A DNA stretch of 64,000 bases from the human T2T-CHM13v2.0 reference genome, Homo sapiens. Location: NCBI RefSeq assembly GCF_009914755.1, contig NC_060947.1, one strand, 5' to 3'. The translations under genes were made by a program, and so were the position numbers. Below the pieces are notes generated by a model. The model had not been told where the DNA came from. It saw only the letters and a program-made list of their open reading frames with translations, and made no database searches. The stretch's first letter is position 1. Each line of letters opens with the position of its first letter. Positions 1 to 64,000 of this stretch are shown in pieces.

Positions 1-224
1 TGCTTCAAAACATGTATTTATGTCTCCTTGCCCCATCAGGGCCCAGGATCACTGCACCTTCAGGATGAAGACATTAAAGATATGCAGTTTGGGTACAGAA
101 TTGTGTTGAGATTGGGTTTTTATGTAGGAATTAGACACTGGCTTAGAGAAGAGCCCTCTTTCAAACCCTCAAGGAAGGGTCCATGCCCTTATTCAATATG
201 GGAGAGGCAGTGAGTGTTGTAGTG

Positions 225-300
225 TGCCATGATGCTGGACAAGGTGTCTCTGTTTTCACAGCCTCAGTTTCCCTTGCTGTAAAATGATGACAAGTCATGT
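225..300 (+). mobile_element. MIR SINE fragment
   Basis: MIR core-like gcctcagtttccc..ctgtaaaatg. Confidence 0.5.
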
Positions 301-439
301 CTAAGGGCCCCACAGCCAGGCCAACCTGGGAGCCTGTATTTAGGGCTTGTTCATTAGTTGTGTCTCCCTGCTGCCTGGCTGCATGACCCCTGGGGAAGTG
401 GCCAAATGAGGCCATATACAACTCCATTTGCAGAAATAC

Positions 440-561
440 CTTGCCAGGCCCCAGGTGTTTTCTGGGAGAGTCTCAGTTCAGGTCTCAGCTTTGAGGTATG
501 GCTTTTGACTACTGCTCACTTCAGCCCAGGACAGAGTATTCAAAACAGGAGCCCTTGTAGC
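440..561 (-). pseudogene. Candidate decayed exon of the minus-strand lost gene (ATRAPVLNTLSWAEVSSSQKPYLKAET*TETLPENTWGLA)
   Basis: Acceptor ctctccctggccag|, donor AAG|gtattt; 122 nt, phase 0 in; one in-frame TGA. Confidence 0.25.
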
Positions 562-846
562 CTGGCCAGGGAGAGGCTCTGCATCCCATCTCAGTGAAGG
601 CCACATGTCCTGCCCCCACCCTTCTCCAGGAAAGAATGCCTATTGTGTGTCCTGTCCAATGACCCCCAAAGGGAAGGGCAGTCCCCCTGAAGAGCTGGCC
701 TTGGGAATAGCTGAATTTTCACTAAACAAGGCAGAAGTGATGCTCTCTATGCTCACTGCCTACATCATTAACCGACAGAAAAAAAAAAAAAAAAACTATC
801 TCTGCTCTCAGAAGATTCAGCTAGACCTTTAGTGCTGATGACTCAC

Positions 847-925
847 TTTCTCAAAAGCAGAGTTTCTCTATTTCTTTCCAAGTAAAATTTTTACCCCTTC
901 TTAATGACTGAATGACCGCCAGGCA
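847..925 (-). pseudogene. Candidate decayed exon (CLAVIQSLRRGKNFTWKEIEKLCF...)
   Basis: Good acceptor ctgctttctcccag| and donor AAA|gtgagt; 79 nt, would be a 78-nt phase 0-0 exon ending ..CFEK if one T of TTTT is an insertion. Confidence 0.35.
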
Positions 926-1154
926 CTGGGAGAAAGCAGTCCTTCAGCAGCCACCATGTGGGCACACCCAGGGCCCAGCAGGCAGCACACTGTCAGCAGG
1001 CACCCACTTCCCCTTTCAACTCCCCAGGATCAAGAGTAACAAAGGCCAAGCCTCCCTACTGGGAGGGCTTGCCCATCAGCCAAGCTGGCATTGCCCAGGG
1101 AACACTGGGGTCTTGGCAAGGCAACTCTGGAAATGAAGTTGTAAGTGACCTCAC

Positions 1155-1300
1155 TTGGCCACTTTTCCAGGAGGGCATTTGCTCCTTCTCTGAACTCCGG
1201 CGGACAAGTCTATAGTGTCTTGGAATGACCTCCAAGATCCTGCCATAACATTCCCCATCCACTTGCCTCCTCTGTGAGCTGGGACCAGTAACTTCTGCCC
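1155..1300 (-). pseudogene. Candidate exon (AEVTGPSSQRRQVDGECYGRILEVIPRHYRLVRRSSEKEQMPSWKSGQ)
   Basis: Acceptor cttccttag|, donor CAA|gtgagg; 146 nt, open, phase 1 in and phase 0 out (matches the 925 acceptor). Confidence 0.3.
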
Positions 1301-1354
1301 CTAAGGAAGCTGACCTGGTAGTTTTCACCCCTCTCCCTCCATTGCTTCTTTTAA

Positions 1355-1460
1355 TCCTCCCAGCACAGTAAAGGGTGGAAAATAATTATCCCCATCCTAC
1401 AGATGAGGAAACTGAGGCATCTTTTTAGCTGCAGACTTAGGATTTGAATCCCAATCTGTG
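1355..1460 (-). mobile_element. MIR SINE fragment
   Basis: attatccccatcctacagatgaggaaactgaggc...ggatttgaatcc is antisense MIR core. Confidence 0.7.
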
Positions 1461-1479
1461 GGGTCCCTCATGTAGGGAG

Positions 1480-1639
1480 ACTGCTCCCACTGCTTCCTGG
1501 CTGGCCTTGGGCTCTCTCCTAGAAGCCATGATAACCTCCTCATCTTTTTTTGTTCTGGTTTTCCCTAGCTTGATAAGGTCTTGGTCTTCCCAGAGAGCTG
1601 GGCTCTTGCACTGGGGGTAGGGTGGAGGTTGGGCAGCAC
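1480..1639 (-). pseudogene. Candidate exon (GAAQPPPYPQCKSPALWEDQDLIKLGKTRTKKDEEVIMASRREPKASQEA)
   Basis: Acceptor ggttttgttattcag|G at 1640/1639; phase-1 frame open; donor not clearly identified. Confidence 0.25.
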
Positions 1640-1779
1640 CTGAATAACAAAACCTTGCTGCTCTGCCAATCCTCCAGTGTTGAGGGACAGAGGCATGGTG
1701 GTAAAGGGATGGGAGGAGGCAGAGTCAAGTTCACATAGTGTGGAGTAGGAATCCACGCCTGAGGAATGGCAATAGGGAA

Positions 1780-2130
1780 GGAGAAGATGGGGCCAAGTCG
1801 AGATAAGTCAAGGAGGCAGAATCTGCAGAGCTTGAAAATAATTGGCTGTGGAAGCAAAGTAAATGGGAGGCACCTGAGATGACTCACAGGTTTCTGACTC
1901 ACCGGCCATTGGGTGGCCGGTGGTGTCATTTTGTAAGACAGGGAATCCAGAAGGAGCAGTATAGGAATGTAGGGGTGGAGACAATGAGTTTGATTTTGGA
2001 AAGATAGAGTTTTAGGTGCTAATAGGGCACTCGGGTGGAAGGGTGCCCACTAGACAGTTGGGTATCCAGGACTGGGGCTCAGGGCAGAGGGAGGGTCTAG
2101 GGTGGAGATGCTAATTTGAAGGTTATTGAC
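1780..2130 (-). mobile_element. LINE-2 fragment
   Basis: Typical antisense L2 (gatgactcacaggtttctg...gagtttgattttgga...agacagttgg...ggctcagggcagag). Confidence 0.75.
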
Positions 2131-2211
2131 TACTAAACTTGTGTTGTTCAATATGGTGACTTCTAGCCACGTTGCTATTTAAATGTAAATTAATTTTAAT
2201 TTTAAAAAGCA

Positions 2212-2360
2212 CAGTATAAAATTTCTGCTTGGGGTGATGAAAAGTTTTGGAAATAGTGGTGGTCGTTGCACAACACCCTGAGTGTAATTAATGCCACTGA
2301 ATTGTACACTTAGAAATAGTTAAAATGGCAAATTTTATGTTCTATATATTTTGTAATTAA
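2212..2360 (+). mobile_element. L1MB-type 3' end fragment
   Basis: ttggggtgatgaaaagttttggaaat...aatgccactgaattgtacactta...ggcaaattttatgtt. Confidence 0.8.
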
Positions 2361-2397
2361 ACACAGAAAAGACAGAAGTTTAAATTAATTACAATTA

Positions 2398-2530
2398 CCT
2401 GGGGGCAGTGGCACGTGCCTTTAGTCCCAGCTACTTGGGAGACTGAGGTGGGAGGACTGATTGCCTGAGCCCAAGAGTTCAAGGCCAGCCTGGGCAACAG
2501 AGAGAGACCCTGTTTCTAAATAAATAAATA
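2398..2530 (+). mobile_element. FLAM (free left Alu monomer)
   Basis: Monomeric Alu with (taaa)n tail; 16-bp direct repeat taaattaattacaatt on both sides. Confidence 0.85.
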
Positions 2531-2719
2531 CTTAAATGTTTAAAAAGGAAAGAGATTTTAAAACATAAATTAATTACAATTTAAAATTCAGCTCCTCAGT
2601 CACACTAATTATATATGCGGTAGCTCAATGGATATCACATGGCTCCTGGCTGCTGTACTGGGCATGGAGATATGAAGTATTTCCATCATTGCAGATGATT
2701 CACTGTAGATGGTACCTAC

Positions 2720-2797
2720 CTGAAACCCTGGGTCTTGCTGGGATTGCTGGGGGGTATGTAATGAGAGGGCTGGGGCAACCCTGTGCAGAGATCTGAC
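2720..2797 (-). pseudogene. Candidate exon of the lost gene (GQISAQGCPSPLITYPPAIPARPRVS; alternative acceptor at 2780 gives GLPQPSHYIPPSNPSKTQGFR)
   Basis: Pyrimidine tract ctcctcttctgttgctctgctctcaaag|, strong donor CAG|gtaggt; both acceptors give an open frame with the phase-1 donor at 3374. Confidence 0.4.
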
Positions 2798-3373
2798 CTT
2801 TGAGAGCAGAGCAACAGAAGAGGAGCTAGCAACGGAAACCAGGGAGACAAATGCTGATGAAGCGACATACAACATGCTGAGGGAGCCCAGGAGACAGCAA
2901 CCAACCACATTTCAGAAAATATGCATGCCTTGCTGTTTCCCTCAAATAGTCCATGTTGTCCTGTCCCTGGGCCTTGCTTCATGGAGTGCCTTATCCTGGG
3001 AACCCTGCCATCATCATCCTTCCCATCCCTGTTCAGACGCTGCCCAGGATTTGAGGCCCCACACAGTCAGCTCCTCCCCATATGGCTATGAATCCAGAAT
3101 CTCCCAACCAGACGGAAACAGAACCAGGCACTGGCGGTTTTTCAGATTTATTAGGAAGACTTTTTACAGATTAAGACCTGCAGATGGGTTTGCACAGGGG
3201 AATCAGCTCTATACCCTGGTGTATATGTGGGACTCTGTCCAAATCTAGAAATGCCAGGCTTCTGAAACCCAGCAGACAGGACCTGCATGGTGCCTTGGGG
3301 ACAGTCAGGTGCCTTGGAGACAGCCCTATGGGCAATGGTGGAGAGAAGGAGGGCACGGCAAACTCGCACTTAC

Positions 3374-5614
3374 CGGGCAAGGCTGCACACACTGGCAGTG
3401 CTCTTCTAGCTACCTGTGGCTGGGGGTGCAAGGGAGCAGGGCTCAAGAGTGGCCCAGCTGCATTGCATGTAGGTGCATTCTGTGCCTGTGCTTGGAGCTC
3501 TGCTCTAGTGAGGCACTGACAGCAGCCCCACAGGGAAGTTTGTTGGGTTGTTTCTTAGCAGCACTATGGTGGGCATGGAGGCAGATTGGTCCTGCACATA
3601 GACCTCTGCTCCATTAAGACACAGCCTGTGCCCTGGTAGAGGCCCACTGAGCCCAGATTCAGCTCCTTGCTGAGATGGGCTCAAAGTAGACATGGGCTGA
3701 GCCTCCAGCTAGTGCTGTGCCTCAGGTGAAATCAGCCAGCAAACTCTTGCGTCATCTACTTCTGCTCCGCCAACCCAGGCTGTTTCCTTGAGTTGCTGTA
3801 CTCAGTCAATGTGTAGGTTCAGCCTGCATCTGGTCCTTGGATCAGGTGGAAGCAGCCAGCAACCCCTTGCAGCAACTCTTTCTGTTTCACTCACCAGACT
3901 GCAGTTCCATGAGGAGCTTCACTTGGTGTGGACACATGATGACTCTCTGCAAAGATCCCCAGTTAGGTGCAACCAGTTTTCTCCTGCAGTGGCTAGTTCT
4001 CCACTTCTCTGGGTGCTGGCTGTAGAGGCAGGCAACACTGGCAGGTAGAGCCCCAGTTCTTCAATAAACAGTTTGAATCTACTTGCAAAGCATTACTCCA
4101 TGCTGGTCCAGTGAGGCGCTCCACTCCATGTAGACACAGGCTGCGTATCCACTAGCAGTCCTGGCTCATCCCTGTACTGGCTGTAATTAGGCACAGAGGG
4201 CATTTCTGAGCTGATCCAGGTGGTGGTGCCTGCTGGAGCCATGCACACTGTAGATGTGGGCTGCATCTCCACAGGATAGTCTGATGCATTTCCACAGACA
4301 GGGGCTTGTCCTGTGTGGATACAGGTGGAAGTTCCTTGAGAAGCCTCATTTTGTGTGCAAGCTATGTGGTTCTGTGTAGACGCTGCCTGGTTATCTGCAG
4401 ATGCAAACTCAATCTCAGTAAACATAGCCTCCTTCTGTGCTTACACAGCCTTCTTGGTGACAGATAAAACCTCATCTTGGGTAGACACAGCCTCATTTTG
4501 GGCAGGTGCAGCTTCATCTTGGGAATGTCCCACCTTGTCCTGGGCAGCCATAGTTTGGTTCTGTGCAGACACAGCCTGTGATGACACACAGAGTTTTTGC
4601 TCATGTAGACACAGTTTATGGCCTGTTGCAGGGCAGCTGTTGACACAGCCAACATCCTCTTGTGGAGTCTGTGCTGTGTAGATGAGGCTTGAGCTTGCTT
4701 ACTGAACTGTGTTCTTTGTAGAGACAGTTTGTATCTGGGTATAAAGTCACCTCCTGTGTGGCCATGGCCTGCAGAAGCCTGCCGAGGCTCATCTTGTTTA
4801 GATGTTGTCTGCACCTTTCCACTGAGCCTCCTTGCACAGATATGCCTGCATTGCCTTATGAAATTTCACTTGGTCCTGACCTAGCCAGCACCACCATGCA
4901 GAGCTGTGCACCACATGGATCCATGGGGGGTCTTGAAGAGCCACATTCATGACTAATGCAACCTCTGCCTCCAGGGAACTGCCATCATTTTTCTGCAGAG
5001 CTGTGATCCACACAGTGGCAGTGTGCATCACTGGGAAGACCCACAGTCCTCATGTTGGTGCTGCCCGCATCTCCTGGCTGGGTGCTATCCTCCACTTTTA
5101 CCGTCTGCCTCTTGTGGCAGATCGGGGCTCTGTATGTGCAGTTGGCTTCTGCCTGCAGGGCTGGACTTGACAGACACAGCAAGCATCTCTTTGCAGTTTT
5201 GTCCTGTGGAAACACAGCCCTGTTTTCCTTGGGAAGTTTTGTCTTGCATGGATGTTGTCTGTATCTCTTTAGGGAGCCAGATTCCACGTAGATGCAGCCC
5301 ACATCCACTAGAAGAGCCTCATATCATGTAGATGCAGCCTTCATCCCCACATAGAGGCATCCCCACACATTCTTGTGGAGTGGAGCTACCTGTGGATCCA
5401 GATTGCCTCTGACCACCTGCCTTGTGTGCTGCCCCAGGTTACTCGGGTGGCCCAGTCCCTACAGCTATGGCTCCCCCACACCGTGCTGCTTTCTTTGCTG
5501 TGATATCTGCTCAGGCAGCAGTGATTTCAGCTCCGCCCTAGGACCCAAGTTCCTGCTTGGGGCCCCGGCCCCCTTGGAACCCCAGCTGGTGCCAGCACAG
5601 CCTGCCTCCATCTC
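3374..5614 (-). pseudogene. Decayed large coding-like exon encoding a Ser/Thr/Gln/Ala-rich repetitive protein (putative unitary pseudogene)
   Basis: Kozak caggagATGG at 5611; recurrent motif like (E/D/K)xQ(A/P/T)xST throughout; internal paralogous peptides (LLVDV.AASTWNLAP ~ LLVDTQPVSTWSGAP; QDKTSQGKQGCVSTGQ ~ QNEASQGTSTCIHTGQ); ends in CCG|gtaagt; many stops and frameshifts; no transposon recognised. Confidence 0.55.
4333..4584 (-). repeat. Degenerate 21-bp tandem repeat, 12 units (heptad Q-N/D-E-A-x-S-T)
   Basis: Units in register without indels: SSQAVSA QNQTMAA QDKVGHS QDEAAPA QNEAVST QDEVLSV TKKAV*A QKEAMFT EIEFASA DNQAAST QNHIACT QNEASQG. Confidence 0.85.
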
Positions 5615-5764
5615 CTGATGGAGCAGGAGGAACCCAGGTAGGTGGCGGGGTGGGGGTGGGATGGAACAACCAAGAGGAGACAGACTGGAGGAGAGCAAGC
5701 AAGCTGACAGGAGGGGCCAGCCAACCTCAGAAGCCAAACATGCAGGCTTTGGCTGAAGTGGGTG

Positions 5765-5772
5765 TATTTATA
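5765..5772 (-). promoter_or_regulatory. Candidate TATA box (TATAAATA)
   Basis: Consensus TATA in GC-rich surroundings about 155 bp upstream of the ATG at 5611. Confidence 0.35.
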
Positions 5773-6094
5773 CAAAGAGAAAGGAGGTGGAAAAAATCCA
5801 CTGCCACTCCCTGCTTGGCTCAAGCCCTGGTCTGGGTAAAGCCTGGAGAGTTTAATATGACTGACTCTGAGTCCCAGCCAGTCTACTTCCAGGACACAGT
5901 GAAGACAGCCCTGGAGAGTTGCTCCTGAGGAGATGACTCCCCCTATGCAGTGGCCCTGTCCAGGTCAGCTGGAGGCCATTGCTCCAAAGGAAGGCCTCCC
6001 CATGGGGCAGAGCAGGCACACATGAGTCCTCAGGGTTTCCAATGGGAAGAGACCTTAGAGGCAGTGCAGACTGCTGTGGTTGGCCTGGAGGCCG

Positions 6095-6200
6095 GGACAG
6101 AACCCAGAGCCCAGGTCCCACTCAGCCACTAATTCCCTGAATAACCTTGGGTAGGTCTCTCACCTCTCTGAGCCTAAGTTTCATCATCTTTTAATGACAA
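6095..6200 (+). mobile_element. MIR fragment
   Basis: accttgggtaggtctctcacctctctgagcctaagtttcatcatct. Confidence 0.65.
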
Positions 6201-7569
6201 GTACCATGACTGCTAAGATTTTTTGCTGCTCTCACTTTCCAGGATTGTTGGGGCTCTTTTGTTCCCCCAACCCCCTTTGCTTTACAGATGGGTGGCTGAG
6301 GCCCTGGGAAGTGGCAGGCTCTGGCTCACCCAATGTCCACAGTGGCACCTGAGCTAGAACCCAAACGCTCTTGCTCTAACACTAGGCCCTTTTCTCCTGG
6401 TCCTTTTCTAGAGAAGTCAGCAGTGTGGTGCTAGAAGATGGAGCCCAGCTTGCAGGAGGCCCAGAGAGCTGGCACTGGGGAGACCACACCTTCATGGATC
6501 TGTGATCCCTTCACTGCCAAATCCTCAGCCTGTCACACCAAGAAGATACTGGCCTTCTGGCAGATAAAGTGGAAGGTGAACTCAGAGCAGCCCTATCACA
6601 GTGGCCAGCTTCATCCCAGGCTCAGAATCCAAGAGCATCCTTCACTGGCTCCCTGGTCCTAGCCGCCAGCTCTGGGAGGAGTCAGGGCCCAAGTCACTGG
6701 GCCCAGGTCAAGGCAGAGGAGCTGAAGCCCAGAGAGGGAAAGAAAGTGAAGGGTGCAGGTTGGCAGCAACCTTGTGTGTTGAAACAGAATTCCTGGGGAG
6801 GGAAGCAAAACAACATTTTCCTACCTCCGTGGCTCCCTGAGGAACAGTGGCAGCCCAAAGATGGGACTCCTCCCTCTGTTCACATTAGCCAGCCCTCAGC
6901 ATACCATGATGCATCTGTGCAATTGCCATACTTATAAAGCATCTTTCTCATCAATGAACATGTGCCAGAAGGGATTTATTGCCCCCCTTTTTCTCTATCA
7001 GTCAGATATTTACTATCTCTGTCCTTGTGTGAAAATATTCTCAGAAGTGCCATGAGAACATTTCCTATTGTGAGATTGCCAAAGAACCAAGGCAAACATC
7101 ATACATCTTTCTTGGGAAAATGTCTCACGACCTTCACCAAATCCTGGGGGAAACTCACTGCAGTCTGACAGTCCTCAGATCCCTCCCAGTCCTAGACCTG
7201 GCTCCTGGCTCTCAAATAGGCTTAGGCTAATGGAGACCTGGATTCCAGTCTGAGCTTTGTCATACATTTGATATGTCACGTAATGCAGGTTCTTTGGACT
7301 CTCTGGGCCCCAGATTCTACAGAGGTGGCATGAAGAGGGTTTTACCTAGATGGGGGTGACTAGCCTATGCTCTGAGGATGAAGCAATTTTTGGTGACCTA
7401 GAAAGTTATAAAATATGCCAACATCCCAAACAAATCCCAGTATAGAGCAACTGCTAAATAGTGAGCAGAGAAGTATCATCTGGTAGATAATGTCAGTTTC
7501 AGCAACCTAACATTTTAGATTGATGATTCACTAACAATTACATTATTTTATAGTGAATTATTAATCAAA

Positions 7570-7790
7570 GCTAACATTCTGTGCCAGTGCCAGACAATAT
7601 TCTCTATGTCTTGTGAATATTGACTCATTTCATCCTTATAGCACCCACCGAGGTGGGTACTGTTGTTATCCCTTTTCAGATATGAGACAACTGACACACA
7701 GAGAGAGGCATATTGCCCCAGGTCACACAGATAGTGTGCTGGAGCTTGGATTCAGTTAGGCCAGGCGCTTAACCACTGCTGTCTTCTGCC
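7570..7790 (-). mobile_element. MIR
   Basis: actcatttcatccttatagcacc...gagacaactgacacacagagag...ttgccccaggtcacacag. Confidence 0.75.
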
Positions 7791-7799
7791 TCCTGTTGA

Positions 7800-7985
7800 A
7801 ACACTTGGCAATTTCTGTCCTTCCATTAAGTTACATCATCTAAGCTCTTTGAGTCTCAATTTCTTTATTCGTATAAAGGGAAACTAACAGGACCTACCTC
7901 ATAGGGTTGTTGCAAGGATGAAACTAGAGAATGTGCCAGAAGAGCCTGCTCTACAGTGCATGTGCAATACATTCTTACTGTTGTA
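7800..7985 (+). mobile_element. MIR
   Basis: gagtctcaatttctttattcgtataaaggg...acctacctcatagggttgttg. Confidence 0.7.
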
Positions 7986-8134
7986 AATGGTGCCCATGTC
8001 AGTATTCACATCCTACTCTGGCATGTGCCATCTGTGTAGGGACATTAATGGTTTATACCGATTTAAACTTGCTATTTAGGGATGTTACAATAATGATTCT
8101 ACCAGAAGTTTCAGATACAAATGCAACCAACAAG

Positions 8135-8310
8135 CATTGTCAAGCACTTTCACATACATCTCCTGGGGCAATCTGTAGACAACTTTGCAAATGTGCTATT
8201 CCTATTTTGCAGATGAGAAAACTGAGGCTTGTAAATTTCCCAAGGTTACCCAACTCACAGGTGGCAGAGCTGGGACTCTAACCCAAGTCCACCACTCACT
8301 CTCTGCTACA
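8135..8310 (-). mobile_element. MIR
   Basis: cctattttgcagatgagaaaactgaggct...ggtggcagagctgggactctaaccca. Confidence 0.75.
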
Positions 8311-8482
8311 CAGTTTGGCCACCCCTGTCCTGAAATGAAAAACCTCTTAGGTTTTTCAAGAGACTTGTGTGCTTTGATTCAGAGATGGATAAGCTGAGTA
8401 AATGCAACAGAGAAACATGGCTCTAAGGTCCCTCCCACTCCACCAGCCAAGAGCCAAAGCTGCTTTCACCTGGACACACTTC

Positions 8483-11775
<3,293 letters not shown>

Positions 11776-13297
11776 TCAGGCTCCTTGTTTTAATAAAAGG
11801 TCTCTTTTACAGATAAAAATAAATAAATAAAACACCACATGTCCACTCCACAGGGTCACTCCTTACAATGAAACTGAGATTTTACTCTCCCTCCCTCTTA
11901 CTTCCCATTTCCATTGTCTAAAGATTCTATGAAAAACCAAGAAAGGTCCAAAGAGCTAATCAAAAATAGAACAGTCATTTTTTCTATTTTAAATAACAGC
12001 TTTAGTGAGGTATACTTCGCATACCATAAAATTCACCCTTTAAAAATTCTCTATTCTTTAAAAGTGTACATACAACTCAGTGATTTTAGTGTATTCACAG
12101 AATTGTGCAACCATCACCACTATCTAATTCCACAACATTTTCATCACTTCAAATGGAAACCCTGTATCCATTAAATAGTCACTCTCCATCTCATCTCCCC
12201 TAGCCCCTGACAACCACTAATCTACTTTCTGTCTCTATTGATTTGCCTATTCTGGACATTTCACATTCATGGAATCATACCATATGTGGCCTATTACAAA
12301 TGGCTTCTTTCACTTAGCATAAAGTTTTCAGAGTTCATCCATGTTGTAGTATGGATCAGTACTTCATTCTTTTTATGAATGAATAATATTCCATCGTATG
12401 GATATATCCCATTTTGTTTACCCCTTCATCATTCAATGGACATTGGACTTGTTTCCACCTTTTGACTATTATTAATAATGCAGCTATTTCTGTGCAAGTT
12501 TTTGTGTAGACATATGTTTTCATTTCTCTTTAGTATGTACCTAGGAGTGGAATTGGTATTTCATATAGTAATATTTAACCTTTTGAGGAGCTACTAGACT
12601 GCTTTTCAAAGTGTCTGTACCATTTTACATTTCAACCAGCAACATATAAGGATTCTGATTTTTCCACATCCTTGCTAACATTTGCTATTGCCCATCATTT
12701 TGATTGTGGCCATTGTAGTGGGTGTAAACTGGTATCTCAGTGGGGTTTTGATTTCCATTTCCTGAATAGACAGTTTTTGTCTATTCGAATAGACATTTTT
12801 TGATGATCATGTCCATCATGATTTTGCCCATCATCTTAAATTTGTGTTGTCTTTTTACTGCCAAACTACAACTTCTTCTTCATAAATTCTAGTTACAAGT
12901 CTCTTATAGGATATATTATTTGCACAAATTTTCTCTTGGTCTATGTGGGTTGTCTTTTCATGCTCTTAACTGTATCTTTGGAAAAGTAGATATTTTATAT
13001 TTTGATGAAGTCCAATTTACCAACTTTTTCTTTTATGGATTGCACTTTGGTGTCTAAAGAATCTTTACCAAACACAAGGTTGCAAAAGATTTTCTCCAAT
13101 GTTTTATTCTAGAAGTTTTATAGTTTTAAGCTTTACATTTAGGTCTATGATACGTTTTGAGTCAATTTTTGTATACGTTGTATGGTAGGGATTAAAATTT
13201 ATTTTTTGCACAAGGGTGTCCAATTGTTCCAGTGCCACTGATTGAAAAGACTGTCACTTCTCCATGTAACTGCCTTTGCACCTTTGTCAAAAATCAG

Positions 13298-13589
13298 GTT
13301 TTGTTTTTGTTTTTGTTTTAGAGACAGGATCTCACTCTGTCACCCAGGCTAGAGTGTAGTGGCATGGTAATCTTGAACCCTTGGGCTCAAGCAATTCTCC
13401 TGACTCAGCCTCCCGAGTAGCTAGGACTACAGGTATGCACCACCATGCCTGGCTAATTTTCTAAAATTTTTGTAGAGATGGCGTTTCTTTATGTTTCCCA
13501 GGCTGGTCTTGAACCCCTGTCCTCAAGTGATCCTCCTGCCTTGGCCTCCCAAAGCACTGAAATTACAGACATGAGCCATTGTGCCCAGC
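13298..13589 (-). mobile_element. AluJ
   Basis: Diverged dimeric Alu with (ttttg)n tail; gggctcaagcaattctcc. Confidence 0.9.
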
Positions 13590-14217
13590 AAAAATAAATA
13601 AATAAAAAATCAGTTTTCTATATATGTACAGGTCTATTTCTAGACTCTCTGTTCTGTTCCATTGATCTATTTATCTTGATACCAACATCACTGTGTCTTG
13701 ATTACTATGTTGTATAATAAATCTTGAAATCAGGTAGTGTAAGTCTTCCAAATTTATTCTTCTTTTGTCAAAGTTAGTTTAGCAATACTAGATCTTTTGC
13801 ATTTTCATATGAATTTTAGAATCAACTCGTTAATTTCTACTCAAAAGCGTCCTGGAATCTTGACTGGTATTGTACTGAATCTACAAAACAATTTGGGGAA
13901 AATTCACACCTTAACAATGTTAAATCCTTGCCCTGTGAACATAGTATATCTCTGTTTATTTAGATCTTTTTATTTTCTCTCAGCAGTGTTTTATAGTTTT
14001 TACGGTAGAGGTCCTTTACATCTTTTCTCAAGTTTATCCCTAAGTATTTTGTATCATTGATGCTATTTTAAGTGGTAATTTTTATTTCAATTTCTGATTA
14101 TTCATAGGTAGTATATAAGAATGAAACTGATTTTTGTATATTGATCTTATATCCCATAATCTTACTAAACTCACTTACTGCCCCTTTTTGTAGATTCCAT
14201 CAGATTTTTCTACATAG

Positions 14218-14637
<420 letters not shown>

Positions 14638-15578
14638 TTTTTCTTTCTTTTCTAATTGCTCTAGCTAACTCAGTGTTGGATAGAAGAGGTGAGAGTGGAC
14701 ATCCTTGCAGTGTTCCATATCTTAAGGGGAAAGCTTTCCATTTTTTCACCATTAAGTTTTCGTTAGTTATAGACTTTTTGTAGCTGCTCTTTGTTAGGTT
14801 GAGGAAGTTCTACTCAAAGTTTGTTGAGAATTATTATAAATAGGTGTTCGATTTTGTCAAATGCTTTTTTGATATCCATTAAGATGATAATATGGTTTTC
14901 CTTTTTTAGTTTGTTAGTATGGTAAATTAAATTGATTTATTTTCAAATGTTAGACCAACCTTCCTTACTGAGATAAATTTCACTTGGTTATGTTGTATTA
15001 TCCATTTTATGTATTGTTGGATTTGATTTGCTAAAATTTTGTTCAGAATCTTTTCATTTACTTCTATGAGGGAGGAATATTAGTCTATAGTTTTCTTTTC
15101 TTATAATGTTTTTTTTCTGGCATTGTTATCAGTATAATGCTAGTCTCATAGAATTAGCTCTTTCATTTTCTGGGAGAGTTTTCTGTAGAGTTAGTTTTAT
15201 TTTATCCTTAAATATTTCATGAAGCCATCTGGTCCTGGAGTTTTCTGTATGGATAAGTTTTTAACTACAAATTCAATTTTTAAAATAGATGTAGAACTAT
15301 TCAAGTTATTTATTTCTTCAGGAGTCAGCTTTGGTAATATATGTCATTCAAGGAATGGGTCCATTTTGTCGAATTCACTAAATGTATTGTCATAAAGGTT
15401 TTTATGATAGTATCTTATTCTTTTTATATGTGTAGAATCTATGGTGAATTCACCTCCCAATTCCTGGCATTAGTAATTTGTATCTTATCTCTTTGGGAGC
15501 TAAATGATGAGAACAACACTCATGGATGGAGCTTCATCAATTTTGTTGATCTCAGAGCACCAGTTTTTGTTGCAATAA

Positions 15579-15976
<398 letters not shown>

Positions 15977-15982
15977 GCTTTC

Positions 15983-16575
15983 CTTTTCTTTTTTTTTTTT
16001 TCTTTTTTATTATACTTTATGTTTTAGGGTACATGTTTGTTACATATGTATACATGTGCCATGTTGGTGTGCTGCACCCATTAACTCATCATTTAGCATT
16101 AGGTATATCTCCTAAAGCTATCCCTCCCCCCTCCCCCCACCCCACAACAGGTTCCAGTGTGTGATGTTCCCCTTCCTGTGTCCATGTGTTCTCATTGTTC
16201 AATTCGCACGTATGAGTGAGAACATGCGATGTTTGTTTTTTTGTCCTTGCGATAGTTTGCTGAGAATGATGGTTTCCAGCTCCATCCATATCCCTACAAA
16301 GGACATGAACTCATCATTTTTTATGGCTGCACAGTATTCCATGGTGTATATGTGCCACATTTTCTTAGTCCAGTCTATCATTGTTGGACATTTGGGTTGG
16401 TTCCAAGTCTTTGCTATTGTGAATAATGCTGCAATAAACATACGTGTGCATGTGTCTTTATAGCAGCATGATTTATAGTCCTTTGGGTATATACCCAGTA
16501 ATGGGATGGCTGGGTCAAATGGTATTTCTAGTTCTAGATCCCTGAGGAATCGCCACACTGACTTCCACAATGATT
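15983..16575 (-). mobile_element. 5'-truncated L1PA4-like 3' end
   Basis: L1 3' UTR plus ORF2 C-terminus ([22 protein letters not shown]...). Confidence 0.93.
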
Positions 16576-17944
16576 GATAGCGTGGACACTTAGGTCATTA
16601 ATTTAAAACTTTTTTTTTCTGGTATAGGAATTTAATGCCATAAAGTGTCCCCTAAATACTGCTTTAATATAATAGCATACACCAAATTTAGATATGTTAT
16701 GTGTCCATTTTCATTCGGTTCAAAATACTTTCTAATTTTCCTTGTTTTCTTCTTCCGAATATTTGGTAACTAAATAACAGTTATTAGAACCTGTTTTCTT
16801 GTTTTCTTCTTCCAAATATTTGGAAGTTTTCCAGAGTTATTTGTCTTTGATTTCCATTTTAATTCTATTGTGGTCAGAAAACATATTGTGTATGGCTTGA
16901 ATCCTATTAATGTTATTGAAACTTGTTTTATGGCACCAAATATTGTCTATATTGGTAAATGTTCCATGTACATTTAAAATGAATGTATTCTACTGTCATT
17001 GGATGAACTATTCTATAAATGTCAAATAGATCAAGTTTGTCAGTAGTGTTTTTCACATCTTCTATATCCTTAATGATTTTCTGTCTACTTATTCTATTAA
17101 TTATTGAGAGAATAATATTGAAATCTCCAACTTTAATTATGTATGTGTCTATTTATCCTTGCATTATATTAGCTTTTGCTTCGTGTAATGTGAAACTCTC
17201 TTATTAGGTTCATAAACTCTTATGTTCCTCTTAGTAAATTGATCCCTTTATCATTATGGAATGACCTTTATCCCTTGTGGGATGACCTTATCCCTTATAA
17301 TATTCTTTATTCTGAAATCTGCTTTATCTGATATTAAGATAGCCACTTCAGATTTCTTTTGATTAGTATTAGCATCATAGTTTTCATCATTTTACTTTTA
17401 AAGTATTTGTATCTTTATTTATGAAATGCATTTATTGTAGGAAGCATACAGTCAGGTTTTGCTTTTTAAACTCAGTGTGACAGTCTCTGCCTTTTTATTG
17501 TGCTGTTCAGACCATTTTATATTTAGTGTGAGTGTTGATATTATCAGATTTAAATCTATCATTTTGCTGTTTGCTTTTTATTTGTTCCGTATATTCTGTG
17601 CTCCCCCTTTTTTCTCTTTATTTTTTAAACTCCTTTTGGATTAATTGAATATTTCTTCAATTTCATTTTGTCTTTTAGCTATTACTCTTTGTTTTGTTAT
17701 TTTAGTAGTTCATTACAGATTTACAGAATATACTATTAATTTATCACAATCTGCCTTAAGTAATATTATGTCACTTCATATATAGTATAAAAATGTCATA
17801 ACAGTATCTTCCATTTCTCTCCTTCTGTCTTTTGTGCTATTATAGTAATTTCACTTATGTTATAACCTCCACTCTCAATTGTTATTATTTTTGTTTAAAT
17901 AGTCAATTATCTTTTAAAGAAATTTAAATAATAAGGAAACTCCC

Positions 17945-18217
17945 AGGAACAGAAAACCAAATACCACATGTTCTCACTTACAAGTGGGAGGTAAATGATG
18001 AGAACACATGGACACATAGAGGGGAAGAACCCACACTGGGGCCTTTTAGAGAGGGGAGGGTGGGACAAGGGAGAGGATCAAGAAAAACAACTAATGGGTA
18101 CTAGGCTTAACACCTGGGTGATGAAATAATCTGCACAACAAACCCCTATGACACAAGTTTACCTATGTAACAAACCAGCACTTGTACCCCTGAACTTAAA
18201 ATAAAAGTTAAAAAAAA
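17945..18217 (+). mobile_element. Older L1PA (PA13-16-like) 3' end
   Basis: ctaatgggtactaggcttaacacctgggtgatgaaataatc...cctgaacttaaaataaaagtta. Confidence 0.88.
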
Positions 18218-18366
18218 TTCTATATATATATCCATGTCATTACCATTTCAGTGTTCTCCATTTCGTTGTGTAGCTACATATTTTCATCTGGTGTCATTTT
18301 TCCTCTGCCTGAAGGACTTTCTTTAGCATCTCTTGCAGTGCAGGTCTGTTGCTAAAAGTCTTTATT

Positions 18367-18589
18367 TCACTCTGTCACCCAGGCTGGAGTGCAGTGGCAC
18401 AACACAAACAACAAACACAGCTTACTGCAGCCTCAGTCTCCCAGGTTTAAGTAATCCTTCCACCCCAGCACCCGAGTAGCTGAGACTACAGGCAGGCACA
18501 CACCACTATACCCAGCTCATTTTTTTTTTTTTTTTTTTGGCAGAGATGAGGTCTCCCTATGTTGCCCAGGCTGGTCTCAAACTCCTGGG
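18367..18589 (-). mobile_element. Truncated AluJ/FRAM-like element
   Basis: cactctgtcacccaggctggagtgcagtggc...gttgcccaggctggtctcaaactcctgg. Confidence 0.85.
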
Positions 18590-20539
18590 TATTTCACCTT
18601 CATTTTTGAAAGACAGTTTCACTGGGTATAAAATACGAGGTTGACAAGTTTTTTTTCATTCAGTACCTTACAGATGTTGATTATCTTCTTCTTTGCATTG
18701 TTTCTGACCCCCCAAAATTACTATTATCCTTATATTTGTTCCTCTGTTCATAACATGTCTTTTTCCTTTGGTTGCTTTTATGATGTTTATCACTAGTTTT
18801 GAGCAATTTTTTTATAATACGTATTCGTATGGTTTGTTCATATTTCTCATACCTGGGGTTTATTGAAATTATTAGAACTATGGGTTTATAGTTTTCACGA
18901 AATCTGGAAAATTTGTGGTCATTATTTCTTCTAATATTTTTCTGCCTCTTCCCTTCCTTCACATGACTCCAGTTACACATGTATTAAGTCTTTGAAGTTC
19001 TCTCACAGTTCAATTATGTTCTTTTTTTATATCTTTTCTCTCTGTGTTTCATTTGGATAATTTTTATTAGTGGTTGTTCAAGTTCACTAATCTTTTATCT
19101 ACAATGTCTAATCTTCCATTATTCCCATCCAGTGTATTTTTGTGTCATACATTATAGTTTTCATTTTTAGAAGTTCAATTTGGGTCTGTTTTGTATCTCA
19201 CATGTCTCTACTTAACTTTTTGAACATTTGGAATACAGTTATAATTACCATTTTAATGTCCTCATCTACTAATTCTAACATCTGTTTCAATTCTGTGTTG
19301 GTTTCAATCTCCTCATTGTGGGTCATATTTTCCTGCTTTTGTGTTTGTTTGCCTAGTAACTTTCTATTGGATGACAAACACTGTGAATTTTGCCCTATTT
19401 GGTGCTGGATATTTTTGTATTCCTATGAATATTCTTGAGCCTTGTTCTGGAGCATAGTTAAGTTACTTGGAAATAGCTTGAACCTCTCAGGTTTTCCTTT
19501 TATGATTTGTTAGGAGGATTGAAGCAGTTATCAGTCTAGAGCTAATTATTCCCTAATACTGAGATAAGATTCATTTGTGTGCTGTACTCAATACGTTGTG
19601 AATCTGAGATTTTTCCAGACTGGCTGGGAGAAGCAGGCATTACCCTGAGTTGTGTAAGTTACAGGTACTGTTACTCATAATTCTTTCAAGTAGTTCTTTT
19701 CTAGGCCTTAGGTAGTTCCTTCACATGGATTCACTGATCATTACTACACTGAATACTCAAGGGAGACCCTCAGTGGGTTGCCAAAATGTCCCCTCTGTGC
19801 AGTTTTACAATACCTATCTTGTAAAGTTAGCCTCCTTGGCCTTCCTGGATTCCCAGCCATATCTTCAACTCAGGGAGAGCATCAAACTCTGCCTGGATTT
19901 TCCCTCCCTGTTCCACAGCCTTAAATCTCTCTCTAGGCAATAAGCTGGGGCAATTGTAGCACTTGCCTCATTTGTTTCCCATGTATTAAGGATCACTGTC
20001 TTGCATTACCTAATGCCCAGAATCTTGCAAAGTATTGTTTCTTTTTTGTTTGTTTGTTTGTTTGTTGATTGTTTCAAGCTGTAGGATAAATTCAGCCCCT
20101 GTGACTCTGTCTTGGACAGAAAGGAAGGCTACAAATATCTTTAAACATCATGAACTTCATGTTTAGGTGGACTCAAATGCTAAACATGCAAAAATAACCT
20201 TTATTTTTTAAAATATCCCCTTTATCCTTGATAAAATATTTTTTAAATTCCCCAAAGGAGCCCAGATGAATGGGGAAAAGTAGGGTCGTAGGAACATTCA
20301 GGAAGAAAAGAGAAGGGACAGGATATAAGCTTAGGTGAAGGTTTTTCTTCAGGACACAATATCAAGTTTGTATATGTTCATGGTGGCCCTCAAGGTGAGA
20401 ACAGCAGTGGTGACTTGTTTTGGTGGGAAGATAATTTCTCTACTAGTATATGGACTGCTAACTCCCTTGCTTCAAAATGAATATACAAACAAAAAGCCTG
20501 CCTACCTGCTGCCCCTGCAATGCCAACTCCATGTACACA

Positions 20540-20721
20540 TAGGATTGCTAGATAAATTACAAGATGCCCAGTTAAATTTGAATTTTAGATAAACTGAATA
20601 ATTTTTGTATGTCACAAATATTGCACAGTACATACTTATACTAAAATATTGTTAATCATTCACCTGAAATTCAAATGTCAGTGGAGTCCTTTATTTTTGT
20701 TTGCAAAATATGACAGTCTTA
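20540..20721. mobile_element. MER53 palindromic hAT MITE
   Basis: gatgcccagttaaatttgaatt...catacttatactaaaa...ctgaaattcaaat; degenerate TIRs and 8-bp TSD tgtacaca/tgcacata. Confidence 0.8.
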
Positions 20722-21235
20722 TGCACATAGCAGTATGACTTCCAGCTCATTTTTTAGGCCTCTGGAATTGGTCAGAAAAGGCTCTCATATCAGTTCTGTC
20801 ACTGGGCTATTTGGGGATGATTCATGCACAATACTTAGCTCACCATCTGTCCCCTAGTAGCCACCCTATGAATTAGAATGAGTAGCCAAGTCAGATACTG
20901 ATTCTCCTTTATAGATCACTCACTCATCCCTAATGGCCTCTGAGCCTTCTAACAGCCACCATAAGGCAGTTGACAATGATGTTATACCCACTTTACAGAT
21001 GGGGAAGATGACGATCTTAAAGGCCACCACAGCAGGTCAGAATGTATAAGTGCCCTGTGAATGACCCAGAGAGGAAGGGTTCTCATCCTACCTCTGCCCT
21101 TGACACCCCCCTGACTTCCTCTCCAGGCCCACTCTCCACACATAGCCAATGAGCTGAGCCCAGGAAATATACTATCAATTGTTCTAGAGTTTGAGTGACA
21201 AAACTAGAATGAGGACATTGCCCCCCACCCCAGCA

Positions 21236-21284
21236 TCCTGGCCTGTCCTTTGGAGTGAAGTCCTGGCTTGTCCTTGGAGTGAAG
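21236..21284. repeat. Tandem duplication, 24-25 bp x2
   Basis: tcctggcctgtcctttggagtgaag / tcctggcttgtccttggagtgaag. Confidence 0.9.
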
Positions 21285-22169
21285 TCTTGTGTTCTTGGGG
21301 TCTCCAAGGAAGCTCAGGCTGGCTACTTAAGGGATAGTGGACAGGCTTGTTGTCTTCTTCTGGTTCTTTGATTCCTAACTGATAGGGCCCACATGGTATA
21401 GAAAGGGCTCAGTGAAGCAAGAAACCAGGGCTTTGACCCCACCTCAGCTGCTAATTTATTCAGGGGTCCTCCTCCCTCTCTGCCTCAGTCACTGCCTTCA
21501 TTTCTCCATCGCTAAAATGGGGGTCATATTTAAAAAAATAGGAAAGGACTTTGAAAACATTAAAAGTGCTGCTCAAATGGCTGCAGATTCTGAATAGCAG
21601 TGTGGCCCCAAAATTAGAATCCTCATGTTAGCCCTTCTGCAGCAGTAACTGCTTATCCATCTATTTGCTGAGACCCTGACTGAGATGTGGGGAATGTAGG
21701 GGAAGGAACCTCCCTTCTTCTGAAGGTCATTAGGAAGTTCTTCAAAGGGTAGAGAATACAGAGCTGTGCCCAGTTCTTCCCAGTAATTGCAAGATGTTGA
21801 GCTTGGAGGTTTTTTTCCCCCTGGGCCCACTGGAGAGGGGTGAGCTTCCAATCTGGGCCTGTTGCCTACAGCCTCCAGAGACTTAGAGTTTGGAGAAAGA
21901 GAGCCAGAGGCAGAGTGAGGAAGGACAGGCCACATCTGCCTACTGTCCTAAAGCCTCCAGTTATATTACTGACTCATTCCACATCCTAGGAAGCTGAGGA
22001 CTAGTGCTTATTAGCAATCTCTCAGCAGGACATAAAGTGCATGTGTGTTTCTGGTACTGCTGTGTATTTTCTGATGCTGAATAAATGGATGAGCAGAAGA
22101 CTAACATCCAACAATGAAAATGCTGGGCTACCATTGGGTGCCTACAATACATTGAACATTTTTACCACT

Positions 22170-22340
22170 TTGTTTTAATTGATACACAAAAAGCATCCCC
22201 ACAAGGTAGATGTTATTATTATCCTCATTTTATAGGTATTTAAGTCAAGACCAGAGTTAAATAATTTCACCTAAGTCATACAGCTACTAAGTGAAGAGTG
22301 GCTATTGAAACTTAGGTCTGGCTGACTCTAAGATCTTCTC
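22170..22340 (-). mobile_element. MIR
   Basis: attatcctcattttataggt...cacctaagtcatacagctactaagtg...aggtctggctgactc. Confidence 0.7.
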
Positions 22341-22627
22341 TCTTCCACGCCATACTCTCTCTGGTGTCCCCCGGAACTTTCCTGCCCTGCTGTCTGGACC
22401 CCAGTGCCTGGAGCTCTGGCTCTGCCCTAGGAATCTTGGAGGAAACCACTGAATGAGGCAGGAGGAAGGAAGATGGAGCAGCAGAAAGAGCCTGAGTTGT
22501 GAGCTGGCCTCAGCCTCATCACTCTGACCCTTCCAGGTCTCCAGTGGCACAAATGGGTGCTCAGGCCAAATAAAGTCTGTGAAACCTACAGATTTCAAAA
22601 AGTAGTTTCTATACAGTTCAGTAATAC

Positions 22628-22820
22628 CTCAATTATTCCAAAATCATGTAATTGGTGACCTAACTGAATCAGAAAGTCATCAACCTCAGAACAGCGTCTG
22701 AAGAGCTGAAATAGCCTGAAGTCTCCTGCCCTTCCTTCACCAGGGAGCTCGGCAGGTTCATATGCAGTTTGTGGCTTCACGCCCACATGTCTAGCAAGCT
22801 CTGCTGCCAGTTCTCTCAGC
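22628..22820 (-). other. Candidate spliced exon, 193 nt, open frame LRELAAELARHVGV...HDFGIIE
   Basis: Branch-like ctaat, long pyrimidine tract and cag| acceptor; GAG|gtatta donor. Confidence 0.35.
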
Positions 22821-23369
22821 CTGTAGCACATAGAAGCAGCAAATTAGAAAGAGAGGGCCAGAGCTACTGGAAGTGAGGCTGGCAGACATCACAAATGGCC
22901 ACTGACAGTGACAGAGGAAGCAGCAATATTATACAAAGTAGGTTCGAATGCAAGAGGTTCAGCCATGTGGGATCATTTATTATAACGACAAAGAGCCTGA
23001 CAATGCTAGATAAATGAGATGTTACTGGACTTCCTCTGCCAACTTTGAATTCTCAAGTTACCTACTGAAAGAACTAAACATGTCCTTCTGGACCTGAGCA
23101 CTTGCCTAAGACTCAGGAATATTATTTAGGGTACAAGAACAGACATCATTTGCCATCCCATGTACATAGAGATTATGCTACTGATTCACTATTAGGATAC
23201 TCCAAAATCCTGACAAAAAGCAAGTCACATTCCATAATCCAGTAGCACTTTTGAAAATAGCATTTAATGGGGAGCTAAGTGGCCCCAGCTAGAGCTGGGA
23301 ATCAGGAGATGAGGTGAATATCCCATTGCCTCAGTCAGGAGCAGGGCGTGCCTCTAGGGTCATAGCCTA

Positions 23370-23807
23370 GTGTACTCATGAATAGTGTCCCCCTAAAATT
23401 TGTGCCTGCCCTAAACCTATGAATATGATCTATTTGGGAATAGAGTCTTTACAAATGTCATTAGTTAAGATGAGGTCACACTGAATTAGGGTGAGCCCTA
23501 ATCCAATGATTGGTATCTTTCTAAGAAGAGAAAATGGACACGGACACAGGGAGAAGGCCATGTGAAGATGGAGGCAGAGATTGGAATGGCATGTCTACAA
23601 GTCTAGGAATGACAAGGATTGCCAGCAACCACCAGGAGCAAAGAAGAAGCAAAGAAGCATCTTCCCCTAGAGCCTTCAGAGAAAATGTGGCTCTGCCAAG
23701 ACCTTGATTTCAAATTTCTAGCCTCTAGAATTGTGAGAATAAGTTTCTGTTATTTTAAGCCACATGGTTTGTGACACTTTGTTGTGGCAGTCCTAGAAAC
23801 TAATATA
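23370..23807 (+). mobile_element. MLT1 (MaLR) solo LTR
   Basis: gttaagatgaggtcacac...gtgaagatggaggcagagattgga...gcagtcctagaaactaata. Confidence 0.9.
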
Positions 23808-23874
23808 ATCTAAATTTTTATAAATCAGTTCATGGTCCAAACAACACTAGTAAAGAACTGAGAACTAAGCCAAT

Positions 23875-24745
23875 CTGGACTGCTGGCTAAGATGGCTTTT
23901 TCAAAGTTTACACTTTAAGACACCTCCACCAAATACATGGCAAGAATGTACTATAAAGAGAAAAATGCATACAGCCCTAAAAATAAATAAATAAGTATCT
24001 CAGTGGACCAAAATTGGAACATAAATATATCTGCTAAGCAGGGATGAAGGCACAGGGCAACTAAGCTCTGGATCTAGAAGGAGATGGAGATGACCAGGTG
24101 TTCTGCTCCTATGGGGTAATGAGAAGGCACTGGATTTACTGCTTGAAACCAAGTCCTAGTGTGGGGCTTTCCCATTCATGAAAAGGATGTATAAACATTG
24201 CAGTTACCCCCTGATTAGAACTGCGGTTTACACAGAGCTGCAAACTTAGGGATGTAAGATGAAGCAGACACATCCTGGCAACCAGGACTTGGCTCAAGTT
24301 ACCTGTAAATCTGGTGATATCCCCAGAATCGCAGCAGGATGGAAGCCTGAGTCACCAAGCAAATACATGATTTTTAACCGAGAGCTCTAGGGTGCTAGGT
24401 GGAGGCAATAACAAGAACACTAAACAGGAAAGGGTGAGGGCAGAGAAAATAAACAAACATACTACTACATGAGCTAAGCCAAAATCCCAAAACACATGAG
24501 AAAAATGAATATGAAGAGTGACAGCTAAAAAAAAAATCAACACTAAGGAGATGGATTCCCTCTTGACAAAGTGAAAGTATTATTGCAGCCTAAAAATGAT
24601 TTGATAAAAGATACATTTAGTATCCTCAAAGAGGTGAAAAATAACATCTAGTTTTTAAAACTAAGAAATTACGTACCAAAACAGACATAAATGAAATAAG
24701 AACAAGTAAACATATAAATGAACCAATTAGAAATTATGGAAATGT
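23875..24745 (+). mobile_element. Highly decayed L1ME-type 5'/ORF1 remnant
   Basis: A-rich; aaaatcccaaaacacatgag...gaaccaattagaaattatggaaatg resembles the old L1 ORF1 start. Confidence 0.5.
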
Positions 24746-25247
24746 CTGCTTATATTTGCTCCTCCCTGCATTAACAGACATCTAGGACACTAGATCTAGC
24801 TCACCTAATTCAGCAGCCTTGTATGCCACTTTCCTACTAGCATTGATATTTTTCTAGCATAGCCTGTCTTCTCCTCTGCAGACTCCTTGATCTGTGACTA
24901 AAGCTGGATTAAGAAGTAGGTAACCAAGCAGCTAATCTAGAAATGGTGGCCACATATCAGTGGATTCGTTGGCTATAAGATACCAGTTTATTCACATACA
25001 AACAGACACCCAGTGTCTTTATATTGTCCCTGAGCCTGCCCTTCCTTCTCTGTGTATCCTATGCCCCTATCACCCCCCATCCCATGTGCATTTCTCAGAT
25101 CCCGTTTCTACTGCCTGAGCTCTCTGCTACCTTCAGCATCCACGTGCATTCCTTGCCAACTAGTAGGCATTCCACAGGCCTCGTGGTACAGTGCCTTTTC
25201 TTTCACAAGTTCTCTTTAATTTGCTTATTCACACTCATTCTGAAAAC

Positions 25248-25430
25248 CAGCAGTTCTCAAAGTGTGTTCCCTGGACCAACAGCATCTCCATCACTCAGAA
25301 ACTTGTTAGAAATGCAAATTCTTGGCCCCCACTGAAGACCTACTGATTTAGAACCTCTTGGAGTGGCACTCAGAAATTTGATTTTTAACAAGTCCTTGGA
25401 TGATTCTGGTGCATGAAGAATTACTACCGT
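25248..25430 (+). mobile_element. MER5A hAT-Charlie MITE
   Basis: cagcagttctcaaagtgtg...acttgttagaaatgcaaattctt...tttaacaagtcc. Confidence 0.88.
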
Positions 25431-25899
25431 AGAAATTTGTGTTATAAGCACTTACAACATGCCGGGCGCTATGATAGGTATCTCTTGGCATGCCTGCTGT
25501 CACTTTGTGTCATAGCTGTTTTATCTGGAAGCCTCTCTGGGGCTATGTGGGAAAATCGGAGACTCCCAGAGTGGTGAATGAATGATCAGTATGGTATGGA
25601 CTTAGAAAAGAGAAGGAAAGCAACATTTCTGTGGCTGACAGATCTGAAGCTGAGAATTCGAGAAAGAGAGGGACTATTAAAAGCCCTTGTGTGGAGCTGG
25701 GTAACAGATGTAATGATTGTAGCCCAACTAAAATCAATAAACAGTGTCATACAGGGGCTGGGCATCCACACAGATAAAGTTGCCAGCCCCTGAAGCCTGG
25801 TGCTGGAGAGGTGATGGGAGAGACAGGGAGGATGACAGTTTGCTGGTGCCAAGCAAAGTTGCATTGTGTCAGGATGCCATCCATGCTAAGTAATTCCAC

Positions 25900-26570
25900 T
25901 TGACAAACACTAGTTCAGCAATTGGCCAATTCAAAGAGCACATGCAAGTACCTGCTCTGAGGATGCAGGAATGAATCAGCCAGAGTCCCTTCCCGCCGGT
26001 AGCTCATGGTCACATGAGGGTGACAGACACATAATCAGCCACCTGTGGTACAATCTGGACACATGCTCCAGGAGCAAGCCATGGAGTTCCCTAGTTTCTG
26101 CTAGGAGTTGGGGGAGGCCTTTTCGTGGGAGATGAAGTTTGAAGGATGGCTGAGAATGGCCAAGTGGAGGGAACAGACTGTGTGATGATATGGAATGGTG
26201 AAAGGGAAGAGGGAGAGGTTCAGGATAGCTGGTAATGTTAAAGCAGATAGCAGTGCATAGCAAGAGAGAAGCCTGAAGAAGTAAGTGGGGTTGGAATGGA
26301 TTGTGGTGCTGGGTTTCATCCTGTAGGTGATAGGGAGCCACTGGACGTTTCTGAGCAGAGGAATGATATGGCAGACTTGGTATGTTAGAGAGCTCATGCT
26401 GGGGACTGCATAGATGATGGAGCTGAGATGGAGACAGCTTGTCTAGGAGGCCTATGAGGATTCTGTTTGAAGAGTCCTAGAGAAAGCTAATATGGATCTG
26501 AGATGGGTCAATGGTACCAGCATTGAATGAAAATAATGATTGGAGAGATCTTGTCAGGGACAGGTCCTGC
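25900..26570 (-). mobile_element. LINE-2
   Basis: Antisense L2 (gatagggagccactggacgtttctgagcagaggaatgatatg...). Confidence 0.75.
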
Positions 26571-26697
26571 AGAACTCTGGGGGATATAAAGATATACCAC
26601 AAGGTAACCACCTTACCTCGCAAGCTTAGCATTCCTTAGAAGGAAGCCTAAGACAAGTATACAATGGAAGGAAAAACCCTTCTTTCACCTTATATGA

Positions 26698-27161
26698 TGT
26701 ATTAGTTTCCTAGGGCTGCCGTAACAAAGTTCCACAAACTGAGTGGTTTAAACCAACACAAATTTATTATTTTACAGTTCTTGAGATCAGAAGACTGGAG
26801 TGAGTTGGCAGGGCTGCATTCCTTCTAGAGGCTCTAGGGGGAAGATCTTTTTTTTTTTTTTTCCTTTTCTAGTTTCCGGAGGATACCTACATTCCTTGGC
26901 TCATGACCCCACATCACTCCAACCTCTGCTTCTGTCATTACATCTCCTTCTTTGACTCTAACCCTCCTCCATCCCACTTAGAAGAATCATTGTTGATTAC
27001 GTTTAGGGCAAATCCTGAAAATCCAAAATGACCTCCCCATCCCAAGATCCTTAAGTCAATCACATTTGCAAAGTCCTTTTTGTCATGTCAGGTAACATAT
27101 TCACAGCTTCTGGGGATTATGATGTGAGCATCATGGGGGCCAATTATTCAGCCCTACTACA
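26698..27161 (-). mobile_element. MLT1 solo LTR
   Basis: tgtattagtttcctagggctgccgtaacaaag...attattcagccctactaca. Confidence 0.9.
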
Positions 27162-27371
27162 TATGAAAAGAGTTCTTATGTTTTCACGAATAAAGAAAGA
27201 TGATAATGGCCATCTTCTTTTGAGTGCTTACCATCCATCATATATTTTCTCATTTAACTTTTGTGGACTCTAAGAGGGTATGTTCCATTCCTATCCTTCA
27301 AGTTGCCAAAAACAACCCAGCTAGGAAGTGGCAGGGCTAGGTAGCACTCCTATTCCCAGGGCTGTGCATTT

Positions 27372-27563
27372 GTGTCAAATCTCCTTCTGCCTCCCCCTTA
27401 TAAAGACACATGATGTTGCATTTAGAGCCTACCCAAATGGATGAAGATGTGAGGATAACATCCTCATCTCAAAATTATTAATTTATTCACATCTGCAGAG
27501 ATGCTATTTCCATATAAGGTAACATTTAGAAGTTCCAGATTTGGGGCCATTATCCAGCCTACA
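27372..27563 (-). mobile_element. MLT1 LTR fragment
   Basis: cttataaagacacatg...tttagagcctaccca...ggccattatccagcctacaa. Confidence 0.75.
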
Positions 27564-27738
27564 ATAGTTTTCATCATCACCTAGGTCTTACAGCAGGGTA
27601 TTCACATGGCTGTAACTCTTCTTTAAACACCTACTAAAGTTAATGCCATATCTGGATTCATCTTAAAAATCTTACCCCTTGACTCCTGAATTCACTAACC
27701 CAGAGGTCTCATCTTTTTGCCGTAATTTTGAGAGATAA

Positions 27739-28057
<319 letters not shown>

Positions 28058-28227
28058 AAGAGCCAATTTTCAATTATCTATGGAAGTGATATATTAACTG
28101 ATATTTGCCAAACGTAAATTCATGTTTGCATTCACAGAGTGAATGGGGAAGAACTGTGGAGACAGATACCCCAACTTGTGTCCTCACTCTGAGATGACCT
28201 CTTCAAAGAGTGTTCATGGCCAGTTCA

Positions 28228-28400
28228 GGAGGCAGCATGCAGAATGGCAAGGTAACTGAGCTTGGAGTCAGAGAAGCTGAGTTTTGACACAGCTCTATTA
28301 CTGCCAGCTGAGTATGACCAATCACTTAACCTTTCTGGGCCTCAATTTCTTTGTCTGTGAAACAGGACTATTGATATCTGTGTTGCTTACCTCACAGGGC
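28228..28400 (+). mobile_element. MIR
   Basis: ttggagtcagag...tcacttaacctttctgggcctcaatttc...cttacctcacaggg. Confidence 0.75.
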
Positions 28401-30944
28401 AGAGGTCAAGTATGCATGTATGCTCTTTTTCCATCTGCAAGAGCATGGCTCAAGCTGGGTGAACAGTGAGGGCCATGTAGTCATGTACTCCCAGGCAGCA
28501 AGTGGTAGTGAGGCCTGAAGCCTGGGCAGGCCCTATAGGAGGACTCAGGCCACTGGGAGACATCAAGAAAGGCCTTGACAAGGTGTGTGTGCTCACATAC
28601 CACCTGTTTCCCTCAACAGCCCAGGCCTGGGGCCTGCCAGCTAAGATTTGCTGCTCGCATTGAGCCTCATAAATGAATAAAGTAGGTAATTTAATATCAT
28701 TGTGACAACTACAAGAGAGATTTTGCATGTCTGCTTTGCAGCATAAAGTTTCCTTAGAGCCAACTTTCAGACTTGGACAATTTCTATATTCTTTCCTACC
28801 TCTACCTCCCCAGAGAGGCAGGGATGTCAGACAGAAATTAAGAAAATTCTGAATTCCTCAGGAAGATTACTGTGTTTGGATTTTTTTGAAAGAATTGAAT
28901 GAACATTTTGTCAACATGGTATCAGGGGAAAGAGGAGTGGCATATTCAGCACTATCTTGCATCCTTGAGAAGATAAAGGCAGACTTTGAGCACGGAGGAT
29001 TCTTGTCTGTTGACCTCTACTCTAAGGCACCCCTGTGGACCTCTCCTCCACTCAATCTAAAGTGGATGTAAAAGTCTATCCTCATCTGGACAGGCCAAGT
29101 GGGCCCTCCATGCTGTCTTTCTCTAGCGTCATGCCCCGAGGCTCCAATGACTATATAAAGGGGCTGCTTCTCCAGCCCAAGCCCAGCAGCCCTAACCTCT
29201 CCCACTTTACACTGGCTCCTGTTTTCATCCTTCGTCCCTCCCAGCCACTTCCATGCCTTTGATAGCACATGGACTCAGCATCCTCAGAGTACATCAGTGC
29301 AGATCGTCAGATAGAGTGCCAGGGGGGTAAACATTTCAGTCATTCAGAACCCATTCCACTTGGAGCACATGGTATGTCAGGGACCCAGTCTATATTATCC
29401 CCAGGCGAAGTCTGGAACACAGAAATCCAGAGATTCCTAAACCCACCCAATAAACTTCCCCAGCCCTGACTGAGGTGTATTCCTATTTGCCCACCCTGTG
29501 CTCACCTACTGCCATCCCCCATCAACAGATATGCCAATCTTTTTTTTGGCCACTGTCTCCATAAGTGCCCCCTCTGTGCACATCATGGATTCCCTTCATG
29601 CTTGCTCTATTTCTCCCCACTGCTGCTAACCTCCTGACAGGGAAGTGGCACCCTTGGGCCACCAAAGTCCTTTAGATGAGCTGGATCCCCTCCTCCAAAC
29701 GGCTGCTAGTGGGACACTAGGAGGACTCAAGTCCAGCTGTATGAGTTTGTAAAAGGGCAGAGGCAAGAAGGCTTTTAAGCCAGTGTTGCCAAGATGAGTT
29801 TTGGTAAGTGGGGGTGTTTGGATGGGAGAAGAAGCTTAAGACAGATCCTTTCCCATTGGGATGAAGCTTTGAGCCAGCCAGCTTTCTTTGTGATATGTGA
29901 TGAGTTATATCACCCACCCAGGATAGAAGTTCCTGTTCATCCAGGTCCTCAGGACCAGAACAAGCTTCTCCAGGGCAAAATAAATCACAAAGAATCTCCT
30001 CAAGGGCCCAGGAAAGTGAATATTCAGTGGCAGTTGCTCCCTGACTAATGCTAACTAAAGTTAGCCCTGAGCTAGTACAACCTTCCATTCTTCAAGTGGG
30101 GAAATTGAGGCCCAGGCAGCTCATGTCTCCAGCTCTCCCCAGGGTTGAATGTAAGTCTCTTGATTCCCAGTCTTGTCTTTTCTCCACCCTACCACCTGAC
30201 CTGCCCTTGGACACATGGCTGCGAGGGCCAGCCTTCCTCAGCTTACCACTCTCAATATCACTTTGACAAGAATTCAGATTTCACAGCCGTATCAGCAGGA
30301 TGTTAAATGTTGCAGTGAAGCGTGGCTAAATGGTGACATCTCTAGCTTCATGGTGGTCAGCCTACAACTGAGAGGCTCAAGGTCAATAGCTGCAGGCCTG
30401 ACAGGTCCTGGATCCACATGCCAATGGCAGTGGAGACAGATTTACCACAGGGAGCCCTGCACCATCAGAATGGATGCCAGCGGCAGACCTTGTTTCTTTC
30501 CTTTGATATGCCAAAAGATTAAGTTTGAGCCCCTAAGGACTCTCTAGGGTATCTTGGGAACTTCCACCAGCCAGTAGTCAAAGTGCCCTTTAATCCAGCT
30601 GAGTGCATAACTAGGGAACTAGAGTGTTGTCTTGGGCTACAGCTGAGATGGGGCTCTAGCAAAAAGCCTGGTGTAAACTTACTCACTCTTCTAAAGCCCA
30701 AGCAGCCTCTGCACAGAGAGCAGCTAAGTAAAGATGAAGCCTCTTAGGCCACTGAACTGACTGTGATGTGATGATCTTGCCATCTCCTGGAAAGAGGGGG
30801 TTGTGGGCCCATCACAAGAAACAGCCCAAAGGAAGGGCCAACCTGTGGTGGTAGCCCCTGAGCTGCCCACAGGGTGCCAAGAGACACAGTGTCAGCATTT
30901 TCATCTATGTCGTTATCATTGTTGCAACCCCTCCCAGACAACTA

Positions 30945-31421
30945 CCTGACATTGAGTGCCTCCTGCATGCCAAGAATATTGTAAGCATTCACTCCTGTGT
31001 TGATTCTCACAAATACCCTGTGGGATTAGTATTATAATTAGGCCCATTTTATAGATAAAGAAAACAAAACTCAGAGAGGTAAAGTTACTCACCAAAGCCT
31101 TATGGCTGGTAAGCATGTGACAATGAGGTGAAGAAGCTGCCTCTTGTTCTTAAGGTGTTGCCAGTCATGTCTACAGAGTGTATGGAAATGGAATCAGTGT
31201 TTCTTTGTGGGGACTGGATTCAGTCTTGGTGATAAGAACTCCCATTTATTATCTACTATCTGCCAGGAGCTTTACATGATTATTCCATTTAATCCTCACA
31301 ATAGCCCTCTGAATATGCTATTATTATTATCTTCATTTTAGGGAGGAAAATGAGACTCCTAGAAGTTAAGCAACTTGAGCAAGGAATCACAGCTAATAAA
31401 AACAGAGCTGGGATTTGAACC
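30945..31421 (-). mobile_element. Two adjacent MIR fragments (about 30945-31115 and 31235-31421)
   Basis: cccattttatagataaagaaaac...ctcagagaggtaaagttact; tttaatcctcacaatagccct...gagctgggatttgaacc. Confidence 0.75.
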
Positions 31422-31428
31422 ACTAAGC

Positions 31429-33111
31429 CAGTGGCTCTCAAACTTTTTTCCTCAGATCCTTTATACTCTTGAAACTTATTGAGAGTAAATCTACAGAAAC
31501 AGAAATGAGATTAGTGGTTTCCAGGGACTGGGGAAAGAGCAGAAAGGGGAGTGACTCCTTAATGGTACGGGGCTTCCTTTTGGGGTGAAGGAAATGTGGA
31601 ACTACAGAGGCGATGGTTGCACAATATTGAGAATATACTTACTGCCACTGATTATACACTTTAAAGTAGTTAATTTTATGTCATGTGAATTTTACTTCAG
31701 AAAAAAAAATGATATAATGAGGTAAATCAACAACAATGACAAAAACTTATTGAGGCCTCCAAAGACCTTTTGTTTATGTGGGTCATATCTATTTATGTTA
31801 CCATATTAGAAAAAATATTAAAATATTTATTTATTTTGAAATTAAAATAATGAACTAATTACATGTAAATATAAATAGTATTTTTATGAAAATAGCTATA
31901 TTTTTCTAAACAAAAACTTGTATTGAAAAGAGTGGCATTATGTTACATTTTTGCAAATTTCTTTTATGTCTGGCTCGCTAGAAGACAGCTGGATTCTCAC
32001 ATCTACTTCTTTATTCAGTTGTGAGATGTTGTTTGGTTGAAGTACATGAAGAAAATCTGGCCTCACACTAATATGAAGTTGAGAAAGGGAGGAATATTTT
32101 AATAGACTTTTCAGATCATTGTGGACATTTGTCTTTGATAGGACACAAAAACTCCACCAATGGTTGTTTTTTACAGGTTAAGTGTAATGTGGGATGCAAA
32201 ACTTTATCAGTGAGCCTTCTCTACTTGGTTCCGTTGGACTCTCTTGTCTTTTGAATGGATTTTTTACCTATTTATTGTTTGGTAACATTGTGTATTGGTC
32301 GCTTTAAAAAATGGTGGTGCCCTGACTTATGGAGAGCCTCCATATGTTGACATATTTCATTCCACAACATCACAAGATCACATTTGTTAATATTATGACC
32401 CATCTCGTTGGAAAAAGCCTTTAACTGTTGAGAAGCTGTCAAGCTTACAGTGGTGGATACAAGCTTTTCAAAATTCAAATTTTTGCCTGAAGGCTCAAAT
32501 TTTATCATTGGCAAAAACTATAGTCAGTTGTTTTCCTTGAAGTGACAGGCTCACTTCGTTCATCTACAAGAAAATGTCTGCCAAATACCCAAGTCTGAGT
32601 AACATTAGTTAGTCATTCTTTCAAGTAAATATGATGTTCTATGAAAAATCGGCCAGTTTAGCTCACAACTCAAAACACGCAGTAGTGCTTTGCCTTGAGT
32701 CAACGACTACACTTTGATTCCAGCAGAACTGCTTTGAGCATAGTTCTCATTGTGTCTCACCAAATTTTAAAAATAAGGGGACTCAAGGGCTAGTATTTAA
32801 TAAAGTTAATTTTCACTGCTTCGCTAAGAACATTCGTAAGTGAAGCTGGCATTTTTTAAACTGCAGGTGTGTGGTGGTGAAGAATCCAATTGACAACTAG
32901 TACAGTTGGTGCCATGGTCCCAATTCATGCTCAGGAACCTGCTCTTTTCACCTACCTCTGCTTTTGCACCAGCAGTGCAAATGGAAAGCATGACAGTGGA
33001 ATATCAAAGAACATTTCAGTATTATTGGGAAAATAGTTTTCACCTTGAGGATCCTCTAAAAGGGTCTTGGAGACCTCCACGGGTCCACAGATCCTACTCT
33101 GAGAACCATTG
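31429..33111 (-). mobile_element. Charlie1 (Charlie1a-like) non-autonomous hAT DNA transposon
   Basis: TIRs cagtggctctcaaa / tgagaaccattg; the right end matches the Charlie1 5' consensus on the minus strand; about 1.4 kb after removing the nested L1. Confidence 0.85.
31484..31742 (+). mobile_element. L1MB 3' end nested in Charlie1
   Basis: L1MB 3' sequence; TSD aaacttattgag on both sides. Confidence 0.88.
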
Positions 33112-33119
33112 CACATGGC

Positions 33120-33910
<791 letters not shown>

Positions 33911-34994
33911 GAATTGCCCAGAATGTAAAACTTAAAAATGCTATGTGGCTGTGGCTGGTAATGCTCAAAGCCCATGGAGCATATTCTGACTTTTTTGAGT
34001 CCCCAAGGAATGTCACCATTGGAACCATTGGTACTAATATTTGTGCATGCTTCTTAAAAATGGTCTTATTTCAGGTGTAGGGGAAGAGTGTTACACATCT
34101 GAATTACTCCAACCCCAGGAACCTCAGCTCCCAGGTCTAGAAGAACCCTTGAGAGGGAGAAGCCCCCTGCCACCAAGCTTTATTGAAAGTACAATGTCTC
34201 TTGCCACTCCCCTGCCTCCCATTTTGCGGATGACATGGTTCATAGCCCTGCAGGAAGGATGGGTGCAGTACCTGAGAGCCCACAGCCAGGAAGTGGTGCC
34301 ACAGGTTGGACCTGAGGCCCAGATCCTTCCCTCCCAGTTTCTGTCATATGACTTGCAATTCAAACATGATCATGCTAATGGCTCCCATAGATCGCCCCAC
34401 ATTCTGTCCCTACATGCCCAGCCCAACCTGGACTGGAGGCTTTATCTCATTTAGGGCTCATCTTGGAACTCTGCAGAATCACAGCTGATGCCTGAAGAGA
34501 CGCACTTGTTTATTTTGAAGGCCAATTTAATTAGGATGCCTTTGGCCTCAACAGTTGTATCCTGATTTCCAGGAATTGCTCTCAATTTAGAGTTGCCAGC
34601 TCACAGCATTGTGTGCCAGCCCTTTGCCCACCTGCTGTGCTCCAACTTCTCTCTCCTCAGTGATCACATTGGCTGGCAGGGGTGTGGAGCAGGAAAAAGG
34701 AGGGAAGGGTGCTTCTCCAAGGAACCTACACAGGCTTGAGCATGGTTTAGTTGGAGGAGAGGACCCAGACCATGGAGACCAAGGGACCGTGAACCAGGGC
34801 CCAGAGAACATATAGGACAAGACACAGAGATGGGTGAGAATAGTCAACCTCTCTGTGTGAGTTGGTGCCGGGATGGGTGGCCAGATAAACAATCAGGGCC
34901 TTAGGCTGTATCTACAGGGGCCAAGTATTCAGAACAAGGGGGTGAGTGTGCTGCTTTCTTCTGCAGTTCAACGTGTAAGGTGTGGCTGTGGAGC

Positions 34995-35180
34995 CAATTG
35001 TGAGTTAGACTTTTGACGCTACCACTTATTACCTGTACGACTTTGGACCCCTCTGAGACTCAGATTGTCTTTGTCATATTTTCAGAGTACAGTAGTAGAA
35101 ACTATTTCAAAGTGCTGTTAGGAACAGTCAATGAGATACTAGGTGTCAAAGGTTTGGCACAGTGTCTAGTGGGCACAGCT
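34995..35180 (+). mobile_element. MIR
   Basis: ctaccacttattacctgtacgactttgg...ctctgagactcag...tggcacagtgtcta. Confidence 0.6.
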
Positions 35181-36289
35181 CCCCTATTCTCTGCTCTGTT
35201 CTGCTCTGGTCAGCTCTGGGCCTCACATGTTGAAAGGCCCTGATAAACTGAAACATATCTGAAGAAGGGAAGGCTGGGGGTGGAGGAGCAAAAGAATTTC
35301 TATTTGCCTGGTAGAAGAGAGGGCACCTCCTGATGTGGGTGGCCAGGTTCCTCAATGTGGGGCTCAGTTAGGATGGGGGTGGGGTGGCAGAAGTGACTGA
35401 GGTGCAGGCGCCAGTGCACAAGAGGAAAGAAGACTTCTCAAGAAGTCAGAAACATGCTACTATCTGTTGCTTCAGGAAGAAGGGAGATGGAGACTGAGGT
35501 TCCTTTAGATGGTGGCATACCAGGAGAGACTGGATGGCCACAGAGCAGGAATGTCACAGGAGCAGGAAACTTCAAGTGGCAACCACGTCCAGACCCAAGC
35601 CTCTGGGGTGTCTAGAGTGCAACTTTGTTCTGCGCCTAACCCAGACAATAAACTATAAAGTCTTTCTGCTCTGGCTTGGATTCCTGTAAGGGTTATGGGC
35701 CATTCCTGGGGACCCATGAGTCCCAGGCCACCCAAGGTGCCCCTGTTGAAATTGCAGAAGGGATATTGCCAGTGTGTTCACTCTAAGAGCAGGGAGCTGC
35801 AGTGGCCTCTCAGGCAGCCATGGGTATCCAAACTGGGAGAACCTCCTAAGATCCTCACTGAGCCTAAAAACCCCTAAGATCTTCTCCTTTTCCAGCTGAG
35901 GGGCCTGAGGCCTGTAGCGGGACAAGGCCTCCCAGTGCCATCTGGGAGTAGAGTCACACCCCATCCAATGCTCAGCCCTGCCTTGTGTCCAGGGACCCCA
36001 AGGGCTCATTCCCTTGACAAATGCCTGTGTCATGTAAATGTGTTAGGCCTGGCTCAGAGCTCAGCAGGCTTATCCAGACAATAGGAGCCTAGGGGCTGAG
36101 AGACAAGTCCCTGCCCTCCTCCATTACGTGCCTCACTTGCCAGGGGAACTTGAGGCCAGGCAGCCTCCTCCCCTCAGGCTCTCAGCCACTTTAGCTCTGA
36201 AAGGAGAAAGTGTCAGTCGATCCTGCCAAAGGCCACACTGCCCTGATAGCCAGACTTCTTGGAAGTCAGTGATCCATCAGTGGGAGTGT

Positions 36290-36796
36290 ATGTACTGGGG
36301 TGAAGGGTGGACCCCAAAAAGATATGTCCAAGCTTTAACCCTCAGAACCTCTGAACGTGACCTTATTTGGAAAAAAAAGAGGGTGGGGGGTCTTTACAGA
36401 TGTGATAAAGGTAAGGACATTGAGATGTGATAAGCCTGGATTATTCAGGTAGGCCCTAAATCCAATGGCAATTGTCCTTAGAAGAAAGGAGAAAGATGCA
36501 GAACAAAGCTGGGCACAGTGGCTCATACCTGTAATCCCAGCACTTTGGGAGGCCGAGGCGGGCAGATCACCTGAGGTTGGGAGTTCGAGACCAACCTGAC
36601 CAACATGGAGAAACCTCGTCTCTACTAAAAATACAAAATTAGCCAGGCGTGCTGGTGGGTGCCTGTAATCCCAGCTACTCGGGAGCCTGAGGCAGGAGAA
36701 TCGCTTGAACCCGGGAGTCAGAGGTTGCAGTGAGCCGAGATCACGCTATTGCACTCCAGCCTGGACAACAAGAGCGAAACTCCGTCTCAAAAAACA

Positions 36797-36827
<31 letters not shown>

Positions 36828-37080
36828 CAAAAACAGAGAATGCCATGTGAAGACAAAGGCAGAGACTGGAGTGATGCAGCCATAGCCAAGGATGCTGGCA
36901 ACATCCAGAAGCTGGAAGAGGCAAGGAAACAGTCTCCCCTAGAGCCTTCTAAGAGAGTACGGCCCTGCCAACACCTGGATCTCAGTCTTCTGGCTTCCAC
37001 AACTGTGAGACAATACATTTCTGTTGTTTTAAGTCATTTAGTTTGTGGTAACTTGTTACAGCAGCCTCAGGAAACATACA
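36290..37080 (+). mobile_element. MLT1 solo LTR split by an AluSp
   Basis: gaccttatttggaaa...gccatgtgaagacaaaggcagagactggagtgatgcagcc...gttacagcagcctcaggaaacataca. Confidence 0.9.
36508..36834 (+). mobile_element. AluSp/Sq
   Basis: ctgaccaacatggagaaacc and caacaagagcgaaactcc diagnostics; (caaaa)n tail. Confidence 0.93.
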
Positions 37081-37689
37081 GTGGACCACACTGCTCCCAA
37101 GACCCTGACCCTGTGAGCCATCCAAGGGCCTAAACCCTGCCAGGTAGCACCCAGGGAACTTCTAGTGACTCACTCAAGGTCAAGGCGGCATGATTGGCTC
37201 CATTCCTTGTCAGACCTGCTCAGGGCCCATGAGCTTCAGGCTTTGGACTTAACCGCATTAGAAGGTGAGGCTGTCAAGTGAAGCCTATGAATTGATAGCA
37301 ATTTGATTAATTAAAACAAACCTGCCCAGAGTCAGAGCAGACAGCAATATGGACATCAAGTGTGCAGCACTAGGATACACCTGCCTGAGCTGCTCCTTCC
37401 CTTTATGTTTGACTAGGGCTGGGGGCTGCGGTAATTTGTATTTAAGAAAAGGAAATACATCAGGGTTATGAGTAGTAATTTCCCTTCACCTCCACTCTGC
37501 CTGGCCCAGTGGTTTCCGGAAGATGGCCAATCGAATCAGAAAAGGAAGAATTGCAGTCATTGTGTAGACATCCAGGGTCCCCAGAAGCAGAAAGCAACCT
37601 GGCCTGAAACTAGCTTCTGCTGGGGATGCTTAACCTGAAATCCTCTGCCAGGTCTGGGCTGGTGGGGTAGGGGTAGTTGATGAGGCTAT

Positions 37690-37850
37690 TGCCTATGGTT
37701 CCTTCTGACCTTGGGTTCTTGAAATGTCCCTTCTCCTCTCTAGGCCTTAGCTTCCTCTTCTTTAGATGGGAAGATTATCCTTCTCCAGAGCAGTTGTGGG
37801 GATCAGTGTTCCATCATGCACACTGGGTAAGCATTCTGTAAGCCAGGACA
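37690..37850 (+). mobile_element. MIR fragment
   Basis: ctctctaggccttagcttcctcttctttagatggg...cagttgtggggatc. Confidence 0.55.
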
Positions 37851-39350
37851 GTTTGGACAGGATAGTGCTTTCCGCCTGGAGGAAGGAGTGCTGAGGAGGA
37901 GGAGGCAGAAGAAAGGTAGGTGCCTTCCTGGGTCTTTTTCTAGGAGCAAGGTGACTCTGTCCTGAGAGAGGACATTCCAGCAGTCCAGGGAGGTTTCATT
38001 TGGCTGCAGAGCCCCTGATCCCAGACAACCTCCCAGAAAGCCACTAATGGCAATGGCTGGTCCCAGCAAGACAAGGGATATCTCAGGTGCCGCACCAGCT
38101 CATTGATGATGGCTGACAGCAGCTCATGCTCATATCTCTTGCCCTGTGCCTATGCTTTTTGAATTCTGCTGTGCTGGGCCATAGTCCCTGCCCAATGCAT
38201 AGTAGTAGCAGACGCATGCTCTCCAGGGACCCTTGCCTAGCCCCACTGGTGTCCTCTTTGCCTGAGATCAGGTGCCTCCTGTGTAGCAGGAAGTATGCAG
38301 CAAGTGGGACCAGACCCTGACCATGAGAGCCACACTCATGGCCATGATATCCTCCATAGGCCACTGATGACTTAGATGTCCCCTTCGATGGGAGAAGAAA
38401 ATCTGGGGTGGAGGGGCAAGCCACCAGCAAAAGGTAGTAAGTCAGAGCTGCCAAAGAGCCAGTAGCCCCTGGGCTGTCTTCATACAGGCTCAGTTCTGAA
38501 AACAATAGCCCTGAACCCTCTTGGTCTAGTCACTCCAGTGACTATGATTCAAAAACAACTGGCAGTTGGTGGTGTACTCCGGGCAGTAAAAGCAGTCAAA
38601 ACCACAGAAGTTGCCCTGGAGCTTCAGAGTGACCTCTTAGCACCACTTCTCATATGCTTTTAAAATTCTAATTATATTATTCACAGCTCCTCAATGGCTC
38701 TTTACTCCTAAGCATTCAGAGGCTCCTATAGAGGTAGAGATGGCAGAAGGGGCCATGAAGGGTTCTGACAGGAGGTGACTTGGTCCACACTTAGTTTGGA
38801 GGGATTTACTGGGAGCCATTCAGGCGGCCTGCAGGCAAGGGCCTGGAGCCGCTGGAGACCCTGGGCGTGGTGTGGTTTACAAATCCAATACAGAGATGAG
38901 CAGATTGTGCTTCTGGGTGGTGGCCTGCCTGTGAGGGGAGGGAAGGTGGCCTTGGCCAGAGTCTGGACAGCCTGAGGCCTTCTTGCAGCTGCTCCTCCAC
39001 CTCCCCATCTCCCAAAGCTGCCGTTGGCCTAATATCCTGTTCTCTGCCCAGAGACTAGCCCCCTGTGAGGAGAGCTATGTGAGGACAGCGTCTCTGTTGG
39101 AGTCTGGGCCTGGGGGCCCAAGGTTTGGCCCAACTCTGCCTTCTTCCCTGGAGATACCCATTCTTGCAGCCCCCTCTCCCCTGAGTCCACAGTGGCCACA
39201 TATTTGGATTCTAGCCCACAATTCAACCTTCCATCAAGAGGAGGGAGCAGTGTCTAGCAGCTGCAAAGCTCCCAAGGGCAGGCCAAGGCTAGGAGGCCTC
39301 AGGTTGCTGGGCCTGGGGAACCCAGGTTTGTGAAAATGCCCCCACCCTAC

Positions 39351-39657
39351 CTGTTGTCAGCCTTGTCACTCCCTCTGGGGGTCCCTCAAGCTACAAAGCT
39401 CTCTTTGGATGTTTCTGGTCTTCTGTGTGCCTGCTCGGCACTAGATCAGAATGGCTCTCTACAAAGCAGCTTCTCTCCTGTAGCTGCCTCTGCCAGCCTC
39501 CCCCTGACCCTGGGAATTTGTGTTCTCTCCAGCTTTTTCTCACAGTTTTTTGCCCTAAGACTGGCTCATCTTTGTGGAGTTGCCTTCCCGGGGGCATGGT
39601 TGGAGCTTGGCAGAGCAGCCATGGCTTGAAGCCAGCAGGTCTAGTGGAGTTTCTCCT
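39351..39657 (-). other. Candidate spliced exon (307 nt) containing GCCATGG
   Basis: Acceptor tcttcctgttctttatggcag|, donor CAG|gtaggg; frame from ATG 39622 has three TGA stops. Confidence 0.3.
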
Positions 39658-40424
39658 CTGCCATAAAGAACAGGAAGACTGTTGCAAAGATCCCTTTCTG
39701 TACAGCCTCTCACTTAAGCATCATTGAAATCCTAAGTCAGATACTAATGGGATTCTCATTTCATGGAGGAGCAGACCACGCCTGAGAGAGGGTGGCTGGA
39801 CTGCCCAAGATGGTGCGGAGGTAGAAATGGATGGGGAACCCAGAGCCTTCAAACTCCCAACCACATCAAGGTGCTGCTTAGCTCCCCTCTGGGAACACAG
39901 CCCTCAACAAAGAGTGGGCCTCCTCCCTGCTCTAAACAAAAACCCAGCAGATGGTGGAGCAGGTTTGCTGGAAGCCTCAGCTTAGGCCTCAGTCCATTAG
40001 GACCACCCTAAATGGGGAGGTGATGTCTTTGGGTGCATATTGCAGAATGTGTGGCAACTCCAGTAGAAGAAACTCTGAGCTCAGTAGCACAGGTGGCCCT
40101 ATCCTCAGGCCCTCTACAGTGCTGCAGCCACAAGCGCCCAGCGCTCCACTCCCAGTAGACCCTGCCCCTGGGCCTGCCACCATTCTCCATGGCTGACAGG
40201 CTGAAGGCTGAGCTTCTAAGCCACCCTGCCCCACAGTATGTCCCACTACTCCCACTGGGTGGGTACCCAGGATAGGTGTTCAGGGAACAGAAAGTGAGCT
40301 TATTCCTCCTTCAAGGAACTTTTTGGAACTTGCCCAGTGAAAACTGTTCAGAATTCTGAAGAATTCTAGAATTCTAGTACCAAAGTCTGGGAAATGGACA
40401 GGGCCCTCAGAGCAGCTTGTGCAG

Positions 40425-40610
40425 ATTCTCCAAGGCGGGCTGAGCATCAGGGGCACTGGGGCTGCTGAATACACTGCAGATTTCCTGGGCTCCATGCCAG
40501 AGCCACTAAATCAGAATCTCAGGGTCGGAGCAGGGGTGGGAGTGTAGCCAGCTGCATTTTTGAAAGGGATCCACAGGTGGTTCAGATAGACTCTACAGGT
40601 TGGGGAAGTG
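40425..40610. mobile_element. MER5-like MITE
   Basis: tgcagatttcctgggctcca...actaaatcagaatctc...ctgcatttttt...caggtggttc. Confidence 0.65.
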
Positions 40611-40989
40611 AAGGCCCCAGATCACACATTGAGTCATCACAGACTGGGACCGGAACTGTGGTCCCTGCCTCCCACTGTGGGGCTCTCTCTCCTATGTCAT
40701 CAGACCTAGCTGGCTGTCAAGGCTGCCAAGGCTGAGGAGCTATGTCCATGAGTCACTTGCTGACAACACTCATCCTGCCTTGAGGGCATGAGTCATAGCA
40801 GACCACAGCTGAGGATGGGCAGCTCCAAAGATGTCAATGGGAGACGGTGGGGATGCCTCATCTATCCTGCTGTCCTAATACTGGGTGCTCGGTGCCCTGG
40901 AGCAGGAAGAGTCCCAAGATGGAACCGCCAGTGCCTCTTGGGCAAGAGAGCCCAGTCTTTCAGAAGGAAACCTGCACAACTTCAGTTCA

Positions 40990-41338
40990 GTCTTCCATCT
41001 GGTGCTGTGGATCCAAACATACTGTTTTTCCAGCCCTCAGCCAGGAACCGGAGTCACTCCAGTGAACGGGCCAGATGCAGCACCTGCCCTCAGGAAACTG
41101 CAAGAAGCAAGAAGCCCATCACTGGGATGAGGCGCACCAAGGGGCAGTGCAAGATGATGCTCTGGGCATGCCAGTAGGGGCTCAGCCAAAAGATGGAGGG
41201 GAGCACGGAGGCCACTCGCAGGCAGAAGGAACTGTGTGTGCACATGAGGAAGGGGAGGCCCAGGTGGCTGGTGCCAGAGTGGAAGTGGAGGGCCAGGGAC
41301 CATTCAGTGCGGCCGGGAGTGGGGCAGGGCCTTGGAGG
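40990..41338 (-). pseudogene. Coding-like remnant of an unidentified hydrophobic (membrane?) protein
   Basis: Strong third-position GC bias (58 of 65 codons in 41302-41108 by hand count); WSLALHFHSGTSHLGLPFLMC...LVRLIPVMGFLLLAVS*GQVLHLARSLE*LRFLAEGW. Confidence 0.4.
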
Positions 41339-41369
41339 CCCAGTAAGGATGCTTTGTTTTTTTTTTCAG

Positions 41370-42207
41370 AAACATGGAAAAAGGGCCGATAGGTATGTGA
41401 AAAGATGCACAACATCACTAGTCATTAGGTAAATGCAAATGATAGCCACAATGAGATACCACCTCACACCCACTAGGGTAAAAAAAAAAAAAAAAAAAAA
41501 GAACAACACATGCACAGAAAATAACAAGTGTTGGCAAGGATGTACAGAAATTGGAACGCTTGTACATTGCTAGTGGGAATGCAAAATGGTACAGCCACTG
41601 GGAAAACAGTTTGGCAGTTCCTCAGAAAAACATAGGATGACTATATGACCCAGGAATTCCACTCCTGGGTACATACATAGCCAAGAGAATTGGAAACAGT
41701 TTTCCCCACAATGAATGTCTATCACAGATTCACGATAGCCAAAAGGTAGGGACAACCTAAAATGTCCATTGATGACGAATGGATAAACAAAATGCACTAT
41801 GTCCACATAATGGAATATCAATTCAGCAATAAAGAAGAATAAAGTACTGATCCATGCTACAACACTGATGAACCTCAGAAACATGATGCTAAGTGAAAGA
41901 AGCCAGTCACAAAAGACCACATGTTGTATAACTCCATTTATATGAAATATCCAGAATAGGCAAATCCACAGAGGCAGAAAGCAGATTAATGGTTGTCAGG
42001 AGCTTGGAGAAGGAAAAATGGGAGAGTGACTGCTTAATGGGTATAGGCTTTCTTTTGGGGGTGATAAAAGTGTTCTGCAATTACATGGTGATTGTTGCAT
42101 AATGTTGTCAATGTAATTAATGCCTAAGTATACTGAATTGTACACTAAAAATATGAACTGACAAATTTTATCACACACAGAGACACACACATATACCACA
42201 ATAAAAA
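41370..42207 (+). mobile_element. L1MB/L1ME 3' end
   Basis: aaaagatgcacaacatcactagtcattagg...atgctaagtgaaagaagccagtcacaaaagacc...actgaattgtacact. Confidence 0.9.
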
Positions 42208-43485
42208 GTGAGGGGACCGATGGGAAGACCAGTTGAGAGTTCAAAGCAGTGGACGGAAGGCTGAACAGAAGGGCATGCAGGTTCCTGCCAGTTCTGAGAC
42301 TTTGGTGCCTCCCTCTCCCTTTTGCGCACTGAGCACTCTAGCCAGCTTCGTTATCTGTACAGCAGGCCTGAGCATGACTTTCCTCCCCTACTCACTGTTG
42401 GGCTCCCATAAGACAATACGTGGAAGCCCTGGCACATAATAGATGAGCAGCCAATGCCAGCTCTGTTCCCTGTGAGGGGCGACGTGCTGTGGTGTTCCTT
42501 AGAGTCACACTGCGTGGCTCTTATCCTGATTTGGTCACTACTTAGCTATATGGCCATGAGTAGATCACTTCCTCCCTCAGAGTTGCCACATCCTTGTACG
42601 TAGAATACAGCCGGTCACATTCCTGTCTTCCTTTTAGTCCCTCTTGTGAAATTGTGCCAGACTGAGGCCTCTCTACCCTGGAGCCAGGAAGCACAGTTTT
42701 CTCTCAGAGCACAAAGCTCTGCCTTGGCTCGGTCCCTTGGGGAAGTTGGGAAGGACCTGATGCCTAAGACTTCCCAGAGGTCTCCAGATGGGTCCTCTTC
42801 ATTCAATATGACAATGCCCTCTGTTGTTGGCCTGGGAAATCACTGAGAAGAAAATCAGAAGCAAGTACAGCCTCCTTTCTTGAAAAGTGTTAATGAAACT
42901 GTTAACTTTTACATCTGGTTCTCTGCTGTTGTCCTAAGCCTATTTATTAGTATATCATGTAATGTGGTTCTAGAAGGGCAAATATGAGAACACGGGGAAT
43001 CCCTGAGTGTCTGTTCCTGAATCCTTTCTCCCCACTTCCTCTTCCTACTGACCAATTGGTCTCTATTCTTTTATGGTCTTCATTTCTGACTTTCCGCTGC
43101 CTCATCAGCCTGCAGCCTCAACATTTTGGTCTCTAAAATGGGTTTCATGTGAAGGTGAAAGGAGTGAGGCTTAGCCCAGTATGTGGCTTGTAATAAGTGC
43201 TTAACAAAGGTTAGCTATAATTACAATTATTTAAAATAATTTTAAAAAGTGCTGATTTTTTTCTCATGGACATTGTTTTTTCCCACATAATTGATCATCT
43301 AAATTGTAAGACTGTGATTTTTCCACAACACTCAATAGACTTATTTTTAATCCCAAAGACAAAAAGCAGCCAATCCACCCATTTCTTTGTGCTGCCTCAT
43401 CTAGTCCATGGGCAAACCTTGCTCCTTCCAAGCCCAAACACTGATCCCTGAGAACCAGCATGGGCAAGCAAGCTCCAGGCCCTTT

Positions 43486-43737
43486 CAGGGTCAACCTCTC
43501 CATTAGGTACAGTAGGCTATGAGACTTTTAAGGACACACAAGATAATTAAACTTATTTTAAAATCAGAAGGAAAGAAATGAACTTTTAGATTAAAGACAA
43601 TATTTTCTTATATAATAATGTATTCATCTTTATACCAACACAATCATAAAATATAATTATCATTATTTATTTGTAATTGAAGAAGGGCCCCATGAAGGCA
43701 AAAATGTTCAGGGTTCCTGGAAGTCACAGAGCAGCTG
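43486..43737. mobile_element. ORSL-like hAT-Tip100 non-autonomous element
   Basis: cagggtc..ccattaggtacagtagg...aaaatcagaagg...gggccccatgaaggcaaaa resembles my recollection of ORSL. Confidence 0.55.
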
Positions 43738-43947
43738 CCCCATGTCAACAAGAGGAGACAAAAGATAGAGACAATGGCTTCACTTCCATCTTCCAAATAA
43801 CACCTGAATTTCATGTGGCTCCTGCTGAATGAGAACTGTTTAGGGGAAGGGAATTCCAGCCATCAAAGCTTCAGCTTCACTCAACTGGCATGGAACAAGG
43901 CTGCCGCCACCATTTTTAGCACTCTGAATAAATATAGTGTCTAGTAA

Positions 43948-43992
43948 CAAACCTTCACATTTCCCTGAACTTAAAATAAAAGTTAAAAAAAG
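43948..43992 (+). mobile_element. Tiny L1 3'-tip
   Basis: aaaccttcacatttccctgaacttaaaataaaagttaaaaaa. Confidence 0.6.
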
Positions 43993-44406
43993 TAAAAGGT
44001 TTTCCATTCAACTAAAAGGTGTGTTTGGTAATGCACACATTGTTATTGTTGCTGTTATTATTTTGCTGCTACATGTTGGAAACTTTGTTTCCTTATTAAG
44101 AATATAAATAAAATGAGTTACTTTGTGTTTCTTTCAATATAAGAATAAATAAATGTAGTGTCTAAGTGGAGGAGCAGCAGGGGCTGGAAATCTAGAAAAC
44201 CCCCGCACCCTGAAACTGGCCACGGGTTCTGCTTTACAGGGCTCGTGGGGTGTGCGGCAGCTTTGCACCTCAACACTCCAGCACTTCCTCCTCACAGATT
44301 TCCCATTACCCTGTAATCTATAAGTTCAGGACCTCACCAGCCTGCAGAGATAGGGTCCCAGAACATTAACAAGCTAGTCGCCTGCTTCTCGCCCTATCTA
44401 TTCACC

Positions 44407-44468
44407 CAGGCTCCCTCCCCACCCCCTGAATATTTCAGGCTCCCTCCCCACCCCCTGAATATTTCAGG
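44407..44468. repeat. Perfect 29-bp tandem duplication
   Basis: caggctccctccccaccccctgaatattt x2 + cagg. Confidence 0.95.
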
Positions 44469-44993
44469 GAGTCCCCAAAGGAGCTTATATAAGTGTTCAC
44501 AAATGTTTCTGTCATCTCATCACCATCTGGGGTCTACCCCATTCTTTCTCTCCAGAATCCATTCCCATTTGTTAACATGGGCTGCCCAGGAATCCCCTTA
44601 CAGAAACCATGGCACCATGTGGCTTAGAGTGCCCCTGGTGGGCAGGCCAAAGGCTGTGCCAAGCGTCTGGCCCTGACACCACACAAACTGCCCAGGCCTC
44701 CTCAGGACACAGTAGAATTCAGTTCTGGCAAGAAAAGAGAGAGCAGCCCCAGCCCTACCTCTTGGGTACATTTTGTTCTCTAGGCTCTGTGAAGCAATAT
44801 GTACTGGGCCTAGAGGTCATCAGTCAATCAACAGAGTTGTAACTCAAGCTGCTTTGGGTGAAGTGGCTGCTCCTGGGATTCACAGTCCTAGCCACCCAGT
44901 TCCTCCATGCTTCTTCCTGCCACCTGGGGGCCCCACCAGGCCTCAGGCTGGGGAATGCCTTGACGCTCTGTCCCTGCATGTCTGGGAGAACTC

Positions 44994-45207
44994 TTTTTTT
45001 TTTTTTTTTAATGATTATACTGTAAGTTCTAGGGTACATGTGCACAATGTGCAGGTTTGTTACATATGTATACATGCGCCATGTTGGTGTGCTGCACCCA
45101 TTAATTCGTCATTTACATTAGGTATATCTCCTAATGCTATCCCTCCCCCCTCCCCCCACCCCACGACAGGCCCCGGTGTGTGATTTTCCCCTTCCTGTGT
45201 CCAAGTG
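44994..45207 (-). mobile_element. Short L1PA5-like 3' end with perfect TSD
   Basis: L1 3' UTR; TSD tgggagaactctttt at 44983-44997 and 45208-45222. Confidence 0.95.
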
Positions 45208-48073
45208 TGGGAGAACTCTTTTGACTGTCTGCAAATCCCCAAGCTGAGCCCTCAGCACTTGACTTGGAGGTTGAGAGTTAACATACATACCCACGTAGCC
45301 CTTTTCCTTATCTCCACCCCCAGAAGGTGCAATGCTCCTGCCCCAGCATCCTTCTCTCAGTTGAGATGAAGGCTCAGCCCACGCTCTCAGGAGGGACACC
45401 CCCTCCCAACCCTCTTCATCCATCACCAGATTAGAGAACATAGAAATCTCAGCCAGGTCTTCATGTTCCAATCAGGGATCTGGCTGTTCTTGTAACCTTC
45501 TGGAAACTTTCACAATAATGCTAACTATGTTGAGCACTGTCCACAATTTGGCCAAATTTGAGCATTCCATAGATTGTGATACAGAAGATAGGGGTTGTCA
45601 TAGCAAGATGAGTGTCTTACAGCTCAGTGTGGGGTCCTGCTACCAGGGTCTCACAAGAGATCAGCAGCACGGGAGTAGAACAATTCAAAAAATAGCAACT
45701 CTTTTTGGAACAGCGTTTCCTTGGAGCTTGGGAAATGATGATGCCTTACTCTTCACAACAAACACAGGTTACTGAGACAAATACTAATCAAGGCAGCTCA
45801 TCTCTTGTGCCCTCTGCATCCCATTCTTCATTGACATTGGCTGTCATAGTCATTCCAATTCAACTTGACCTCAGTTCACGTGGGAGAAGAGATGTACCAG
45901 AACAGAACATCTCGTGGTGTGCAGGCTAGCAGCACTCACTGTACACAAAAGACAGGGATCTGAGTTCAAGTCCCTACCTTTTGCCTTTGGCGGTGATATG
46001 CGATCGTGGGGGATGCTGTGCAAGTAAGTCAGGTTTCCAGGTTGCAATTGGACAGATATACGGTGTGAGAAATTTGGCTGCTGAGAGCTTGATTGTAATG
46101 AAGTCCTTCCAGGGACTCAAGGAGCCTGTCCCCTTTGGAGGCTGCCCCTTCCTCAGCTGGCTCTTGCTCTATGAAGGATATATGCTAGTAGCAGGGGGTA
46201 CCTCTCAGGGCTGTGGGCTTCCCAGCGACCCCTCTTCTTGAAGAACACCAACCTCAGGTAGGATCTTGCATGTGCTTAGAAGAGGTAAGGGATTTTAGGG
46301 GATCAATGCCTGAATGGGTTCTGACTGCACAGCTAAGGGAGTTCCTGCCATCTGGTTTCTGTTATGCAAATCTGTATAACCAAATCAGGGTCACCTTTCC
46401 ATGGGGTCTCAGGGTGGTAGTGAGAAGGGTGCTTTCTCAGGATGAGGAGCTGGACTCACTCATTGCCTTCCCCACATTACTGTGGTCAGTTGTCCCCTGC
46501 TAAAGCTCTAGTCATTAGCTGTCAGAAACATCTAGAAATTTCCTTGGACTTCCAAAGGTGAATTGACAAAGGACAGCAGCTCATAGCATTGCCCAGCAGA
46601 ATGGCTTGATGGTCAGGGGCATTCCCTGAGATTGAAATGCAGCTTCTACCAAGGGCCTCCTTCCTGCCTCCCTTGTCTAGACCAGGAATTCATTTCAGAG
46701 CTATTTCCCTCGTGTTGACATTGCCCCCACTCCCTTGTCAAAACAAGTAAAAAATCAAAAGGTAGATAAACATAATTTTAAATTGTAAAATAAGTTAGAA
46801 GATAACATCCTGAAAGGAAAATGGATTGACTGGCAAAAAACAAACAGAACCAATAACAAAGACAATGACCAGAAGACAACACTCCCACATGGGGCCCAAA
46901 GAGGTGAGTGGCCACAGTTCTGGGCAGCAATTGCCCTGTGGCCAGCTAGGGCTAAGCTGAAATTTCTGCAAGGTCCTCTGCAAGAGGTATTTTCCAAGGT
47001 TTGGGGGCTACAGATTCAGGACTAGAGGTAGGGGTCCCACTTCAGGACAGAGATATGGGGACCCTGGTGGTTCACTCAGCTGTTCTTTCTGCCCACAATG
47101 GCAATGCCCACTAAGCCATGAGCTTGGCCTTCCTCTTCCCATGGCTAGCCCCTAAGCCTTTTATTGCATTTCAGGTCCCCATCAGAAATTTCAGCAGGGC
47201 TCCCGCCTCTTCTCAGATGCTCTCTCAGGCACCTCTGACCCAACAGGCCAATGTCTGGAAGTGGTTAGTAACTGTGGTCCTTTTACTAGCAGCCCAAGTG
47301 GCTTACATGAATGCTTACATTTTGTATTTCACAGCAGCTTTCAGCCCTTGATTCCATAGTGGCCTGCCCAGAGGGACAAGTTCTTCTGCTCAACACGGCA
47401 GTCCTTTCTGCCTTCTTTAATGTTTAGTGGAGAAGACTCCTAGGGCACAAGTGGGTAGTCCACAGATAAAGTGAGAGTAGGCTGTGGCCATGGCCTGAAG
47501 TCATAGCTTACTCTTTCCTGGAAGGCACAGTGGTGGAATGACACCACCAGCATATGGGTAATCTCCCCTAGGGGCACTGCACCTCACAACTCTAGAAGGC
47601 AACACCACATTGTCTTCTAGGCATAATTTTGGGCAATTGTTGCTCTGTGGCCAATCAGGGCCAAGCTAGATTCCCAGCAGGGTCCCCAGAGGTATTTTCA
47701 AGGTTTGGGGGCCACAGACTCTACCCCAAGCTGCAAATAGCAGCCCTTGAAACACAACACTTGGGGTTGGACAACACCATGACTGTGGAACCACAGTCCT
47801 GGTTTTCAATATTGTGTCCCATTTGTTGGCAGTCTGTATAGCAGGCCATGTGCCTTGCCTGCTTTCCCCTCTTTCCAGATGCCTCCTCAAAAGCAGATGG
47901 AAGGCAGCACTTCTTGAAACAGTCCTTCTAATTTTATCAACTAGACCTGCTTCATTGTGCCTGCTTTGGGTCGGCCCTGTGTTAGGGTCTGGAGTGCCAC
48001 TTGGCCTCACTGCCTGTGGGACTCAGTCTGATGGAGGATACTTGTATCTGTCCGAAATGATCCCTAAGGTGCT

Positions 48074-48143
48074 TTAGGGATCTTTAATGACATTAGGGAT
48101 CTTTAATGACTTAGGGATCTTTAAAGACATTAAATGTCTTTAA
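48074..48143. repeat. 18-19 bp tandem triplication ending in an inverted repeat
   Basis: ttagggatctttaatgac(a) x3; ttaaagacat-taa-atgtctttaa. Confidence 0.9.
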
Positions 48144-48149
48144 TGAAGC

Positions 48150-49810
48150 CTTTTTTATTGTTAAATATTAATATTGCACACAAAGAAAAGTGCTTAAGAC
48201 ATATATATGCAGCTAAACAAATTGTTGTAAACACTAGTGTAAGCATCACCCAGCTCAAGAAATGCAGCATTGACAGCTTCCCCAGAAGCCCCCGCATGCC
48301 CTACAAGTCACAGTCGAGCCCCTCCTTCATCCCTGACTTCTATGAGAATCACTTCCTTCCAATCTTTTGTATTTTACCATATCAAGGTGCATCCCAGATC
48401 ACCATGGATTACCTTTGCTTGCTTTCAAGTTTATAGAAATGGAATAATGCATGTTCCTTTTAAATTCAAATTTTAGTCTTTTAATTTTGAAATACTTATA
48501 GATTCACAGGAAGTTGCAAAAATAGTACAAGAAGGTCCCATGCACCATTTACCTGGTTTTCCCCAATGGTACCATTTTGTTCAACTGTAACATAACATTA
48601 AAACCAGAAAATCGACATTGAGATGTCCACTGACCTTACTCAGATTTCACCACTCATTTGTGTGTGTGTATGTGTGTGTGCATGATACATACACATTCAT
48701 TTGGTCAGTCCTCTTTCACTCAATATTTTGCTTTTAAGATTCATCCATATTTGTTTTCACTGCCAAATAGTATACTTTTCATATGAATGCACCACAGTTC
48801 ATGTGGCCATTCTACTACAACAGACAGTTAGGTAGCTCCAGGGAGATTGGATACTGTGAGCATCATTGCCCATGTCTCCTAATACGCACAAGTACTCATT
48901 TCCTGAGGATATCTATTTCTCTTCTGTCTATATCTATATACAGATATATAAAAGTGGAATTGTTGGGTCATTGGGGACAGCTATCTTCAACTCTGTTAGA
49001 TAATAGAAATGTTTCCTAAATGCCCATCCCCTTATATACTCCCACCAGCAGGCAGCTTGTGAGTTCCAGGGGCTCCATATCCTCATGAACACTTACTGTC
49101 ATTACTCTTGTTAATTTTAGCCATTCTTATGGGTGAGTAGTGAAGCTCATTGTGGTTTTCATTTGCAGTTCCCTGGTTACTAGGAAATGTAGCACCATTT
49201 CACGGTTATTAGCTATTTGGATTTCCTGGCTTGTGAATTACTGGTTAAGCCTTTTGACAGTTTTTCTGTTGAGTTCTCTCTCTTTTTCAAAATAATTTGT
49301 AGCATTTTAAAAATATATTCTAGATATAAGCCCTTTGTCAGTTTTACATGTTGCAGATAACTTCTCTCAGTCTGTGGCTTGCTTTTTCACTCTTTTCATG
49401 CTACCTTTCAAAAACTAGGAATTCTTCATTTTTATATAGTACAGCTTGCCCATCTTTTCCTTATGCTTAGTGTTTTTCATGTCATGTTTAAGAAATCTTT
49501 CCCTACCTTTAGGTCATGAAGATATTCTCCTATATGATCTTCTGAAAGCTTTATAGTTTTACCTTTAACATATAAGTCCTTAATCCATCTGGACTTGATT
49601 TTTGTGTTGATGCGAAATAAGAGTCCTATTTCATTTTCTATCCTGTGGATACCTCAGTATCCCTGCACAATTGATTGAGAAGACTATCCCTTCTCCACTC
49701 CTGTGCAGTGTCTCCTCTGTTATAAATTAAACTTTACGTATGCATGGCTGTATCTCTGGGCTCACTCTTCTACTCCATCATTCTATTTGTCTTGCCTTAT
49801 ACCAATACCA
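48150..49810 (-). mobile_element. L1ME-type 3' region with a nested L1MC-like 3' end (about 48465-48660)
   Basis: Antisense old L1 (tatactcccaccagca...ttttagccattct...gaagatattctccta); tagattcacaggaagttgcaaaaatagtac. Confidence 0.8.
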
Positions 49811-49869
49811 TGGCAGGCAGAAGTCTCTCAACAGCTATTGACCCAGGCTGTGCTCATTAGGGATTAGAA

Positions 49870-50260
49870 GGATAAAAGTTAGCTATAGTCAGATTAGAAG
49901 GATCTTAAAAATCAATTGGAAAAGCCTGGACCTGACCTGAGGAGCAAAGGAGTGCGCCAGCATGTTACAGAGAAGAGAGATTATGAATGAGCACCTTAGG
50001 AAGATAAATTTGGGAGTCAAGGTAAGTCTCAGTATGGGGCTAAGAAAAGAATATAGAGGTCATTGTAGTGGTCCAAGGCTGAGATCACAGGGAGCGTGGA
50101 TGAAGGAGGTGGCAGTGGAACCAAAAAGGAAGGGATGCATCCAAGAGACATTTAGAAGAGAAAGCTGAAATGATGGCACTTTGTTACGAGTCCATGTAAG
50201 AGGGAGGGGATTAGAAAGGGCAAAATGGCCTGGAAACTGAGGGGTGATTCTGGTTTGATG
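49870..50260 (-). mobile_element. LINE-2 fragment
   Basis: cattgtagtggtccaaggctgag...ggtggcagtgg...agagacatttag. Confidence 0.65.
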
Positions 50261-51570
50261 AAAGAGACCCATAAAGTAGTTGGTGGAGTATGTTTTCCAC
50301 CATTCAATCCTAAAAGTTCAATTTGTGTTCCCAAGAGTCAATCAGAGAAGTCCTGACTGTATAAAGATCATCTTGACAAGGCTGTTGAGCAGGGATACAC
50401 CGCCCATGGCTTGGACTTTTGAGATTTGAAGTGAGACTTTGGGCCATATTCAGGCCCCCTTAGGCATTGTTGATTGGATCTGCTTTGCATTCTGAACACA
50501 ATTTGATCATAAGGACATCCTGAAGCATATGATTTAATCACTAAGCAACTGTGTTTACAAGGCAAAGTTCATTCATATTAAAACAGCAGCAGCCAGAAAA
50601 ATAGCCACCAAAACTAATGGAAAAAACAAAACTTAAAAACAAAAACAAAAAACAGCTAGCTCTGGGTTAAGTCATGGAACTCTATGAACTTAAACATCCA
50701 AAAGGTACTTTGAATATTCGTAAATACATGTAAACACTCGTTTTATTCTGTTGACCTAATATATTTAAATGCATGTAGCATTCTTCCTTGCACTCTCCTA
50801 CCCCTGCTGATATACACCAAAGCATTCAGGTCTAATATTATTACTGAAAAGCCAAAAGCATATTTCCAGATACTGAATGTGTATAAAAAGCAGATGAAGC
50901 AAGTCCCTTGAGAAAATAAAGTCCCATAGATTATGTTGTGAAAAGACAAAAATAGTGTTTGCAACTCAATTACATCACCAATTGGGTTTTTAAAAAGAGA
51001 CCATACACATTTTAGGTCATGAAATCATTCCCTTAATCCTTTAAACAACAAATCAAATTAAAATTTAAGATAAGATTCACTTGGTTAAAAATGATATGGA
51101 AAGCATTGGCAAATAATTAAAAGGGATTTGGTAACGTAATAACTAGCTAATTTAAGCACACATTTAATAAAGAATGGGTTATGGGAGGAGTTAGTGTTTG
51201 TGTTTTTTTCCCATAGGAAGAAAAAAAGCCTGTCATTCTTTGTAAGTACTACTGATGTTTGCAGAAGAAATCTAAGGTGCTATGAGAGCATGTGAGCGCA
51301 TCCTGGGCGGCAGGTGTGGAGTAAGCCAATCTAGACCCTGGAGATGTCCCCTGAAAGACTGCCAGAGTCCACAGTCAAAGGAGGCGAAAATGCAGCATTT
51401 CCAGGAAGTTGTCATCTTGAAGTTTCTGGAGCCACCTCTCATTTGTTCTGTAGTGTGAGAGCCAATGCTGACTTTTCTTCTGGGTCTCAGCAATCCTATG
51501 CTCAAGCGGTTCAACTTACACAGGTAGAAAAACCAGAACTCACAAGTGTTCTGAACCTAGATACTTACCC

Positions 51571-51845
51571 CTCTCATTCATTCATTCACTCGCTCATACA
51601 CTTACTCATCCATACATTCGCTCATTCATTCTCACACACACACTCCTACACATTCACTCATTCGTTCATTCTCCACTCACACACTCACTCATTCATTCAT
51701 TCTCCATTCACTCACACAAACATACTCACACCCTCAGCCATTCACTCGCTCACACATTCATTCATCCCTTGACTCATACACACAGTCATTCACTCATCCA
51801 TTCACACACATGCTCACTCGCTCATTCACTCACTCACTCATTTCA
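51571..51845. repeat. Degenerate (TCAT/TCAC/CA)n low-complexity tract, probably an expanded L2 tail
   Basis: About 270 bp of tcattcactcacac variants followed by antisense L2 3' sequence. Confidence 0.85.
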
Positions 51846-52059
51846 CAAACATTCCTTGAGTGAATGCCTCATGCTGTGGGGGCTGTAGAAAAGACCAGCC
51901 CTTGGCTCCATACTCTCAGGCAGTTTATTCCCTTGTGAGAGACACGAATACAAATGAAGTAGCCATACCACGAGGCAGAGGAAAATAAGGATAATTTGGG
52001 GTAAGAAAATGCAGGGCAAGCAGAAGGAGAATTTAAATCCACCTCTAAAATTCTACATA

Positions 52060-52220
52060 ATGCACTTCTCTTGTTTACCTCTCTTCCCATCTAGAATGTC
52101 AGCTCCTTGAAGGCAGGGGTTTTTATCTGCCTTGTTCGCTGCTATATTCCCTATGCCAAAAACAGTGCTTGGCACATGGCGGGTACTCATTAAAAGATCT
52201 GTTGAATAAATAAGTGAATT
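52060..52220 (+). mobile_element. L2 3' end
   Basis: ctagaatgtcagctccttgaaggcaggg...cagtgcttggcacatgg...gttgaataaataagtgaat. Confidence 0.85.
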
Positions 52221-54845
52221 AGGGGAGGAAGCAGGAGAGCTCCCTTTGGAAATGCTTCACACAGGAAAGAATCCTGGAGTTGGACCTTGCCAAAAGAGAA
52301 GGGTCTTGGTGGACAGCTGGAGTTAAATGGCGTTTTGGTCTGAGGGAACAGCTGAAGTGATGGCCCGGGGAGGGGAAATTGCATGGTGTGTTCAGGGAAC
52401 AGAGTTGTCCAGCATAGAGGAATGTAGGACACAAGGTGACAGTGGTGTCAGATAAAGTTAGGACAAGATCACTGAGAGCTTTCAAAGCCAGGTGGCAGTG
52501 CTGTGTGTTTTCCTGCAGGTGTTGGGCTCTGGCGAAAGAAATTTGACATCCACTTACTGAGAAGGCTGACTGCATGCAGAGCCTCACATACTGGGAGACG
52601 GCAGAAGAGCTCTGATTCCATTTACCAAGTACTTATTGAGCATCCACTATGTCCACAGATAAAACTATTAGCAGAAGGTGTAGCAGGAAGGGCTCTGGCA
52701 GGGATGGAGGCAGGGGGTGGGCCCCAAGCTGGGCCTCCTAGCCTGGCTGTCAGTCCCATGATGGAGACAGGCCAGCTGATCTTAAGGGCCCCTGCAGCCC
52801 TGACATTCTGGGACTCTAATTATAGAAGACAAAGCTTCATTCCAGATAGCTGGGGAAATCCTTGGGTTCAATTTCACCTCCTGGGGCTTGTAGTTCAGCT
52901 GGCACTGAGGCAGTTGAAAAGGAATGGAATGGAAATCCAGAGCCTGCCTCAGCCCGATTGTCTCTCAGCTGACTGTTTGCTTCTAGATGTCAGCAGCTCT
53001 TTTAGGAATGCGGAACAGCAGCCTTTTCACAGGCAAGGGTCCAGGTTTGGTTCCTGATCTTTTCCTTTGCATTGTGAAGAGGGAAGGTCATGTGGGCCAA
53101 GAGGAAATCAAAGACCAGATTCCTTCCAGACTTCCTTTCCAAAAAAGCTCAAAGGAAAGGTAGAGCTGTAGTCATATGGACAGGACCACTCTTCTCATAA
53201 ACAAGTCTCAGCTTTCATGGAAGCCAGTCAAACGGGCAGCTGATAGGGAAGCCCCCATTCCAACAGGCCCCAGCTGGTTGGCCTGTCCTGGGTCTGACCA
53301 AGTGGGGCCCATGGGAGGCCAGTGGCGTTGGGTGTCATTTCTGACACACAAGCCATACCTACACAAAGAAACCAGCTTAGAGAAAAGGGCTATGAACAGT
53401 CAAACAATTGGTTACCGGAAAATCACCAAGACAACTCATGAAAAACAAAATAAATACATGCCTCTAACAAGCTAGTAATCAGTTGCTTTTATGGATTGAC
53501 TGAATCCCACTGTTTCCTTGCAAAGTGTGAGTGTATTAGGGCCCAGAGCAGGAGGCCAATCCCAGGGAGGCCCAGCAAAGTCATTCAGTGTGTTTGAGAT
53601 TGATGAAGTCAAACACTTCCCATCAGTGGAGGGATGTGAGGATGGGAGGGAGGAGGCCAAGACCCAGGAAGGGTAGAGCCTTGGCACCTGATGCTGGCAG
53701 TGCCTTTGCTGAGATGGGAAGCCGAGGTGAAGTCTGGGGTAAAAGGTGAAAGATCCAGCTGGAGAGCCTATGGGATTGACAAGCCCATGGGTCGTCCTGG
53801 AAGAGGGTCAGGGAAGGAGATGGGAAGACAGATCTGGGCTCCAGATGTATATTGGGGATCACCCTTCAGGCATCTCCTCACTGGTCTCCAGGTGGGCCTC
53901 AGTGGGATGTAGGAGGGCAAAGACTGAAGTCCAGGTATGACCACAGTTGGTTTGAATATGGTGCACATATCCAGCAGGCTGTTGTATATATAAGTTGTAT
54001 ATATGTTATATACATATATATAGTTGTTTATATAAGTCTAGAGCTGAGGGAGAGGCAGTGCTTGGAGCCCCAGGGAGTGGCAGTCCCCTCCCCCAACCCC
54101 ACTCCCTCCTCTGGCACCAGGGTCACCAGGGCCACATGGTAGTTTCTGGTTTCACCAAACTCTTCTCAATCCCTGGAGCTCTATGCTGGGGGCTTCTGGG
54201 CTTCCCTGGGGGGGTTTTCTGAGGACCTCTAGCCACTTGCCCTTAGTGGGGACTGGGGGGACCCTGACAGGTCAGACTCTGCTGATGTGTCCTCATTCTC
54301 TGGCTCCATTCTAGTCTTGTGGAGGTGTCACTCTCCAAGGCCCACCCTCAGCCCCAGCAGACCTCTGCCTCCCCAGTGGCTCCCGCTCCTCTTGGCCCTC
54401 TATGGCAGTGATGACGATGATGGCCCTCCATGGCACCTGACGGCAATGGCGAGCTCGGCGGCGGGGAGGGGACAGCCTGGACTGCATGCTGTGTCTCTGC
54501 AGTGCATCCCCACTGTGCTGGGGACACAGAACCACCCACATCTGTGCTGTGGCAGGGCAGGGTTCTGCCCCCAGAGCCCAGGGTCATATCAGTCCCTTGT
54601 ATGTCTTAGCCAGGCCAGGGACGTGCCTATGGGTCTGTGACTGATCTCTCACCTGTTCTCTTTAGAGAGTGGCCCCGCAAAGAGGAGCAGCTGAGAAAGG
54701 CACCAGCCTGCAAATGGCAGAGCCCTCCAGCCTGTGGGCAGGAGCCACTCCTTCGAAGGGCTATGGGAGACAGGTAGACATTCAGGCAGGAGTCCCAAAG
54801 GAACTCAGAGCCCAGGCCCCATCCCTGCATCTCCCTGACAGCCTG

Positions 54846-54977
54846 GGAAGGAGGGAGGGAGGGAGAAACAGAGGGAAGGAGGGAGGGAGAGAAGGAGGGA
54901 GAGAGGGATGGAAAGAAAGGGGAAGAGAGGGAGGGGGGATGGAGGGAGGGGGAGAGAGGGGGAAGGAGGGAAGGAGG
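54846..54977. repeat. Polypurine (GGGA/GGAA)n tract
   Basis: About 130 bp of nearly pure purine on + strand. Confidence 0.95.
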
Positions 54978-55493
54978 TCCATGGTTCCCCTGAGCATCCA
55001 CTGGGAAAGCCCCATCAGCCACCACTGGGGCCGAGGCCGCTGTTTCTGAGATGTGTCTTGTGCTCCCGGGGACAGTGTGCACCCATGGGGCAGATGCCAC
55101 CTTCACCAGGTGAATTTGCAGAAGGACTCAGAGTCACCCAAACCAGGTGGGACATTTTCCCACTCTGACCCCAGCATTATACTGGTTCCTTCTGAGGATC
55201 TTGGACGGGGCTGCTGGGTCCTCCAGAGCCCAGGGCACCTGGGGAGGCCCTGCTGAGAGCCCCAGCTGAGGACTCAGGGACCGCCCCCGCCCCGGGGCCT
55301 TGACTTGCAAGGGACCTCGGGCACAGCCCTGCCTCCTGTGGGCCTGGATCTCCCCACCTGTCAGCACTTTGTGCTGGGGGCCTGCCTGACCCGAGAGGCC
55401 CTGCCTGTCTTTCCCACAGGCTCCCAGAGACTGACCGGCTTAAGGCTCGAGGCGTGCCAGGGCCCCCGGAGTCACCCTGCATCAGCTCTTGCC

Positions 55494-56650
55494 GCCTGCT
55501 GCCTGGGCACGGGAGACCACACTGGTGGAGGGGATGAGACAGGGCAGGCCCAGCCTTGGGACACCCCTGTCCCCACAGCTCCAGTGACTGGGTGCTTCCC
55601 CCAGCCCTGCAGAGCAGCCTGCCCCACTGCAGACAGTGCTGGTCCAGGGAGGTCCTCACAGGACAACCAGAGTTGTGATGCGGGTGATGATCAGAAGCTG
55701 TGAGTGTGGAGGAGGCAGGTTCTCTCTGTCTAGCCATTGTACAGATGAGGAAACGGTGGCCCAACGCCACACAGTGCCCAGCAGGGGTGGCCCCAGGAGC
55801 CAGTATTCCAGTTCAGGCTTGACTGACCTCATAACCCCCAAACTGGCTCATGCTGCCTCCCGGCTATGCTCTAAGATCCCCAAAGGGGAGGCCCTCACTA
55901 GACCCCCATCCTGTCCAATGCCCAGCACTGTGCCAGGCAGAAAAGTGACAAACAGTTGGCATCTCTTAAAGGGTGGTCCAGCCGAAGGAGCTGCCCACCC
56001 AGCTAGAGAGGGAGCAGCACCCTGTCCAGGCCTGTCCTGACAAATGGGGCCTGTATGAGGGAGGCCTGTTTCTGCAAAGAGGCTGTCCTTTGCCAGCCCT
56101 GCACACCCTCCCACTCAAACCTGTTGCTCTCTGCAGCAGTGGCTGACTTGAGACTCAGTGTTCTCTGTTCTTTCAGAGCAAATAAAGCTGACGTGTTGGC
56201 CTCCAGCTCTGTGAGGGAGGGAAGAGGTACCTTGGGCTCCCAGCTCCTGCCCACACACAGTAGACCTGGGGGCTGGGTTTCCTCCCCAGAGGAACACTGG
56301 TCCCCACTGAACCACATGTGAAACCTTGGCATTGTTGACTAAATTATGGCAGAGGGATAGGGCAGTTTGGGTCGGGTGGGAGAGGAGCTGGGGAGATAGG
56401 GAGGAGTGTTCATGGGGGTGGGGTGAGGAGAGGCGGAGAGGGGTGCCTTCCATGTCTTCTAAGGGATGTCTTCAATGTCTGCTGTGTGGACACGGGAGAC
56501 CACACTCGTGGAGAGGATGAGACGGGGCAGGCCCAGCCTTTTGGGACATCCCTGTTTCCCCACCTCCAGTCCCAGCTCCAGTGACAGAGTGCTCCCCAGC
56601 AAGGGGGACGATAAAGGGTACTAACCCAGCTTGTCCTTCCCCAGGACAAC
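55494..56650. repeat. Dispersed direct duplication (about 55494-55667 and 56477-56650)
   Basis: cacgggagaccacact..gatgagac.gggcaggcccagcctt..gggaca..cagctccagtgac..caggacaac; anchors at both ends are offset by 983 bp. Confidence 0.9.
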
Positions 56651-57849
56651 AGCAGTCTATGCACACCTCAGAGAGCCCAGGAGACCACAGCCCCTTGCAG
56701 ACAACCCACTGTGGGCTCCTGAGAGTTTGTCCCTGGGCAGACATCATCCTTTGCTTAGGTGATGGTAGCTTGTTTTTTGCCTCTTGTTCATTTTATTTTT
56801 AGACCCACTTGGCCAGCCTGTCTCCCAGCCTTTGCAGAATGTGAGCGTGCCCAGAGAAAGTGGTGGGCACATTAGTGAGGCGGGCAGGAAGACGGGTACA
56901 CTGAGGGGCTGTGAGGACAGCTGATAAAATGTTTGCTTAGCTTCATCTATTTATTAGCATGGTTAGAAACTGCTATTTATATTTTAACCCTTCAGAGACA
57001 GTCGTGAATCTCTGGATAAAAAGAGTTGGTTGATTTCCAGCCTGGAAAGTGAGAAATAATCAATAGTCACAGATCTGGTCAGGACTGCCAAGGGCGGGAG
57101 CCTGCTGGGGTGTGGCCCCCACCCGTTGGTCTGAGATGCCCAAGAGTGGCTGCCAGGAATGGTGGGCATCACCATGCTCACGCCACACCACCCCCTCAGC
57201 TTACATGGTCTCACTCAGCTACTCACGTGGCCATTGGTGCTGTTTATGTGAGGATCAATATAAGCAAAGTGCAGAAAATGCTCATGGAAACTGTGGCTGG
57301 CAAATCGTGATAGGGTTTCACACCTGGGAAAATGGAGACTCCTCCCCCGACCCTCCACAACTGTGGGAAGTGCTGGGAGCCATGCGGGGAGTGGCCAAGC
57401 TGCAATAAGAACCAGGGCCAAGGTTCCTTCCCCTATGTAGAAGATAAAGTTGAAGGGAAAGGAGGGGGTGGGGGGAGGGTGGGAGGGGTGCAGAAGCTCC
57501 CTCTCCTGTTTTCCCACCACCAGGAAGTATCCATGGGGAATGATGCACCCTGCCTCTTCTCAGGGTGGTGTCCCACTTCTGAGCAGGTACAGACCACCCT
57601 GTCACAGCTTTTTCTTTGCAGCTGCTCATGCCAAGGTCGGGTTGGTTAGAGGCCCCTGTGGAGTTATGGGGGGTGGTGATCAGATGAGCCTCTCTTTGAG
57701 GGAGAGCCACTCCAGCTCAAATCCACTCTGATCCTGCCACTGCCTCCCCAGAGGGCTGGCAGGTGTGACTGAAGTCACCAAGGGGTCAGGCTGTGGTGCC
57801 CATGCTCAGGGAGGGACTTGGGGCCTGGCATGTGTATGAACCTGGCAAG

Positions 57850-58740
57850 TGTTTTTGGGAGCGAACTGAGAAATTTCCTAATATTAATATGTTTCCACTA
57901 CAAGCTGTTTGCATCTCAGATGCCCTTGTATTTAGTCTGCTGTAATGGTGATGTTTTGGAACACTTATCAACAAGCATTTTGACAATTTGCTGTGGTTTT
58001 AGGAGCACTGGCTCCTGTCTTTGCAGCTTATTAATGGGAGACAGTTTAAGCATATGTGTAGACATAACTGAGTTCTTCCTGGAGCAAAACCGAAGTGCAA
58101 GCATCTCAGAATTTAACTGGAAATAAAGCAACCCAAATCTGTCTCCTGTCCCATGAGATCACTTAACCTTGCAAAAGGGACCAAGCAATGTGCATTTCAG
58201 TTCCTGATGGGGTTTTCCTGTGGGGTCTGAAGACTCTAGTGGTCTCCTTTCCTATGAATTTATGGCATCAAGCCTCCATCTACTAAGTCTAATCCTCAGT
58301 GTAGGTGAGAGGGAAATGAAAGGGCACCAGCCTGGCAGACGTGAAGGCCAACGCACCCCTGGCCTGCTCTGCACAGCCCCAGCCCAGCCTTCCCTGGCAC
58401 CTGATTGGAGCTCAGGTTTAGTGCAATTAACAGCTCAAGCCCATAGCTCATGTCTAAATTTACATTCATCATAATCCAAAAGCAAACATGTGCCTTTGAT
58501 AGCTCTGATTTATTCATAGGATCAGTTTGCTGTTCACGTCTTAATTGTTTTTTTAATAGCTTCGCGGTAGAAAATCAAAGCCTGATGAGTTTTGTATTAT
58601 ACAAACTTATTTTCTTGCTTTTTTTTGTTTTTCAGTTTTTAAAACTTAAAATATCTAATTAATCCGTGTAATCTGGATACATTCTGTTTAAACCTTTCAT
58701 GCTCATATAAAATAATGATGCAAATGTAGCTAATTGGTAT
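57850..58740. promoter_or_regulatory. Candidate developmental enhancer / conserved non-coding element
   Basis: No repeat recognised; AT-rich; octamer ATGCAAAT 58718-58725, TAATTG 58731, TAATTAATCC 58656, TGATTTAT 58506, TAATCC 58472. Confidence 0.4.
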
Positions 58741-60414
58741 AGCAGGTTTTTTCCTTTTTTTTTTTTTTTTTTTTTTGTTTGTTTTTTTGTCTTGCCAGAT
58801 ACATCAGCAAATATATGTTCAGGACAAGAAGGTTGTGAAGCAAGAAAACGAATGAAATCCCAACGATCAGGGGGATGTTAAAGGAGCTTTACTACCCATT
58901 GGCAAATGTTAACAAAGATTCCTGGAAAGAAGTTCAGTTAGCACAGCGCTGAGGGGCACTCTTCTTCCTTTGGCCTCCGTTTCACAGAGTACTTGCCTGA
59001 GAGGGGCCCCTTCGGGCCCCGTGGCCAGGCAGTGCCCTGATAGCGCCCGCCTTCTCCAAGCCTCACTTGTGCATTGGCAAAGCTTTCTGCAGCCTTAATC
59101 CCATCACCTCCTGCCAGCCGTGTTGTGAGCCTGCCTTTCCTCTTAGCATCTCCCTCTTGGCAGACTGGCGAGCGAGTGAGCAAGGGCAATGCTTGTCTGC
59201 AGCCACTCAGCTAGTCCATGCAGAAGCCAGGAAGCGATCTTAGAGCTGTCTGACTACAGATCCTTGGCCTCTCCCTCTGTGGTCTGAGGAAAATTCCCCT
59301 GACCTCAGCCTTGAGTCACCTCTGAGGTCGAGAGGTCTGCGGAGGCAGAGGAAGGCTGGGACACACCAGTGCACACCAGCTCAGCCATCTCCTGGCTCAG
59401 GAGCATCTCTAGAGCTTGCCGACACATCTCAGTTGGCAACCCTGGCCGCCCTCCCCTGCCTCCAGAGCCCCTATCCCTGTCATTCCCCAGCCTTGCCTGC
59501 CTAGGCTCAGAACTGAAATCCCAAGAAACAAAGAGGCGATTCAGGTGCAAATATCCCTAATGAATAAAGAAAGGAGATTCACTTGCCAGATTATTTAAGG
59601 CAAGTTGTCAAAGCCATTTCTCTTTAGCAAGCACGTTACTTCTGGGGGCGGGGAGTGCGGGGATGGGGGTGAGGGCCTGTAAAGGGCACCAGCCACTCTC
59701 CAAAGCCTGTCTTCAGATTCCCTCCTGGAACCAGTACCTGCAAGGAAGAATGGATGAGCAATTTGCAAAACATTACCACTGGCGGAGTGAGGAAAGCTCC
59801 TAGGAACAGGTTTATTTGACTAGACTCTGGGCAGACAGATTATAAACTTGCCTTGTCACCAGGAGACTAAAGATGAGGATACGAGACTCCTTGGACGTTT
59901 CCCAGCAGGCTGGGTCCCTCCCAGGACTCTGCTGATGTGTCTGCAGGAGGGCTACTGGCAACTCCCTGTGGCCACCACTACCACCACCACCTGCCCAGGG
60001 AGCTGCCTTAGGGGTAGTGCCGCTCAGGGTCCCAAGTAATTAGAAGCTGCATTGGACTCAAAGACCTTGTCCTGGTGCTTCTCCACTTTGGCTTAGAAAC
60101 AGGCTGTGATGGAAAGGAAGACTCACAAGGCTGGGCCTCATTTCCTTTTTGGCCATTCTCACCTCCATTCCAACATCAAGACATTGTGCAGACCCCACAT
60201 AACAGCAGCTAGCAATATTTTTATCATCTGTTGACTGAGGAACACACAAGGATAAACAGCTGATTTGAGTTTAGCATCGGTCTTCGATGCAACTTTCATT
60301 GATCATACTAGCTCCCAGAGACATAGAGCTATGAAAGTTACATCCATCTACAGACAGTGCTTGGTATACACACGGATCCAGGCACTCCTGGCAGTAAGAA
60401 AATCACCATCACTG

Positions 60415-60715
60415 GGCTAAACTCATGGTGTCGGCAGGACCAGGCTCCTTAAAGCTCAGGGGAGAAAACTTCCTTCTCCCTCCAGCTTCTGGTGGCTCTG
60501 GGTGCTGCTTGGCTTGTCACTGCATCATTCGCTCCAGTCTCTGCCTCCATCTTCACATGACCCTCTCCCCTGTGTGCCTCTTCTGTCTGTGTCTTCTCTT
60601 CTAAGGACACTTGTCATTGCATTTAGGGCCCACTGAGATCATTCGGGATCATCTCATCTTAAGATTCTTACCTTAATTGCATCCGTAAAGACACTTTTTT
60701 CAAATAAGTTCACAC
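60415..60715 (-). mobile_element. MLT1 LTR fragment
   Basis: ccagcttctggtggct...ctctgcctccatcttcacatg...taaggacacttgtcattgcatttagggccca. Confidence 0.88.
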
Positions 60716-60719
60716 ACCC

Positions 60720-61225
60720 TTGCTCATAAGCCTTTAAAGGCTCTCTGCTGCCTCTGAGATGCTGCCTGAGCTGCTCCATCTGGCACTCAACACTCCCCAG
60801 TCAGACCCCAGCCCTCCTCTGCAGCTCTCCTCTCTCTGCACCGCATCCTCCTCACACACATCTCTATCCTAACCTGGCCGCTTTGCTCCTCCAGCATACC
60901 CTGACTTCTCCTGCCCCTATGCCTCTATTCTTTCTTCCTCGCATAGAATACTCTTCCACACCTACCAGCCTCCTTTTCACTCTTCCAGGCTCAGCTCAAA
61001 CCCTACTACCTCTGAGAAGCCTTCCCAGTCTGGCCGTGCTGAGAATGACTCCCTCCCTCTGCATGGTTCTTTCCAGAGGATTCATATCCAGATCACGGCC
61101 AACCCTGCGGCAAACTCACCTAATTAGGACTTCCTTTCTCCCTTGAGGGGATGGGGTTTTACTTTCCCTGGGATCTCTGACACCTTGTACACGATAGGGT
61201 ATACAATGGATTTTTGTTGAATGGA
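60720..61225 (+). mobile_element. LINE-2 3' part
   Basis: ctcagctcaaac...ctgagaagccttccc...ttttgttgaatgga. Confidence 0.65.
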
Positions 61226-62039
61226 AGTGGAGGCGATTTGTGCATCTCTTGTTGCCCCCATTGCTTAGTGGAGAAGAAAATTAACTATGTCCAAGAGGGG
61301 AGAAAAGGTACAAAAACGAGCTGAGAGAGAAGGGATTCAGAGTCACCCAGTATGACAGATGGCATTCAGAGATCCTGACTCCTGCCCTGGCCTCTCCCAC
61401 TTCCCTCTACTACAGTTTAGAATCCCTAGGGCACCCCTTTGCCTCCTGCAGCACTTTGAAGGCCTGAAGTTGCCCTTGGCATAGACACTTGGGGTTCAGA
61501 CTGTTGACATGTAACATGAGTGCAGATCTTGTTCAGATTGCCACAGCCTTTGCAGATGTCCCTGAAGTCCCCTTCCCACTTCTTCCTTGCTTTTTGCCAA
61601 GGGTAGACCTCTTCCTTTTGGCTCCTCTGGCTGTTGGGAAAGTAAGGCTGGTCCTTTCTGTCTGGACCTGATGCCCACAGCTAGAGGCCGCACCCAACCC
61701 CAACTAAGCAACACCTCTGGAGTCTGTCCCCAGAACCTCCCTGACTTGCCCCCACCACCCCAGGATGCATGGCCCCCAGGCAGCCATTCACTCTGCTCAC
61801 TCAGGGACTTGCTCTCTTTGTCCACAGTTTCTTTTTGACTTCCTAGGCTCTTCACACCTGCCTCCATTGGAGTACCAGCTCAAGGGCTCCATCCTGCAGC
61901 CACTATGGAGGGGGGGAGGGGTGGGCAGAGCATGAACTGTAACATCAGCCCTGGGTTCACATCCCAGCCCTCTGCTTTTTGCTAGCTTGTGACCTGCTTT
62001 GAGCCTCATTTCCCGATGGACACATTCATTCACTTATTC

Positions 62040-62063
62040 AGAAAAAGGAGAAGGAAGGAAGGA

Positions 62064-62094
<31 letters not shown>

Positions 62095-62228
62095 AGGGAA
62101 AGAAGAAAGAGAGAGAGAAGGAAAGAAGAAAGAAAGAAAAAGGAAGAAAGAAAGAAAAAGAAAAAGAAAGAAAGAAAGAAAAAGAAAAAGAAAGAAAGGA
62201 AAAGAAAAGAGAAAAGAAAAGAAAAAAG
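62040..62228. repeat. Polypurine (GA)n/(GAAA)n compound microsatellite inside an antisense L2 tail
   Basis: About 190 bp of pure purine, flanked by cattcattcac and tttatggagcacctacc. Confidence 0.95.
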
Positions 62229-63539
62229 ATCTTTATGGAGCACCTACCAGGTACCACACCTACGGTGTGCTAGACATCAGCAGCAGCAGCAGTGTAACAG
62301 TGCAAAGGACAAAATCCCTGCCCTCAAGGGGCTCCCCTTCTGGTGAGGTGCTAGCCATGTGAATAAGCAGACTAGAATGGGACAGAGGGTACAGGGTTGT
62401 GCCATGCCCTGTGCTCTGATGTGACTACTGGGCTCCTCAACAACTCCCACTGTCAAGCATTATATTCCAAGAGCACAGTGAAGGGTTAGGGACTAGAGAA
62501 TTCTTACTTGCAATAAAAAGTCATTTTCCCTGCAAGGATTTCAATAAGAGAGATTTTTGGGAAAAAATAATAGCTATGGGTGTATTTGGCCATTGCAAAA
62601 GATAATCAGCTGCTCCAAATGCATAGAACAGCCTTAAGTACCACAGGACCTGCCTTCAACAGCAAATACAGCCACAGTCAAGTTTGTGTGCCCTCGAGTT
62701 TAATATGGTGTGATTGATAAACTGCACATAATTTAATAGTTTTTCAGGAAGAAAGAGAGAATCAGCAACATGGCATTGAAGGTACCCGTTGACAGTGACG
62801 TGCATCACAGCATTAACAGGTGAGGAAAGCATGCGGCTCTGAAAACCCTCTCCTTGCAGCCCAGCTCACGACCCACAAAGGCCTGCGGTGAGGCCAGTCA
62901 CTCTGCTAGCACAGCCAGTTTGTCTGTCAGTCACAGGCAACAGTCTTCCTCCTGCCCCCTCCCTGCCCCCATAGCCCCAGTTCCCAACTCTGATCATGTT
63001 ATAACCAAGAGCAAAATGTGATGCTTCTCTGTTCTGGCAGGAGAAATGCTTGTGTGTGCAAATGGGAGACAAAGGAAAGGGACCACCACATCCATGGAGT
63101 GCACCGCGTGAGAGAAATGCTCAGGAAGGGAATTGACCAGATTGGCTGTGGAGAGAAAAGAGAAGGAACATGGGAGGCAGAGGTATACCCAGGCTTCTGG
63201 CAGGTTACGGAGACCTGTACCCAGGAAAGAAACAACAGTCAGCAGGGGAGCTCCAGGTCTGGATCCGCCTTGAGCAGGGATCATTGTGTGTGCCTGAAGC
63301 TCCGTTTTCCATGGCCAGCTCTATTATGAGGGCTCAGGGGAGCTGGGTTAGGCTAGCCATGTCCCATTCCTGAAAGGCCAGCTCTGGGTCAGAAATGTGC
63401 CCTCTCTCTCCTAAAGCCCCAGAGACTGAGTGCTCCTTGTGCATCTCCCTAAATCCTGTTGTTTGTCCAGGCTCTAGCTGGGTCCCCCTTAGCAGCCCGC
63501 TCAGCAAGGCAGGCCTGGAGTCCCACCACTGGGGCTTCT

Positions 63540-63730
63540 CTCTCAGTTGGTTCCACCTCTCCTAGCTGAGCAACCAGGCTTTCACTGCTGAATGTCTGAG
63601 CCAGCTCCATCGTACAACAGGAGTGAGGGAAGTACCTGCTTCACAAGGTTGTCATAGCCATCAAATGGGATCACACTCTAAAGGCAGGTAGGGCAGTGCC
63701 TGCATGGCACTTGGTGGATGGTCAATAAGA
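63540..63730 (+). mobile_element. MIR fragment
   Basis: tccacctctcctagctgag...acctgcttcacaaggttgtc...cagtgcctg. Confidence 0.5.
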
Positions 63731-63804
63731 CTTTATCCTTCTTCCTTCATCTTCCTCTTCCTCCTTCCTGTTTCCCCTCCTCTCCTTGGTATTGTTGCTA
63801 TTTT

Positions 63805-64000
63805 GTATTGGTTTCTGTGCCTACTGTAACAAATTACCATAAACTTCGTGGCTTAAAACAGTGACAACTTATTCACTGATGCAGAAATGTATTTATTCAT
63901 TTATTCTCCAACAGTTCTGGAGGCCAGAAATCAGAAATCAAGGTGTCAGCAGTTCCAAGCTCCCTGCGAAGGCTCTAGGGGATAATCCTTCCTTGCTTCT
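63805..64000 (-). mobile_element. MLT1 LTR (runs off the window end)
   Basis: tgtattggtttctgtgcctactgtaacaaattacc...cagttctggaggccagaa...gaaggctctagggg. Confidence 0.88.

What the first reader, a model, noticed from the sequence alone, without database searches (positions are those of the whole stretch)
4333..4584. Cryptic 21-bp x12 heptad array with strictly preserved register
Seen: twelve units, heavily diverged in DNA but with no indel, translate on the minus strand to Q-[ND]-E-A-x-S-[TA]. There is one stop (TAA at 4443-4441), exactly at the Ser position (a single TCA>TAA change would explain it). Inference: high substitution with no indels in a codon-multiple unit points to former coding constraint, for example a coiled-coil-like rod or an O-glycosylated/phosphorylated spacer, rather than a neutral minisatellite.
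Basis: partly seen in the sequence, partly recalled or inferred. Interest (0 to 1): 0.7.

Follow-up and report, generated by a model that had tools for sequence, protein, structure and literature searches.

The report
Fossil of a lost X-linked gene
The twelve-unit repeat is real and lies inside a 2.2-kb stretch that is likely the decayed remnant of an unannotated protein-coding gene on the human X chromosome; a bat still carries a 404-codon open reading frame matching it, while the human copy is broken by many stops and is out of frame with the bat at several points.

Summary
The array is real: 12 gap-free 21-bp units, 50% mutually identical against 25% in shuffles. It is the best-kept part of a single-copy, repeat-built block (5611-3374, minus strand) bounded by TATA/ATG-like and splice/poly(A)-like signals. 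Twelve non-human homologous ORFs tile 5611-3737. One is a 404-aa horseshoe-bat gene model starting at the same ATG, which neutral decay rarely gives (at most 1 in 3000 simulations). The human TAA at 4443 faces Ser or Pro in 5 of 5 in-frame homologs. Verdict: likely an old unitary pseudogene of an orphan gene, the array a disordered acidic Ser/Thr-rich spacer. Function is inferred only.

The parts
4333..4584 (-). 12 x 21-bp array, best-kept part of the relic; reads as acidic, Ser/Thr-rich heptads [QE]-[ND]-[EQK]-[AVT]-[AVM]-S-[TA]
4441..4443 (-). TAA inside unit 7; Ser or Pro in homologs
3374..5611 (-). Predicted large coding exon, decayed; scattered unit-like heptads confined to it; highest TpG+CpA excess in the window
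5609..5611 (-). ATG in a good Kozak context, aligned with the first Met of the bat protein; an acceptor-like CAG ends 3 bases upstream
5765..5772 (-). TATA-like box about 160 bases upstream of the ATG (a common motif: 33 on this strand of the window)
4093..4095 (-). Second stop in the array frame; Gln in 3 distant homologs; an 88%-identical homolog ends at the same residue
3178..3373 (-). Predicted 196-base intron: consensus donor, branch-point-like motif and CAG acceptor
3147..3177 (-). Predicted tiny last exon: 8 codons, then a stop that overlaps AATAAA (3152-3147)

Best explanation
The array is the best-preserved part of a 2.2-kb single-copy block that is likely the relic of a protein-coding gene, inferred to have been alive in the common ancestor of bats and primates and lost early in the human lineage. 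Shown: the repeat, its homologs, the stops and frame shifts, and the signals at both ends. Inferred gene: TATA-like promoter, ATG at 5611, one long exon to 3374, a short intron, and a tiny last exon whose stop overlaps the poly(A) signal. Inferred origin: the exon grew by repeated duplication of a CpG-rich unit of about 21 bp; the 12 units diverged from each other while in-frame selection removed indels, and later methylation-driven decay and nonsense changes accumulated neutrally. Inferred protein (weakest step, about 0.3 on its own): a largely disordered germ-cell protein with an Arg-rich front half (seen in the bat), an acidic Ser/Thr-rich heptad spacer carrying S/T-Q phosphorylation motifs, and a short Cys-rich tail; the spacer would act as a flexible, phosphorylation-tunable linker, not a coiled coil. 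Today the human array likely encodes nothing.
For: Bat model mRhiFer1_007824 (404 aa) aligns over 394 residues at 54% from the same ATG without an intron-sized gap; all 9 human stops on that path face sense residues. In neutral simulations a stop-free run of 404 codons arose in 0, 0, 1 and 0 of 3000 runs under four settings, and never from the first codon. Unit-like heptads: 8 in 4585-5614 and 5 in 3374-4332 against shuffle means 0.86 and 0.77 (0 of 150 shuffles reached either), 0 upstream and 0 in the intron and downstream. A donor-branch-acceptor-AATAAA arrangement occurs once in both strands of the window, at the end of this block (the pattern was written after I had seen the site). Between units, codon position 2 is best kept (mismatch 0.55/0.38/0.58; P about 0.01) and BLOSUM similarity exceeds neutral simulation in this frame (z 3.2). 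Only 2 stops in 258 codons of the array frame from 4698 to 3924, against 4 and 13 in the other frames. TpG+CpA o/e 1.67 vs window mean 1.29, sd 0.09. Single copy in T2T. S/T-Q: 6 in the human array, 8 in the bat protein.
Against: No protein-level constraint between species: identity 58% in the array frame vs 57% in other frames, implied divergence 0.25-0.36 substitutions per site, bat mismatch BLOSUM z -0.8. Upstream of the array the bat reads only 2 of 8 strong (8 of 20 weaker) unit-like hits in the unit frame, which is chance level, so frame offsets between units predate the bat-human split. Human stops on the bat path (9 in 394) are not clearly fewer than in fixed frames (10-12 in 397). No full-length (about 750 aa) ortholog was found; the bat protein itself ends inside the array. 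Codon bias falls to P 0.075 when ex-CpG columns mutate faster; the mirror antisense frame scores similarly (z 2.9). No expression data were available. No coding gene is listed between HSFX4 and MAMLD1 for human, cat or mouse, and only one pig LOC overlapping CXorf40B.
Confidence: 0.6

Rival explanations
1. An old non-coding repeat block (decayed CpG-rich minisatellite, possibly the exon of a non-coding transcript), or a gene already dead before the bat-primate split; the open frames in other mammals are chance survivors picked by gene callers.
For: Neutral-like divergence in all frames; bat reads outlying units out of frame; 8 of 12 homologous ORFs shift frame against human; runs of 178-241 codons arise in 0.3-13% of neutral simulations; codon bias partly explained by CpG decay; a 12-unit in-register core is ascertained for its register.
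Against: A 404-codon frame from the same ATG is rare under neutrality; the repeat block begins at the ATG and ends at the splice and poly(A)-like signals; zero indels across the whole between-unit divergence is unlikely (about 5e-4 under an assumed rate of 1 indel per 14 substitutions, before ascertainment).
Confidence: 0.27
2. One reading: a coiled-coil rod gene lost recently through the single TAA.
For: The TAA faces Ser or Pro in 5 of 5 in-frame homologs; AlphaFold draws one long helix over the repeat of a homolog; weak tropomyosin scores, E 0.26-1.1.
Against: 7 stops in this frame and several shifts; a second stop apparently shared with an 88%-identical homolog; almost no Leu/Ile, net charge -7 to -12, period 7 stronger than 3.5; model pLDDT 49.7, pTM 0.23.
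Confidence: 0.06
3. The repeat formed a beta-solenoid like the grass ice-binding protein, which also has 7-residue repeats.
For: 3 homologs score PF21300 at E 3e-4 to 5e-3 and the profile finds 3ULT at E 0.19.
Against: All scores (17-21 bits) are under the 30-bit cutoff; in the 3ULT alignment its second Asn and its Gly face charged residues and Thr/Ala; the AlphaFold model has no strands.
Confidence: 0.04
4. Internal repeat of an unrecognised ancient mobile element.
For: Intergenic, TATA and poly(A)-like signals, many such elements decay similarly (general knowledge).
Against: Single copy by DNA and by five protein queries; not masked in NCBI's file (hub note); no Pfam family in any of six read-through frames.
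Confidence: 0.03

Closest known systems
Unitary pseudogenes (GENCODE class; e.g. the 44 added by Mudge et al. 2019, PMC6886504)
   Same: Single-copy locus, disabled by stops and shifts, with a homologous open frame in another mammal.
   Different: No verified functional ortholog; no mouse, cat or pig gene listed in the interval; homologs are mostly broken too; the only X-linked row found in that paper's Data S3 is the profilin-5 locus at 64.4 Mb.
Hypothetical protein mRhiFer1_007824, Rhinolophus ferrumequinum
   Same: 54% identical over 394 residues, same start Met, same array units 1-8.
   Different: Open for 404 codons; ends inside the array; a gene model of unknown support (the annotation pipeline mixes ab initio and transcript evidence, PMC8075899 passages); synteny not checked.
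Spermatid genes with a TATA box and one short intron near the 3' end (protamine and transition-protein genes; recalled, not checked by a call)
   Same: Predicted two-exon layout with a tiny last exon; Arg-rich segments and Cys-rich tail.
   Different: No sequence similarity found; predicted product about 750 aa with an acidic repeat; expression untested.
S/T-Q cluster domains (ATM/ATR substrates; PMC3564818)
   Same: At least 3 S/T-Q within 50 residues in the human array frame, the bat protein and P0002.
   Different: Motif arises at unit junctions, is not kept at fixed positions across homologs, and the loose definition is met by 2,193 human proteins.
Grass ice-binding beta-roll (PF21300, PDB 3ULT)
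   Same: 7-residue period, rich in Asn, Ser, Thr, Val.
   Different: Below cutoff; Asn ladder and Gly turn not kept; no beta structure predicted.

Membership tests
Unitary pseudogene | No functional paralog in the same genome | tested here: met
   Only the locus itself scores in T2T by DNA and by protein queries; other matches E 0.28 or worse, apart from a chimeric N-terminus of P0003
Unitary pseudogene | Disabling changes in the human copy | tested here: met
   9 stops and 7 frame shifts against the bat protein over 394 residues; which lineage each shift arose in is mostly unresolved
Unitary pseudogene | An intact, functional ortholog in another species | tested here: inconclusive
   One 404-aa bat gene model that ends inside the array; no full-length protein found
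Unitary pseudogene | Synteny of the ortholog | not testable with these tools
   No mammalian genomes other than human are held; the bat record lies on a 126-Mb contig
Coiled coil | Hydrophobic residues at heptad a and d (period 3.5) | tested here: not met
   0-3 Leu+Ile per 82-84 residues; amplitude at period 7 (1.07-1.32) exceeds period 3.5 (0.62-0.68)
Coiled coil | Confidently helical | tested here: inconclusive
   One helix, pLDDT 53-70, shallow alignment of 8
Grass antifreeze beta-roll PF21300 | Score above the 30-bit family cutoff | tested here: not met
   17.3-21.3 bits
Grass antifreeze beta-roll PF21300 | Inward Asn and turn Gly in each heptad | tested here: not met
   Alignment to 3ULT; 1-2 Gly per array
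S/T-Q cluster domain | At least 3 S/T-Q within 50 residues | tested here: met
   P0001 positions 40, 59, 73 and 108, 115, 120; P0002 88, 100, 110; P0018 124, 164 and 350, 376 give pairs only, so the bat meets only the 100-residue rule
S/T-Q cluster domain | Phosphorylation by ATM/ATR | not testable with these tools
   Needs an expressed ortholog
Neutral minisatellite | No codon-phase bias and indels of any length | tested here: inconclusive
   Bias P 0.009-0.075 by model; 3 of 11 homologs with non-triplet shifts in the array

The most novel reading that the evidence does not exclude
An undescribed X-linked orphan gene of placental mammals, built from a 21-bp repeat and unrelated to any known family, that is still expressed and functional in some bats or other laurasiatherians (possibly in a shortened form) and was lost independently in primates and several other lineages.
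Probability: 0.25. Interest if true: 0.62.

Novelty: new member of a known kind. Interest (0 to 1): 0.4.

Why it matters
If right, the human X holds an unannotated fossil of a gene with no known relatives, found from its repeat alone. It would add a gene loss that screens based on mouse or human orthologs cannot see, give a case of a gene built by internal 21-bp duplication and then remodelled by frame shifts, and point to an uncharacterised bat gene worth testing in testis. It has no evident function in humans now, which limits the interest.

Tried and rejected
Pfam: no family for 12 window ORFs apart from one E 0.66 hit, none for six read-through frames, none for the bat protein. Rfam: 0 matches in the window. 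PDB by sequence: nothing under E 0.19. ESM Atlas with P0002 and P0018: no usable relative; its own models have pLDDT 0.41 and 0.36; the human read-through peptide was not examined there. Search for longer homologs with the human peptide alone: none among 1019 candidates. Homodimer prediction of the repeat: no answer, not counted either way. Fold search not run because the model was low-confidence. Dropped from the 15 hits: P0013 and P0014 (unrelated low-complexity proteins), P0003 and P0007 (human-identical chimeras; the P0003 N-terminus maps to chromosome 7, so it is not splice evidence); P0017 is the human ORF. Weak genomic matches L003-L024 were checked and none is a convincing paralog. My GU-rich downstream-element filter found no site in the window, including this one, so that signal is not claimed. 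Literature: searches gave no description of this locus; Mudge 2019 Data S6 is held cut (2,131 rows) and my search term there rested on a recalled hg38 position; one supplement of PMC8327908 could not be searched. Earlier scan findings were not available.

Full report
Observation. Autocorrelation peaks at lags 21, 42 and 63. Twelve gap-free units average 0.496 pairwise identity against 0.251 (sd 0.011) in 2000 shuffles, and the site is the strongest 12x21 signal in the window. Each of the 12 units scores best in register when left out of the profile. The minus-strand translation and the TAA at 4443-4441 are as described.

The array is part of something larger. A profile of the unit finds 8 further strong matches in 4585-5614 and 5 in 3374-4332, where dinucleotide shuffles give under 1; it finds none upstream (5615-6800) and none in 2200-3373. 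The same interval has the highest TpG+CpA excess of the window (1.67 vs 1.29, sd 0.09), the mark of a formerly CpG-rich stretch (inference). Its 5' end has an ATG in good context at 5611 with a TATA-like box at 5772 and an acceptor-like CAG just before the ATG; TATA plus ATG is common (13 per strand) and counts little alone. Its 3' end has a consensus donor after 3374, a branch-like motif, an acceptor before 3177, 8 codons, and a stop overlapping AATAAA; my pattern for this arrangement matched once in both strands of the window, but I wrote it after seeing the site. The block is single-copy in T2T.

Homologs. An exhaustive search with the read-through peptide gave 15 hits; I dropped two unrelated low-complexity proteins and two human-identical chimeras, leaving 11. 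A profile search for longer proteins added a named one, Rhinolophus ferrumequinum hypothetical protein mRhiFer1_007824, 404 aa. The other 11 carry no species name; that they are mammalian is inferred from similarity. A frameshift-aware alignment places these 12 along 5611-3737 at 42-62% identity, one at 88%. The bat protein begins at the same Met, aligns over 394 residues without an intron-sized gap, and ends in unit 8 of the array; on its path the human copy has 9 stops, each opposite a sense residue, and 7 frame shifts. At the TAA in the array the five in-frame homologs have Ser (1) or Pro (4). Eight of 12 homologs shift frame against human somewhere; of 11 overlapping the array, 6 align without gap or shift, 3 have non-triplet shifts, and 2 have only in-frame gaps, one of them a whole unit. 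These counts are lower bounds, since a library protein shows only one open frame.

Was it coding? For: neutral evolution of the human block produced a stop-free run of 404 codons in at most 1 of 3000 runs and never from the first codon. Between units, codon position 2 is best conserved (P about 0.01), column 8 is invariant while column 7 takes three states, and residue exchanges are more conservative than neutral in this frame (z 3.2; pN/pS 0.69 vs 0.86, P 0.045). Against: the bias drops to P 0.075 with faster ex-CpG columns and is P 0.12 on majority residues; human-homolog identity is the same in and out of the proposed frame and the bat shows no excess of conservative changes; upstream of the array the bat reads only 2 of 8 strong unit-like hits in the unit frame; no full-length ortholog turned up. 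The picture that fits all of this is old constraint acting while the units diverged, frame remodelling before the bat-primate split, and mostly neutral or very fast evolution since. A gene already dead before that split, or never coding, is not excluded.

Timing in humans. The array frame holds 7 stops between 4698 and 3374. An 88%-identical homolog, probably from a monkey (inference), ends at the same residue as the human frame before the stop at 4095, which suggests that the loss is older than apes.

What the repeat did. Not a canonical coiled coil: 0-3 Leu+Ile in 82-84 residues, net charge -7 to -12, hydrophobic period 7 rather than 3.5; AlphaFold gives one low-confidence helix, pTM 0.23. 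The weak match to the grass antifreeze beta-roll is below cutoff and lacks its Asn and Gly pattern. The composition fits a disordered acidic spacer; S/T-Q motifs form at unit junctions and meet the cluster definition of PMC3564818 (passages read), which is a loose one. The bat protein's residues 101-300 hold 33 Arg. X linkage, former CpG richness, a TATA box and one short 3' intron recall spermatid genes (my recollection, no call), so I commit to a germ-cell, largely disordered protein with a phosphorylatable spacer, at about 0.3.

What is known. RefSeq lists no gene here (hub note). Supplemental Table S4 of PMC8327908 (passages and part 10 of the table read) lists nothing between HSFX4 and MAMLD1 for human, cat or mouse, and one pig LOC overlapping CXorf40B. 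Mudge et al. 2019 (PMC6886504; passages, a search of Data S3 and a cut Data S6) shows one X-linked unitary pseudogene, elsewhere. The bat annotation mixes ab initio, homology and transcript evidence (PMC8075899, passages), so the model's support is unknown, and its identifier appears in no searched paper. Other papers were seen only as search listings. GENCODE annotation of the interval could not be checked.

Verdict. Real feature; likely an old unitary pseudogene of an orphan X-linked gene (0.6), rival non-coding or long-dead block (0.27). A new member of a known kind, interest 0.4; higher if the bat gene proves to be expressed and constrained.

Noticed in passing
window 3722-3775 and 3842-3895: Two 54-base copies, 74% identical, 120 bases apart (a multiple of three) inside the predicted exon: a larger in-frame internal duplication.
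   Followed up: no
window 5274-5306 and 5314-5346: Two 33-base copies 40 bases apart; the bat protein aligns across both without a gap, so this out-of-frame duplication predates the bat-human split.
   Followed up: partly
window 4367-4389 and 4556-4578: 87% identical stretches 189 bases (9 units) apart, hinting at a higher-order duplication within the array.
   Followed up: no
window 4365-4865, minus strand: The +1 frame is open for 167 codons and reads as basic Lys/Arg/Leu heptads; two homologs (P0008, P0010) were called in this frame.
   Followed up: partly
window 8472-11660: Masked 3.2-kb repeat with a poly(A) tail and an ORF resembling the end of LINE-1 ORF2 (name recalled), inserted about 2.7 kb upstream of the TATA-like box.
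   Followed up: no
window 51573-51840: Unmasked degenerate TCA/CA-rich simple repeat of about 270 bases.
   Followed up: no
window 44407-44468 and 48074-48146: Short tandem duplications: a perfect 29-base unit x2.1 and a 19-base unit x3.2.
   Followed up: no
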